Below, piece after piece: positions 1-64,000 of a DNA stretch of 64,000 nt. Every line of letters begins with the position of its first letter. Position 1 is the first letter of the stretch. This DNA is from Microthyrium microscopicum (lineage: Eukaryota). A program made the translations under genes and the position numbers. The stretch spans positions 2,970,401 through 3,034,400 of the forward strand of contig MU004231.1 of NCBI GenBank assembly GCA_010405405.1, given 5' to 3'. The notes beneath the pieces were generated by a model. That model did no database searches. It worked only from the letters and a program-made list of their open reading frames with translations, and was not told where the DNA came from.

Positions 1-101
1 GTTCAGTCTACTAACATTGGGTCTCTCATGGCCCTGAGACAAGCAAAGCCCGCAAGCTTTTGCAGTCGGCACAGTCGTACTGCTAATAGAAACTTCGTGA
101 C

Positions 102-656
102 CTATCCCTTGAATGGAAGAGCGACCTTTCCGTCGATCTCCTTCACGTCTTCCTTGCCCTCGAGGAAGGCCTGGAGTTCCGCCTGGGTAGAGTTCGAGTT
201 GATGGCACCGGGCTCTCCGCGCTTGCGACCATCGTTGCGGCAACAGGCGACGACCTTGTGTCCGTAGCAAGAGCCGGAGTTGGGATCCGAGCGGCAGGCG
301 TAGTTGTTGCCGTTTTGGTCAATGTAGTTGGTGAAGTGAATCTGGCCTGGGTTAGTGTTCTCCGGATCCATGAGCTCACTGTTCCTTACGTTCGGTCCGG
401 GAGAGCAGCGCAAGTGACTGTCGTGGCAGATGGCAGAGCTGGGTGAGTGAGGGTACTGGACGGTAGAGTAGGCGACGCGGCAGTCTGGTGCGGTGTTGTA
501 GACTTCATAGCGCAAGGTCTGGTCGTCAGTGAATTGAAACTCATTAGGATTCATGTTGATGGGCTCAGAGATTCCGTAGTTGAAGCCAGGGCAGATGCCG
601 GCAGAGGCAACAGCGGCGAGGCCGGTGATGGTGGTTAGTGCAGTGATGAAATGCAT
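102..656 (-). CDS. Small secreted cysteine-rich protein (8 Cys) with a C-terminal tail after a dibasic site
   Basis: Intronless 184-aa ORF; hydrophobic signal peptide MHFITALTTITGLAAVASA; 8 Cys ending YACRSDPNSGSC...VACCRNDG, then RKR; TATAAA upstream. Confidence 0.85.
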   Translation of the reverse strand: MHFITALTTITGLAAVASAGICPGFNYGISEPINMNPNEFQFTDDQTLRYEVYNTAPDCRVAYSTVQYPHSPSSAICHDSHLRCSPGPNVRNSELMDPENTNPGQIHFTNYIDQNGNNYACRSDPNSGSCYGHKVVACCRNDGRKRGEPGAINSNSTQAELQAFLEGKEDVKEIDGKVALPFKG

Positions 657-792
657 GTTGAGAGAGTTGAGTTGAAGTTTTTGGTTTGGTATGTGGAGTG
701 TGAAAAGTAAAAGTTCAGTATGGAGTTTGGACTTGGACTTGAGAGTGGTTTGGAGAAGAGTTGCAGAAAAAGAAGAATCGAGGATGGATGGA

Positions 793-891
793 GAGGCTTT
801 ATAGTGCTCACTGTGGGGATGTTGATGGCAGCGACTTCCTTCGAGGCTTTATAGCACTCAGTGTGGGATGTTGATGGCAGTGACTTCCTTC
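793..891. repeat. Tandem ~50-bp direct duplication containing the TATA box of the secreted-protein gene
   Basis: 793-842 and 843-891 both read gaggctttatag..ctca.tgtggg(g)atgttgatggcag.gacttccttc; each contains TATAAA on the minus strand. Confidence 0.9.
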
Positions 892-2425
892 ACTCTTGGG
901 ACCGTCACTGGGAAAACTAGCAGGTACAAGTGAATAGAGTCTCAGCGTGATGGTTGGTGCCCCAAGATAGGTAGAATTTTGACAGCAGCTTGTCCCCATT
1001 TGGGTACAAGCGTCTGCACCTGACTATATCAACTAGGCTACTGACAAAATAAGAACTCGCGATCCATGGTTGATCTAAAATTTCGCTACAGCATGGTCGA
1101 GTTTATGCTCCTTCCAAGGTTGTCACTAGTTGAGGAGGACTTGATTATCTGGGGACTTCAATAGCAGTAGAAGGAACCTGTCTTAGCGCTGAGCATAAGT
1201 TCAGTATCAACCCGCACCTTCTAACTTTGAACGGTACCTCATCACGCGCACTAGTTGTCATCACCAGTCCACCGCAACATAAAGCAGCATCTACCGACAT
1301 CAGGTAGCTCCAGAGATCATGGATACCGCAAGGGCCATAAAATCACAACAACGGAAAGCCTGCGTTAGAGCCCAAGCAATTTGACGATAATTTTGACATG
1401 GGCAATTTTGTTCCAATAGCTGAAGCTCGAGTCATATCTCTGAAGTTGCAGACCATGCTCTTTGGAATTCCATATCCCAAGCACTAAATGCTAGTAGCAA
1501 TAACCTTTAAAAATTACTTTAGAGTATGTAGAGTTGGACGTCGCAAGTCTGCCTGAACAGCTCGTCACTGCATCATATAATCAAAATAGTTTTGTAAAAT
1601 ATACCTTCTTGTCGACTGTTCAATTCTTTCCAGTAGCAGTCAGGCTCTATAGTTATTTAGGTCTACTAAATCTTGAAATGCTGAAATTATTCCAAATTAT
1701 GCGTTGCAGAGCTGAACCATTTACATTAGCCAGACAAGCAACACCTCCAGCCTGATGGCAACAATACCACTATTCCAAGAGCAACCGTAAGCGATCTGGA
1801 CAACTTTCAGGGTTTCAAAATAGTGAAAACTATTTCTAGTGACCATTTTTCTTCTAATCAATGATGGAAGTTTTAAAAGAAAATAGTTTGACTGATGTAC
1901 ATGTTCAAGTGCGGTTGGATTCTTGAAGTAAACCGTGGTTGCGCAATAGAATATTGCGCTAAGCTGGATATGGCAGGCATAGCAATCGTACATCAAGGAT
2001 TTTGTTTAAATAATCAAGAATTGGTTGGAATCTGGTACGCTACTGAGTGAGTCAGCAAAATACAGAAGCATGTGGCCGAAAAGGGATAGGTAAAACGTCA
2101 CTTCTAAGTTTGCACTGGAGATGCGGCAATTTTGACAAGCGTTTTCTCCCGCAAACCATTACTTCAAGTAACCTCTCGCCCACCTCACCTCTCAACTCCC
2201 AATTGAAGCAGTCAATTGCATTACCGGTGATAACTTTAACATCCAATAGCGACCAGCTGTTTCATTGTTATATTCAGATCTGTAAATTTCTGTATCAAGC
2301 GTCTATTTGACCTGCTCTTGTGCTCTCTACGCTGTTCCTTCACGATACCTAGACGCCACTCCCAGAAATTTCCTGCAGACGCCACTATCCCAACCTCTCC
2401 CCTCACTGACCGTCATTCTCTACGG

Positions 2426-2956
2426 ATGATTGATTCAGTCAATTTCTAATTGGAAACTTATTCCAACATATATTCCGCCTTCCATGCGTCGGGAAGATTT
2501 GGTACGCTTTCTGTCCAAGCCAGCTAAGTACGCAATCTCAACACTGGTAGAAGAATCATGCTAATCCGTCATAGGCCCAGATAACACCTCTTGCACCGCT
2601 TTTCATCTCTCAACTCTCACCTCTGGTTCATTGAATAGCAGAGAACCTTATCTGCTGGACCGATACTGCCTACGGTATCGGCGCTATCAGATCGGGTCAC
2701 TCCGTTCTGCCAACATTTCGTTTCTAAAGCACGTTTTTCTCCCACTCTCGGCTCGCCCTCCTTAACGGGTCGATTACCTTTTGAAAATCTATCAACTCAG
2801 TTTGGTCTGTACCTGGAATTGTGGGCCTTCTCTTCTTGGACGAGCACCGCATTGGTCGTCTGGAGGTAGACAGTGCTTCACTTCGTCAACCTCGGCCTTT
2901 TCTTATAAAGCCAAACAATTGTCTCCCACCAGCTTATAGAAAGCGTTTTCTTGGAG
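2426..2956 (+). promoter_or_regulatory. Long SAM decarboxylase 5' leader with intron (2502-2574), uORFs and hairpin
   Basis: GTACGC...GCTAAT...TAG intron; uATGs at 2426 and 2484; no ATG from 2575 to 2956; 9-bp hairpin 2660-2681; ATT-started frame 2715-2765 ending CCT CCT TAA. Confidence 0.65.
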
Positions 2957-4564
2957 ATGGTGAATATTGAGATTCCCAAAACCTCTGCTGCACCTTCCAG
3001 CCCGTACTTCGGTACGCCGCATTTAACCATCAATCGTGATGCGACCATCGATCTTGATTCCAGTAATGCATTTGAAGGTAATCATACATTCTTTGAGCTA
3101 GGAACTGGGTGCTGATCTTCTTTAGGTCCTGAGAAGTTGCTAGAGGTCTGGTTCAGTCCATCCGAAAGTGAACTCCCAGAGTCATGCGCTCCGAACGGCC
3201 TCAAGTCCGTTCGTCCAGAGACATGGACTGAAATGCTAGACCTTGTTCACTGCAAGGTTTTGTCCATTGTCGAGTCTGAGCATGTCGATGCCTACCTTCT
3301 TTCGGAGTCCAGCATGTTTGTCTTTCCGCATAAACTTGTCTTGAAAACTTGTGGTACCACAACTTTGCTCTATGGGCTTCCGCGTTTGCTGGAAATCGCT
3401 GCCCTCTCAGCCGGATTCCCACATGCCAAGCCGGATCTCAATGCTGCCAGACCCGCTGCTGCTGCGCCATATCGAGTCTTTTATAGCCGAAAGAACTTCT
3501 TGTATCCCAATCAGCAGCGTGGACCTCACAAGAGCTGGACTGACGAAGTCCGATTTTTGGATCAATTGTTTGTTGGTGGAAGCGCCTACATGATAGGCAA
3601 GATGAATGGAGAGCATTGGTACCTCTACATCACTGCACCACACACGGAGTTGACTCCTCCGGTTTCGCCAATTGACCTAGATGATGAAGAACACACCCAA
3701 ACCAAATTCCTCAGTCTTCCAAAAGAAGGGGAGGCGTTGATGCAAGCTAATCACGAGGAAGACGAGACTCTGGAGATCTTAATGACTGATCTCGATGAGA
3801 AGAATGCTCGCCAATTCTATCTCGAGGACGCGAGTGCGGTCGCGGAAGGTCGTTTTCTTCAAAAAGCTCGCGAGGCTCGCAAGAATGCTGTCAATAGTCT
3901 TGGCACCATTCAAGATGCTGGACAGTTTAATGCTGCTGTCCTTGACGATGCTACATTTGATGTCTTTGGCCAGAATTCCGACCATAGCGATATCTCTGGC
4001 TCTGATGACGAATTCACTGTTCCGGAAGAGCTGTCCACTGAAGGCCATACCCTCGGCACCGTTGTCTCCGAGTCTTGTGGTCTCTCTGACGTCTACTCTT
4101 TGAACAAGTACCCGGACGCTCGCGTGGATGCTTACCTTTTCACACCATGCGGATTCTCTGCTAACGGAGTTATTCCTGCACCACCAGGATCCCCAGGATG
4201 CGATGGTAAAGCCACCCATTACTTCACTGTCCATGTTACACCAGAACCACAGTGCAGCTATGCTTCTTTCGAGACCAATGTTCCTGCTCGTCAGTCTGGC
4301 CGCGAAACTGCCGATATCATTGAACAAGTCGTCAAGATCTTCAAACCTGGTCGATTCTCCGTGACTTTGTTCGAAGGCAAACAGAGCGAAGATGGTGCGA
4401 TCACTGCGGCCAAGAAGAACAAACGTATGGATGCAATTGAGGGCTACAAACGTGTTGAACGTATCGTCCAGGAATTGGATGGATATGAGCTCGTGTTTCG
4501 ATACTATGAGCGTTGCGATTGGAAAGGAGGAGCTCCACCACGACTGGGAGAAATTGTGTTCTAG
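2957..4564 (+). CDS. SPE2: S-adenosylmethionine decarboxylase proenzyme
   Basis: ATG 2957, intron 3078-3125 joins AFEG-PEKLLEVWF; autocleavage motif YLLSESSMFV, LKTCGTT, FTPCGFSAN, HVTPEP..SYASFETN. Confidence 0.97.
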
Positions 4565-5825
4565 ACAGCGCTGGAAAGGCAAAAGTTGTACGAAATCTAT
4601 TCCCCATGGGAAAGATATATTACGGTTGCCGACTAATGTTTATACGGCCTCTAATGATTGTGCTTCTGTCCATATGGTCTTTAGGAAAACAAGGCGTTGT
4701 TAGGTAAAATAAAATATTGGTCCATCTGCCTCTGTTAATTTTTGTGTGCACAGTTATGTGTTTGGATATGTGTCGTCGATGACTAGAGATAATCCACACT
4801 TGCCATTGCCTGCAGGCAGAAGTACCATGTCTGGTGTCGACAGAGCGCGAGCGTTGAAGAATGTGAAGGTATAGATTACTGATTTGCATGCTCACGCTGA
4901 TGTGGGGAGAATTGGTTTGACGGTTGCGGATGAAGAGCGGAAGGTGTTGGATGAGGGGAAGCATTATGTTTGATATGGGCCAGTTATTTTGTCCATCGGT
5001 TGGTTGTCTTGTCGATGTTGAGAATGTTGAGCTTATGAGTACTAATGCTTAATGTCATGATCAATCTGATATTTAATGTTGCAACGTAATCGTGATATCG
5101 TCTGCTTTTCTTTGACACACGAACACATGTCCCATTCTCCTGATTCCTGAAGCACGTATCCTCTGTTTGCCATGGTCCTCGCTGCATCCTCAAGCCGTAG
5201 TCATAGTAGATAGAACAGAAAACCGGTCCGATCAGATTAATAATCGAGTCTGTACCTCTTTGTACTGTTCTCAACTTTTCCATATTCTCGAGATCAAGTG
5301 GAGATGGAGACGGGAGCAAGCGTCCGCACGTCATCCACACGCTGCATTCCTAGCACACGACCTTCACAACGACATCGGTACTTGGCAGGACGATTGCTGG
5401 GGAAGTAGAGTGATAAATCAGTGAGGAGTCAGGATAAAGATGGCTGCAGAGTATTGGCCACATCCGGGGAAAAGCAAGGGCAAAGGGAGTAAACGGGGGA
5501 GATCGGCTGCAAATTTACGTCAGAAACGTAATTGGCCATGCAGGTTTTGACTGGTCTATCTCCGAGTCTTGGCGCTGTCTAGCTTTTTTGGTCAGGGTCT
5601 GAAATCACTTTGCAGCATCTGCATTTGCATCACTGCACAAGACCATCACTCTCTCTCCTCAACAAACAATCCTCAAAATCCTTATCGCCCACAACCCTCC
5701 TTTCCAGCATTCGAAAATATCAATCCGCTTTTTCAGAATATAAACCTTTCAACAGCCTCGCGCGAACAGTCTCAAATAGACTGCCTTCCCTCTACAGCAC
5801 GATTGCGCGTTTTACCACATAAGCC

Positions 5826-6460
5826 ATGAAGGTTTTTTCATGCTCCTCCGATTTCGACTACTCATGGGATGAGGTTTCGACAGGCAACTGGCAAAAATAC
5901 TCGCCCTGGAATAAGAAGGCTCCCCACGTAATAGCCGTAGACACCCTCTCCCGAACCGTTGATGCCGCGACAGGAATAGTCAGTCTTGCCTCCACCGCGT
6001 CATGATCGTGTGCTAGCAACTAACCGTGCAATAGTTACGGACAGAACGCTTAATAACAACCAAGCAAGAATCTCCCAGATGGATAAAGGCTTTACTTGGC
6101 GATTGCGAAACATCTCTGGTCTACGAAACTTCCTATGTCGACCCAGCAGCTAAAACCGTCACCCTCTGCTCCCATAACTTGACATGGACGAACATCCTTT
6201 CTGTCCGCGAAACTGTCACGTACTCGCCATCGAAAACTTCACCGCTGACGAAAACTCTCATGACTCAACGGGCAGAGATCACTGCTATAGCGGGCGGATG
6301 GGAGAGAATAAAGAACAAGATTGAATCATTCTCAGTTGAGCGGTTCCAACAAAATGCTGAGAATGGTAAGGCCGGCTTTGAAATGGTATTGGCTCGGGCT
6401 CGTGAGGTATTCCAAGAAGAGAGGAACTCCACGATGGCTAAACAGGCTGCCATTGCCTAA
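5826..6460 (+). CDS. UPS2: PRELI/MSF1-family mitochondrial intermembrane lipid transfer protein (Ups2-like)
   Basis: MKVF...FDYSWDEVSTGNWQKY...HVIAVDTLSR; intron 5979-6034; LRTERLIT...ERFQQNAENGKAGFEMVL. Confidence 0.9.
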
Positions 6461-7123
6461 AAATCTGTGTCTGTTGCGTTTGAATTTTGTTGAAGCGTTT
6501 AGCGAAAAAACCATCTTACGTGCTAGACCTGTCAGGGCTACACTATGCACATGAAAACAGTGGATAGAGGTCGGGGTTTCGAAAAGGAAAGCATGGCGTT
6601 GGATGTACTGCTGATTTTGTGTACTACATGTATTATGATTGTGTAGACAGGAGCGGCATTTTTGTACGAGACTAGGTTTGATCTCAACTATTACCCAGCC
6701 ACTACGGAGAACATTCGCAAGTTTAGAACTCAATTGAAACTTTTAACATCTTTATTTGATTGTTCCTGTCTTTGCTAAAATTCAAAGCGTGATTAATCGC
6801 AGCAATCATGGGAGCCTAGGAAGGAGTCTGTATGGCTGCCTCCTGCCGCCCAGGAACCAACCAATTCACATCTTAATACAAACTCGACATGGTGAACTCC
6901 TCCCAACTCTACACATCAAGCAAACCATTCAGCACAATCAAATATCCAAAAAGTCCTGGCATCTGGTCTCGCCCACAAACGCCAAGCATCAGCCTGCATC
7001 CCAGCCGAACCACGTCCGAGCTTCCATCCGCAACATCAATCCATAACAACCTTCAATCAACAACCACGCCTTGATCTCCATCTCCATTCTCACCATCTTC
7101 TCAACCGACCGGCGACAGCTCAA

Positions 7124-9072
7124 ATGCGTCGCGCACCCCTCCATCTCTTCCGCCGCCCACCTACCCTCCGCCGCGTCGTCGCTCGCGCTCGTTCTCCCCT
7201 CTCCATCTCGTCGACTGGACAGACGTTCCACCATGCGCTGAGCCAACGAGCTACCTTCTCCTCCCGAGCTCCAATCTTTGCCGCCCGCCGTAGCAGTGTT
7301 GACGCCGCGACAGCAGCGACAGCTCAAAAACCTATGCACCTGCGCAGCTATAGTACCGCCGCGCTCGTCGCTGCCGCCGCTCTTGCGGGTGGCTCTATCT
7401 ACTACCGGGGTCAGACAGCTGTTCTTCGAGCGGACGCGCCGCGGGGCACTGCGTCGTTTAGTGGGGTAGCGTCCGATACGGTGGTGACTGAAGGAGCAGA
7501 GAAGACGAGACGTGCGTTAGTAGTGGAGCAGGGGCAGGTGTATCAGAGCACGATAGTGGGTGACGGGCCGTTAGCAAAGCAGGCTGAGGATAGTGGACGC
7601 AGTGTGCTTGAGATGTTAACGCCAGAGCAGGCGACGAGCAAATTGAGGAAGAGTGAGGAGTCGTGGATTGTGCAGCGGGGAAAGGGCGTGGTGAGATATG
7701 ATTTGGTGCAGATTCCGAGCAATAGTCCGATTGAGGATGATCATATCGAGAAGATTATTCAGGTGCCGGATACAGTTGCTGCGACGGGGGATGAGACGAG
7801 CACCAATTCGGATTGGATGTTTTGGGGGGTCTTTGATGGGCATAGGTATGTCTCTGTTGTGAACCTCTTTTCCTGGGACGAGAAACTGACGTTCGGATAG
7901 CGGTTGGACTACTTCTGCAAAGTTGAGGCAGTTACTTGTCTCTTTTGTGGCGCGCGAACTTAATACGACATACACCTCAGCACTCTCGAATTCATCATTT
8001 CCATATCCATCCTCAGAGTCGGTCGATTTGGCTATCAAGAAGGGTTTCCTACGCTTAGACAACGAGATTGTCTACGAAGCAGTAAACAAGGTTGACAAAG
8101 CCAAGACCAAGAACGCCGCAGCAGAACTACTTGCACCAGCACTATCCGGCTCATGTGCTCTCCTTTCATTCTACGATTCACAATCCAAGACACTTCGTGT
8201 GGCATGCACCGGCGACTCTCGAGCCATCCTTGGCCGAAAGGGGGCGAACGGTAAATGGACCGCCATCCCGCTTTCAATCGACCAGACCGGTGCCAACGAG
8301 GATGAAGCCACACGACTGCGCAAAGAACATCCTGGTGAGCAGTATGTGGTCGCCAATGGCCGTGTCTTGGGCGGTCTCGAACCCACACGAGCCTTTGGAG
8401 ACGCCGTATACAAGTGGACACAGGAGACTGCCGACCGGCTGAAGCGCTCGTACTTTGCTCGATCACCCAACAAGCTATTCAAGACACCGCCCTACGTCAC
8501 CGCGGAACCAGTCGTGACAACCACTCAAATTCAGCCAGAGAAGGGTGACTTCCTTATCATGGCTACCGATGGTTTGTGGGAGATGCTCACAAACGAGGAG
8601 GCTGTGGGACTAGTAGGCAAATGGCTCGAGGTCGAAGCATCTGAAAAGTCGGGCTCAAAGGATTCGTGGCTGAAGAGCTGGTTCGCACAGAGTAAGGCCG
8701 AGTTACCAGTTGAAAAGGTGCAAAGCGATAGCTCTGGGAACCGTGATGCTGTTCGGCAACGCCAGTGGGGAATTACAGATGCCCATGGAAGATTTGTTGT
8801 CGAGGACAAGAACGTGGCTACACATCTTGTGCGAAATGCTCTTGGTGGAAAGGATCAGGATCAACTTTGTGCGCTGCTTACTCTTCCTAGCCCGATTTCT
8901 CGTCGTTATCGGTAAGTTTTTTCCATTGCTTGAGAGAAGCCAGATGCTGACAGAGTGTAGTGATGACCTGACTGTACAAGTCATCTTCTTCGGCGATGAA
9001 ACACCATCTGGAAACGTGACTCTTAATGCAGAGGCCACTGCTCCAGGGGAAGTACCAAAGCCTAAGCTCTAG
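7124..9072 (+). CDS. PTC5: PP2C phosphatase, mitochondrial pyruvate dehydrogenase phosphatase type
   Basis: Arg-rich presequence; NSPIEDD, FWGVFDGHSGW (intron 7846-7900), TGDSRA, ATDGLWE, RRYRDDLTV (intron 8912-8960); ends PKL. Confidence 0.93.
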
Positions 9073-9689
9073 AGGTATATACCTCAACCTTTTCCCTTCA
9101 AAGGTGTATTTCTGGACCGGCGTTGTAAACATTTTACTTGTCTTTATCTAGCGAGTTTGCTCAGGATTGTTAAATTTGGCCAGCGTTCTAGAATTAGTTG
9201 TGTAGATAATACTACTCAGACGAAAAGTCGAAATAACAACCCATGCCTCGGTTGTTAACATAGTTTTCAGCCTGATGCTTAGCGTTATATCAACCGTGAT
9301 TGGCTCCCGCCTATTCTTGCGCACCTCCGCCATGACCATTGACCATACACGGTAATTTGGTAGATATAGTTGTATGTACCTGTTCGGTTGCTCATAAGCT
9401 GCAAGTATTCGCAATCGTTTTTCGTGGTGTTGTCGAATAATACCCCGAGTCAAGCGTTTCGCCCCTTGATCTAGCGGGTTTCGTGCGAGTAGAGCCAAAT
9501 CCTAGCCCAAAATTTGAAGATCCTCCAAACTTTTACTGCTCCACCACCAACTCTGACATAAACCTCGACCTTTCACTTCCACCTTTTCGATATATACAAC
9601 AATCGGTCTTGGTCGCCTCAATTGTCATCCATAGACTCATCCTCCTTCGTTGACTACCACTGCCCCGCTTCACCTGTCATCTCGCCACA

Positions 9690-10904
<1,215 letters not shown>

Positions 10905-11148
10905 AATTGGTTGATTCGGTTCGGGGTTATCAAAGAAGCATTGTCCTATTTACGGAATTTTATGGCATTGTAATGGCTAGAGAAAGGATCCAGGGTAGTC
11001 ACATCTCAGAATAAATTTTATGAATCACGATTAAAACAAACAATTGAAGATGAAACAAGTGGTATTTCTCTAAAGTCTTTCCCGACTACCGAGATTTTTC
11101 ATCAGTACCCCAAAACTCCATGCCCCATGCATACAGTCACAGCTACGC

Positions 11149-12036
11149 TTACTTCTTTTTGGAATCGGCCTCATCGGCCTTGGCCTTAGCACGCTTCTCT
11201 TTCTGGCCAACATAACGAGCATCAGCACGAGCAAGACGCAACTTGCGGTATGCATCCTCAGTGCCCTCGATATCCTTGATCTTGGCCTCGGTGACGACAG
11301 GATGGTTGATGATGGGGATAACTGAGCCGAGGCTGGTCACAACACCCTCACCCTTCTTGGCCTTGGTGACCTCCGAAGCGGACGCATCTCCATTCTTGGT
11401 GCTCTTCTTGCCAGAGCGGCGGGGGAAGAGGATCAGGCGCTTCTTGTAATCTTGAAGACGGGCGACGTTGGCCTTGAGCGATTCTTCGGAGATGTTTTGG
11501 CGGCGTGGATCGACGGAGATTCCAATGGTGGAGGCCAGTTTGCGGGCGATGCCGGCTTCCTATTTCCATATCAATTAGCCAATTGATACCGCATGTAAGA
11601 ATTGTGGATTATTACCTTGAGCTCGGCGAGTGAGAATCCACGTCCTGCGCGAACACGACGGTTGTACTTGACAGTTGGGCAGCGCACAACTGGACGGAGC
11701 TTGTCGACTGGGCGGGGCGCAACGAGAGCGGCCTTCTTGACGCGGTTCTCTCTTCGGCGGAGTTTGCGACCGGGCTATATTGAGGGATCGATGTCAATCA
11801 TTATGTTCTACTTCAAGGCGCACAAGCACATCATTGCAGTAAAGCAATGATGGCTCGGCCAGGCGCCACTGCTCTCAGGGAAGTGAGAGGGGAATTACCT
11901 GCTCGAAGTGAACCTTGACACGGCGTTGCCAATCCTTTCGGAAATCTACGAACTGTTAGCTCAAGAGTAATGAGTATTTAGTGTTGATTGGGCACAGACG
12001 GTTCTTCTGGATTTCTTGATTGTGCTTGATCGCCAT
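11149..12036 (-). CDS. RPL13: 60S ribosomal protein eL13
   Basis: [32 protein letters not shown]...[25 protein letters not shown]; introns 11946-11999, 11775-11898, 11560-11615. Confidence 0.97.
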
Positions 12037-12583
12037 TGTGAGTTACGACAACAGGAGAATTGGCTGTGGTGATGAGAGGAGGTCAAGAAGGAAATTTGTG
12101 GTGGTTAGAAATTGCTAGTTGTGTGGTAGGTCTGTGCTTTGACTTACTAAGCCCAGATCTAGGCTTGGCAGCCTTATGCATTCGAGAGCCAATCAGAATG
12201 CTTCATCTTCACGTTGTCATGAGAAAATGATTGAATCTATGCTTACCTAGGTCGATTCATTCTTTCGTTGGTGTATTAGTAAAGGCTGGTAAAGGTATGT
12301 CAAGACTGGTAAATGCTCCGGAAATATATGGTCAAAACATGAAATTTAATAAAAGCTATTATGTATGACACCACTTTTGCTCCCAGTCTATCAAGCAAGA
12401 CATCAATAGACAATTGCAGCTTGAAGAATTTTACATTAATACTTAACATTGGAGATTCATGTTCAAATATTAGATATTATACTTGTATCCATATTTCGAA
12501 GCCCTCGGTACTCCTTCACAGCCAATGTACCCATGGCTAACCAGTCCTCCAATTCTTGATCAAGTTGATATGGACCAAAACAA

Positions 12584-14793
12584 TCACACAGGTACCGCTC
12601 TGAGACGGATTGGCACACAATTACTCGGAAGGCCATAGGTGATGGCCGAAAAATCAACATTCCGCCATTCGAGCTGAGCAAGGCCCTGGTGTTTCTCTTT
12701 GCATGCTATATCAAATTAGTTCTGAGCTTAGATTCGTGAAGTTGATATTACTTACCCAAAAAGCCCTTATTGACTCCACCCAACGACTCTTGAACCAACT
12801 CCAAGCTGTCTGTGAGTCTGAATCCAGAAGTGCCTGGCGAATTGTCGATCTTGATATCCTGCCAAGACAAAGTGGACTCAAATTCAAAGTCTATGCTGAC
12901 GGTGAAGCCAGTGGCATCAGCAGTGAACCAATGAAATTGGCCGTTCTCTATGTGGCCAACTTGACCTGTTTGTGGAAATGGCAGTAGAACTGCATCCCAT
13001 GTTCTGTCAGTGGCAGTGGCTATACTTGAAATGAAATAGTTGTTGACACCTATGGAGGGATAGCGATCGGTGACTTCCTCTGCTTTGAAGTAGTAATAGG
13101 TGGGTGGTGGTGGCGAGGGGGATGGTGTGCTTGACGAGGACGTTGTGGAACTTGACGTGCTTGTGCTGGAGGTTGAGCTCGAGGAAGAACTAGTACTTGT
13201 GCTAGAAGAGGAAGTCGATGTGCTTGTGCTAGATGTGGAACTGGTGGACGAGGAGGAGCTGCTACTTGTGGTGGACAAGCTCGTGCTAGAAGTGCTAGAA
13301 GTGCTAGAAGTGCTAGAAGTGCTAGAAGTGCTAGAAGTGCTAGAAGTGCTTGAAGTGCTTGAAGTGCTTGAAGTTGAACTCAAGGACGTTGAACTTGTAG
13401 ACGTTGAACTTGTAGACGTTGAACTTGTAGACGTAGAACTTGTAGACGTAGAACTTGTAGACGTAGAGCTTATAGACGTTGAACTTGCGGACGTTGAACT
13501 TGTGGACGTTGAACTGGTGGACGTTGAACTGGTAGATGTTGAGCTCGTTGAAGTTGAACTTGCGGTGGGTGAGCTTGTAGACGTTGAACTGGTGGACGTT
13601 GAGCTTGTCGACGTTGATTCCGTAGAGGTCGAGCTTGTGGACGTCGAGCTTGTGCTGGTGCTGGATGTGCTGGTGCTGGATGTGCTGGTACTGGATGTGC
13701 TGGTACTGGATGTGCTTGTGCTGGATGTGCTGGTACTTGACGAACTAGTTGAGCTTGTAGATGAATCAGAAGTACTGCTTGTGGTACTGGATGTGCTACT
13801 TGTTGGCGAACTTGTAGTGCTTGTTGAGCTGCTACTTGTCGAACTGGTGCTTGTCGAACTAGTGCTTGTCGAGCTGGTACTTGTCGAAGTACTGCTTGTT
13901 GAGCCAGTACTTGTTGAACTGGTGCTTGCTGTGCTGGTACTAGTTGACGATGTGCTGCTTGTTGAGCTACTACTCGTAGATGTCGAGCTCGTGGAGCTTG
14001 TGCTTGACGTGCTTGGTGAACTTGTAGAAACTGAACTAGTAGAAGTGCTTGAAGTGCTTGAAGTGCTCGACAAGCTGGTAGATGTGGAGCTAGTAGAACT
14101 TGTGCTTGAAGTGCTCAATGAGCTCGTAGAAGTCGAACTGGTCGACGTGCTTGAAGTGCTTGTGCTTGAGGTACTCGTCGAGCTTGTACTAGTAGAGCTG
14201 GCACTAGTCGACGATGTAGAAGAAGGCGATGATGTCGAAGAACTTGAGGTAGATGTAGAGCTAGTACTAGGAACACTCGTCGATGAGCTTGACGACGACG
14301 ACGATGTCGTCGAAGACGTTGTCGTCCTTGTCCTTCGCCATCTTCTCGAAGTACTCGTGCTGGAAGAACTGCTGCTGGAAGAACTAGTGCTTGTCGAGCT
14401 CGAGCTTGACGAACTGCTGCTGCTCGTACTAGTACTGCTGCTAGACGAAGACGAGCTCGTGGAAGTAGACCAGGTTGCACTTGAAGTACTTGGTGGCAGA
14501 TAAGGCGATGGGCTAGGCGGCGGCAAATATCCATGAGAAGTGCAAGACGAAGGGGCAGCATCGAGAGCTTGCTGTCCACAAGCACCGAACCCAACCTGAC
14601 AGCCAGTAAGGCAATGCTCTGGGCTTGTTCCACACCAGCCGTAACTAGAGCAACATTTGCCCTTGTTCGAGCCAGCACAGGTCTGGCCGTTACCACCACA
14701 TTCTCCATCAGTCGAGGGAACTAGGCCTGGACCTTGAGGCAGAGCCTGGACAAGACCAAGGGCCGTAGCCAGAAGAAGGTATGAAAGACGCAT
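12584..14793 (-). CDS. Secreted protein: hevein/CBM18 chitin-binding domain, long Ser/Thr stalk, C-terminal globular domain
   Basis: Signal peptide; STDGECG..C....CCSSYGWCG..PEHC..GCQ..FGAC; ~450-aa S/T tract; intron 12706-12755 gives end FLACKEKHQGLAQLEW...NCVPIRLRAVPV*. Confidence 0.9.
13140..14490. repeat. Coding minisatellites (9-bp gtgctagaa and 15-bp gacgttgaacttgta type units) encoding SST/STSTS repeats
   Basis: Visible tandem arrays, e.g. ~13284-13372 (9-mers) and ~13385-13560 (15-mers). Confidence 0.9.
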
Positions 14794-15534
14794 GATGAAT
14801 GCAAAACGAGAGACAAATAACGAGAGTGTATGTCAGTAACGTAAAACCGGACGAGTGCAAATCAGGAGAAGAAGTCTCCTTGGTGGTTCTGGCATGGCAT
14901 TGTATGATACTTTATATCTGCGTATCTCGGTTCGTCGGATAGGACTTGAGACATTTGGGCATCTACCACAGTCCAGGTCATTGGAGTTCTCGCGGGGTGG
15001 GTTACTCAGAATTAGTCGCGTCAGACCTTAGTTCGTTTGACAGTACCTTTCTATGTTCATAGAAGTCAATGCGGTCTTTGTTCTTGTGCGCCAAATGTAA
15101 TTTTACACCATAAAGTGGTATGGCTGTAGTACAGAGTACGAACCATATGCACTATGGGCTAGTCACGTTGCAAGTCAGGAACAGAAGACTTGTATCCAGG
15201 AAGACGACCCGGTGCTAATCAATCGGAGTTGGCCTAAACACAACTGAATAGGAAAGCCTGTCTAGATGCTTGTCAGTATAGATGAGGAAACGAGTTTTGA
15301 TATAGCCAGATAAGAGAGATGAGTGACTGTCGTCCCAAGATTGGAAACCAGACTGCGCCATTGGTAGTACTAGATATCAGTCTAACGTTGCAATGAGTGC
15401 ACTTATGGGCGTTTTATGAGCAGGAGGATGATTAGAGCAATTCAAGGCGTTATATGATTACTAGTTTCCGGCTAGATAGGAGGTCGCCCGCGGACCTAAT
15501 CTCGTAAAGATGTTGGACGAAGAGTACTGGTGAA

Positions 15535-17759
15535 TCATCCGCGGCCACGCAACGGCGAGCTTCGTATCCATGAATCTCCATCAATATCGACCTCAGTGTC
15601 ATCTGTAATTTCCTCATCCGGAGCATCGGGTAATTCACCATCAGGACTGTGGACTGGACTAAGTGCAATCCGAGGTCTGCTTCGAAAAACACTAGCATAT
15701 TCGGCATCCTCAGAAAACAGCTTTTCAGTGGGAGTAGCATCCCGCATTGGCGCAGGCCGCGGCTTGCCTGGCGTCTCAAACTGGTTAACAGGGAAGGCTA
15801 CGCTTTGTCTGTTCTTCTTGACCGATATCGATTGACGAGATCGAGAATTTGCAGCAAGATGTGCCATGGATTGCTGTGTTCGTTCAAGTAAGCTCGCGCG
15901 CCGGTCAGCTACTGAAGGTCCAAAAGCAATAATTGAGGTATCTTCTTTGGAATACGACTCGGTCGGGTGCAAATAGACTTGGGACTGAGAAATCGAGTTA
16001 GCTTGGAAGAGTGAAAGGCGTGTTCGCTCAGCCAAAGACATTCTATTTCCAGGAGAAGCGGATCTTGCTCTCATGGCTGCGATTTCGGCTATATCTTCGC
16101 CAGAATAGGAAGTACTAGCTTCTGATCTGTCGGCGACAGAACCGTTTACCAGGGAATCGTCATCAATATCATCATCTGGTAGCACAACCTTAGGCGTAGG
16201 TGGTGGAGTAGGCTCGTGCATGGTTTCTGCACAATCAGGTACGCGCGAAATCTCTGCGCCGCCTGCAGAGCTTGGGGGGCTTTGCATATTGCTCGAAGAT
16301 GAGGATGCGCTTCTTCCATTTAGTCGAAATGACTTGGATGGAGAGAAAATACGGCTTAGGGGAACGGCAGTGCTGCTAATTCCATTGTATGAAAATGCAC
16401 CTGATAATGGTCTATTCGAAATAGGCTGAGGTGGCGGTCTCATGTTATTCATAGCTTCGGAGGTAGGCCTGAAATCACGTTGTTGTTTTTGTTCTTCCAC
16501 GTTGACAAGATTGGACAAAGGTGCTACCGGAATGGCTTTTGGCTTTGAGACTTCTTCCAGCTCATACTTTAGGTCCGCTAGAATAGCTTGGAGCTCCGGA
16601 TTCGATATGTAACTCTTTTCCAGGGGCTGAGTTTTTGGCTGATTAGCTTTCAGGTGTAGACCTGTATGCTTCTGGAATTCGAATGCGGTTCTCAACTTGG
16701 CGGCATGCGTCAATCCTGGCGCTACGGAAGATGCTGATTGAGAGCTGTGAGCCATGTCTTTGTGGAAAGCGCGCCATTTGCTCAATCTAGCCTGCTGCTC
16801 ATTGACACGTCGTTCAAGGCTTTCTATCAAGCCGACAGATTCCAAGTCAGGCTGAAGTGTGCCACCACCAACAACAACACCCCAGACGTCAGCGAAAGGT
16901 CGTTTCAACGGCTGATCACCGGCATTTGTCTCATCTCCGTAGAGTAAAGCGCGTGGCCATTTACTGTTACCCAACCAGTTGTCTCGTACCTCCTTTTCCA
17001 CTTTTGATGCTTCAGCTGCATCTGTTGCAGGCCGTTCAGCAAGATTGCACTCTCGATTTCGTAACATGAGCTGATTGTTCTTTTGGTCCAGAAGGTCAGA
17101 AAAGTCCTGGCAGCGAAGTTTGGCCTCGGCTTTCTTGTGTAATAGCAATGCTAGAGAGGATCGATGTGCAACAGCAAGAGGTAATAGAGAGCCTTGATCA
17201 ACGGCTTCCAGCATGGTCGCCGTGGCTAGACCCAGTGCTACTGGCTTACGTGACTTGTCCTTTGTGATGCGAGGTACAGCAACCTTTTTGACTACGGCGG
17301 TAGAGAATACGACAAGTACTTCCAAGAATTTGTCGCCGCGGCAATCATCAAGCATTGTCTTGCGGAGTACGGTCTCTCTTCCGAGCAAGCCATTTTTCTT
17401 GACGTCGTTCAATAACCGATAAAGCGCGCTGCGAAGGTTCAAGGATTGTAGTGGTTCGAGTGGAGGGAAGAATGGTTGCAGTTTCTGGATTAAAAGGTCA
17501 GCTTCCTAGCAGGCAGTGTTTATATGATATTTTTCTTGCTTACGTCGCGCGTCTCGTTGGCATCCCATAGCTCAAACAAGCGGTACAAGGACCATTCAGC
17601 GCATCTTATGCGTGCTTTCTGGTCCTGACCTTGGACATCTTTTGAGCAGAAGGATCCAGAGGAAATGTTTGGCCAGTCATTGCGTCGATCCAGATCAAGA
17701 AGACGAAGGTTGGAAAGGAAAAGCTCCGCCAGGGAGGGTCTGAAGGTTGGAGCAGCCAT
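15535..17759 (-). CDS. Augmin complex subunit with HAUS6 N-terminal domain
   Basis: LFLSNLRLLDLD...EWSLYRLFELWD..ETRD-KLQPFFPPLEPLQSLNLRSAL (intron 17485-17543), VLRKTMLDDCRG; low-complexity C-terminus with YASVFRSRPRIALSP. Confidence 0.85.
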
Positions 17760-18571
17760 AATTCATGATCTTCGTGCTAGGATTGAAGCTGTCAGGACAT
17801 GGGGAAATGGCAAGCAATTGGGAGAAAATGAATACCAAACGTGGTGAAAGAAGGAAAGGCAAGCAAAGAAAAAGAAGAGAGGTGAAACGTTTGGCTAGGA
17901 TAGGGGAATGGAAGATCAAAAGAGGCGTTGTGTTGATGAACAGAAAGCACGACGCAGGGAGTTATGCGCAGTTGCTGCAAGTTGCAATGCTGACTGTCTT
18001 GTTTGGCAGGAACGTTGGCTTGTGGGGGCTTGCTAAGTGCTTGCCAGGTTGGGGGAGTGACTGCCTGGCTCGCGTTTTGGACAGGGAAGCCTCAGGAAGT
18101 TGCAGACCAGGGCGCGAGGTAAGTGCAACACACGGCAACAGCAACCACTTGCTCGCGACTGCCTTCAAGCAATTTGATGGACCGCTCTTGCCAATTTCAA
18201 ATACAAACAACGACCTGCCTGCTCTTTGGCCCTGTGTAGATTGTTCGGCGAGGACCCTGATTGCTAAGAAGAAATAGAATTGGGTTTAGATGAAAGAAGA
18301 GCCAGGAACCAGGTACACTGGGCATGACTGGCGGATCATGACATGTGTTTCAAACTTTCAATTGTTGATTGCCCCACTGTTGTCAATTTATGGCACATCG
18401 CAAACTGTGTTGAGCTTGGGAGCAACCACTAACAATTGTTATCGCATCCACATTTAAACAATCCTACAATTCCTCTACTGCTGTACTTCCATAAAACCCT
18501 CCACCCTCACTTGAATTCAATCGCTTCTCTTCGCCAACTTCATTCGCGAAAACCTTCGCTGATTCCACACA

Positions 18572-19552
18572 ATGGCCGAAAGCGCCAACAACCCAGCTCC
18601 TCCAACAGACGGTAATTTCGATCACCAGATCACAGCTTCTCTTACCCATCTATCTCTAGGCAAAGCAAAGTCCAAATTCGTCCGAACCAGCAGCATCCCC
18701 GTACTCCCCAACGGAGTATGGACCCCTGAAACAGGTACGTACAACCCACAACCTTCAATTCCCCCAAGCGCTTATCATACTAACACACCATAGTCCTCAA
18801 AACCCTCGATGAACGACCCAAAGAAAACACATCAAGTCCAATCCCCTTCTTCCACCTCCTAGAGCGCCTCAAAACCAACAAACGCGAAGGATGGCGCCGC
18901 TTCGAAATCCTCACTGGCGAATCCATCTCTGACCACATGTACCGCATGGCCATAATCACCATGGTCGCGCCTGCCTCCCTCACATCCACGCTAGATATGA
19001 ACAAGTGTACGCGCATGGCCCTCGTGCATGATATGGCCGAACTACTTGTTGGTGATATTACGCCTGCGGATGGGGTGGAGAAAGATGAGAAACATCGACG
19101 GGAACGTCTCAGTATGGATTTCTTGACAAAGAAGATGTTGGGTGGTGTGGATGCAGGAGTGAGAGGGGAAGAACTGAGTAAGCTATGGTGGGAATACGAG
19201 AAGGCGGAGACAAAGGAAAGTGTGTTTGTGCATGATGTTGATAAGCTGGAGTTGTTGTTGCAGATGATGGAGTATGAGAGGAGTCATCCGGAGAAGGATT
19301 TGAGTGAGTTTCTGTATGTGGCGACGAAGGTTCAGACACCGGAGTTGAGAGAGTGGTGTAAGGAGTTGGCGGAGGAACACCGACTCGCTTGGGAGAAGAA
19401 GGGACGGTAAGTTGCTCGTCTGATCGCAAAATGTATAACATGCTGACACCATTAACAGCAAGAGCTGGCAAGTCCTGACACCTGACCTCGAGTTGGTAAA
19501 AGACCTGAAGCTCAAAGCAACGCTCGAGTACTACAAGAAAGAGGAAGAATAA
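18572..19552 (+). CDS. HD-domain 5'-deoxynucleotidase (HDDC2-like)
   Basis: FFHLLERLKTNKREGWRRF..ESISDHMYRM, MALVHDMAE..VGDITP, VHDVDKLE; introns 18735-18793 and 19407-19458. Confidence 0.92.
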
Positions 19553-19774
19553 TGAGACATGGAAAAGACTTGATTATAATGTTTTCTGATAATTGTAGAT
19601 ATATCAACTAGAGGTTATTACCAGACCATCATTAGAGTACGATATCCACGCTACAAACACAATAGATCGGCAACATGCCTGATTACACTAAATACTCAAC
19701 CTCCCAAATTCCAGCACCGCAGTGGACACCATATATCGACAACATCCACTCCACCATCTTCCCCCATTCACCCA

Positions 19775-20861
19775 TCATACACCACCATCAGCAGTCTCAG
19801 CCTTTGACCTCCGTGCACTACCCGGCTTAATAAAGTTCGACAAATCCCCAACCGGCAACGCAAACGGAAAATCCAAACTCGCCAACATAATCGCCGCAAA
19901 AATCCACCACCCCACCACACACGTTACAAACAGTATGCCGCCACTCGCCTTCTGCAGCGTCGCACTCGTTGCCATATTCCCATTCGCCGCTTGCCAATAC
20001 GTCGCGCTCAAACAACTGAATGCCAACACTAGCGAGAAGAAGATGATGACAAAGGCGACGTTGGTGCGTAAAGAGCAGACGAGGTAGATTAGACAGACGA
20101 GGCCCATGAAGACGAAGAAGAAGGCGAAGGACGCGTAGTAGGCGGCCGTGTCTTGGCCGTAGGCGGATTGGGCGGCGTACGCGGGCGTGAATGTTGCGCC
20201 GAGGGAGAGCCAGTAGGCGCCTGGGGATTGTTAGTTGGGAGATTTGGTGGTTGGGGAAAGGGGTGGTTACCGAAGCTGGAGAATACTACGAAGGGGAATG
20301 TGTTGCCGAGTAGCCACTGGAGGAGCTGTTAGTGATGCGTTTGATCTGAGGAGTGAGGGTGTATGTATGTACTTCGCCAAGACCACCGAGGATCATGAGG
20401 AGACCGCCGAAGAAGTAGTATGTTCCTACGCCTGCTGCGCCGACGCCGACGCCGCCGGTGCCTCGCCAGCCCATTAGGTCGCAGGCGAGAGGGTTCAGAG
20501 CAATTAGAAAGCCGATCAGGGCGCTGGGATGGTCAGTGTTGGATGTTGGTTAGAGTCGTGAGTTGGACGTACAGTGGTGTGGGATTAGCAAAGGTCTTTC
20601 GAAGATCTCCTTTGACGTTGTTTGCTGGCGATAGATATAACTTCTCAAACAGCTCAGGAGAAATGGAGATGCTGCCAGCTGTTCGAATCCGATGAAGTGC
20701 TTGATCCTGGGTCATACTTGGATGGAGGAAGTCTCCACCATTGCCTTGTACAAATTCAGTTTACAGTTCGTCTTGACGATGGAATGCTGATGCTTACTAT
20801 GTCCATTGCCATAGTCCTTGTGGATAGGTGGTGAATGTTCACTATGTAAATCTCCTGACAT
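19775..20861 (-). CDS. GPR1/FUN34/YaaH (Ady2/SatP-type) acetate or ammonia transporter
   Basis: ISISPELFEKLYLSP..VKGDLRKTFANPTPL, TYYFFGGLLMILGG, CSLRTNV; several short introns; multi-TM. Confidence 0.9.
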
Positions 20862-21906
20862 GATGTATGATTTGATACTTGAAAGACAATAACAGTAGGG
20901 GTATCACTTTGAAAAGAGTAATGAAACAACAACAGAGTCTGGGCAAAGAGATGAATAAGATGAATCGAGGAATCATCTGGTTATAACAGAGCACAATTAA
21001 AAGGGGCGAAATACACGGAACAAGGGAACATTGATGCGGACTTTCTTCCATCAGCTGGTCTTCTCCGCAAACGACTACTTCCTACAGGTACCCCAGATTC
21101 TCCAATGTGGATATAGCAGTTGCATGTCTCCCATAGCGTGGTTTACTGCACTATCCGTCCAGTTGACGCACAGGATACTAAACGAACGAGGAGTAGTGCT
21201 GCTTTTGACATTGCGGAGCTCCACATGGACTACGGGCTTCATTCCTGAACAAGTCGTCGTTGAGGTTGATCAAGCAGACCAAGCAGGCATGGAGAAGGCT
21301 GCAGAAGGGCGATTGTCATTGGTCGGCCGCGTGCTAGTTCTTTAGTCCCCAAGGTTCCCTAGAATCATTTTAGAGCTCTCCCCAGATTCATGCGCACGAC
21401 TGCGGAACCGCAAGCCGTCATATTGAACGCCACGAGTTCCTGCAGCTTAGTTGGGAGTTCGCATCTTATTAAGCTTTGAAAATCTGGGGAATGGCCTTAG
21501 TCACTTGTTGGATATTGAATATATTGAAGTCGGCACAGTTATGTTGTTTCATTGAAGTTTTCCAATTTTTCGTCGAGACGTCGTCATAAAAGTCTGAACC
21601 CCGCAAGAGTATTTGGAAAACATCCATTCGAGGTAACAATGCAATTTTTTAAATCCGGTCCAACGCAAGCGAGATCATTGGCGATCCCGTGTGCAAGGTT
21701 TGAATCTCGCGAGAAATGACGGCCGCTCGCATGGTACCAGGTAATAATCATGGGTGGTTGGTTGGATCATTTGTTCAAGGATCCGGGCCAAAGGGATATC
21801 CACCAAAACGCGGAATTTATTCTCTCCACGGGGTCTGTTGGAACAAAACGAAGCATGTTTCCAAACACACGATGGAATTAGCGATGCGCTGCAAGCATTT
21901 CTGCGC

Positions 21907-24325
21907 TCAAAATTTGCCTTTGGGCTTGAATGGCTTCTTGGCTTTGGCTGCGCCGCTGGTGTTTGCTGGCTTCGCTTTCTTGGTTGGCTTTTTGATGGCT
22001 GCAGCAGCATCGCCTTTACCCTTTTTCCACATTCGGACATCTGTTCTTTCAGATTTCATGTCGAGCTTCTTCTTCTCCTTGCCACTGAGCTTTTTCTTGG
22101 TCTTCTTTCCAAGTACAAGTTCGCCATTCAACTCTGCTCTTCCTACGTCTCTTGCTTCCTTCTTTGCATCTTGACTCTCGAACCAAGTGCGTTTCGGTCG
22201 TGACTTGATTTCATCCTCGTGAACGACTAGATTTTCACCCTTTCGAATGTCACGCTCCACGTTGTTCATAGACTTTTCTTCCTTCTCTTCCAAAAGAACT
22301 GCATCAATGTCTTCTTGCAGATCCTCGAGTCGTTTTGACCATGCGTCTGCTTCTTCAGGAGGAACGGTGCGACTTGCAATCTTCGCTCCTTGAGCTCGTG
22401 CAGATTTGACTGCTGCCTTTACCACTTTTCGATCAGGTTCGGCAGCTATAGTGCAAGCGCGACCTGTTCGACCTGCACGGGCTGTTCTTCCTACACGATG
22501 AAGATATATTTCATGGGTCTGAGGCGCTTCGTAGTTGATGACCGTGTTGACATTTTTGATATCGAGACCACGAGAAGCAAGATCTGTTGCAAGAAGGTAA
22601 GAAGCCTGTCCAGAGCGAAATGCCTCAACTGCGTGAATTCTCTGCACACTGTTAGCACCAAAGCGTGTGGGTCGTCAAATACATCTATCTTACCTGCTCT
22701 TGGCTCATACTTCCGTGTAACTCTGCAGCCTTTAGTCCGCACAATCCAAAGATAACTCTAACACGATGTGCTTCCTTCTTTTGACGGAAGAAGACAATAA
22801 CGCGATCCTCGTAAGCATGTTCACATAGCCACATGAGGTATGCCAGGCGTTTATCTTCCCTTCCAGGTCTGAGTCGAACAAATTCTTGCACCAAGCCAGA
22901 AACTGTTTGCTTTTTGGCATCAACGAGTAGTCGAGCTGGTCGGTTCATGCCAACTCTAATGAGCTTGTCGATATCGTCCGTCATAGTAGCAGAGAACAGC
23001 ATTGTTTGGCGAGACTTGGGAATTGTGTTGAGGATTTCATTGAGTTCGTCGGCGAAACCGTCTTCCAGCATGCGATCGGCTTCGTCCAGAACCAGGATCT
23101 CCAAAGTATCAACAGCAAAGCTGGGTGAATTTCGCATGTGATCAATGAATCGACCGGGAGTGGCAATGATTATGTCGGGTCTTTTCTTCAGCACTTGTTC
23201 TTGTTCTCTGACGCTGTATCCACCAACAATTTGTGCAAAGGTAATATCTGTGAAGCTTGCCATCTTTTTCGAAACGTTGAAGCACTGGACAGCCAATTCT
23301 CTTGTGGGCATGAGTATAGCAACTCGTGTTGTCGGCACCTTTTTAGGTCGATACAAAAGGCGCTCCAGTATCGGAATGATAAATGCAGCAGTCTTACCAG
23401 ATCCTGTTACTGCTCCACCAACCACATCTTTTCCTTCAAGTGCGATGGGAACCGTCTTTGTCTGGATAGGAGTGGGTTCGTTGAATCCAATTGCTGCGAG
23501 GCCTTTGAGAATAGGTCTAGATAACGACATATCTTGAAATGACATGGTACCGGAAGCTTTTGACTTCGATTTTGAAACTGGGACCTCTGGAGCGAAGAAG
23601 GCAGCTTTTCGTTGAGCAGTGGCCGCGTCTTCCTTTTCCTCGTCAGAAGAGCCACTTTCCAGATCCATGGGGTGAGGCACGACGGATGCTACAGATTCAT
23701 TGTCCGAAGCACCATTCTCTTCATCAGCCGCGTCCTCTGCATCTCCAGCGTCGTCTTCCCCCTCAGACTCTGTGTCCTCATGGCTTTGCTCCGAGTCCTC
23801 GGATTCCGTACCCATTCCAAAGGCGTCAGCGGCGAGTAGCTCATCGTCATCATCAATTCCATTGAAGACATCTTCATCGTCTTCATCCACCTCTTCATCT
23901 GCAACAGCTACCAATTCTTCCTTGCTCTTGTTTTTGCGCCGCGATATTATAGAGTCAATGTCTACACCTTTCTTATCTCCTGATTTTTTCTCAATATCTT
24001 CAGTGTCTTGACCCCAGCCATCAAAGTCGTCAATGACACCAGTAGTTTCGCCAACTATAAATTCGAAATCAGAAGCCATGGCGCCGTCATCCTCGCCCTG
24101 ATCAGCCCAGTTTCCTTCTTCATTATCGCTTGTTTCCGGAGCAGGCTTTAGATCGGCGACTGTGGTCTTCTTCTGTTTCTTGTTGGTGGTCGAAGAGGTA
24201 CCGTTTTCGTGTTTACGCTTCTTGGAAGGTTTTGCTGCGGGTGCTTCGTCTTCGGAGGACTCGAGTGGTGCGTCTTCATTGTCAGAAAGAGTAAAGACAA
24301 AATCCTCCTCGCGAGCTGGAGCCAT
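21907..24325 (-). CDS. DRS1: Nucleolar DEAD-box RNA helicase (DDX27 orthologue)
   Basis: Acidic N-terminus; [48 protein letters not shown]; intron 22642-22693. Confidence 0.95.
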
Positions 24326-24927
24326 TATGAAGGAAGGAGGAGAGTTCGGAAGTGGCGGACGGAGAAGTATGGTGGATTGCTAAGGATTACTGAACGTGTT
24401 GTTGAATCGATTTCCGAGCCTTGAACTTTTTTTCTGCACAGTAGTTGAAAAACAGCGGGACCAATCACAAACTCCTAGATTTTAGGCGGGGCAGGAACGA
24501 CCTGAACAGAAGGGAAAGAGCAGGGGGCGTCGAGGTCGGAGTTAGTCCCGAGACTCTCGACAATATTTAAGAGTGACCAAGCTTTCCACGCCTTTTGTTG
24601 ATTGGCTCATGGGTCACTCCTGCCTGCACCTGGTTTGCAGCAGCAGCACATGTCGTCTGCTTTGAGCGAAGCATCATCCGATCTGGACGTGGGACACTCT
24701 GCATCATTTTATCCCTCACTAATTCGTTCCTTCTCATCTTTCAAAGCCTTTGCTTCTTTGGGACCCTCTCGACGCAAGCCTCACCTCCCCTCTTGAAGAT
24801 AGCACATCATGCCATCCTTGAACCCCGTGCTTCTATCGCGTTGACCTTATCTATCGCGTCCCATTTGCCAACTCACCGGCCTTATTGCTGGAGCGCATGC
24901 TCTAGCACCCTTCTCCTGATATAAACC

Positions 24928-27900
24928 ATGGCGGACGACAGTCGCAATACTCGTTCAACGCCATCTTCGCGACGAAACTCTGATAGTTCTATGGTGCAGG
25001 CTACCGCAGGTGGACAAACATCACAATCTCCCAGTTTGGGCAGCAGTTCGGTATTGCCCGAGCCATCTCGACGGCGACCTGCTCCTCTGACCACTCAAAC
25101 GGAAGACTACGGTATGTCTATAACCGGGACACACTTGTTTTCATTACTTGATAGAAAGCATGATGTGACAACAACCAATGTGTTGGCTGCCGTCCGCTAA
25201 CTGATACTAGGTACCATACCGCGACAAGGACTTCAAACTACCTTGCCAAAGAAACCACCAGCCCCTCGACGAGTATCATCTCAATACCCACACAAAGGCC
25301 AAGAATTCTCTGTTGACGACGCTGAGGATGAAATTGACCCAGCGACCTTGGCGAGAGCAAAAAAGCTTGAACGACAAGCAAAAACAGCTACTGGCTCTAT
25401 CAGAAGCCAATCTACCCTACGGCGGCGACCAACAGCGCAAGTTCCATCCTTAGCCAGAGTTACCTCCGCCGAGGAGGAGCAAGAGGAGCTGGAACCAGAA
25501 TTAGAACAACGACCCATGTCTACAGTGCCCACGGTCAAAGATGATGATAGTGATCAGGAAGAGCTTATTGAACAAGTAGAAGAGCCCCTCGAAAATGAAG
25601 CTAGTGAAGAAGATGACGAAGATGAGGAAGATGATGGGGATCTGAGTGACGCCGAAAGCTTTACCCTGAAAGATCGCCAGGAAGCCATCAACGAAACGCA
25701 TCCATTTGGCATTCGCATCTGGAAACCAGCGTTATATAAAAAGAATCGGTCGGTCCAAAAGACAGCTGAAGACGAGATACACTCTAGCCCTGGCCTCAAC
25801 GTCAGTAGATGGTTGATACTATTCAACTATCTCTGGACTATTTGTTTCGGCTGGTGGCTTTGCTTAGTATGTTTTGCATGCGCCATTATATGCTACGTGA
25901 CAGGCGCCATCTCTAAAGACGCCATTGCGTACGGGCATCTACTGCTTGGGCTCTCTGGCTACCTCTTCTATCCGTTTGGAAAGTTTGTAAAGTTATTTCA
26001 AGAAGCTGCTTATGCGGAAGAAGACGAGGGTGATGGTCGGAGTATCAGCGAGTTCGAACAATGGCAAAGTGGAGACATTGAGGAAGGTCGATTAATCTTT
26101 GGGCCACCCACCATGAATCGATCTCTCATCGGACGACGACGGACAAGTGTAGAATCGACAGATGAGACTACCAGCCTTTTAGGGCGACATCGCCGTGGAG
26201 AAAGCCATACTCCAACAGGTCAATCAAAAACTCGCTTCTTCGGTAGAGGCAAGTGGAATATCGGCAGAGTGGTCTTCTTCATACTCTTTCATGTCATCAT
26301 GTCGCCTTGCATCCTGATAGCATGCGGTCTTTCTTGGTTCGGCGTTTTCAGCATTCCAATGGGTAAATTAACCTGGCTTATATGGGACCACGTTCGAAGA
26401 CATCCATTGGCTCTATCTTTCCATTCCCAAAACGGAGACGTGCGACAACCTAACGAGGCTCCTTCAGTTGTGCTAGTATGCACCTACCGGGCCGTGGGCT
26501 TGAAGTACTGGAAATATACTATCGATGGCACCAACATCTTCCTATTCAATCTACTTGGAATAGTTGGCTTTACCATTTTCGACTACTATGTCCTTGCAAA
26601 AGTACTACACGGCTCCTTCATCGCTTCACAAGGCCTAATCTTCATCTTGGGACTTTTATCAGTCATACCTCTGGCTTACTTCATCGGCCAAGCAGTCGCG
26701 TCAATCTCTGCCCAGTCTTCCATGGGAGTAGGAGCAACTGTCAATGCCTTCTTTTCCACTATTGTTGAAGTCTTCTTGTATTGTGTCGCTTTGAAGGAAG
26801 GGAAGGCTCAGTTGGTTGAGGGCAGTATTATTGGCAGCATTTTTGCCGGTATCCTCTTTCTCCCGGGCATTTCAATGTGCTTTGGCGCCTTGAAGCGAAA
26901 GACTCAGCGCTTCAATGTGAAATCAGCAGGTGTCACATCAACTATGATGTTGTTTGCCATGATTGGAGCCTTTGGTCCAACTCTTTTCTACCAAATATAT
27001 GGCAGTGTAAGTACCAGATAATCCACATTTCTATACACATATACTAATGTTCACAGCATGAGCTTAGATGCCACGATTGCAAGAACCCGTTGCCTGATGG
27101 TCGCGACTGTCGCCGCTGTTTCTTTTCCCAGACGCCCGCCGTACACGACGCTTTTTGGAAGGACGCCGTATTGCCATATACTTGGTTCGCTGCAACTGCG
27201 TTGTTCTTGTCATATGTCATCGGATTGCTCTTCACTCTTCGAACACATGCCGCCATCATCTGGACAACTGAGCTAGATGAAAAAAGAGTAGCAGAGCAAA
27301 GCCAAATGACCAGTCTCGTTCTGAACGCAAGCCCAGAAGCTTTGACTAGAACTCAGACTGGTACAATTGTAGCTCCCAACCGCGCTGATATTCGGGATAC
27401 GCAACTTTATCAACGAATTCTAGGTCAGTCCCTGAGACAGAATGGAGTTGTGGCCCCTGAAGGGAGTAGGAGCCCCAGTCAACCGATGAAATCGCCACAT
27501 ATTGTGCCACCAAAGGCTCGAGACGGCGATGTGCCAGGATTGCACTTGGAGCGTTTATCAGATTCCGAGAACCGACTTTTAACCCAGCAGATGGCAGAAA
27601 TGGCAGCAACTGCTGCAGCGGTCGCTTCTAGAGATGCGTCAACCAGACTAACAAGAAAGCCTTCACACCACCCATCAAATCACACCACCCATCCTACCCA
27701 AGCGATCGAACGACCTGCAACTACACGTCATACTACTGCAGCAGCCGAGATCGATGCTGCTCTACATCCGGACGCACATGGCGTTCAAGCCGGCGGGCAC
27801 GATGCTCCCAATTGGAGTAAGAAAAAGAGTGCCATCATCCTCATTACTGCGACTATTGCATATGCGATCCTTGCCGAAATATTGGTCACCACAGTGGATG

Positions 27901-28513
27901 TAGTACTCAACAACGTTGCAATTGATGAGAAGTTCCTTGGTGTCACTCTGTTTGCTCTTGTTCCCAATACCACTGAGTTTTTGGTAAGTACCTTATCGAG
28001 CCATTTTGCCTCAGTAACGCTAATACTCGTCAGAATGCCATTTCCTTCGCAATGAATGGTAACATTGCCTTATCCATGGAAATTGGTTCAGCCTACGTTC
28101 TGCAAGTTTGTCTCCTCCAAGTTCCAGCTCTTGTATTCTTCAGCGCCACCTATAGTCGTTACATCAGTATCGAGGACACCCTCGATTATACCTTCAGTAA
28201 GTAACCCAAGCACATGACGCTGCCTGTTGACTAATAACCCGTTTTAGCGCTCATCTTCCCTCAATGGGACATGGTCACCGTGATTCTCTGCATCTTCCTC
28301 CTCAGCTACATGTATGGCGAGGGGAAGAGCAACTATTTCAAAGGCAGCATACTCATTCTGGCGTATGCGGTGGTTATAGTTGGATTTTGGTTTGCGGGCT
28401 TTGATGCCCATGGAATCGCTAGGGGCGTTCGCAGCATTGACACGTTGGCAGTCGGCGATATGTCTACTTTAAGGGGCATGGTGAGCAGTGGAAAGGAGTT
28501 TGATTTGCATTGA
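24928..28513 (+). CDS. VNX1: Vacuolar cation/H+ exchanger (CAX/CaCA family, Vnx1 type)
   Basis: FTLKDRQEAINETHPFGIRIWKPALYKK, YWKYTIDGTN, NAFFSTIVE, GHDAPNWS, ALVPNTTEF; introns near 25112-25210, 27007-27057, 27984-28033, 28197-28248. Confidence 0.92.
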
Positions 28514-28730
28514 TGTTAGCGTTCGGGTTATTGTGCGTCTCAGGTATTAGGCGGGCACATTTTAATTGTATAATAGATTGACCAGATTCGTGGTTGCGAT
28601 CAATTCAAAGCGAGCGAGCGTATGCATTTGATATGGCGCACCAAACTTTTTTCTCCTCTTTTTGAACTCTTCCATCAAATCCTCCTAAAATTCCAGTCTC
28701 CCACTTCTCCATCAATCCCCTAACTAACTC

Positions 28731-29186
28731 TCACGCCATCTTTCCCCAAAACATCCACGCCGCCCTTGCCGTCATCACCGCCAAAACCACACTACTCGAC
28801 ACAAAAATCTTAAACCTCGTCATAACATGATTCCTCGTCCCCTGTTCCAAACTATGCCACACCCTCAATCCCACATATCCCCAAGCCAGTCCCAAATCCA
28901 ACTTGCTCTTCGTTCCCAGCATGACCAGTGCAAGATTTATTGCGTAGAACTGTGTCGGCTGCTCATGCATATGATTGTAATTATCAGCCACCCAGCGGAC
29001 CTGCGGAGGCATAATATTATCGAATTCAGCGCGGGTCATGGAGTTGTGGTATTTCTTCATTTCTGGCTTGGAGAGTTGGGTGAGGCGGGCTTTATACATC
29101 CATATTTCGACTATGAATGTCCAGGCGTTGAGGGTCAGGAGGGGTGCTAGGAGGGCGAGGTTGGGTTGGTGGGATATGCTTGACAT
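28731..29186 (-). CDS. MAPEG-family membrane protein
   Basis: Likely ATG 29186; LLAPLLTLNAWTFIVEIWMY, ADNYNHMHEQPTQFY, LAWGYVGLRVWHS. Confidence 0.85.
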   Translation of the reverse strand: MSSISHQPNLALLAPLLTLNAWTFIVEIWMYKARLTQLSKPEMKKYHNSMTRAEFDNIMPPQVRWVADNYNHMHEQPTQFYAINLALVMLGTKSKLDLGLAWGYVGLRVWHSLEQGTRNHVMTRFKIFVSSSVVLAVMTARAAWMFWGKMA

Positions 29187-29287
29187 TGTGGGTGGTTTGA
29201 TGGGCGAGGTTGGATGAATGGTGGTTGTTGGAGGTTGTGAGAGGTTGTTGGGAGGAAGAACTGGGTGTTGAGAGGAGCAACAATGAA

Positions 29288-29320
29288 GCAGAGCAAAGCA
29301 GAGCAAAGCAGAGCAAGCAG
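29288..29320. repeat. Short tandem repeat (gcagagcaaa)x3
   Basis: Direct reading; upstream of the MAPEG gene. Confidence 0.8.
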
Positions 29321-32300
29321 TGCCTCCGCTTTTAGTTCATTGACGAGTCAAGTGGAGTTTGAAAGTTAAAAAGTTAGGGGCATAACAGGGCATAAGGCTG
29401 AGAGGGGACCAATCATGTCGTGGTTCGTTAAGAGTTTCCTTCCGAAAGGCGTATCGTGAAGTGTTTCCCTCCGAGATATTGGTTGAGTATATATTGTCCT
29501 TTTTCTCGCACAATTTGATATCAAAATGCAAAGCTGTGGAGAGGTTGCATAGCGAAATATATTTCAATTCAGAACATAGGTATCTCAAACCAGATGCAAA
29601 TGGAAGGTGACATATCTGACCGTCATATGTAGCTCAGCATACATCATGAATATAGCCAATACAGACAGATCAGAACCAATACTCAATCTGAGAGGATAAG
29701 AACGCAAATATGTAGATATGTTGAGAGTTCCGGACTTGCTTGAAGTACCACGCCTCCATAACCACTGAGCAGCTTTTGATGGCAGCACTAGCTGCCTTTC
29801 TGACTGGACTTCCACACGATAGATTGCGGTTGGTTTCTTCCTTATAAAGTGAGGTTACCTTATTCCGAGCTATTGTACATGATAGTAGAACATGTATAGC
29901 CTTTGGACCGTTCTCTTGAGGCAGAATTGTAAGATTGACGCAAGCCATGATACGTTCCCCTGCGCTTGGAAACCTGATCGAGGTCATGCAACGAATGTAT
30001 GATTTACTTAACATAGACACAAAGCTTTAGAGCCGGAATATTCTCTATTTCAATGCTAGAGTATTCAATTGCCGGTGACCTGAATTATGTTTGACAGCTC
30101 TCCGACTCCACGCTGAGTTACGCGAAATCAAGTGTTGCCTTCTCCAGCAAGCTCTGAAAATTGCTTTGCTCTATGAGGATATATTTTCTACCATATGCTC
30201 GCTGTGGGATCTCCGACATGGCAGTATTTGCTAATGTTTCAATTTTTGATCTTTGTTGTTGATACAGCCAGCGCAAGTCATACAACCGCGCTGGCAAGCC
30301 GGCAACCATAACTTCACAGAGATAACTCGTCATTATTGCAGTTCGCTGTGGCAGGTAGTGGTAGATAAACCAGTCTGACAGTTAGTAAAAATAGCTGAAG
30401 GCTAAAGTTCACTAATTCTTAGCCGTCATGTATGAAAGCAGAAATGGACTTGAGTTGCTCAGGCGCAACCGGCTGATACTAACCACTTGCAAGTCTTCAG
30501 CCGTGAAAGGCTCAAAGGTTGCAGGATCATCGACTGGGATAAGAAAATCCAGCAAGATATCTGGGGGTTCTACCTGGGCACTGGACAGATTCACCTGTAA
30601 CTAATTACGGTCCAGCATGCCGAGGGCGGAATGATAATTAAACCCGTGGAGTAGGAATAATTGTTGTATGCTTGCAGCGCTTCATGGATTCTTTGGGATC
30701 CTGATTGAGCCTACAGGACTGCCCTACTTCATTTTACTTTTATGATATTGAACACATGCAAGACTGTTGCTTTTCCTTCGAGCTTGCCTTGGTTAGGCTG
30801 CTACGAGTTGCGACCGATACTGGGACTAGGCTGAGGCGATGCTGTGATAGACACTATTGATAGAGGGGCAATACACTTCATTGAAGTGATTGCGCACTAG
30901 TCTGTCGAGGTTCTAGATTTCATCGCCTCCAAAGGTCTTGTCACCTTGTTGTAACGTGCATACGGTACGCTAGAACTTAGTTAGCACGTGGGGTATTAGC
31001 TTGTTGTCGGAAGGATGGAAACCTGTCATTATTGGGATCAGGAATCCAAGATAAAAAGATCATCATTCAAGAACTGTGTATCATGAGGCGGAAAACGTGA
31101 CATAGATATTTGGCTCTTGTGACGTTAATCAAGGCATTCCTGGTCAGAAACGGAACCCTATCAACAGATCCAGATGCAACTTTATGGAATGAAGGGCGGG
31201 ATCAACAAGCACAAACCAAAATGTTTAAAAATATGAACTAGTGGGGAAAAGGCGAGAAAGGGTTTCCTTTTCCTTTAATAGTTCTCAACCAATACACAGG
31301 CGGACAGGCCAAGTGTCGCACATTGGCAAATGTTACCTGTATAAATGGGTCAGGTGGTACGTAAGTAGTCGTGCTCCGCGCGTCACACCTACTATGATAT
31401 TCGTATGGTGTGTGGTGGCTATGGGTCGTTCATAATTTCATACTAGTAGGGTGCGGAGGTACGCGATGCCGTCGCTCTTCTTGGATAAAAGAACTTTTTC
31501 TAGGTTGATAACTTGATGGCATGGAGAGTTTTACGGGTGTGTATTGCCCTATCAGAGGGTCGCAAGGGCGGTTTTAGCCGCGTAACGGGTAATTCAATCA
31601 GAATGTTGTAGACAACTTGGCTCAACAATATGGTTCCACCGTCTTGGCTTTTCTTAGCACCCTGCATTATCGGATCATTGTGGTACTGTGTTGATCCAGC
31701 CCAGCGGTCGAGAGTCGAGGCTGATTTTGGGATTGTAGATAAGAAAGCCAATGGAAATTTAGATCGGCCTTTCGCAGTGCAGATGGATTAATGGATGAAT
31801 GAATGCATCAAGATTAGATGGGAGAAAAAGTAAACCTTCGGATCCCAAGCAGCGCTTGCTGCTCGCACTCTAGCCTGCTGCAGCTGTCAAACCCTGTAAA
31901 GGAAACAAGTGACGTCAGTTCAGGGTCCAATAAATGCCATTAGCGTGGAAAGACAGGGGCGCTACTGCAAGTTGAGGTTAGTTTATATTAGGTTCCATCC
32001 GTTTCACATCAGAATATCAACTTCAGCCAAACATAACTTATCCTCAGAAAGTAGTCATTTCGCCAAAATACTCTCACATATTGTTTTCAAAAATGCAAGG
32101 ACCCTCTGAAATTTTGAGAAGCTTCTTCGCTTGTTCTCTCACTTCAGCCGCGTAAAAGAGCAGGTGGTATTGCTTCTTGTTCACACGGCGGCGCGCCGCA
32201 TAAGAAAAAGACCTAGTCTCAGACAGCCTAGTGACAGTTGAAATCTAGGCCCCAGCGTCCAATTGTTACAGTGGCAGCCTCCACGCTTAGATGCTTGTTT

Positions 32301-32415
32301 GGTTTGTGTGCTTGTGCTTGTGCTTTTTTCCTTCCGGACACAGTTTGACATTGAGTTTTGAGAGGGGGCGCAGCAAACGCGCGCACCCAATTGATATTCG
32401 CCGTAAAGGGGAACA

Positions 32416-32449
32416 AGCCAAGCACCAAGCACCAAGCACCAAGCACCAC
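32416..32449. repeat. Heptamer tandem repeat (ccaagca)x~4
   Basis: Direct reading; ~300 bp upstream of the desaturase ATG. Confidence 0.8.
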
Positions 32450-32755
32450 CAACACGCCTGCCCAGCATGCCAGTAGCGGCCCAGTGCTGAGGTGCTCCTC
32501 CTGTACGGCTGTCGTCCGCGCTTGACCTGTTGCTGCGTACCAGATGGGCCGACTGCTCCTTCCTCGTGGTTGGCGTTGCTTTGGCCCAGTGCCCACCTAG
32601 AAAGGGCAGGGACCATTACCGCTTTGAGTGGGAGAATATAGGGTCACCTCCTTCTGCCTCTGTGAAGACTGCGCCAACTCTAGATTTCAATTCTCATCTG
32701 TCCTTACCATCCTTTTTCGCCGTCCGCTTTTGATTTTCTGTCCACACATTCCACC

Positions 32756-34752
32756 ATGGACACAATCATGGACCGCGATCTCACCCTTTCCTCAAGCGAC
32801 ATCAAGGGTCTCATCGCCGAGGGCCAGACTATTGTCATCTACTCTGGTCTTGCCTTGAAGCTGGATTCCTGGCTCGATAAACATCCTGGAGGACGACTGG
32901 CTATCTTGCATATGGTTGGCAGAGATGCCACCAACGAGATCAATGTGTAAGATAATTCTTCTGAGAGAGCCCAAGAACATGTCGACGTCGCTTGTATTTC
33001 CCAAGCATAATTGCGTGTTCCATTTTTCAAAATACCATCCTCAGAATTAGCCCTCTTTGTCCCACCACTTTTAGCGCGAATCAAAATTCTGAGGTGAGTA
33101 GAGCAGTGTCAAAATATGAATCGTGTTGTCAGTCAGGGAAACCCATGCGCTAATCAGATCTTATGCAGGTACCATCACCTCAAGACTCAGCGGCTTATGA
33201 AAGCTTACCGCATCGGCAAAGTACAGCTACCCTGGACCAACCTCATTCCCCCTCTTCATAAACTCCAACGTACACTCGGAGACAATATCGACGAGGAAAC
33301 TGTTGCATCAGATCTTGGCTCGGATTCCGACTGGAGTGCATCAACTCTAGCTTCATCAGTCGACCTTGAAGCCGAAATTCTCAAGAGCACATGTGACAGA
33401 ATTAGTTCTGCCGAAGAGCTTGCTCCAGGTGTCTGCTCCCGGAAACCCTACACTGCTCAAGATGAAGACCTCTGCTCAGCTCTTGAGGCAAAGTTACCAG
33501 CCTTGACAAAGACAAAATCACTGACTAGAGACGAATACACTGCCAACTGCGAACAAGATGAGATTGATAGCGACGTCCTCGATTATCCATCTCTCGATCT
33601 CGAAACCCAGGAAGCCATCTCCAGAGAGTACAGCGCTCTGCATGAAAGAATCAAAAAGGAGGGATTTTACGTTTGTCGTTACTCGGAATATGGCAAAGAC
33701 TCAATCCGCTGGGCTATACTCTTTGCAGCCTTCATATATTTGCTCCAGGCAAAATGGTACTTGACATCAGCCATGTTCTTGGGCGCGTTCTGGCAGCAGA
33801 TCATGTTCACTGCACATGATGCTGGTCACCGAGGTATCACTGGGAATTTCGTCAAAGATACGTTGATTGGTGCCTTTGTCGCAGACTTTTGCTGTGGACT
33901 TTCAATCGGATGGTGGAAGAGCTCCCATAACGTCCACCATCTGGTCACCAATATGCCCGTAAGTGCCTTTATCCATTCTATAGCTTCAAGTCTAACCAAT
34001 TTCAGGAACATGACCCAGATCTTCAAAATGTCCCTCTATTCGCAACCTCCCCATCATACTTCAAATCAGTTCTAAGCACCTTTTACAATTTCACCTTCGT
34101 CTGGGATGCTGCCGCCGACTTCATGGTGCGATTCCAAAAATATACATACTATCCCGTCATGGCCCTCGCTCGCTTCAACCTCTACTTTCTCTCCTGGTGC
34201 CATCTACTGTCCCCTCGCTCCCAATCCCTTGGATCTGCCTGGTGGACCAAGCCAGTTGAAATCGCTTTCATGAGCTGCTACTGGGCCATTTTTGGCTACG
34301 GTCTCGTCTGGCGCACTCTACCCGACTGGCCAACCCGCGTCGCATTTGTCATGATCTCTCATTGCTTCACCATGCTTCTCCATGTCCAAATCACCCTCTC
34401 TCATTGGGGCATGCCCACTGCCGACCTCGGACCTGGCGAGTCTTTCCCCCAACGCCAACTCCGCACCACCATGGACGTTGACTGCCCAGCCTGGCTCGAC
34501 TGGCTACACGGTGGCCTCCAATTCCAAGTCATCCACCATCTATTCCCACGCGTGCCACGACACAACCTCCGCGCGCTCCAAGTACTAGTACGCGAGTTTT
34601 GCGACAAGACACACATCAAGTACAAGTGCTACGGTTTTGTGGAGGGCAACCACATCGTTCTCAGCCGACTTGAAGAAGTCACCAAAATGGCCGAGACATT
34701 GGTGCAATGCCAGTTGTACATGGCCAGAACTGGAGAGAGTGGTTTGCATTGA
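32756..34752 (+). CDS. SLD1: Cytochrome b5-fused sphingolipid delta-8 desaturase
   Basis: HPGG b5 motif; His boxes HDAGH, WWKSSHNVHH, QVIHHLFP; introns 32947-33168 and 33959-34005. Confidence 0.93.
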
Positions 34753-35089
34753 GCGAAACTTGCATCTTTTTTGTATCAGTAGTTGAATTTGTCTTTCAAT
34801 TTTCTTTGTAAGCGCGGCATAGATCCATAAAATGGGTTTGGCGTTAGGGTAGAACCTGGATTATTAGACCAAAGACCGGTGGAAATCAAGTCCCGGCATC
34901 AATATCAGACTATTAGTATTTTTGCTATTCCATATCGCTATGCTTGCTATATGATCTGCCTAGGAGCCTCTTTCACATTGCAGCAAATTGGTGTGCTCCG
35001 ACCAAAACAGATGTTCGTAATTCACATGCGTTGGGCTGTTCCCATCCACCCTAAGCGTTCCTGACCTCCATACCTTCTAGTCACAACCA

Positions 35090-35945
35090 ATGGCCTGTCC
35101 AGAACTCATAATCGTATGCTGCCATGCAATTTGGCTTGGAGAAGCAGGTTCTAGTGCCAGCGAGGAAAATTGGCTAATCAAACCCTTTCAAAGAGAAGAA
35201 ACACCCACCTTCGTCCAACACCTGCAAACCGGTCTGCAGCTCTTTGCATCCAAGCTATCCGCCGTTCTAGTAGTCTCTGGGTACGATATCCTACCCTTCA
35301 CCTCTCTTGTCCTCAACGAATAGCCATACAACTACTAAACCGTACCTCAGAGCACCCACCCATAAAGAAACACCACGCTCCGAAGCAGGCAGCTATCTCC
35401 TCCTCGCCCAAGCGCACAACTACTGGAACATACTAGGCGAACATCCCTCTCCAGTAGTACTCTCGCGCATTCTAGTGGAGGAGCGAGCACTAGATTCATT
35501 CTATAACGTGGTTTTCTCACTTACGTTGTTTTATACGAATGTGCGCGCTTGGCCGGAGCGGATTACGGTCGTGGCGAATGAGTTCAAGAGGGCTAGGTTT
35601 ACGCAGCTTCATGGTCCGGCTTTGAGGTGGCCGCGGGACAGGTTTATGTATGTGGGTATTGATCCAAACTTTATGAGGCCGGATGATATAATGTTTGATG
35701 AGGAGAGGGCGGAGTCTGTGAGGGCTGGCGAGAGGAGGAATGGTTTTGAGGCTTGGTTGAATGATCCGAGGGGCGTGTTGGAGTTCTTGGAAGGGAAGAG
35801 GAGGGAGAGGAATTGTTGGGGGGTTGATCAGGGGCTTTTTGCTGGCGATGGAGATGGGGTGGTTAGGAAGGAGAGTGGGATCTGTTGGGAAATGGTTGAT
35901 GGGAGGGAAGTTTTGGGGGATGGACGACAGCCTTGGGAGATATAG
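35090..35945 (+). CDS. Conserved fungal protein, DUF218/YdcF-like
   Basis: LIIVCCHAIWLG..W.IKPFQ..ETPTF..H; SG-APT across intron 35281-35350; SEAGSY, EERALDSFYNV.FS, FKRARF. Confidence 0.8.
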
Positions 35946-36610
35946 ACGCGGTATATAGGTTGGAAAAGTCACATCTGATCTGATCAATTGGATGCTTGTG
36001 TGTCGAAATTTATGGTAGAAACCTTAGCGAGGACTCTGATATTCGCCATGTCTGGTAGTGACACTTGAAAGACTGTCATGTAAAAGTGTATTTTACTGCT
36101 CTCAATATCATAACCACTAATCATTGTCAAGGTTTCCTGTCAGCTAGTGCGTGTATCCAGGTTTACGTAGAGCATATATATAATTTCTGAATCAATCGAT
36201 GTCAGGTTCTTATATTCTGTGTGGTATTTATAGGTTTCTGTATAGCGTTGTATCTGCTTCTAGTTGAATTTGGTAGGCAGTAGGCAAACTATTGAAGACT
36301 TGTACCGTAAGCATGATAGATGAAGTCATACCAAAGCAAACTTTTGCAACCCAAAATTCTAGTCAAAACACTTTCCGTTCTTGAAAACCGTCGGTCGTAG
36401 AAATAAAGTTCAGAGACAAACGTCAAATCCGCGTAATGAGAGCTCATCAGCCCAACACCTCTATCAACGTAACTTGATCCATCAACTCTTCAAAATATCT
36501 TTGATGATCTACAACTAGTCGGCTCGAACAGCTTAGTCAAACAACAATCGCAGTTTGTCTCCAAAATTCCATCGTCACTTGCTCACCTCTGACACAAACC
36601 ACAGCCAACA

Positions 36611-37003
36611 ATGCATGCTTCATTGTTCACCTACCTTCTGCTTCCATACATCATCGGCGCCAAACGGACTGGAAAGCGCGTCCTTCCAGCAAATGCTGTA
36701 CCTTACACTGGACTGGTGCAAGGAGTCTACGACAGCATGGTCTGTATCAACAATACCGATATAACAATCGACGACACAGTTACCAAGCTCTGCTGCCGAG
36801 TGGAGCACCAGTTCCAAAAAGAACTTGAAGTCTACTATGATGAGGGATCCAGACGCTGCCAATCAACGGGCTGGGGTGCTAGAGTCAACAAAGAAACCAT
36901 GCATGCGTGTTGCGAGCATTTGGGCCGTTGGTCAATATCTTGGCCAGAGAGTGACCAGAATGGATCCGAACAGGGTAGTGGATATTCTTGGAGGTCGCGT
37001 TGA
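36611..37003 (+). CDS. Small secreted cysteine-rich protein (C-CC-C-CC), effector candidate
   Basis: 130-aa intronless ORF; hydrophobic N-terminus then KRTGKR; 6 Cys. Confidence 0.7.
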   Translation: MHASLFTYLLLPYIIGAKRTGKRVLPANAVPYTGLVQGVYDSMVCINNTDITIDDTVTKLCCRVEHQFQKELEVYYDEGSRRCQSTGWGARVNKETMHACCEHLGRWSISWPESDQNGSEQGSGYSWRSR

Positions 37004-37179
37004 GGATCTATTTGACAGGTAGTGAGCTTTAACAGCTTTGGCGTGGTTTCTTTGGCTAGTTGAACACGGTGGATTTGGTTCTTGGTTGGACTGTTTTCTG
37101 GGGTGCGTTATTGTTTTTGACCAACAGGCTCTCGAATCATAATCTAAAATGTCAGCCATATCATCGCAACGTCAGACGT

Positions 37180-37859
37180 ATACCTACACAATCGGTATCG
37201 AAAGAATCGGCGCCATAAGGAGTCGCATCAGATTGGATGTCCCCAACAGGTTTGATCCCACCCTCTCATACAACGGCTTGCCAGCACTGGAAGCTTTAAA
37301 GTACATCGGAAGATCAAGTCAATATTAGAGAGCGTCAGTATCGGAACGTAAACTTGCCTAGCCACCTACCAACCGGCTTCTTTCACGCCACATGCCATCG
37401 GCATCTTCCCAATACCAAGACCTCGATAATTTGGTTCGACAACAATACTTTTCAAGTATAAGTGTGCCTTGTTGCCCATATACTGTTCGCGCACCTCACT
37501 CAACCTCTTGCTCAACACTTTCCATGCTTCAGCTCTGAATTCGGGAACGAATTCGAAGAGGAGGAGCTATTCAATGTTTCACCTTCAGCGCGATCGTGGG
37601 CAATGACTTCCCAATCTGCACCAGCGACCAGCTCTCCAGTTTCGTTGTCAACAGCCTTAAAGTTCTTGCAATTGACGCTTGATTTGATTCGGTTTTCAGC
37701 CATGATACCAAAACTTGCTTCAGCGGGCTTGTAGTGGTACATTATGGAGAAAACAGGCTCTAAGGCATGGTAGTGTCCTCTCACGAACGCTTCTCGATCT
37801 TAGTTTTCTCGTAGTGATACCGTGAATCGAGTTTTTGGACTGGTGACTGGAGTAGACAT
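37180..37859 (-). pseudogene. GNAT N-acetyltransferase pseudogene
   Basis: FKAVDNETGELVAGADW, then in another frame HLYLKSIVVEPNYRGLGIGK and LPMYFKASSAGKPLYERVG; in-frame TAA at ~37800; frameshift between the first two blocks. Confidence 0.8.
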
Positions 37860-38641
37860 GTTATCGTTAATACACACTGTAATATGGGATTGGTGTAAAG
37901 ATGGCTTAGAAGCTAGCGGGATATCGAGAGAATGGCAGAATTTTGAGACGATGAATGATGGAGAAAGCTGGAAACAAGGTCAACGCGAGGCTATATTGGA
38001 CCATGGTGATTACCTCATCAAGCGAAATGAGTGAGTATGTAGGAATAAGTGAGAAGCGGCATGACTCATATTCTGCAGGTATGAATAGAAGAATCTTGAA
38101 TTGAGATAATAGCGCTGACAAGTCTGAATTCGACATCCAAAGTAGGCCAAAAATCCGAAGCTAAAGATACTTTCATAGTCCGACTCGCATGGCGAACCCT
38201 TCTGAAACAACCCAATGCCCTCATTATCTCCGCTATGATAGAGCCGATCGTCAATATTTCAAGACAGGTCATTGTGCTACGCGTCGTGATATGTGCCGAG
38301 TCAAATCATAGAGGACTCGCGGCTACTGGGACTTGATCTATAGTTCCCTGGAAGTTTGCCAGATAGCGGATGGAGACTAAGCAACACCCAAGACTTTTGA
38401 AGCCGAAAGAGTACGCAGAAAGGCTTTCGAAGGATGAAGATGGTGCGAGGAGACGAATATCATATGGAGATGATTTGGTGGTGGTTGGAAAGAGCGCCAA
38501 GACATTTTTTGTTCCTCCAAAATTTCGAATTGAAATTTTCTGGAAACTTTCTTCACACCGCATCAGCGTTCCACTAACGCATTTTACAACCTCTTTTTGC
38601 CTCACGACTAGCCTTGATATACTTCCAATTACTACTCCATC

Positions 38642-40525
38642 ATGAAGCGAAAATTGAATAGCAACAATGAGCCCGAGGCCACGGCTACCTCTTCGAAAAA
38701 GACCAGCCCCACCAGCTTCGACAAGCTCAATCTCGCGCCTCCGCTCCTCCAAGCAATCATAGCCCAAAAGTTCTCGACGCCTACTCCTGTCCAAGCGCAA
38801 GTAATACCCGCCGCCCTCGCCGGCAAGAACATTCTCGCGCGCTCAAAGACCGGCTCGGGAAAAACCGCTGCCTATGTACTCCCTGTGCTTCAAGCAATCC
38901 TGAGCCGCAAAGCTGCCGCATCATCCTCCAGCGACACCAAGGCTGTATCCGCTCTAATACTTGTACCAACACGGGAATTAGCTGTTCAGGTATCCAAGGT
39001 TGTTGAAGCCTTTGCCGTATACTGTGCTCAGGATGTGCGGGTTGAGAATCTGACTCGCAAGGAAGATGACAAGGTGCAACGTGCAAGACTTGCTGCATTA
39101 CCAGACATTGTGGTCGCTACACCGGGCCGAGTGGCTGTACATATCAACTCGTCCAGTCTCAAGTTAGATAATTTGACCCATGTGGTCGTGGACGAAGCGG
39201 ATCTGGTGCTGAGCTATGGGTACGATGAGGATCTGCAAATGATTGCCAAAGTCATGCCGAAAAGTGTTCAAGCCATTTTGATGAGTGCTACGCTTCGTGC
39301 GGAGGTGGACACTTTGTCGACACTGTTTGCTCAGGATCCGGTGGTGATTGAATTGGACGATGAAGAGAAGGAAGATGGCAAGGTCAGCCAGTTCGTCGTC
39401 AAATGTGCGGAAGACGAGAAGTTCCTGTTGGTTTATGCTATCTTCGTTCTCAAGTTGGTCAAAGGAAAGACCATCATCTTCGTTGGCGATATTGATCGAT
39501 GTTACCGACTCAAGCTGTTCTTAGAGCAGTTTGCTATCAAGAGCTGTGTGCTGAACTCGGAACTCCCTGTCAATTCTCGGATACATGTTGTTGAAGAGTT
39601 CAACAAAAACGTTTACGACATCATCATTGCTACTGACGAAAACGAAATCATCGGCGAAGAGAACACAAAGTCGACTGCCACGAAAAAGAAGAGCGCACCC
39701 AAGAAAGATGATGGAAAATCTACCAAGGAGCTTGCCGAAGGTGAAAACGAGGAAGAGGTAGTCGACGAATCACAAGAGATCGCCAATGGACCACCGAAAA
39801 AGAAACAAAAGTCAGCGAAAGGCAAATCAAAGGCAAAGACTGACAAGGACTACGGTGTCGCTCGTGGCATCGACTTTAAGGCTGTTGCCTGCATCCTCAA
39901 CTTCGACCTCCCCACAACCTCCAAATCATATACCCATCGCATTGGACGTACTGCCCGAGCAGGTCAGGCTGGTATGGCGCTCTCTTTCGTTATTCCCGCC
40001 AACCAGTACCGCAAGCACAAGCCTACGTCCATCTCGTCGACAGAACATGATGAGGCTGTGCTAACCAAGATCACTACCGCCCAGGAGAAACGCGGTGCTA
40101 GTATCGAGCCATATGCCTTTGACATGGCCAAATTGGAAGGGTTCCGCTACCGGTTGGGCGATGCGTTAAAGGCAGTTTCAGCTGGTGCTGTCCGTGAGGC
40201 ACGAGTTAGGGAGCTGAGGCAGGAGTTGGTCAAGAGCGACAAATTGAAGCGACATTTCGAGGAGAATCCGAACGAGTTGAAGCACTTGCGACATGATGGT
40301 GAGCTTAGAGCTGCCAAGGTACGACCACATTTGAAACATGTGCCCGAGTATCTGTTACCGGGTGGAGCCAAGAAAGCATTGGAGCAGGAGGTTGGATTTG
40401 TGAGTGCTTACAAGAAGCCAGAAGATAAGAAGAAACGTGGCAAGGGAGGTAGAAGAGTCGGCGGCGGAGGAAAGAGAAAGGTCAATCCGCTGCAAAGCTT
40501 CAAGGCGAAATCGGGGCGACGATAA
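38642..40525 (+). CDS. DBP9: Nucleolar DEAD-box RNA helicase (DDX56 orthologue)
   Basis: [65 protein letters not shown]; intronless. Confidence 0.96.
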
Positions 40526-40764
40526 ATGATGAACAACATAGGGCATAGAACCGTCGAAATGATACGTGCTGTTGTTCCATGAATCTTGAATTTGAGATCT
40601 TCTCCATAGCATATGCCATTTTAGCTTCTGATCATTGACAAATTGCTAGTACAGAAACGCTTGTATGTCTAACACATTAAAGGATCATTCCGATGCCCAC
40701 CCAACCAAGGATGAATTGCATCGCCACTCAACGCCTGTCCACACTCAGCATCAATAACCTCGAC

Positions 40765-41595
40765 CTACAGCCCTTTGGCACCCGGAGCAGCCTCATCCTT
40801 ACGCAGGCTCAACAGGAGCTCTCTGAATCGCTCCTTTCCACTACTCGCCGCACCACCCTTGATGCCCTTGCCGCTCAAGTCAACCAGTTTAGCAATCCGA
40901 TCCCAACTCGTACCACCCGCCGTTGTATCGTCCCTGCTCTCCAAAAACTCTGCCGCCTCCTTCTGCGTCTGCGCAATATTCTTCTCCTTCTTCTCATTAT
41001 AGCTCAGATAAAAGTCATCGATTGCCTGATGCGCCTCAGCCACCGTCGCAGCCTTCTTGTCCTCGCTGATCTTGTCGCGCTGCGAGATTGCGGCGTCGCG
41101 GTTGGAGCGCCATTCTTGAATTACGGCGGGCTCTTCGACTGGCTCGGCGGGAGGTGCGTAGGAGGAATTGAAGCCTGAGACGTTGGTGATGCTGCCGCCT
41201 GGACCGACATTCTAGGTATGGTTAGTTAAAGTTTGTGTTCAGTGGATGAGAGTAATGGACCTGATTGCTTGTGTCGAGTTCGGGGAAGGAGCTTTCAAAA
41301 CCGGCCATCTCTTCACTTGCACCGGCATCGTAGCTGTCGCCGCCGCCTAGGAGGTCGTGTTCGTCGGCGTCTTCGACGGTGGTTACTTTGCGGTCGTTGG
41401 GAGTGGAGAAGAGGTCGGCGTCATCGCCTAGGAGTTCGCGCTCGCGGTCTAGGAAGCTTCCTCCCTCAGTAGCTTCAGGCTTGACATCGGTTTGGCCTGT
41501 TGGTAGTCGATGTTAGCAATTAAAGGAGGACCTGGCGGGATCGGGGTTTGTATACCAGCGTCAAACTCGTCGAGGGATGGAAAACGGTCGGCCAT
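40765..41595 (-). CDS. CLC1: Clathrin light chain
   Basis: MADRFPSLDEFDAG, FLDRERELLGDDADLF, EEPAVIQEWR, GGTSWDRIAKLVD, RFRELLLSL; two introns. Confidence 0.93.
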
Positions 41596-42091
41596 GGTGG
41601 ATTGTATTCAATGGTGTGTTTGATCAGGACGAAGATAGCGAGAGGTTATATGGTGGATAGAGAGAGAGAGATTGATGTAGGGGTGAAAGTACTGTCTTGT
41701 TGAATTGTTCAACAATTGAATTACATTGAGGATTGAAGTTCAAAAAGTGGTTGAGCCCTAGACCTGAATGGCAGCTTCCGATCTTTACCAGCTCTTGGCG
41801 TCTGCAGGTGGAGCTAGATTTGACGCTAGTGGTTACACTTTGTTGCGCCTTCTTCATTTCCAAAGGTTGTGCTTCATGCTTGCTTCACCACCAACATCAT
41901 CTCAAGACAAACATATAGCCCGCACTGCCATCTTGTTCAGCTTACGCTCACCGAAACATCTGCCCCATCGCTTTGCCTGATCTGACTTCTCTGCTGTGAC
42001 TTGTGCGCTCTGTATAAGCCTTTGGCAGTTTGAACAGCACCATTTCGCGCACCCTACATGCTATATACTTGATCTGCCTACCTCGTGCCAT

Positions 42092-43421
42092 ATGGCTTCC
42101 TTTTCCGATGATAGTGTTAAAGCCAAGCTGAGCACGCTGAATGAGACTCAAGATGCCATCGTTAGTGTCGCTCAATGGCTTCTCTTTCACAAGTACGCTT
42201 TCGTCCAGCCTGATATGGAAGGAGACCATGAACTGACCACCTTTTAGGAGACATGCAGTCCGAACAGCAGAATTATGGATGGCGAAGTTGAACGATTCTT
42301 CCCCTACGAGACGTTTAAGCCTTATATATCTGGCCAATGGTACGCTCCACGAATTACGCTGCTTCAAGGTTACATACTAATTTACCTACAGAGGTCGTCC
42401 AACAATCTAAAGCTCGCAAAAAGGAGGACTTTGCGATTGCCTTCTCTCCAGTATGTCCATATACAAGAAACATTGCCTATGCTAACAACAACAGATTGTC
42501 GCCGAAGGCACCGCTATCGCATATAAGAATTCGCCTCTAGACATCCAAGGCAAGATCCGTCGAGTTGTCGAAGTCTGGCGCCAACGAGCCATCTTCGAAG
42601 AAAAGACCCAAGTCGAAGTCGAAGCCAAGCTCGACGGTACGCAACCTCTCTTCCATATTACATAGATCTGCTAACAACCCCAAGAACTCGACCGTATCCG
42701 CGCCACAACCCGAGGAGGTCGAGGCGGCGGCTCAATCTTTGGCTCTTCCGAACCCTCCATCCCCACGATCTTCCAACCCATCCTCGCTGCCAATAACGCC
42801 CTCACAAAAGCCGAATCAAAGGCCAAAACAATCGTCGCCACCCTCCAATCAAACCACGACGATGTGCGCAACAACACCTCCACCGTCCTCCCCATCAAAG
42901 CCGCCCAACTCGGCGCTCTCCTACAAACACTTAGCGAAGCAGAATCATCTGTCGCAGAAAGCTTGCACGCGCGCCAGAACCTACTCGCCAGTCTAGAAAA
43001 ACTCGTATCTACCACCAAATCCGCCATCACCGCAGACGAAGAACAAGCACGCAATCTGCAAGTCCAGCGCAAAAGCCTCGAAGACGAAAAACGCAACGTA
43101 GAAGACCGCATCGTCCGCGGCATATCCAACGGCGACGAGTCTGCATACGAGCCTCCTCGTCCGGACGCCGAGCCACTCACGCCACCACCCGTAGAAAGTC
43201 TAACTCCCGTCGGCAGTCCGCAGCCAGCAGAAGATTTCGTTCCAGCGCCAGCAGATCCGCGCCTAGCAAATGGCGCGAAGCACGGCCACGAGTCGAATGG
43301 CGCGGAAGACCAACCAGCGAGCAAGAAACGACGGGTCCAGGTATCGCATGAGTTTGCAGGTTTTCAGGACGATGATGGTGGTATTGATCCTGATGTCGCT
43401 GCGATGTTGGCAGAGGATTAG
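42092..43421 (+). CDS. RTT103: CID-domain RNA polymerase II termination factor (Rtt103/RPRD1)
   Basis: AKLSTLNETQDAIVSVAQWLLFH, LIYLANEVVQQSK, RVVEVWRQRAIF; introns 42193-42247, 42340-42391, 42451-42494, 42637-42684; first stop TAG 43419-43421, possible extension to 43676. Confidence 0.9.
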
Positions 43422-43604
43422 GAAGTCACCGTGAAAGCATTTTACTGTCGTTGGGTTGGGGTGGAGAGACTGTTGTTTCATGGCTTTGACTTGAGTGGGC
43501 TGGTCTTTGATGCGGTCGGGTTTGATGCTGATGTTGCGGCTTTGCTGGCTGATAAATGGGAGGTTGCTGTCAAGGCATTTTATTGGCGGTGGGTTGGTGT
43601 CGAG
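43380..43604 (+). repeat. Two 87-nt codon-aligned repeat copies (43380-43466 and 43518-43604) spanning the RTT103 stop codon
   Basis: GIDPDVAAMLAED*EVTVKAFYCRWVGVE vs GFDADVAALLADKWEVAVKAFYWRWVGVE, ungapped, same frame. Confidence 0.93.
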
Positions 43605-43911
43605 GCTGTTCAGGTTGTGAGGAAATGGAAAGACGGCGGGAATGATACCAGTGAGATAAGCTTGGGAGTCGGATAGCTGGATGATAGTGTTGATAAAAAA
43701 AGTACAGCAGATGGACGTTGTTTATGATACCGGGTCATGGTCATTATTTATTTTATTCAATAACACAGTTATTTTCATGACTTCCGTTCAATGTCAGATT
43801 GCAAGCTGCATCAAAAGATGTATTCTAGGAGTTTAAAGTACGTATTCTATCTGTTCAAATGCCAGGGTATCTTAATACTCCCCGTAACGCCGAGTCCAAG
43901 ACCATAATAAG

Positions 43912-45237
43912 CTAAACCAGAGCTCGCAAAAAGAACCAGCTGGCCAATCCTCCGACGACGCTTCCAACGAGTATCGTCTGTCCTTCCCTCGTCGTCGCTA
44001 GGAACATCACCACACCCACCACTAGTTCTCTCCTGGCCGCCCATGCCCGCTCCTCCGCAAAACGTGGATTCAATGGATATGGCGCCTCAAGCACATCCTT
44101 CCCCCCAGCCGATACACTGACCGCCAAAGCAACCGGCCGGTGGTCTGAGGTCGCTTGGATCGGCAGCGCATTGTAAGTATGTACTTGCACACTTCGTGCC
44201 TGTGTGTACAGAATACGATCACACCAGCTGGGGAAGCGATGCGTTGCCCAGAACCAGTGGCCGTCAGGATCATCGGTTGACGCGGTGGTAATGGGGCCGA
44301 CGGCGCTGTGAGCGTATTTGTAGGTCGGTGCAAAGGTGATGGCCTGTTCCGCGAAAGACTGGAGAACAACTCCGTCGGAGCGTTGCTGCATAAGTTGGTC
44401 GCGGGCTAGAAGCTTGCTTAGGTGGTGAGGTGAGTTGGTATCGTTGGTAGGCTGTGGGAAGTTCTCGATGTCTCCCGGCATAGGACGTGACGACGAGGTG
44501 CGGTAGTTGAGATCACCGCCGAAGAATATAGGACCTGCGGTATCGTAGAGCCCTTTAGGCTTCGAGCTCCGTGACATGGGTTTCATGGTATTTAGGAGGG
44601 CGGTTGTATCATCATCGTCCTCGTTCTCATTGCTGGCTGGATCCGCATTACCAGCTCCCCCCAAAGTCGTGTCATACACAAATCCCAGATTCCTCACTAT
44701 CCGCTCCCAATCTTCCCTCCTTCGCTCGATCGCAAACTCATGCGGCGCTAAATGCGCTGCCACCAGCGTGACTTCTTCAATTCCTCTGTCCATCTTCACA
44801 CCCAGCCGAGCGCCAACTGCACCTTTATTCCCCGTCTGCCATACTCCACAGCCTGCGCCGGCCGTCTGTACCCATGCAACATCCACACCCGCACGTATAA
44901 ACACCATTAGACCCGTCATTCCCACATGACGAGCCAAGAGCAGCGAATACTCATCCGCTTCCACAGGCGTCTGATGAGCGCGAAGTCTTCCTTCCGTAGC
45001 GAGCGCTACACATTGCGTGAAAGCGTCAAAGTAGGGCGTAAGCAGTGCACGGCCGAGGAATGCGGGCGCAAGAGGTGCTATTTCTTGGATGGAGATTGCG
45101 ATGATAGCAGGTAGCAGGGTGGTGGAGGGAAGGGCGGAGAAGAAATCGCTGGCGAGAATGGAGGGGTCGATGGGAGTACGGGCGGTGTTGAAGGTTAGGT
45201 AGTAGATGTCGAGGGGAGCGGAAGATGGAGTGGCCAT
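43912..45237 (-). CDS. Inositol polyphosphate 5-phosphatase with C-terminal hydrophobic tail (Inp54-like)
   Basis: LTFN, IQE, GNKGAVG, VAAHLA, FGGDLNYR, FAPTYKY, PSWCDRIL, SDHRPV; likely ATG 45237. Confidence 0.92.
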   Translation of the reverse strand: MATPSSAPLDIYYLTFNTARTPIDPSILASDFFSALPSTTLLPAIIAISIQEIAPLAPAFLGRALLTPYFDAFTQCVALATEGRLRAHQTPVEADEYSLLLARHVGMTGLMVFIRAGVDVAWVQTAGAGCGVWQTGNKGAVGARLGVKMDRGIEEVTLVAAHLAPHEFAIERRREDWERIVRNLGFVYDTTLGGAGNADPASNENEDDDDTTALLNTMKPMSRSSKPKGLYDTAGPIFFGGDLNYRTSSSRPMPGDIENFPQPTNDTNSPHHLSKLLARDQLMQQRSDGVVLQSFAEQAITFAPTYKYAHSAVGPITTASTDDPDGHWFWATHRFPSWCDRILYTQARSVQVHTYNALPIQATSDHRPVALAVSVSAGGKDVLEAPYPLNPRFAEERAWAARRELVVGVVMFLATTREGQTILVGSVVGGLASWFFLRALV

Positions 45238-45512
45238 TGCTGGACAGTGGGAGATGCGTCGAGATGGGAGTGGTGGTGATGTATACGGGTTGGAGGGAGT
45301 GATATTTGGATTGGTTGAAGACGTCAGGGGAGAGCTTGGAGATCTGCACTCCGGCGTCATTGGCGATGGGTGGGGTTAAATCGTTAAATCGGGATCAGAG
45401 TACATTTACTCCAAGTAAGCTTTGGAAGAGACAATTCTAGCATTTGACTCGATTTGAGTGGATTTGTATATCTATATTTGCAATTTACTGATCATTCATA
45501 CCATAATTGAGA

Positions 45513-46664
<1,152 letters not shown>

Positions 46665-46997
46665 AAGGGAAGTGATGAGTGATGAGGATCTTGATCAGAG
46701 ATTATGTTAGTAGAAATGTGTTCACAGTCACGATGAAGATAAAGTAACAAGTTAATATCATGTCTCATTCGTAGAGTCTAATGACGGCCTCCGACTACTA
46801 GAGAACATGCAACAATGGTATTGTCCCCTGACAAAAAGTGACCGCAAACGCCTGCCCCATAATGGATGAGTTCAACCCATCTCTAGTAATGTCAGAGAGA
46901 GCAACCCCAAAGGTGTACAACAATAAGTCCCATTCATCTCGCCGTCAATAACATAAGCAAAAGGTCGTTTTCCAATGGTAAGCGAAGCATGGCAAGC

Positions 46998-47637
<640 letters not shown>

Positions 47638-48934
47638 TATGGAATTGATGAGAAGAAGTTGATTTGAGTGGGGTTTGAGAAGTTGTTGATGGAAAGTATT
47701 GAGAAATATGGGTGGTTGGAAGTGGTGTAAATGTGGTAGAAGAAGAAGATTTGGAGGAATGGGGGAGAGAAGAGTATTTAAGAGAATTGGGGCATGATGT
47801 TGATGGCGGGACGCACGCGCAGGAAAGAACAGTGAAAGTGCTAAGAGCCTAAGTAGTAGCAAGAGTTAAAGGGACGGGGTCGAAATCAGGCGCAGGTGCA
47901 GGCAACAGGCAGGTAAGACTGAATTGTAGGCGGGCACAAGAGAAATAATAATCGCTTTACAACCTGCTGGAAACTGGCACTTTTCAGACATCTTCTAACC
48001 CTGTGGCACGGACCTGAAATAACAGGAGGTTTAACCTTCCTTACTGGCGCCTAACTTAGTAGGGCCTAGCGTAGCCTTGTCTGGAGCCTCCTCTTACCTT
48101 ATTGGTTGTCTGCTCTTGCTCACCAACACCTCAACATTGGAAAGGTGAACATTAACATTTGTCGTCTTCTGAATAGTTTGTATGTAAACACACTAAATCT
48201 CGAAACAGCTTCCTCATGCTTCTTGTGCCTATAAAAGAACCGAAATCGATTCAAAAACAAAATACTACTCACGATCCTAATCTAAATGCATACAACTTGT
48301 TACTCTTTATATAATCGTATAACATCCCACTCTTTATGATGGACCTTATGGCTCGAAAGCCAGCAGTGAAAGGAATCTATAAATCAGAACTGTCACAGAA
48401 TGTTGGTCACGCGGATGGATGTACGGAGTAAACTTCCATGCTTCCCAAGGGTTTCGCCGTCGCATTACTCTTATAGGAGAGACATGATCTCCAAAAGCTT
48501 GCTCTGTCGAGAAAACCGTTACATAGCTAAGTGTTGCTAATTATCTCAAGGTAGCTATGTTGTTCATGAGCCTGAAAACTGATATTGGTCAAAAAGATCG
48601 AGAAGCTGCATAATAATTCTTTACCTGCGCTCCTGTGGACTATTCCATTGTTTGATGATGCCGATAAAGAAGAGCCACTAATGTCGCAAGAAGCACCAAG
48701 CTTTTTCTTTCGATCTCATAGTGCTGGATTATATCTGCGTATAAATGGCAGCAACGCATGGGCAAGGACGCTTGCAGGGTGAGGGGTCCAAGGGAGGGCG
48801 AGATGACATGAGTACTAGTATCTGGATGAGAGCGAGTGTGAACATCAGAGGTGATGGATGAGCACTAGGGCTATCGCTCATATAGATCATGTTTTAATTG
48901 CTAAAATTAGGTTATTCGATATCTCTCACAAATC

Positions 48935-51632
48935 TTACCAAGCCTTCGGCCCAAAGCCGCCACTTGGTACCTCTTTGTAAGGACAAGCCTTCCAGTCACA
49001 TCCCTAACAATATTAGTATTGATTCCTCAATCAACTAGAACAACTTACCTGCTTGTATACCTCCGTTCCCCACCAGCTAAACCCATCCGCAAAGCCTGGA
49101 TATACCAGCGCAAAGAAAATCACAAGCACCCCAACGGCTAGGCCACTATCAAGTGCAGCCGAGAGCGTCAAGTTATACTTCAACCACCAGTCAATATTGC
49201 CCCTCTTGATCCGGTAGTTAAATATGTAACAAAGCACGCCCCATACGCTAAAGTTGAGCGCAGTTGCTGGCGGGATCCAGCTGAGGCTGCCTAAAATAAG
49301 AGGGAAGTTGATCATGCTGACGATGCCACGTTGCATGCTCAGTCCGCGTCGTCTAGCGAATAGCCATACTGCGAGTGGGAGTAATGCGCCAAGTGGGAAT
49401 GCCCATATCAAAGAACGATATAGTTGGCCTCGACCGAAGAAGCGTTGCGGTCCAATGACGCCCCAGAGAATACTGCCGTTGAAGTGCACGCGGGCTAGTG
49501 GGCAGGTGAAGCCATTGGCAGCGAGGGGAGTGCAGATATTGGGAATATGGGAGAGCATCCAGTTGAGGACACCAACTTGGGTGAGCGAGGAGATGACAGT
49601 TGCGGCAAGTTGAAGTTTGAATAGGAGACGTGGTGGGATGGCCATGTAGACTTGGCCAAGTTTTAGGTCGGATGCGAATTTGAGGCCTTGGGTGGAGGTG
49701 ATGTAGGCGTAGGTGACGAAGACCATATTGGCGACGGGTTTGCCAGGGAACAGAGCGCCGCAGAGGAGTTGGGATATCAGGTAGAGAGAACTTTGCTGGT
49801 TGGTTATGGCTTGGATTATGCCAATTGGAACGAAGAGAACGGAGCAGAGACCAATGGCAAGAAGAAGTCCATACCATGGTAGATGGACATCGTAGTACTC
49901 GACTACAAATATTCCTACAGCTGTCATTGAGACGCCAGTCAAGATGTACCAGAGGATAGGGACATCTGGTTGGCTCTTTGTTCGTGGGCCTCGCAGCTCT
50001 TGATCTGTCATTGACCTCTCAACGTCGGGCCTGGCAGATCTGCTACGAGTAGATTGACGCGAGAGCATAGAGCTTCTAGAGGTCTGGTGAGACAGAACTC
50101 GAGATGTTTCGACCTTTGATTTGGTGTATATCATTTTAGCCTCACCCCAGGAAGCTTTGCACTGTTTCCAGGTGTCTGGTCCATACCAGCCAATAGTATG
50201 GACTACTAGAGCTGGCAGCGCTGCAAATTGTAGAGCATAGCTAAGAATGTAAGTTGTTGGCAGAAATACTCGACTGTAATCCTTGTATGCTTCTCCATCA
50301 AAGACGAAATTTGAAGTTAAGACTCGAGAAACGTTGTACATCTCACCTTTGTTGTCGAAAACAGCTGATGATAATATGGGCATGTACGATGAATATAGAG
50401 TATTAGAATAATCTAGATACATTAGCATAATCTTGTGGTCAGGATTGGGCGACTGACACAGTATTGGAGCAAGTATCCAGATGACAGCTGCGAGACCACA
50501 GATAACATTCATGGCAGCCCAGAACGGTACTATCAAGGGAGATCCAATGTAGGCGATTTGGGACCAGTCAAATGTCAATGGGAATAAACCTAAGCCAGAA
50601 GCTACACCGAACTGGAGTTTGTTAGTTGATCCTTATACAAGAAACTGTATGGACATACCAAATTCGCAACCACCACATTGTTGGGTGCAAACCAAGTAAG
50701 CACGCTGAAATAAGAGAGCGCTGGCATTAGAAACCCTGGAAGAAAATAAAAGGCCGATGATCCTAGGAAGACGTATAGGAAGAATCTGAAAGGTGAGATA
50801 GTCCAGTTGCCAGCCGGTTTATTCTCATTCTTGTGTAAACTGGAGAGCATAGCTTTTGCCACGAGAGTTCCAGGCCATACCATTCCAGCCGGTCTAACTA
50901 AGAATGATCTTGTCATGCCTGCAATGGCATATCCAAGGATTTGTGTTGACAAAGTGAGCAATAGTTGATAAATGAGAGTGACATCTTGTCCATAAAATTT
51001 GGTTTGCTCCACGATAACCTAGCAAGATTAGTCTCTGGACTCTTTGGAATAAAAGAAGTAGAGTAGATTCCTACATCTGTCGCGAAAGCAAAACCAAAAG
51101 AAACATTGCTCGCTATGAAAACACAACAATGCTCTTGCTCATTCCAAGTTCCCTGAGACAACCACAGTCTGAGTCTAGTCCACCTTGAAGCGTAAGTTGG
51201 GTCCGAATGCCGTGGGAAATGGCCATTAGTGCTGGCTGGACTGATCAGAGGAGAACTCTCATCAATGACTTGCGAGTCCAGGGAATCTACTCGTGTTGGC
51301 AAACGCGATGGGAATCTGTTCGATGTTTTGAATACTTGATCCCATAATAGGCCAAGAGGATGCGCAAGCAGCAATGCAATAATCGGAGAAATGCTGACGC
51401 TAGGGTATCTCAAAGAGAAGAATAGATTTATTGAAGATCCAAAAATAGCAAATAGCATGGACAGAATCCACATTCGCGGAGTGTTAAGATTGCGTATGAT
51501 GTCCATGGCCGCGTCGTCGTTGTCATTGCCGTCCACATCATTTATGACTGGCTCAACGCCTTCATGAGAGGAAGCGTGATCCAGCTCCAGAGCAAAATCC
51601 AGCAGTCCATCTTCACTAAGACGTCTAGTCAT
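48935..51632 (-). CDS. OPT-family oligopeptide transporter
   Basis: NTPRMWILS, NLFFSLRYPSV, LTLSTQILGY, MVWPGTL, FDWSQI, FASDLKLG, CTP...FTCP, SAALDSG; four introns; ends FGPKAW*. Confidence 0.93.
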
Positions 51633-52518
51633 AGTGTTCAGGGAGGGAAAACATGCAAAATAGCTGGCGGCATGAATGGAGGCTCGTAGGTAGTAGACAA
51701 GATGTTAGTGGTCCGGTTGCATTGTGTGACTGGACAAGACCCGCCCGCAGGTACTCTAGAGTACGCCCGGTTGTCCCCTCGTCTCTAGGCCGCAGGATTC
51801 GACTTTCGCTGCAGATTCGAAATGAACCTTCTCAGCGTGTGACTAAATCTGTCGTGCTCGTAAAGACAGGCAAGTTAAATGACGTGCATAAGAGTCTCAA
51901 GGGTTGAGTCCACTTTGGTCGCAACTTGCGCCGCGGGATCTACTCTAGGCGAACTCGGAGGCAAAGGTAGTTCAGGGGAAGAACAAGGCAATATGGTTGC
52001 TTGGCGAAGTATAGGTCACAATTCCGAAGCGTGCGCTGAGTAAATGGTAATTTTAGAGGGGTTTGCGGAAGAGTATAAGCAGAACCTTGACAGGTGAGAT
52101 CGTGCGATGTGAGTTGGAACAACATTAGGCGGGTTGGGCGGGTTGATGCTCAAGATGCTGTCCACGCGCCCCGAACCAGAGGCTCGGGAGGCCGGGACCG
52201 CCGCTAGTCCAGGATGGATCTTGCATATTTTAATGCCGTTTGAGCTTAAAGTTCAACTTTGGTTCGAATATCAAGATCTGATAACGATTGATAAGTAAGG
52301 TTCATATTCATAACTTGAATATGACTCGCACGCCTTGCTCTATCTGCTCCGTTGTTGGCTGAACCGTGAGACTACACGGGTATGTTTCCCATCTACCCCG
52401 CTGTCTCCTATCGCACTCGCTAATTACCTACACATGTGATGGGGAATGGTACAATTGATAAGGAAACAGCATTGTTGATGGAAGTAAAGCCTTCGCTGGG
52501 TAGATATTATTTTACAGC

Positions 52519-54193
52519 TTATGATTTCTTATATACAACCTCTGCGAGAGCAGCAACAGATCTCACTGCTCCCTGTGTGTCAGATTTATTATAAAGAAAC
52601 AGACCTAGAGTTTGTCAGTATACGAACACGAGGTCTATCAAAGCCAAATGCGCCGAGAAAGTCGAATGATCTTAGCAAGAGAAAATCCTTGACGCATTTC
52701 ATGGCGGCCATCGAATGCAATGGGACCCAAGAGGTGCGGTGGGTAACTCCAGATTCTCAGGCAATGGCCGATTGTGGGATATGGGGAACTCTTACCTTGT
52801 AGCGCTGCTGTGCTAATCTTGCCAACCAAGCCGAAATCCTTGATGGCTTGCATGAATTGGACTTTTCCCTGCTCTTGGCCGTCAATTTCACCATAGAATC
52901 GATCCCATAATCGTGAAATCTGGTATTCTTTTGCATTTCCCAATCTTAAAGACATATCAATTCTCCCTGGTCTGATCAATGCATCATCCAATCGCTCAAT
53001 GTGGTTTGTAGTTAAGAAGACCAATCTCTCTTCGCTGCTTGCTACGCCGTCAAGAGCGTTCAGGAGCCCAGAAAAGGTGACAGTAGCTCCAGAGTATCCT
53101 TCAGAGTCTGACTGTTTGCGATTGACAAATGCTGCATCAGCATCCTCAAGTAAGACCATCGTCCGAGAAGGAACTTTGCCTAGCAGATGAGCTAGCCTAT
53201 CGTCAGTCAGGCCACGTTCGCTGACGTTGAGTATGGCGATATTGAAGTCCAGTTCGCCCGCTAAGGCTTGGATGAATGAGCTCTTGCCGGTCCCTGGGGG
53301 CCCGTGCAGTAAATAGCCTCTGCGGTAGGGTATTCCACGATCCAGATACCATGTCCTGCTATCCAGAAAGCTTTGCACATCCTTCAGGATGTGCTCTTTC
53401 ATACCCTCTTCCAACACAACCGAATCGATTGGTCGCTTCCTTTTTGGTTCCCCAAATGGCTTCCATTCTGTTCCCCACGCAGTGAACATTGTTGTCTTTC
53501 CCTCTTGAGACTTGCGAGCCAGAACTTGAGCCTCTTGAAACAAGTCGGTAAAGACATTCCTGTGGGCGTACAAGGTTGTGAGGGATATCGTTTCGAATGG
53601 AGTGCCTGTCGCTAGGTCGAAACTCTTCTCCCTTTGGCGATTGATGGATATAAAGGCATTGCGGTAGCGAAGAATGTGGCGCCCGAGGCCAGGAACGAGA
53701 GAGAAGTTGGTCTTCGTCGAGCCATCTGGTAAACGGACTTTGGCTGACTGGAACTGGAGATGATGTAGACCTGGCGTAAACTTGGTGGCTAGCTTTCCCA
53801 CAAAGCCAGAGTTATTGCCTTTGACAATTCCTGCAGTTTGGGCCTTATGGTGAGCGGAGATCCAATGCAAGATCCAGCCATACGCTTCGTCGTTCCTTGT
53901 GATTTCGACATCGACAAGCATGCGTCTATATAGCAAGTCGGCGCCATATCTCAATGCGCGTTGACCAGTTGCTGCAGCAGCAGCGATTATCGCGAGACCG
54001 AACCCCTAGTCAAAGTTAGAGATCTGGCTGACTTTTGAATGGGTCTCATTACGGCTGTGAAGAACGGATTTCCAGTCAATTGATCGAGAATAGAGCCAGA
54101 AGGCTTTACCTGGGAAGTGGGTAATTTATCGGGCACTCCATGAGTTTCCAGCAGTTGCTGAACACTGCTGTTGTTGTCTTGAGATGGAGGCAT
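52519..54193 (-). CDS. BCS1: Mitochondrial AAA chaperone Bcs1
   Basis: NPFFTA-GFGL, GIPYRRGYLLHGPPGTGKSS, TFSGLLNALDG, ALIRPGR; introns ~54006-54052 and 52605-52795; last exon GLFLYNK...*. Confidence 0.95.
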
Positions 54194-54680
54194 CAAGCAG
54201 CGGGAATTGCAGGTCTATGCCATGACATGTGAAGTTCAGAGCTTTAAGAGACAGTCAACAATCAATATCAACGACATTATAAAAAGCTAAGTTGACGCGC
54301 GCTCAAGCGCCATGCAGCTCTCGCGGCTATTTTGCTGGGAAGATCCAAGCTCCAATAAGTTCATGCACTAGGACAACATAGGACTAGCACAGCCTCGTTC
54401 GCGCTTGCCCACGCCGCTTTGGTTGATTTCTTGAACAGTCCACCAATTTCGAACTGCGTTGCTGCCATCCGCATGTGCAACACTGCTTCAATCCTTCATC
54501 GCTCTCACTGCTTCATGGTTGCTTTGAATGTCTTTGACATCACTTCATCGCCTTGCTGTCACGCTCACCGTTCCTTTCTTTCCAATCTACATCCTCTAGT
54601 GCCTACAGATCTACTATCCTTCTTCATCCCCTAATAATTTCACCATCTCCAACTTTACGATAAGCCCATTTGTCCCATGA

Positions 54681-56208
54681 ATGCTGAGTTCTACCGCTAT
54701 GGATTCTTCAGTTACAATTGCCAAGCCCTATTTTGAGGCTCTTCTGCGTCGGCAAGTTCTTAGCTTTGTGTAGTACATGTGCATATCACTAACTTTCTTA
54801 GCGCTGCACTTGTTAGTTCGCCCTGCTTTACGTTTGACCATTGACAGCATAGCTCACAAGTCTTTTTAGCATCCGGATGATGATTCGAATGGTGTCCCTC
54901 TTCCTGGTCTCGTAACCATTCCTCAAGTAGAGTACCAAAGCCTGGTAATTCTCCATATTCATTGTACCACTGGCAAGGCTAACACGGGTCCATAGCAAGC
55001 TTCCCATCACGAATACCAAGTTCTTAAGCGCGCTCTGTTTAAAGGCGGACTCCGGTCTGATACATTAGAAACTCTGCTCAAGTCAGAGGACTCTGATGAT
55101 GGCTACGAACAAGTTACAATTTCCAATTACATGGTATCTGAGCCCAAAACAGAACGTTCTCCTCCTGATACCCTCGATGAGTCTGACGGCACGTCAAATT
55201 ATGTTAATATACATAATCAGCGAAGACATTCGGGCTATGGCGCTGGCCGCTTCTCAGGGGGTCAAAGTTCTCAGAAAGAGCAAGTAGCTGAAAGTCGCAA
55301 TCAGTCCGGCCGCGATCGAAACGTTCGAACTCTCTTCTTTACAAACCTATCAGACAAGACCACCCACAAAGACCTGACGCACATTGTTCGAGGAGGTCGA
55401 TTACTCGATATCCACCTCCGTCATGACAATTGCGCTGCCATTGCCTTTGTCGAGGGAGCTGCCGAGTTCCTTGCCTATTCGAAAAGAAACGACATCTACA
55501 TACATGGCAAGCGTGTCGAAGTACGCTGGGCCGAACGTCAATTCCACATCCCTGAACATGTCTCCCACAAGCTGAGCCAGGGTGCATCTCGGAACCTTGT
55601 CATCCGCGGTGGTGCAGGTAAGCTCACTGAAGACGGGATTCGAGAAGACATGGAGCACATCCACAACCTCGTAGTCATTGATGTCAAGACCAAGGGTAAA
55701 GATGTCTTCATTTCGACAAATTCTGTCCATAACGCCTTGTTTGCACGGACTTGTATGATGGTGAGATCCCTATTGCAACTACAGTTTCTAGTGCACGGCA
55801 TACTTGAAAGTCCATTGACGACAGGATGTCCTTTGCAACATTTATTTACAACACGTCGTCCACATAATGTTGTCAGCATGCTTCCACAGCATGACTTTCA
55901 CATCATGTCGTCTACATCGTGTCTTCTACAGCGCACCACACTTCATGATAGACTCTTGCTAACAGCCTCTGCAGTCAAGGCAACCTTACAAAGGATGTAG
56001 AATTGAGTGGAACGCTGACGAGTGTGCTGAACCTATACCTAAACCCGTGTCGACGTACATAAGCAGCAACAACCAGCCCACAGCCAAATCAGCCCCAGTC
56101 CGCAATATGTTTGAGCTCCTCACACTTGACGGCGCAGAAGATGATGAGGATGAGCAATCATTCGAGCCTGGTATGAGTTGGGCGGATTCTTCGCTCATCG
56201 CGGCGTAA
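54681..56208 (+). CDS. Two-RRM RNA-binding protein (resembles the negative-regulator-of-differentiation type)
   Basis: Exons joined via introns 54752-54801 (GC-AG), 54812-54869, 54945-54995, 55761-55974; VRGGRLLDI, GASRNLVIR, DMEHIHNLVV, STNSVHNALFARTCMM-SR..YKGCRIEW..DEC. Confidence 0.85.
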
Positions 56209-56547
56209 ATAGTGTTTCCCGCATAGAAACCGTTCAAGCGTTACAGGACAGCATTTGATGCAAGGTCAGCAACATATCCTATGCGTTTGGGCACGGAAAG
56301 TAAAATGTCGTGGACATGCTGGTAATGCTTGGGTTCCGGTCATCATGGTTCTTTCGGTTTTGCATTCCTCTTTCTGCACCTGTCTTTAAGGATACCCAGC
56401 TGTTTTCATAGCACAAGAAGCGTATTCGATCAATATGACATGTTTGCTTCTTTCCACATATCACGATCGCATAACCGTATTAGGATGTCCCTGACACATG
56501 CTCCAATTCGTAGGTTATCAACATCGGCGATGTGCCCACACCGCTCC

Positions 56548-57201
56548 TCAGTTGCCTTCTTCATCGTCATCCTCACCGTACGCCGACTCTAGATAGTCCA
56601 GCATCTTGCGTTGTAAATCCAGCAAACGTGTCTCTGCCGTTATACTGCCGGCGCCTGTATTGCAGTCCCTTACGTTCTTCTCAGCGATTTCACCGAAAAA
56701 CGGGATTCCCATTTCACCTAATTTGCCGGCCATATGGGTTCGCATCGCTACCTGCGCTGCATAAACCTTCATGTCGTAGACTTTCAGCTCAGCTTGCGTG
56801 CTCAACTTGCTTCGTTCATGCCACCTACATATACACTTTAGCAATGTCATCGACATACATGGAAATATGTCAGTCACATACCAGTTCTCTTCATGAGCGC
56901 GATGTTCCCGAATAAGCGATCTCACACTCTCCTGCAATGACACATTCTGCCTTTCCAGTCGCCTTACGTGACGTAAAGCTGGTGGCCACTCAACGATGCT
57001 TGAGGGATCCGTAGGTGGCGGGGGACTTATGCGGGCATGTTGTGGACGTCCGATGGAGGGCGGTGTTGGTGGGTTCGATGATGTTAATGGCACTGGAGGG
57101 CCGGTGTATTTCTTCTGGGTGTTGGCGACTATTTGTTGGAGTTTAGCGAGATGGTCTTGCCAGCTTAGCTTTTCTGGCGCAGGCGAGGATTGTGACGACA
57201 T
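56548..57201 (-). CDS. Conserved fungal protein, DUF2458-like
   Basis: DPSSIVEWPPALRHV, HEENW-W..R, ELKVYDMKVY, LGEMGIPFFG, LQRKMLDYLE; 57-nt intron 56825-56881. Confidence 0.75.
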   Translation of the reverse strand: MSSQSSPAPEKLSWQDHLAKLQQIVANTQKKYTGPPVPLTSSNPPTPPSIGRPQHARISPPPPTDPSSIVEWPPALRHVRRLERQNVSLQESVRSLIREHRAHEENWYVTDIFPCMSMTLLKCICRWHERSKLSTQAELKVYDMKVYAAQVAMRTHMAGKLGEMGIPFFGEIAEKNVRDCNTGAGSITAETRLLDLQRKMLDYLESAYGEDDDEEGN

Positions 57202-57855
57202 GTTGGTAACAATTGACGCAATAGTGACTGTGTTGCTTGTGGGTTGATATGAGTGGGAGATACCAGCGACTTGAGAGGTTGAGTACTGTTTGCGACAAGG
57301 CCTCAATGAGAGTTGCTCAAGGAATAGAGACAAGTTAAAAAGAGGCGATTTTGTGCAATGTCCGGGAGTGACGAGAAAGACCTTTGAATCCACTTCAGCC
57401 CTTGTCCTGTTACAATGATTGCATGAGGCGATGGTCAGGATTGAGCGTGATGGCAGATATGAAGTGCTATGGCATTCTTTAATGACGACCACGATCTACG
57501 AAAGCGCGACGCTTGTTTAGTCAAACAGGGCCTCTTTTCCCTTCAGCTCCCCAGATTCTTACTGATCGCTTTAAGCTGTTCAAAGAGCGTTGGATATGGA
57601 AATGTAAATAGAAGTAAAGAGGTTAATTGGAAATCAGCCAATCATATCCACGATGAATCCATCAATGCGGCTCCCAAACGATCAGCACCCATCGGCATCC
57701 CGAATCGGCCCGCCCTTCAAAATTCTGGACCTTTAAACTCTTCCATTGATCATCGAAGCACCCAACTCGCTGTTTTCGAGAGTCGACACAGCGTACACGA
57801 AGTTGACTTAGCGCTCTCACAATCTCCAATGCCGGCTTCATAAATACCCACAGCC

Positions 57856-58717
57856 ATGCTCAAATCCACGCGACCTCTGCGCTTCGCCCTGAACGCTTCA
57901 CGCTTCGCCAAACCTCCTCCAACTCACTTCAGCGCGACTGGTCCTTTTGCAAATGCTGCTCCGGAGGAAGCCAAATCACATATTCCAACGGCTAGCACTG
58001 TTCAAATACGACCAGCGAAATCAAATGAGACGCCGAGACAGCGGGTAGAGCGCCTCAGGCAGGCCGCAAGAGCTTCTCAATTGAAAGATCTGCCCTGGAC
58101 AGAAAAACTAATTGAGCGTGGGCGAGTCATTGCAGATTATGGGCACAGAACGTTCACTGGATTCTTAATACTTTCTAGCGGTAGGCATGACTCTGCCAAC
58201 AAGGCGAAGCAAAGAAACTAATGGACAATAGTTATAATCGCTGGGTTTACGGTGTTTGCGCTTTATGATATGGTAACTGAGAAACTCAATTCTCGAGTAC
58301 TATGTTTACTAATTCAGGGATCAGATCAGCTTCAACAAAAAGAAGCAAAGTTCGATACGGCAAGAAAAGCAACGGCGTAACGAAGAAGCACTCATAAAGG
58401 CGATGAAAGATGCGGCGGCTGGAAAAGCAAACGTAAAACAGAAAGTCCTTCTCAAACGATATCAGGCGGTCAAAGATGCAGAAGACGAGCGGATAGCAAG
58501 TCGGGGGAGCATTGCTAGGACGTTGGACTGGGTGTTCCCAGGAATCATGGGCAAGCAAAGCGAGGCAAAGCTCGTGATGAAGCTAGACTCGGATATCATG
58601 ATGCTTTTGGAAAGCGGACAATTGGAAAATTTCGTTGAAGAGGAAGCCAAAAAAGCGGAAGAGCCGGCCAAGGAAGGTCAAAAGAAGAGCTGGAAAGATT
58701 GGCTTCTGTTCCGGTGA
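57856..58717 (+). CDS. Mitochondrial single-TM protein, Cox14-like cytochrome c oxidase assembly factor
   Basis: Mitochondrial-type presequence; ETPRQRVERLR, RGRVIADYGHR then hydrophobic helix; two introns near 58181-58230 and 58273-58325. Confidence 0.65.
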
Positions 58718-58883
58718 TTTCAAGTAATTCAATACGCCAGCTTATGATTGCCAGCTGGGAGTCTGTATAAAATGTACATCATCACATATCTCATTGCTCG
58801 GAGTTTGGGACTAGGATGGACAGGTTTGGAGCATATTCATCACAGCTCTTCGTTAGTTGTCATATTAACATACTTTCAAATAA

Positions 58884-59516
58884 TCAAGATTCCTCTGCCG
58901 CATTCGTTGATACCGGCTCATAGCTCCTCCGTTCCCTCATGTTTTGAAGCCATTTCTCTGCGTACGGTCTTACAGACGCGTAAGCAAGGAGCCCAACTGT
59001 CGCGAATATGAATATGAACACCACCGCCTCGTCTTTCGCTGAGTCTCGTTCTGTCCTTCGTTAGCTCCCAAATGTCCCATAGCCTTGCAAAAGACTTACG
59101 AAAGCAAGTCGCTGCTACATCTTCTTCGGCTGCGCCTTTGCATATTGGTAGGTTATAGTCCATACAGAACTGTTAATTGAGTAAGTCAATCATGTCTCGT
59201 TACATCCATCCATTGGAACATATACCTTCTTGTTGCAGTCTATACAGGTTCCGTGGCCTTTCGTAGGGTTTGGACTTCCATCGCCATTACGTTGTCCAGG
59301 CGCTGACTTCGGTCTCCCGTCGAGCTGAATTAACGTGGAATTCGCGAAGCATGTGCATTTGCAGAAGGACGTCGCAGCTGGAATATGTATATGTCAGCAA
59401 AGTTGCTCGTTGGCGCTCGGTCCGAGCAGATGCGACAACGTACAAGCGGCGGTCGAGAGGGTTATGAGAGATAGGATCGCGAATAGGAGAAATAGGGCGG
59501 CAGTAAAGCGATTCAT
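58884..59516 (-). CDS. Small type-I membrane protein with Cys-rich ectodomain, unknown function (not captured whole by the ORF track)
   Basis: Signal peptide; FCKCTCFANST...TCIDCNRRFCMDYNLPICK...TCFQRDSAKDE-TM; three short introns; TGA at 58884-58886. Confidence 0.85.
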
Positions 59517-60321
59517 GGTAGTCCGAATTTGATCGTGTATGGAGAAAGGACGGGGTCGCGAGCAAGAATCAGGATGTGGTGAGCTAATTACTGTAATGAT
59601 GCTGTTCTCCGCAAACCAAAAGTGACAAGTCCCAGAAACGTTCAAACACGGTCCGCGCGCTTAGTCATGCAGCTACCAGCATATGATTCTCAGCCTTATA
59701 GCTTTCAACACGGTACCACAGAGCCAGTTAATTGATGCATTCCCACTGTTCGCTGGCTATCATCTGGTAGAAACCCTGTTCCCGTCCAAAGGCTCAGGAG
59801 TTTTATCGACTATGATGGAAACTAATTTGTATGCTTTCTCATTTACAAGGTATGATGGGCCGTATCACACTTTGCGGGAGCAAACCATTTATTTGGTCAC
59901 GGCAGCCACCAGAGTCGATGAGAGCAAGCAATCATTTCTCCCAAAGGCGACTGCTAGACAATCAGCGCATTGCTGATTGACTTTCCTTACAAAAATCTTC
60001 TCGTACAACTGAATCGAAATTCCGCAAAACATAGCCGCGAGTGCTTCCATACCTCCAAATCCATAAACCTAGAGAAGCATTTTCTGCGAAATTTGGGAGA
60101 AGGACAGCAAATTTTACATGCGCATATGATTTCTTAAGACTAAACTTACGAGACTGACCTTCAGAGCACTTTCATCTGCTATGATATAAGACTTTGTTTC
60201 GTAGTGAATAGATTACATTATCGTTTCTAAGGTCCGAGCTACTAGCCACTTAGCCATTGGCCCATTTTGAGTCGGTGGAAGTTTAGTCTGAAGTTGGATC
60301 TCCCAGAATGTTGCATGCGAT

Positions 60322-62247
60322 CTATCTCGGAAAGATCTGCTTCAGTGTTTCTTGAAAAACACCGACATTGTAGTCGATCAAAGCCTTGCGGTCGGTTGGG
60401 CTGTCATCACCCATGATACAGATCAACGCCAAGTACCTGTTATGGTTAGCAAATACTTCGAGCCACGTCTCGTAAACACTTACTTGTTGATCTCCTTGAG
60501 ATACAAATAGCTTCCGTTCTTCTTCTCCAATACAATCAAGCTTTCAGCATCTTGATTACCAACCTCCGGGTCTTCCTCAATCTGTTCTGTATCACCTCCC
60601 TCCAGCTCATTTCGATCCCAGCCATAGATCTCGCTAATGTCCACTACCAGATCAACATACTCACTAGAAATCTCGTAGCTTGAGCTATCGGATGGAGACA
60701 AGTCGCTTGCGATGTAAATCTTGCTGAGAACATCAAAGAGGTAGGCCTTCTCCATTTTGCAATTGGCGCATAGAGTGGTAAGCAAAGATTCCAATGGACC
60801 AATCTCGAAGATCAACTTCTGTATGACTTTGCTGAACGCCTCGTATATTGAATGGTCGTATATGCTGGTCCGATGGAAGGAGACGTTTCCGAGAGGATGA
60901 CCGGAATCTTCCAGCTCATCCTGAACTCTATCGACAATGATCTGATACGTATCGCTTAGATAGTCGTCACTGAGTCCATCGACTTTGTGAATGAAGACTT
61001 CGACGATGATTTCCGGGTAGTTCTCTTGAAGGTACTGGATTAATTCATTCAGTTTGGTAACGGCATCGAAAAAGTCGTCTTGTGCATCGATAACCCATAT
61101 TAAAGCGCCAATTTCGCCAAAGATTTCTTCAGTGTCGAAAGATGGATCCGTGTAGTTGAGATGACCAGGAAAATCCCATACTTGAAAGTCCATGAAGGAG
61201 CTGGGCCAATGTTAGGTTTCAAGATATTATGTATCAAGATGTACTGACTGCATGTATTCTTTCTTAATGCGAGTGGTCGTTTCCAAGTACAATGTCTCGG
61301 GTGGCGGAAGTTTGTGAAATACGACGCTCGATATGGAGGATTTACCACTTCTAAAGGAGCATCAGCACTATTCAAGAACATGTAATATATATTAACCTTC
61401 TTTGACCCATAAGCAGTAATCTTGGTTTGCCATCGTTAGCTCTGCTATTTGGTGTCTTGCGAGATGGCGCATTGGATGCGCTTGGCTTGTCTGCCTCTGG
61501 AAGATCCTGGAGATATCGAATTAGAGTCTGTTGTGCACTTTGGTCCACGTTCGAAATGGGCGGGCTTTGATGGAGATTCTCATCACCCATATCGCCAAAT
61601 AATCAAGGAGGGCATGAAGTAATGAATGTTTACAGTATGCGAGAAGCAAAACAGAAGGCGAAACCAGGATAGCGTAAGCCTTCACACAAAATTGTTGAAT
61701 CCGAATCCATCTTTGCAAGTATCGAGATGTCAAGATAGAACAATGATTGTGGGCAAAGTCATAAGCCAACCACAAAACGCCGACACGATTTCTCTTTTCG
61801 CTTGTGTACCAAAAAAGGCAAGTTAGCTTTAAGAGTCCGGAGCGATTGGATTGTTATACAAAGTCAATAGCCGGGGCTCGGACTTGCACTTCGCCTTGTC
61901 GAAGATAGCAATGATTGGGTAAGCTGCCATGAAAGATGGCGGTATCAGTCCACTTGAGCCTCATTGATTTCGGCAAATGATCACGGTGAGCGCCGCAACT
62001 ATGATGTGACGACTCATCGGTTAAACAAAAAAATCAAGCAATCCTACTGGTGCAATTTCAGGATTGACCAGCAACAGTGGCCGTTCGATCATCGTGGGCT
62101 TTTGTTCGGTGCTGATTGATAATGCAGTAGAGCAGGCTTGTGAAAGACATATGGCGGTGTAGTGTGCAGCAATGCGCCCCATAGGCCACAATGAATAATT
62201 GAACAAGAGCAATCTGCAGGGTGGATGCAGGTTAAGACACTTACCAT
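60322..62247 (-). CDS. GTR2: Rag GTPase RagC/D (TORC1 amino-acid sensing)
   Basis: [60 protein letters not shown]; proposed first coding exon is ATG 62245-62247 followed by intron 61507-62244 (alternative in-frame ATG at 61590). Confidence 0.93.
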
Positions 62248-64000
62248 AGTGAATTTCTTTGCTGCACTCGGGTTCGGGAAACAGCAATTTTGATGCCTTG
62301 GCCTTACTGACGTAGGGTCTTCGGCTAAAGTTTGAGATTTTGATGGGCCTGCAGGTGTTATCGAGCAGCAAGCACCTTTGAGCAGATGGCGGGAGGACGT
62401 CGGCCCAACAAGTATCGAATTTGCAAAGTGAAGAAGTGATTTGATAGTGGTGGAGGTGTGCCAGGAGGGCTAGACACGAGGGGTCTAATTGTCTAGGATG
62501 CGATCAAGAAAACAAGGAGCCCAGAGTCAGAAACTCTCCATGGCCGGCAGATGGCAAAGTCGGTGAAATCGATCCTACTCGGTCTTTTGGTTGGAGGTTT
62601 GGTCGAAGCCTAGGTGGCAGATGTATTTGGAAATTGTAGATAGGCTTGGTGGTGGAGTTGTAAATGAAAAAACATGTTGCAGGCAAAGAAAGAACAATGA
62701 AGTAGGGACTCGTGAAGCCGAAGCTGAGGACAGGAGTCGGGCCATCGCTTCCAAGTCCAGTCCCAACCTAAGAAACTCACGCCTTCAGATTTTGCAGCAA
62801 TCCATTACAAGCCTCACTAGTTAATACAGTGAGGTCAAAGTAGAACCAGGCGAACACAAGAGAAAATCGTGATGACGACAAATGCAATTGGTCTGCTCAA
62901 ACCCTTTACATTGAGACCAAGTCCAAGTAGTGATTTTGACTCGGTACAATTTGCAAGGGAGGCTCAAAGCCTTAAGCAAGCATGATGACTAAGATTTATC
63001 GCGCCTCGCGTGTTTTGACTTTATCCAGAACATCATCTCCCTAACTTCATCCAGTGACTCCAGTCGACCACCACAACGGCTGAGAAGCACACCGGCGCGA
63101 TCCTATCAAATACTACTTCATTTCCGATCCATCGCGCCTTATTGTCAAGTCTATTCATCATAACCTATGCGATAATGGCGCCAATCCATCGCTTATGCTG
63201 TAAAGTCCAAAAACATCTTCATTTCTAAGAGGTAGTGGTAGTCAGCAACTGGTTTCCGGCGTCTCATCCGTTGTGTCAATCTATGTCGGATATCTGAACT
63301 GCTTGAGGACTTGTGCACTTGACTCTAGAGAATCGGGTACATACCTACTACCACCAAGTACTAATAGAAACATTAATCTCCTACCCCAGCCGCCATGCGT
63401 CACTCCAGAAAGTCGAGGAATACTCGTAGAATGAGCGTGGAATATGTGAAACCAAGCCTTTTCATTCGGCTGAGTATCACTGGGGTCATCGGGCACGTCG
63501 CTCCCGGAGGAGTGGTCATACGCAGCCGCCATTATTCTACAATTACATGTAGGGAACGCGCCTCATCAATCGGCCTTTTGTCAACAATTTCTCCAGAAAC
63601 CTAGACCTGACGCTACAAGTCTACTAGAAACCAAAACTGAAGAGACTGAGCAGCTCCTTTTGCTAATCGGAGGCCGTCGAGTTATTAGTTGTCGTGGACA
63701 ACGCCCCGCGGAATCCAGTTAGCGTCGAAAAGCTGGTTCACAGCGCAAATCTCACTTCCCATGGCTCATTAATGATAAGCCCAACCTAAAGAAACAATTT
63801 ACCGCATGATATTGAGGTATGACTGTCTAGGTTTGGGGGTACCCCACACTCTAAACCTTTCGTTTCAGAGTGCACTGACGTCGTTGACCCAAGATCAAGC
63901 CGGCAATATATAAATTATCAATTTATTCTTGAGCCATAATTGGACACTTTTAGGTTTGTGGAGAAAATCACGAGAATGTTCATTCCAGTTGACATGGCCC

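Follow-up and report, generated by a model that had tools for sequence, protein, structure and literature searches.

SAM decarboxylase catalyses a rate-limiting step on the way to spermidine, and the feedback on its translation is a textbook example in mammals and plants alike. The locus described here raises the question of whether a short frame in the leader of the fungal gene, which would start at AUU and ends in Pro-Pro-stop, is part of such a control. The window, which is the whole stretch of DNA that was analysed, comprises 64,000 nt of Microthyrium microscopicum (GCA_010405405.1, contig MU004231.1, positions 2,970,401-3,034,400, forward strand). The transcript was delimited with a contig from run X1, a run presumed by guess to be RNA and used solely for what its contig bridges. 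This contig is read as spliced message because it skips two stretches exactly, each of intron size with GT..AG ends, and one of these skips brings the SAM decarboxylase frame back into register. The features of the leader and the gene, in window coordinates, are as follows.

2224..4800, forward strand: minimum transcript extent, from a run X1 contig of 3058 nt that matches at 100% identity apart from two GT..AG skips
2426..2449, forward strand: small AUG uORF (MIDSVNF-stop) within the transcript contig, its sequence not conserved
2484..2527, forward strand: first part of uORF1, the known Pezizomycotina AdoMetDC uORF, MRREDLVRFLSKPA and then the initial two bases of Lys-15
2528..2574, forward strand: 47-nt intron (GTACGC...CATAG) inside uORF1, with contig joint 2527->2575 and GT..AG ends
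2575..2584, forward strand: end of uORF1 after splicing, G-CCC-AGA-TAA, read as ...K-P-R-stop
2641..2702, forward strand: extended hairpin matching the published SDC motif, from the MFE structure, pairing in the alignment and the published description
2709..2714, forward strand: putative initiation context GCCAAC, with A at -3, C at -4 and G at -6, from 45 unique leaders
2715..2765, forward strand: candidate AUU-initiated uORF2, ISFLKHVFLPLSARPP-stop, with 16 sense codons, TAA and C at +4, from the sequence and the leader alignment
2821..2882, forward strand: second strongly conserved leader block, a pyrimidine tract with a GACGAGCA/TTGGTCGTC hairpin
2957..3077, forward strand: SAM decarboxylase coding exon 1 (MVNIEIPK...NAFEG), from translation and the transcript contig
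3078..3125, forward strand: coding intron of 48 nt, from a skip of 48 in the contig with GT..AG ends, cut +2
3126..4564, forward strand: SAM decarboxylase coding exon 2 (PEKLLEVWF... to the stop), from translation

The transcript contig continues beyond 4800. As the original prediction had it, ATT at 2715-2717 follows GCCAAC directly and opens a frame that ends Arg-Pro-Pro at a TAA (2763-2765). The codons after ATT are TCG TTT CTA AAG CAC GTT TTT CTC CCA CTC TCG GCT, followed by CGC CCT CCT TAA, and the peptide reads I-SFLKHVFLPLSARPP-stop, which departs from the majority of relatives at several inner residues. The distance from the stop to the main ATG (2957), predicted to be about 190 nt, was measured as 191 nt, and no splice seen in the run X1 contig removes the frame from the mature message. 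The frame had also been placed in a 380-nt stretch lacking AUG. That stretch is indeed free of AUG and its length needs correction: the most 3' ATG of the genomic leader lies within the intron (2558-2560) and leaves 396 ATG-free bases, and in the spliced message 423 nt are ATG-free, counted from the uORF1 ATG at 2484. The context of the main AUG is strong, with G at -3 in all 35 unique leaders in which it was compared. Seen in the window alone, an ORF like uORF2 is unremarkable, as 17-codon frames from near-cognate codons are common in any leader.

Two published neighbours of this frame were absent from the original prediction, namely the AUG uORF1 (2484-2584) and the SDC hairpin (2660-2681). 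uORF2 lies directly 3' of both, and a mechanism must take them in. In the window uORF1 encodes MRREDLVRFLSKPAKPR, interrupted by the 47-nt intron; unspliced, it would read MRREDLVRFLSKPAKYAISTLVEESC-stop. An insert beginning with GT interrupts uORF1 at the same point in 59 of 62 loci. The context of the uORF1 AUG is weak: of 52 unique leaders, 48 have T at -3 and four have C, and the window has T. The Pezizomycotina AdoMetDC uORF was published by Ivanov et al. 2010 (supplementary Fig. 1A, PMC2811004), and the spliced end found in the window agrees exactly with the form tabulated there for Pleosporales. Their figure depicts one uORF at 405-441 bases from the main ORF, with no second frame in that drawing. 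uORF2 and uORF1 (consensus MSPKDLLRFLSKPAKPR) occupy the same leader, are both 17 codons long and each carry a proline close to the end. They differ in that uORF1 is a separate element 130 nt upstream, with a weak-context AUG, a Pro-Arg-stop end and an intron that splits it, and the uORF2 peptide showed no match to the published uORF1 pattern (M-x-x-x-DL[LV]RFLSKPAKPR with its AUG), to which it is unrelated. Further upstream, some ATG occurs within 200 nt 5' of uORF1 in 35 of 57 unique leaders; several of these open short uORFs at about -55 to -68, and no peptide is common to them.

Conservation was followed in leaders fetched by a metagenome scan with a pattern taken from uORF1 and independent of uORF2, which returned 62 fungal loci; fungi that do not have uORF1 fall outside this sample. 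With the window, 63 leaders were available, of which 53 contain the whole element, one (L099) is cut inside the stop codon and nine end within 122 nt after uORF1, short of the uORF2 site. The frame is therefore found in 54 of 54 informative leaders, window included, and none of the 63 had sufficient sequence at the site without it. Further counts were made on 45 unique contexts, which share descent, so that independent lineages are fewer than 45. In these the start codon is ATT in 43 and ATA in two (L085 and L106), with ATC never observed, in a search that was not anchored on ATT. At the internal Ile-9, by comparison, ATT was found 16 times and ATC 10 times among 38 leaders. A at -3 and C at -4 are invariant (45/45) and G at -6 occurs in 36 of 45. 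Conservation falls off directly 5' of -6, and conservation of the peptide begins at the start isoleucine. AUU is a weak start in N. crassa work. The preference for ATT argues for its use as the start, short of proof because all three isoleucine codons are near-cognate starts.

The end of the frame is equally constrained. CCN-CCN followed by a stop is present in 45 of 45 contexts, making Pro-Pro invariant, and the full end is RPP-stop in 44 and LPP-stop in one. Where the stop codon was tallied (43 unique contexts) it is TAA in 42 and TAG in one, with C as the next base in 41. Sense codons number 16 in 40 contexts, 15 in three and 17 in two, the differences in length being whole codons only. In the 17-codon class (n=38), mean column entropy was 0.68, 0.64 and 1.28 bits at codon positions 1, 2 and 3 respectively (Mann-Whitney p = 3.5e-4, Wilcoxon p = 4.3e-4), variation being mainly at third positions with synonymous changes of Arg, Pro, Ser and Leu. 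For example, Arg-14 is written CGA 29 times, CGC six times, AGA twice and CGG once, and Pro-16 as CCC in 21, CCA in 14, CCT in two and CCG in one of the 38 leaders. No stop interrupts frame +0, whose residue conservation of 0.76 exceeds that of each of the other five frames (0.53-0.67). Antisense coding was considered and rejected, as 23 of 38 leaders have a stop in the antisense frame that would show the same periodicity. Other Pro-Pro-stop words are rare, numbering only four in 35 unique spacers, and the interval from uORF1 to the main ATG is itself free of ATG in 30 of those 35. The original prediction had looked to an alignment of leaders for a conserved Arg-Pro-Pro-stop with synonymous variation; both were observed in full, with conservation of the start codon and its context in addition. 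That bases 2715-2765 represent a selected, AUU-initiated coding uORF is well supported by these alignments, and we infer that uORF2 is translated from the mode of its conservation.

A role for the frame is suggested by likeness to known systems. The uCCs of ODC homologues lack an AUG, contain two adjacent prolines near the C-terminus and span 22-100 codons (Ivanov et al. 2008; PMC2811004), and a polyamine-dependent stall in the AZIN1/ODC uCC is reported to repress the main ORF (PMC2811004, PMC11550727). uORF2 resembles them in lying in a polyamine-pathway leader, in having a near-cognate start in good context and no AUG, and in its coding-type conservation, which is strongest C-terminally and includes two adjacent prolines; the start of the mammalian AZIN1 uCC is likewise AUU. 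It differs in the gene (SAM decarboxylase), in showing no sequence likeness, in its 15-17 codons and in ending Pro-Pro-stop without the Trp of the Pro-Pro-Trp-stop of ODC-homologue uCCs. Furthermore, uORF2 is preceded by a hairpin and by another conserved uORF, and its distance from start to putative stall is too short for a queue of several ribosomes. In the AZIN1 (PPW) and HOL1 (PS-stop) stalls, polyamines are described as interfering with the assisting factor (PMC11550727), which is printed there as "eIF5" and is taken here as eIF5A. The cause reported for HOL1 is impaired peptide release under high polyamine (PMC11550727). The HOL1 uORF of S. cerevisiae and the small uORFs of plant SAMDC share with uORF2 a polyamine-pathway leader and a conserved proline-containing end at the stop, and differ in being AUG-initiated and ending Pro-Ser-stop; the plant uORF has 48-55 codons and overlaps a tiny uORF with which it forms a pair (PMC2811004).

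The closest ends were found elsewhere. The uORF2 of hCMV gp48 (UL4) is short and terminates in Pro-Pro-UAA like the fungal frame; ribosomes terminating on Pro21-Pro22-UAA stall there and obstruct scanning, both terminal prolines are essential to the stall, and leaky scanning often bypasses the uORF (PMC4605324). It is viral, AUG-initiated, 22 codons long and not homologous, and no small-molecule dependence is stated for it in the relevant part of that paper. A penultimate proline is found in the AdoMetDC uORFs of many lineages, and those of nematodes end YRRPP-stop (PMC2811004). The nematode uORF (MGPDRKTRILVLYRRPP-stop, supplementary Fig. 1B of the same paper) agrees with uORF2 in gene family, in the 17-codon length class and in Arg-Pro-Pro-stop; it differs in its AUG start and in being the sole conserved uORF drawn for its leaders. 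The likeness is probably convergent, as the rest of the peptide is unrelated.

By analogy with the AZIN1/ODC uCCs, HOL1 and hCMV gp48 uORF2, the function of uORF2 is read as a stall, and from the same analogy stalling, repression, a polyamine response, dependence on eIF5A and a ribosome queue would be expected of it. We hold it to be moderately probable that uORF2 is a real selected frame whose stall at Pro-Pro-stop lowers initiation at the main AUG under high polyamines, and it would very probably constitute a second translational brake on polyamine synthesis. A few scanning 40S complexes, having leaked past the weak uORF1 AUG or resumed scanning after uORF1, would initiate at AUU, a near-cognate codon that the optimal context may render usable. 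Sixteen codons would be translated before the ribosome stalls with peptidyl-Pro-Pro-tRNA over the UAA-C stop, where it would act as a roadblock to the scanning complexes behind it and reduce initiation at the main AUG 191 nt 3'. eIF5A is needed both for formation of the Pro-Pro bond and for release after proline, and free polyamines interfere with it. High spermidine would prolong the stall, with negative feedback on the enzyme that commits SAM to polyamines. The distance from AUU to the stall site is 48 nt, which places the P site of a stalled 80S at 45-47 nt after AUU. Queued 43S complexes would sit about 15-20 nt after and 11-14 nt before AUU, not on it, and because these predicted positions miss AUU a queue-enhanced initiation as in AZIN1 is doubtful.

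The strongest competing explanation accepts that uORF2 is translated and repressive and treats it as a constitutive barrier or a reinitiation trap, with polyamines sensed by uORF1 or by other means. Coding-type conservation reveals selection on the peptide and says nothing of a signal, and uORF1 already offers a conserved Pro-Arg-stop and a weak AUG context that could serve for sensing. We nevertheless regard this explanation as unlikely, for a simple barrier would call for neither a near-cognate start nor 16 conserved residues, and RPP-stop with its conserved C at +4, in the leader of a polyamine-pathway gene, matches the ends of reported or proposed polyamine-responsive uORFs.

The leader is also rich in RNA structure. 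The SDC motif was described by Li and Breaker 2017 (PMC5640933) as a hairpin that precedes fungal SAM decarboxylase and has a stem of some 11 bp, and it represses an N. crassa reporter in a manner rescued by compensatory mutations, with splicing unchanged and polyamines not bound. The part of that paper dealing with the leader places two AUG uORFs near splice sites and leaves the mode of repression by the hairpin open, with no mention there of an AUU frame. In the MFE structure of the window the hairpin has an inner stem of 9 bp (2660-2668/2673-2681) with loop CCUA and outer helices at 2645-2658/2684-2697; the fold of 2640-2800 has z = -2.3. When a hand-written version of this structure was laid on the leader alignment, 79% of cells were paired, compared with 33-38% when it was slid. 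RNAalifold returned no structure for the 43-row alignment, because rows without the inner stem are gapped there, and covariation is weak because the sequence of the stem is itself conserved. Searched against Rfam with a permissive threshold, 2000-3300 returned only two chance-level matches (U4, E = 1.5; SNORD95, E = 8.2), and the hairpin matched no family. The extended stem ends 17 nt 5' of AUU and the inner hairpin 33 nt 5' of it, and this spacing is fixed among the leaders at 16-20 nt and 32-36 nt respectively. uORF2 and the SDC motif share a leader, the latter being an RNA structure and the former a reading frame, and they probably belong to the same device. The repression reported by Li and Breaker fits a hairpin that acts via translation, and a simple barrier to scanning would account for it as well.

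Another reading takes the uORF2 block as untranslated and conserved as RNA, either because a protein binds there or because it joins the SDC hairpin in a larger fold. The leader does contain several conserved non-coding blocks and hairpins, among them the block at 2821..2882, judged not to be coding because it has 1-nt indels among relatives, and in the fold of the window the bases after the uORF2 stop can pair with codons 12-14. That pairing was not found in other loci. Folding predicts a hairpin after the stop in some 30 of 41 leaders; its mean z is only a modest -0.9, the copy in the window is weak, and two downstream hairpins of other leaders are missing from the window. The pattern of change points the other way: variation falls on third positions, the CGA/AGA exchange at Arg, the four-fold changes at Pro and those at Ser and Leu keep the residue, length changes by whole codons whereas neighbouring conserved blocks show 1-nt indels, and the in-frame stop is constantly at the same place. 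An untranslated element is accordingly very improbable.

An even slimmer chance attaches to uORF2 being the end of a longer coding region, either a uCC begun at varied upstream near-cognates or an extension of uORF1 by readthrough. The original prediction had described the frame as open back through the leader intron to 2450. In genomic DNA it is closed by a TAA in the intron (2562-2564), and it is the spliced frame that stays open, to about 2434. Among the leaders the uORF2 frame is stop-free from uORF1 to ATT in 26 of 43, against 7 and 6 for the other frames, and it is in frame with the uORF1 stop in 24 of 43. Conserved words account for this asymmetry, one a TAG some 10 nt 5' of ATT, the other a TAG within the arm of the hairpin; over the 5' part, which is not conserved, stop-free rates are similar, at 30, 25 and 27 of 42 leaders for the three frames. 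The frame of the hairpin relative to Pro-Pro-stop differs among species, all three being represented, so the upstream openness in the window is uninformative and was given no weight. Moreover, the peptide is conserved from the isoleucine onward only and uORF2 of the window is out of frame with uORF1. Both longer versions were rejected on the origin of the asymmetry and the varying frame of the hairpin. Finally, that uORF2 is a functionless chance ORF is refuted for practical purposes, since a frame of this kind is common in any leader only when taken singly, and its recurrence at the homologous site of every one of the 54 informative leaders, where start, context, length and end are all conserved, is far beyond chance.

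Returning to uORF2 as a polyamine-responsive stall, a wider arrangement may be proposed tentatively, and we are doubtful of it as a whole: the SDC hairpin, the AUU frame and uORF1 might together form a two-stage, splicing-gated polyamine rheostat. The hairpin would re-form behind the scanning complex at 16-20 nt and hold it over the weak AUU, and uORF1 would supply a weak AUG, Pro-Arg-stop and a C-terminus that exists solely after splicing. If true, this would explain the higher expression in N. crassa when the stem is broken, and the architecture would be one undescribed for any polyamine gene.

A full-text literature search found no description of an AUU or other non-AUG uORF of fungal SAM decarboxylase. 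In the literature covered, uORF1 (2010) and the repressive hairpin (2017), its mechanism left open, made up the fungal record, and to these uORF2 would be a new addition. It is conserved as strongly as uORF1, is located right behind the hairpin and carries the Pro-Pro-stop arrest signature, and it offers a concrete mechanism through which the hairpin may act. It appears that comparative uORF scans confined to AUG overlooked a major part of a leader that has been well studied. For the SAM decarboxylase leader, reporters and cell-free extracts of N. crassa are already available. If the analogy on which sensing is based is correct, uORF2 would add an independent example of AUU-initiated sensing uORFs beyond the ODC/AZIN family.

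The AUU-initiated frame in the SAM decarboxylase leader, here called uORF2, is present exactly as the original prediction gave it. It opens with ATT at 2715, directly behind GCCAAC, continues for fifteen further sense codons (SFLKHVFLPLSARPP) and closes with TAA at 2763-2765, so that the presence of the frame is confirmed. The uORF2 stop lies 191 nt from the main ATG and no ATG occurs from 2561 through 2956. The other features of the leader and the gene are as follows.

Features of the SAM decarboxylase leader and gene (window positions, plus strand)
2528-2574, plus strand: intron of uORF1 (the published AUG-started uORF of this leader), 47 nt, beginning GT, the G being the last base of the Lys-15 codon, and ending AG
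2660-2668/2673-2681, plus strand: inner stem of an SDC-type hairpin (predicted fold), with outer helices extending to about 2645-2697
2957, plus strand: main ATG of SAM decarboxylase
2957-3077, plus strand: exon 1 of SAM decarboxylase
3078-3125, plus strand: coding intron, 48 nt
after 3125, plus strand: exon 2, running to the stop at 4564

A contig of 3058 nt from run X1, whose kind of sequencing is only guessed, agrees with the window base for base from 2224 until past 4800, and omits exactly 2528-2574 and the coding intron, both of which are GT..AG. We take it as spliced message because both introns are skipped exactly and one of the skips restores the frame of the enzyme; it therefore implies a leader of at least 733 genomic bases.

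To collect related leaders, a metagenome collection was searched for a degenerate pattern taken from the central part of uORF1, a choice that does not depend on uORF2. At least 115 loci matched, and 62 were kept that encode the uORF1 peptide and have an ATG 12 nt ahead of the pattern; the 53 left out lack that ATG and their flanking translations are unrelated. Among the matches listed, 39 loci and the window extend into the main ORF and give 35 different spacers between uORF1 and the main ORF. The uORF1 N-termini of the loci match forms tabulated in 2010 for Onygenales, Eurotiales, Helotiales, Pleosporales, Capnodiales and Sordariales (PMC2811004), which is only a sign of the taxonomic breadth of the sample.

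With CCN-CCN-stop as the sole anchor, all 35 unique spacers among the matches listed were found to carry this word 122-195 nt past the uORF1 stop, and only four more such words occur elsewhere in them. When translated back from the stop, all 35 of these spacers read I-[PS]-x-x-K-x-x-F-[IVL]-P-L-[SNR]-A-R-P-P-stop, while upstream of this pattern the translations show no relation to one another and the frame that covers the hairpin region differs among the loci, all three being seen. The whole element is present in 53 of 63 leaders (62 loci plus the window) among the matches listed; nine of the others end within 122 nt past uORF1, short of its place, and L099 breaks off within the uORF2 stop codon. 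No leader with enough sequence but without uORF2 was therefore observed among the 63 inspected from the matches listed.

Across 45 unique contexts among the matches listed, the start codon is ATT in 43 and ATA in two, with A at -3 and C at -4 in every case and G at -6 in 36. The length is 16 residues in 40 of these, 15 in three and 17 in two, and the start lies 80-157 nt (mostly 120-135) past the uORF1 stop. In the listed 43-context set, TAA serves as the stop 42 times and TAG once, with C directly after it in 41. The original prediction had proposed aligning SPE2 leaders for RPP-stop with synonymous variation, and both were found among the matches listed: RPP-stop ends the frame in 44 of the 45 contexts (LPP-stop in the other) and the Arg and Pro codons vary synonymously. 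These conserved elements, as the alignment presents them, are clear.

The alignment also argues for a coding frame. For 38 listed leaders of the 17-codon class, third codon positions have a mean column entropy of 1.28 bits, against 0.68 for first and 0.64 for second positions (p = 3.5e-4 by Mann-Whitney and 4.3e-4 by paired Wilcoxon test). As an example, in the same 38 leaders Arg-14 is encoded by CGA (29), CGC (6), AGA (2) and CGG (1), Pro-15 by CCT (33) and CCC (5), and Pro-16 by CCC (21), CCA (14), CCT (2) and CCG (1); at the Ser, Leu and Ala positions the residue is likewise held despite synonymous changes. Length varies by whole codons, whereas adjacent conserved blocks show 1-nt indels. 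Frame +0 has no internal stop in the 38 listed leaders, and its residue conservation, 0.76, is the highest of the six frames, the other five scoring 0.53-0.67.

Conservation ends abruptly 5' of -6. ATC was never observed at the start (0 of 45), yet the internal Ile-9 is ATT in 16 and ATC in 10 of the matches listed. This points to initiation at the Ile codon but is not proof, since all three Ile codons are near-cognates. A longer upstream conserved coding region without AUG (uCC), or a uORF1 readthrough product, was also considered. Of 43 listed leaders, 26 have no stop between uORF1 and the ATT in the uORF2 frame, compared with 7 and 6 in the other two, and in 24 of the 43 the uORF1 stop lies in the same frame as uORF2. 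The extra stops of the other frames were found to be conserved words (a TAG about 10 nt 5' of ATT and a TAG in the hairpin arm), and over the 5' part, which is not conserved, 30, 25 and 27 of 42 listed leaders are free of stops in the three frames. Because the stop excess is confined to conserved words and the 5' part is similarly open in all frames, the longer frame was rejected. An antisense coding frame with the same periodicity meets a stop in 23 of the 38 listed leaders and was rejected.

A conserved 17-codon AUG uORF has been described in Pezizomycotina AdoMetDC leaders (Ivanov, Atkins and Michael, PMC2811004, supplementary Fig. 1A), with the consensus MSPKDLLRFLSKPAKPR and the Pleosporales form MRREDLVRFLSKPAKPR; supplementary Fig. 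2 of that paper draws a single uORF, 405-441 b from the main ORF. In the window, uORF1 opens with ATG at 2484 followed by MRREDLVRFLSKPAK, after which the genomic reading diverges from the published table; past the intron end at 2574 it reads G-CCC-AGA-TAA. Since the run X1 contig skips 2528-2574, the spliced uORF1 is exactly the published peptide. The intron is deeply conserved: 59 of 62 loci among the matches listed carry an insert beginning GT between the second and third bases of the Lys-15 codon, and L036, L042 and L075, which show no interruption, may be cDNA-derived contigs. The unspliced reading stops at once (PAK-stop) in most of the listed loci, so the conserved Pro-Arg-stop end arises only after splicing; the window differs, as its unspliced reading continues for 11 further codons. 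We noticed that GTACGC, the hexamer at the used 5' splice site at 2528, recurs at 2502-2507 (codons Val-Arg), and in the single run X1 contig only the 2528 site is used. Two alternative 5' splice sites, together with a single 3' site, are reported in N. crassa (Li and Breaker, PMC5640933).

In all 52 listed leaders counted, position -3 of the uORF1 AUG is a pyrimidine (T in 48 and C in 4). Its stop is followed by CAC or CAT in almost all listed spacers (TAA-CAY; 2585-2587 in the window), so that a conserved C follows both uORF stops. A 7-codon AUG uORF, MIDSVNF-stop, lies at 2426-2449, 58 nt 5' of uORF1 and within the transcript contig. Some ATG occurs within 200 nt 5' of uORF1 in 35 of 57 unique leaders among the matches listed; several of them open short frames at about -55 to -68, which have no peptide in common.

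The SDC motif, found 5' of fungal SAM decarboxylase genes, is described as a hairpin whose stem measures about 11 bp (Li and Breaker, PMC5640933). Breaking the stem raised reporter expression in N. crassa and compensatory changes brought repression back; splicing was unaffected and polyamines were not bound (PMC5640933). Of the 35 listed leaders with an inner stem, 30 have its end 32-36 nt 5' of ATT, and the outer helix ends 16-20 nt 5' of ATT in 26 of 28. The inner stem is missing in 8 of 43 listed leaders, five of which retain the outer CCTCG/CGAGG helix; one group, L007, L009, L051, L058 and L061 (uORF1 starting MSNK/MSNS), has lost the inner stem and kept this helix, the AUU frame and the spacing. 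A hand-written structure pairs in 79% of cells, against 33-38% with the partner slid (matches listed), and covariation is slight because the stem sequence itself is conserved.

Other predicted folds were observed downstream. A hairpin at +2 to +22 after the uORF2 stop, counted by eye in roughly 30 of 41 listed leaders, has a 5' arm beginning in or directly after the stop codon (AACGNCC...GGNCGTT and variants with other stems) and a mean z of just -0.9 among the matches listed; at 2764-2785 in the window it is weak and the bases can pair with uORF2 codons 12-14 instead. A small conserved hairpin, GCTGGC-(AAAA)-GCCAGC preceded by CTGCT, lies about 40-70 nt past the uORF2 stop in nearly all other listed spacers and has no counterpart around 2790-2815 in the window leader. 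Nearly all 35 listed spacers also contain a strongly conserved non-coding block 75-135 nt 5' of the main AUG (2821-2882 in the window), in which a pyrimidine tract GGGCCTTCTCTTC precedes a hairpin; the window's version of this hairpin, GACGAGCA/TTGGTCGTC, has a G-G mismatch. In this block, 1-nt indels in relatives indicate that it is not a reading frame.

Among the matches listed, the main AUG has G at -3 in all 35 leaders and lies 162-336 nt from the uORF2 stop, and the spacer has no ATG at all in 30 of 35. For leaders of fungal SAM decarboxylase, neither a non-AUG uORF nor a second conserved one was found mentioned in the open full-text literature searched or in the parts covered of PMC2811004, PMC5640933, PMC5487733, PMC11550727, PMC12803844 and PMC4605324. 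On this basis, uORF2 would belong to a known kind, the conserved regulatory uORFs of polyamine-pathway leaders that start at a near-cognate codon and end in proline, and would involve no new mechanism.

In the proposed mechanism, a scanning ribosome would meet a weak-context AUG uORF (Pro-Arg-stop), a stable hairpin, the AUU frame, about 200 AUG-free bases and a strong main AUG. The AUU, a near-cognate in optimal context, would open a 16-codon frame ending Arg-Pro-Pro-UAA-C; uORF2 would rarely be initiated, and a stall at its stop, lengthened by spermidine, would close the path to the main AUG. We infer the translation, stalling and polyamine response of uORF2 from precedent. For a Pro-Pro-UAA end, which uORF2 has, the best-documented behaviour is that of hCMV gp48 uORF2, where the two prolines at the end suppress release of the peptide and the ribosome held there bars scanning ribosomes that had bypassed the uORF by leaky scanning (PMC4605324). 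In polyamine genes it is the rule that a conserved uORF has proline at or beside its end, with a penultimate proline in AdoMetDC uORFs of many lineages and YRRPP-stop in nematodes (PMC2811004); uCCs of ODC homologues have two adjacent prolines. The AZIN1 PPW and HOL1 PS-stop stalls are attributed to polyamine interference with a factor assisting those steps (PMC11550727), printed there as "eIF5" and taken here as eIF5A. The spermidine-prolonged stall proposed for uORF2 is drawn from these precedents together. The reading of uORF2 as a polyamine-sensing stall element is thus partly supported, its comparative half by the alignment, with the functional half putative.

A queue feeding back on AUU choice, of the type proposed for AZIN1, is less likely here, because queued complexes are estimated, from usual footprint sizes, to lie about 15-20 nt 3' and 11-14 nt 5' of AUU rather than over it. 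The fixed hairpin-AUU spacing suggests, speculatively, that the hairpin aids AUU; if so, the published repressor phenotype of the hairpin (PMC5640933) would be explained.

Follow-up and report, generated by a model that had tools for sequence, protein, structure and literature searches.

Protein sequence encoded behind a stop codon has been described for readthrough genes, among them fungal peroxisomal enzyme isoforms (available text of PMC4207609) and Drosophila genes (available text of PMC3840789), and for genes with stop-loss A-to-I editing in the Sordariomycetes, where 403 such genes are given for Fusarium graminearum, with DBF2 as the worked case (PMC13123824, in the part available). The preferred fungal A-to-I target is described as a UAG with U at -1 (available parts of PMC11156358 and PMC13123824), and the Ame1-Tad3 interaction is reported to have originated in the Sordariomycetes (PMC11087585, in the part available). 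[quoted passage not shown]

The RTT103-type gene analysed here, from Microthyrium microscopicum, shares with the readthrough genes a retained stop, an open downstream frame, a coding pattern of substitution and, as a prediction, a short and a long isoform from one message. Unlike the fungal readthrough cases, which have a short UGA context, it has a UAG followed by G, and unlike readthrough genes it has no predicted structure downstream of the stop and no SKL-type peroxisomal signal, and its coding signature comes from an internal duplication rather than from a cross-species alignment. With stop-loss editing in the Sordariomycetes it has in common the UAG with U at -1, an extension whose frame stays open and a TGG counterpart, but it belongs to a different fungal class, one in which editing is undocumented in the available part of PMC11087585. 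The stop-loss tails of Fusarium are disordered and destabilising (PMC13123824, in the part available), whereas in this gene a 15-residue, aromatic-rich segment has been duplicated and 13 of its 15 residues have been kept. Such conservation might fit a specific role in binding or folding better than it fits tails of the disordered, destabilising kind. RTT103 terms were not found in four supplementary files of PMC13123824.

The gene lies in a 64,000-nt stretch of DNA, referred to below as the window, whose own numbering is used for all positions (Table 1). The host is a Dothideomycete of the order Microthyriales and not a Sordariomycete. The 376-aa product was 100% identical to P0001, a DUF618/CID protein of M. 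microscopicum, and its N-terminal part (residues 8-122) matched the CID family PF04818 of Pfam with an E value of 4.3e-33 (score 114.5, cut-off 23.9). There were 38 protein matches to the product, the JGI relatives carrying the name "regulator of Ty1 transposition protein 103", and its C-terminal half aligned to relatives with 42-54% identity. By sequence it is an Rtt103 orthologue, and both its domain and its orthology place it among the Rtt103/RPRD CID factors. The N-terminal CID and helical region of yeast Rtt103 and of animal RPRD1A/B are common to the M. microscopicum product. The available text of PMC11972402 gives no function for the extreme C-terminal motif of filamentous-fungal orthologues, and the extension behind the stop was absent from those Rtt103 orthologues whose C-terminal loci were examined.

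Table 1. Positions of the features at the RTT103 locus, in the numbering of the 64,000-nt window
Feature	Position	Strand	Details
RTT103-type CID-domain gene	42092..43421	+	376 aa, five exons, TAG included
RTT103 exons	42092-42192, 42248-42339, 42392-42450, 42495-42636, 42685-43421 (including TAG)	+	introns GT..AG
Repeat copy 1	43380..43466	+	C-terminal motif (13 codons), TAG, 15 post-stop codons
TAG stop codon	43419..43421	+	ancestral stop position; context GAT TAG GAA
In-frame open extension	43422..43676	+	84 sense codons and TAG (43674-43676), no in-frame ATG
Repeat copy 2	43518..43604	+	diverged C-terminal motif, TGG at 43557-43559, 15 codons that correspond to those behind the stop in copy 1
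Exo_endo_phos2-family gene, convergent neighbour	43912..45375	-	Pfam PF22669, E 3e-43

Two copies of a 29-codon unit, without gaps and both in the RTT103 frame, lie at an offset of 138 nt (46 codons) at the 3' end of the gene. The annotated protein ends in GIDPDVAAMLAED, followed by the TAG, so that copy 1 (43380-43466) translates as GIDPDVAAMLAED, the stop and then EVTVKAFYCRWVGVE, and copy 2 (43518-43604) translates without interruption as GFDADVAALLADKWEVAVKAFYWRWVGVE. The TAG of copy 1 (43419-43421) pairs with a TGG of copy 2 (43557-43559). Seven of the 29 codon pairs were identical, 14 differed synonymously and eight differed with a change of residue; in other words, 21 of 29 residues were equal at a nucleotide identity of 72%. 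The 24 base differences (10 transitions and 14 transversions) were distributed 6/1/17 over codon positions 1, 2 and 3. Behind the stop the bias was sharper, with 11 differences split 1/0/10 and 13 of 15 residues equal. In simulations, at least 17 of 24 differences fell at one codon position with P = 7e-5, at least 10 of 11 post-stop differences did so with P = 2e-5, and at least 21 of 29 residues were retained after 24 random substitutions with P = 5e-5. Four of the other five reading frames retained just 8-10 of 28-29 residues between the copies. The fifth, the antisense frame that shares its third positions with the RTT103 frame, kept 19 of 28 residues, but stops interrupt it twice in copy 1 and once in copy 2. 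A longer antisense open reading frame (43263-43721) was considered as the source of the conservation and was rejected, the copies sharing just 8 of 29 residues in its frame.

Tandem Repeats Finder reported no repeat at the locus because the copies are too diverged, and a local DNA alignment recovered the repeat (43384-43466 against 43522-43604). A gapped protein alignment, itself weak, suggests that the duplicated unit starts slightly farther upstream, at H-x-F...G-F, with an in-frame indel. The first-pass annotation of this DNA had described two ungapped copies of 29 codons, the pairing of TAG with TGG, 21 equal residues and 84 open codons, all of which were reproduced. It had further read the predominance of synonymous divergence as selection on protein behind the stop, and the simulated probabilities of 2e-5 to 7e-5 bear this out. 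Its suggestion that the RIP signature might be involved did not hold for the differences between the copies: RIP was rejected as their cause, since 14 of the 24 are transversions.

The extension behind the TAG is open for 84 codons. Among all stop-to-stop intervals in the 64,000-nt window, 3.8% reached this length, and behind the 32 open reading frames of at least 200 codons in the window the median open stretch was 18 codons, with 84 or more in three of the 32. The extension has no in-frame ATG, and translation must therefore enter it from the RTT103 frame upstream. Long open stretches were also seen behind a 606-codon open reading frame on the plus strand, with its TAA at 27019, which was followed by exactly 84 open in-frame codons, and behind a 201-codon open reading frame ending at 14117 on the minus strand, which was followed by 214 open codons; either may be an exon of an intron-split gene.

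Taken together, the repeat, its mostly synonymous differences and the open frame lie far beyond chance and therefore indicate selection at the protein level downstream of the annotated stop, a signal that comes from a single paralogous comparison inside one genome. Third positions differed in 17 of 29 codons, which is near saturation, and 13 of 15 post-stop residues were still kept. Nearly saturated synonymous sites alongside retained residues mark the duplication as old; both copies, the 15 post-stop codons among them, were thus translated during most of its existence.

Contigs of four public runs were compared with the window over positions 42050-43950. The contigs of X1, a DNA run that is probably the source sample, spanned the whole of this stretch with zero differing letters, and those of X6, a low-depth DNA run from a different study, covered 43281-43574, also with zero differing letters. 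X5 is RNA, because one of its contigs joins four GT..AG introns. This contig (record 10; 1438 nt), in which all four RTT103 introns are joined, continues unspliced from 42684 to 43563, crossing the stop and copy 1 and reaching into copy 2, with zero differing letters. The 5' sites of the four introns are GTACGC in three cases and GTATGT in one, all with G at position 5, and the distance from branch site to AG is 10-12 nt. Additional X5 contigs cover 43565-43624 and run from 43595 onward into the convergent neighbour. The whole extension is covered by RNA contigs, which are unstranded, do not display the ends of messages, and overlap the convergent transcript from 43595 rightwards. Sequencing error, which the first-pass annotation had kept as an option for the TAG, is excluded, the codon being present in X1 DNA, X6 DNA and the spliced RNA contig of X5. 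An A-to-G change at 43420 had been proposed as a check, and the answer obtained is that of a consensus: X5 carries A there, on an unbroken path, in a single run of unspecified tissue from whose contigs rare variants are dropped.

The minor X5 contig at 43565-43624 (depth 17, as against 1177) had one differing letter near 43594-43595, a position that is estimated, and this letter may be an error. The genome letter there is T, and the difference was therefore not taken as A-to-I. The X5 contig that contains the neighbouring Exo_endo_phos2 gene (record 13) extends left to 43595 and thus overlaps the extension region. The RNA contigs linking RTT103 and its convergent neighbour overlap at 43595-43624, and the two transcripts may overlap tail to tail.

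If the stop were removed by alternative splicing, excision of an 81-nt phase-0 intron, which would begin with the GT at 43341 and end with the AG at 43420-43421, would connect the protein body in frame with the extension. Both sites are present and in frame, a branch-like CTGAT lies at 43390-43394, and base composition shifts at about 43341. Against this, no joints besides the four proven introns were found in the X5 RNA contigs, from which rare variants are dropped, and the main contig runs through this region unspliced; the 5' site, GTATCG, is without the position-5 G common to the four proven introns; and 27 nt separate the branch-like site from the AG, well outside the 10-12 nt of the proven introns, with intervening AGs that would compete. 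Splicing is accordingly a very improbable source of the coding signature. To an equally slight degree could the locus be a neutral tandem duplication in a 3' UTR whose differences fall at every third base by accident. The pattern was picked out of a very large scan, in which rare patterns are to be expected, but a position bias with P of 2e-5 to 7e-5, an open frame of uncommon length, and the retention of the orthologues' motif by copy 2 as well as by copy 1 all speak against accident, which we find hard to credit. The observation itself, consisting of the repeat, the codon-position bias and the open frame, is solid, and neither chance nor RIP, error or artefact accounts for it.

The last exon was aligned with 12 relatives (42-54% identity), of which 10 end exactly in the TAG column; of the two others, one is a truncated sequence and one stops a single residue short of that column. 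In more distant orthologues from named species the protein ends no more than a few residues from the same C-terminal motif. The first 13 codons of copy 1 correspond to this conserved motif, and copy 2 keeps its core, G-x-D-x-D-V-A-A-x-L-A. With 10 of 12 orthologues ending in its column, the TAG is therefore the ancestral stop and no misplaced nonsense codon. Judged from these alignments, the RTT103 protein has ended at this position across Dothideomycetes and Eurotiomycetes.

No relatives of the extension itself were recovered. When 1.84 billion representative proteins were searched by HMMER with its 84 residues, no related match was obtained; six matches were rejected as spurious, being long proteins with unrelated repeats of their own, matched at 26-32% identity in 4-14 stretches each. 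A word-based search of a 5.8-billion-protein collection with residues 236-332 of the read-through last exon returned 1256 candidates, none with E <= 1, and searches with the extension found no family in Pfam and no usable match in the ESM Atlas. A metagenome scan yielded at least 15 orthologue loci with 28-43% identity, and the closer relatives P0002 to P0011 (44-54%) were not among the loci listed. Fourteen of the 15 listed loci include the C-terminus, with TGA, TAG or TAA as stops; in 13 of them the frame closes 2-42 codons past the stop, and the fourteenth is open for 18 codons up to the end of its contig. With tblastn, no similarity to the extension was found behind the stops of these 14 loci, which, at 28-43% identity, therefore test distant conservation only. 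As far as it can be tested against distant orthologues and protein libraries, the extension appears to be lineage-specific. An alignment of orthologues had been suggested at the outset, and its two halves came out differently: the TAG column is conserved, and the 14 distant loci listed hold no similar extension. AlphaFold2, run on the last 128 residues of the read-through product as a single sequence without alignment, gave a mean pLDDT of 42 and was uninformative.

Our preferred reading, held with about even confidence, is that an old in-frame tandem duplication spanned the stop and that the part downstream has been translated through bypass of the UAG, with the stop either kept throughout or subject to a mixed history. 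A tandem duplication of 138 nt (46 codons) at the 3' end of RTT103 would have taken in the ancestral stop together with what follows it; its period being divisible by three, it would have been in frame. From then on the two copies would have diverged almost solely by synonymous changes in the RTT103 frame, with the 84 codons past the TAG read as protein over most of that span. The ancestral stop would have been retained and bypassed in a fraction of the messages or under some condition, and the second stop, after the duplication, would have become the fixed TGG of copy 2. In the mixed history, a change from TGG to TAG would have been tolerated because the codon was bypassed. The predicted products are the short canonical protein and a long isoform with the C-terminal motif twice and two copies of the W-, F- and Y-rich segment of 15 residues. 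The stop is probably bypassed at times, giving the longer protein, either by near-cognate readthrough of the UAG or by editing of UAG to UIG, decoded as Trp. We infer present-day bypass, its mechanism and a role for the long isoform from the sequence.

The features expected of readthrough are divided. The 84 open codons carry a protein-coding pattern of substitution (1/0/10 behind the stop, P = 2e-5), and folding of 43419-43560 predicted no stimulating structure downstream of the stop (z = -0.26). Leaky readthrough contexts include UGA-CUA and UAG-CAR-YYA, and the context here, GAT TAG GAA GTC, matches neither and is not known to be leaky. SKL-type motifs are peroxisomal signals; the extension ends in GVG and is without such a signal.

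A history in which the stop is now fully effective accounts for much of the same evidence. The ancestral stop would have changed to TGG, and a tail would have been gained, duplicated and selected, until a recent change from TGG back to TAG left an undecayed relic in the 3' UTR. This would explain the coding signature without recoding, and it agrees with the TGG that copy 2 has at the corresponding codon, with a stop context that is not leaky, with an RNA consensus contig in which no editing is visible, and with the absence of the extension from the relatives searched. It demands, however, that the stop be lost and regained at the very codon where 10 of 12 orthologues stop, and that the regain be recent relative to a near-saturated duplication, since 84 codons remain open; the TAG is also present in all three studies compared, which possibly represent one strain. 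Because this course of events requires the same codon twice and a late regain, bypass of the stop or the mixed history is favoured. The relic remains a serious rival, if an unlikely one, and the recent nonsense allele that the first-pass annotation had allowed is retained in this form, although the orthologues that end in the TAG column make it less likely than was first supposed. The same annotation had preferred sexual-stage A-to-I editing as the mechanism, by which the UAG would become UIG and be read as Trp, matching the TGG of copy 2. The U at -1 and the UAG triplet (43416-43424, GAT TAG GAA) are those of the preferred fungal target, TGG at the aligned codon is the usual hard-wired counterpart of an edited UAG, and with flanks of 15-20 nt the A folds into the 4-nt loop of a weak 4-bp stem. 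With flanks of 30-40 nt, however, the A is paired (P of about 0.9) and the region has a z of 0.14 against shuffles, which leaves no convincing hairpin; the RNA contig carries A at 43420, in one run of unspecified tissue with rare variants hidden; and the host, by taxonomy a member of the Dothideomycetes (Microthyriales), lies outside the lineage in which the Ame1-Tad3 interaction is reported to have originated. Trp is among just eight sense codons that lie one step from TAG, and the match to TGG is therefore weak evidence. Editing in sexual tissue is thus weakly placed and looks improbable, and we are equally doubtful of the broader proposal that in a Dothideomycete the Rtt103 UAG is recoded to Trp, by editing or otherwise, giving a long isoform that is made conditionally and has a second C-terminal motif.

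Few fungal cellular genes have solid evidence of protein-level selection behind the stop, and here that evidence is an internal control, the duplicated copy, which is independent of other genomes. The locus would join the genes with readthrough or stop-loss extensions as an unusual member, with its non-leaky UAG-G, a host class without documented editing, and a duplication signature that spans the stop. Bypass of the stop would mean that a hidden long isoform exists for a conserved Pol II termination factor. The locus also allows stop-loss editing or efficient UAG readthrough, neither of which is documented in Dothideomycetes, to be tested cleanly at a single site. Recoding to Trp, if true, would mean stop-loss editing or an equivalent outside the Sordariomycetes and Pezizomycetes, tied to the control of transcription termination. 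If, on the other hand, the stop was recently regained, the locus would be a dated case of a tail that was gained, duplicated and switched off at the original stop.

A search of the 64,000-nt window for tRNA genes found none. Strand asymmetry was strong and patchy across the window (1-64000): the absolute GC skew exceeded 0.25 in 30% of 200-nt bins, as against 1% after shuffling. The patches, each a few hundred bases long, flip sign within genes independently of the coding strand; around RTT103 they are C-rich at 42650-43250, G/T-rich at 43341-43676, C-rich at 43850-44150 and G-rich at 44150-44600. At third codon positions of RTT103, C makes up 47% in the body of the exon, and over the last 26 codons T accounts for 54%.
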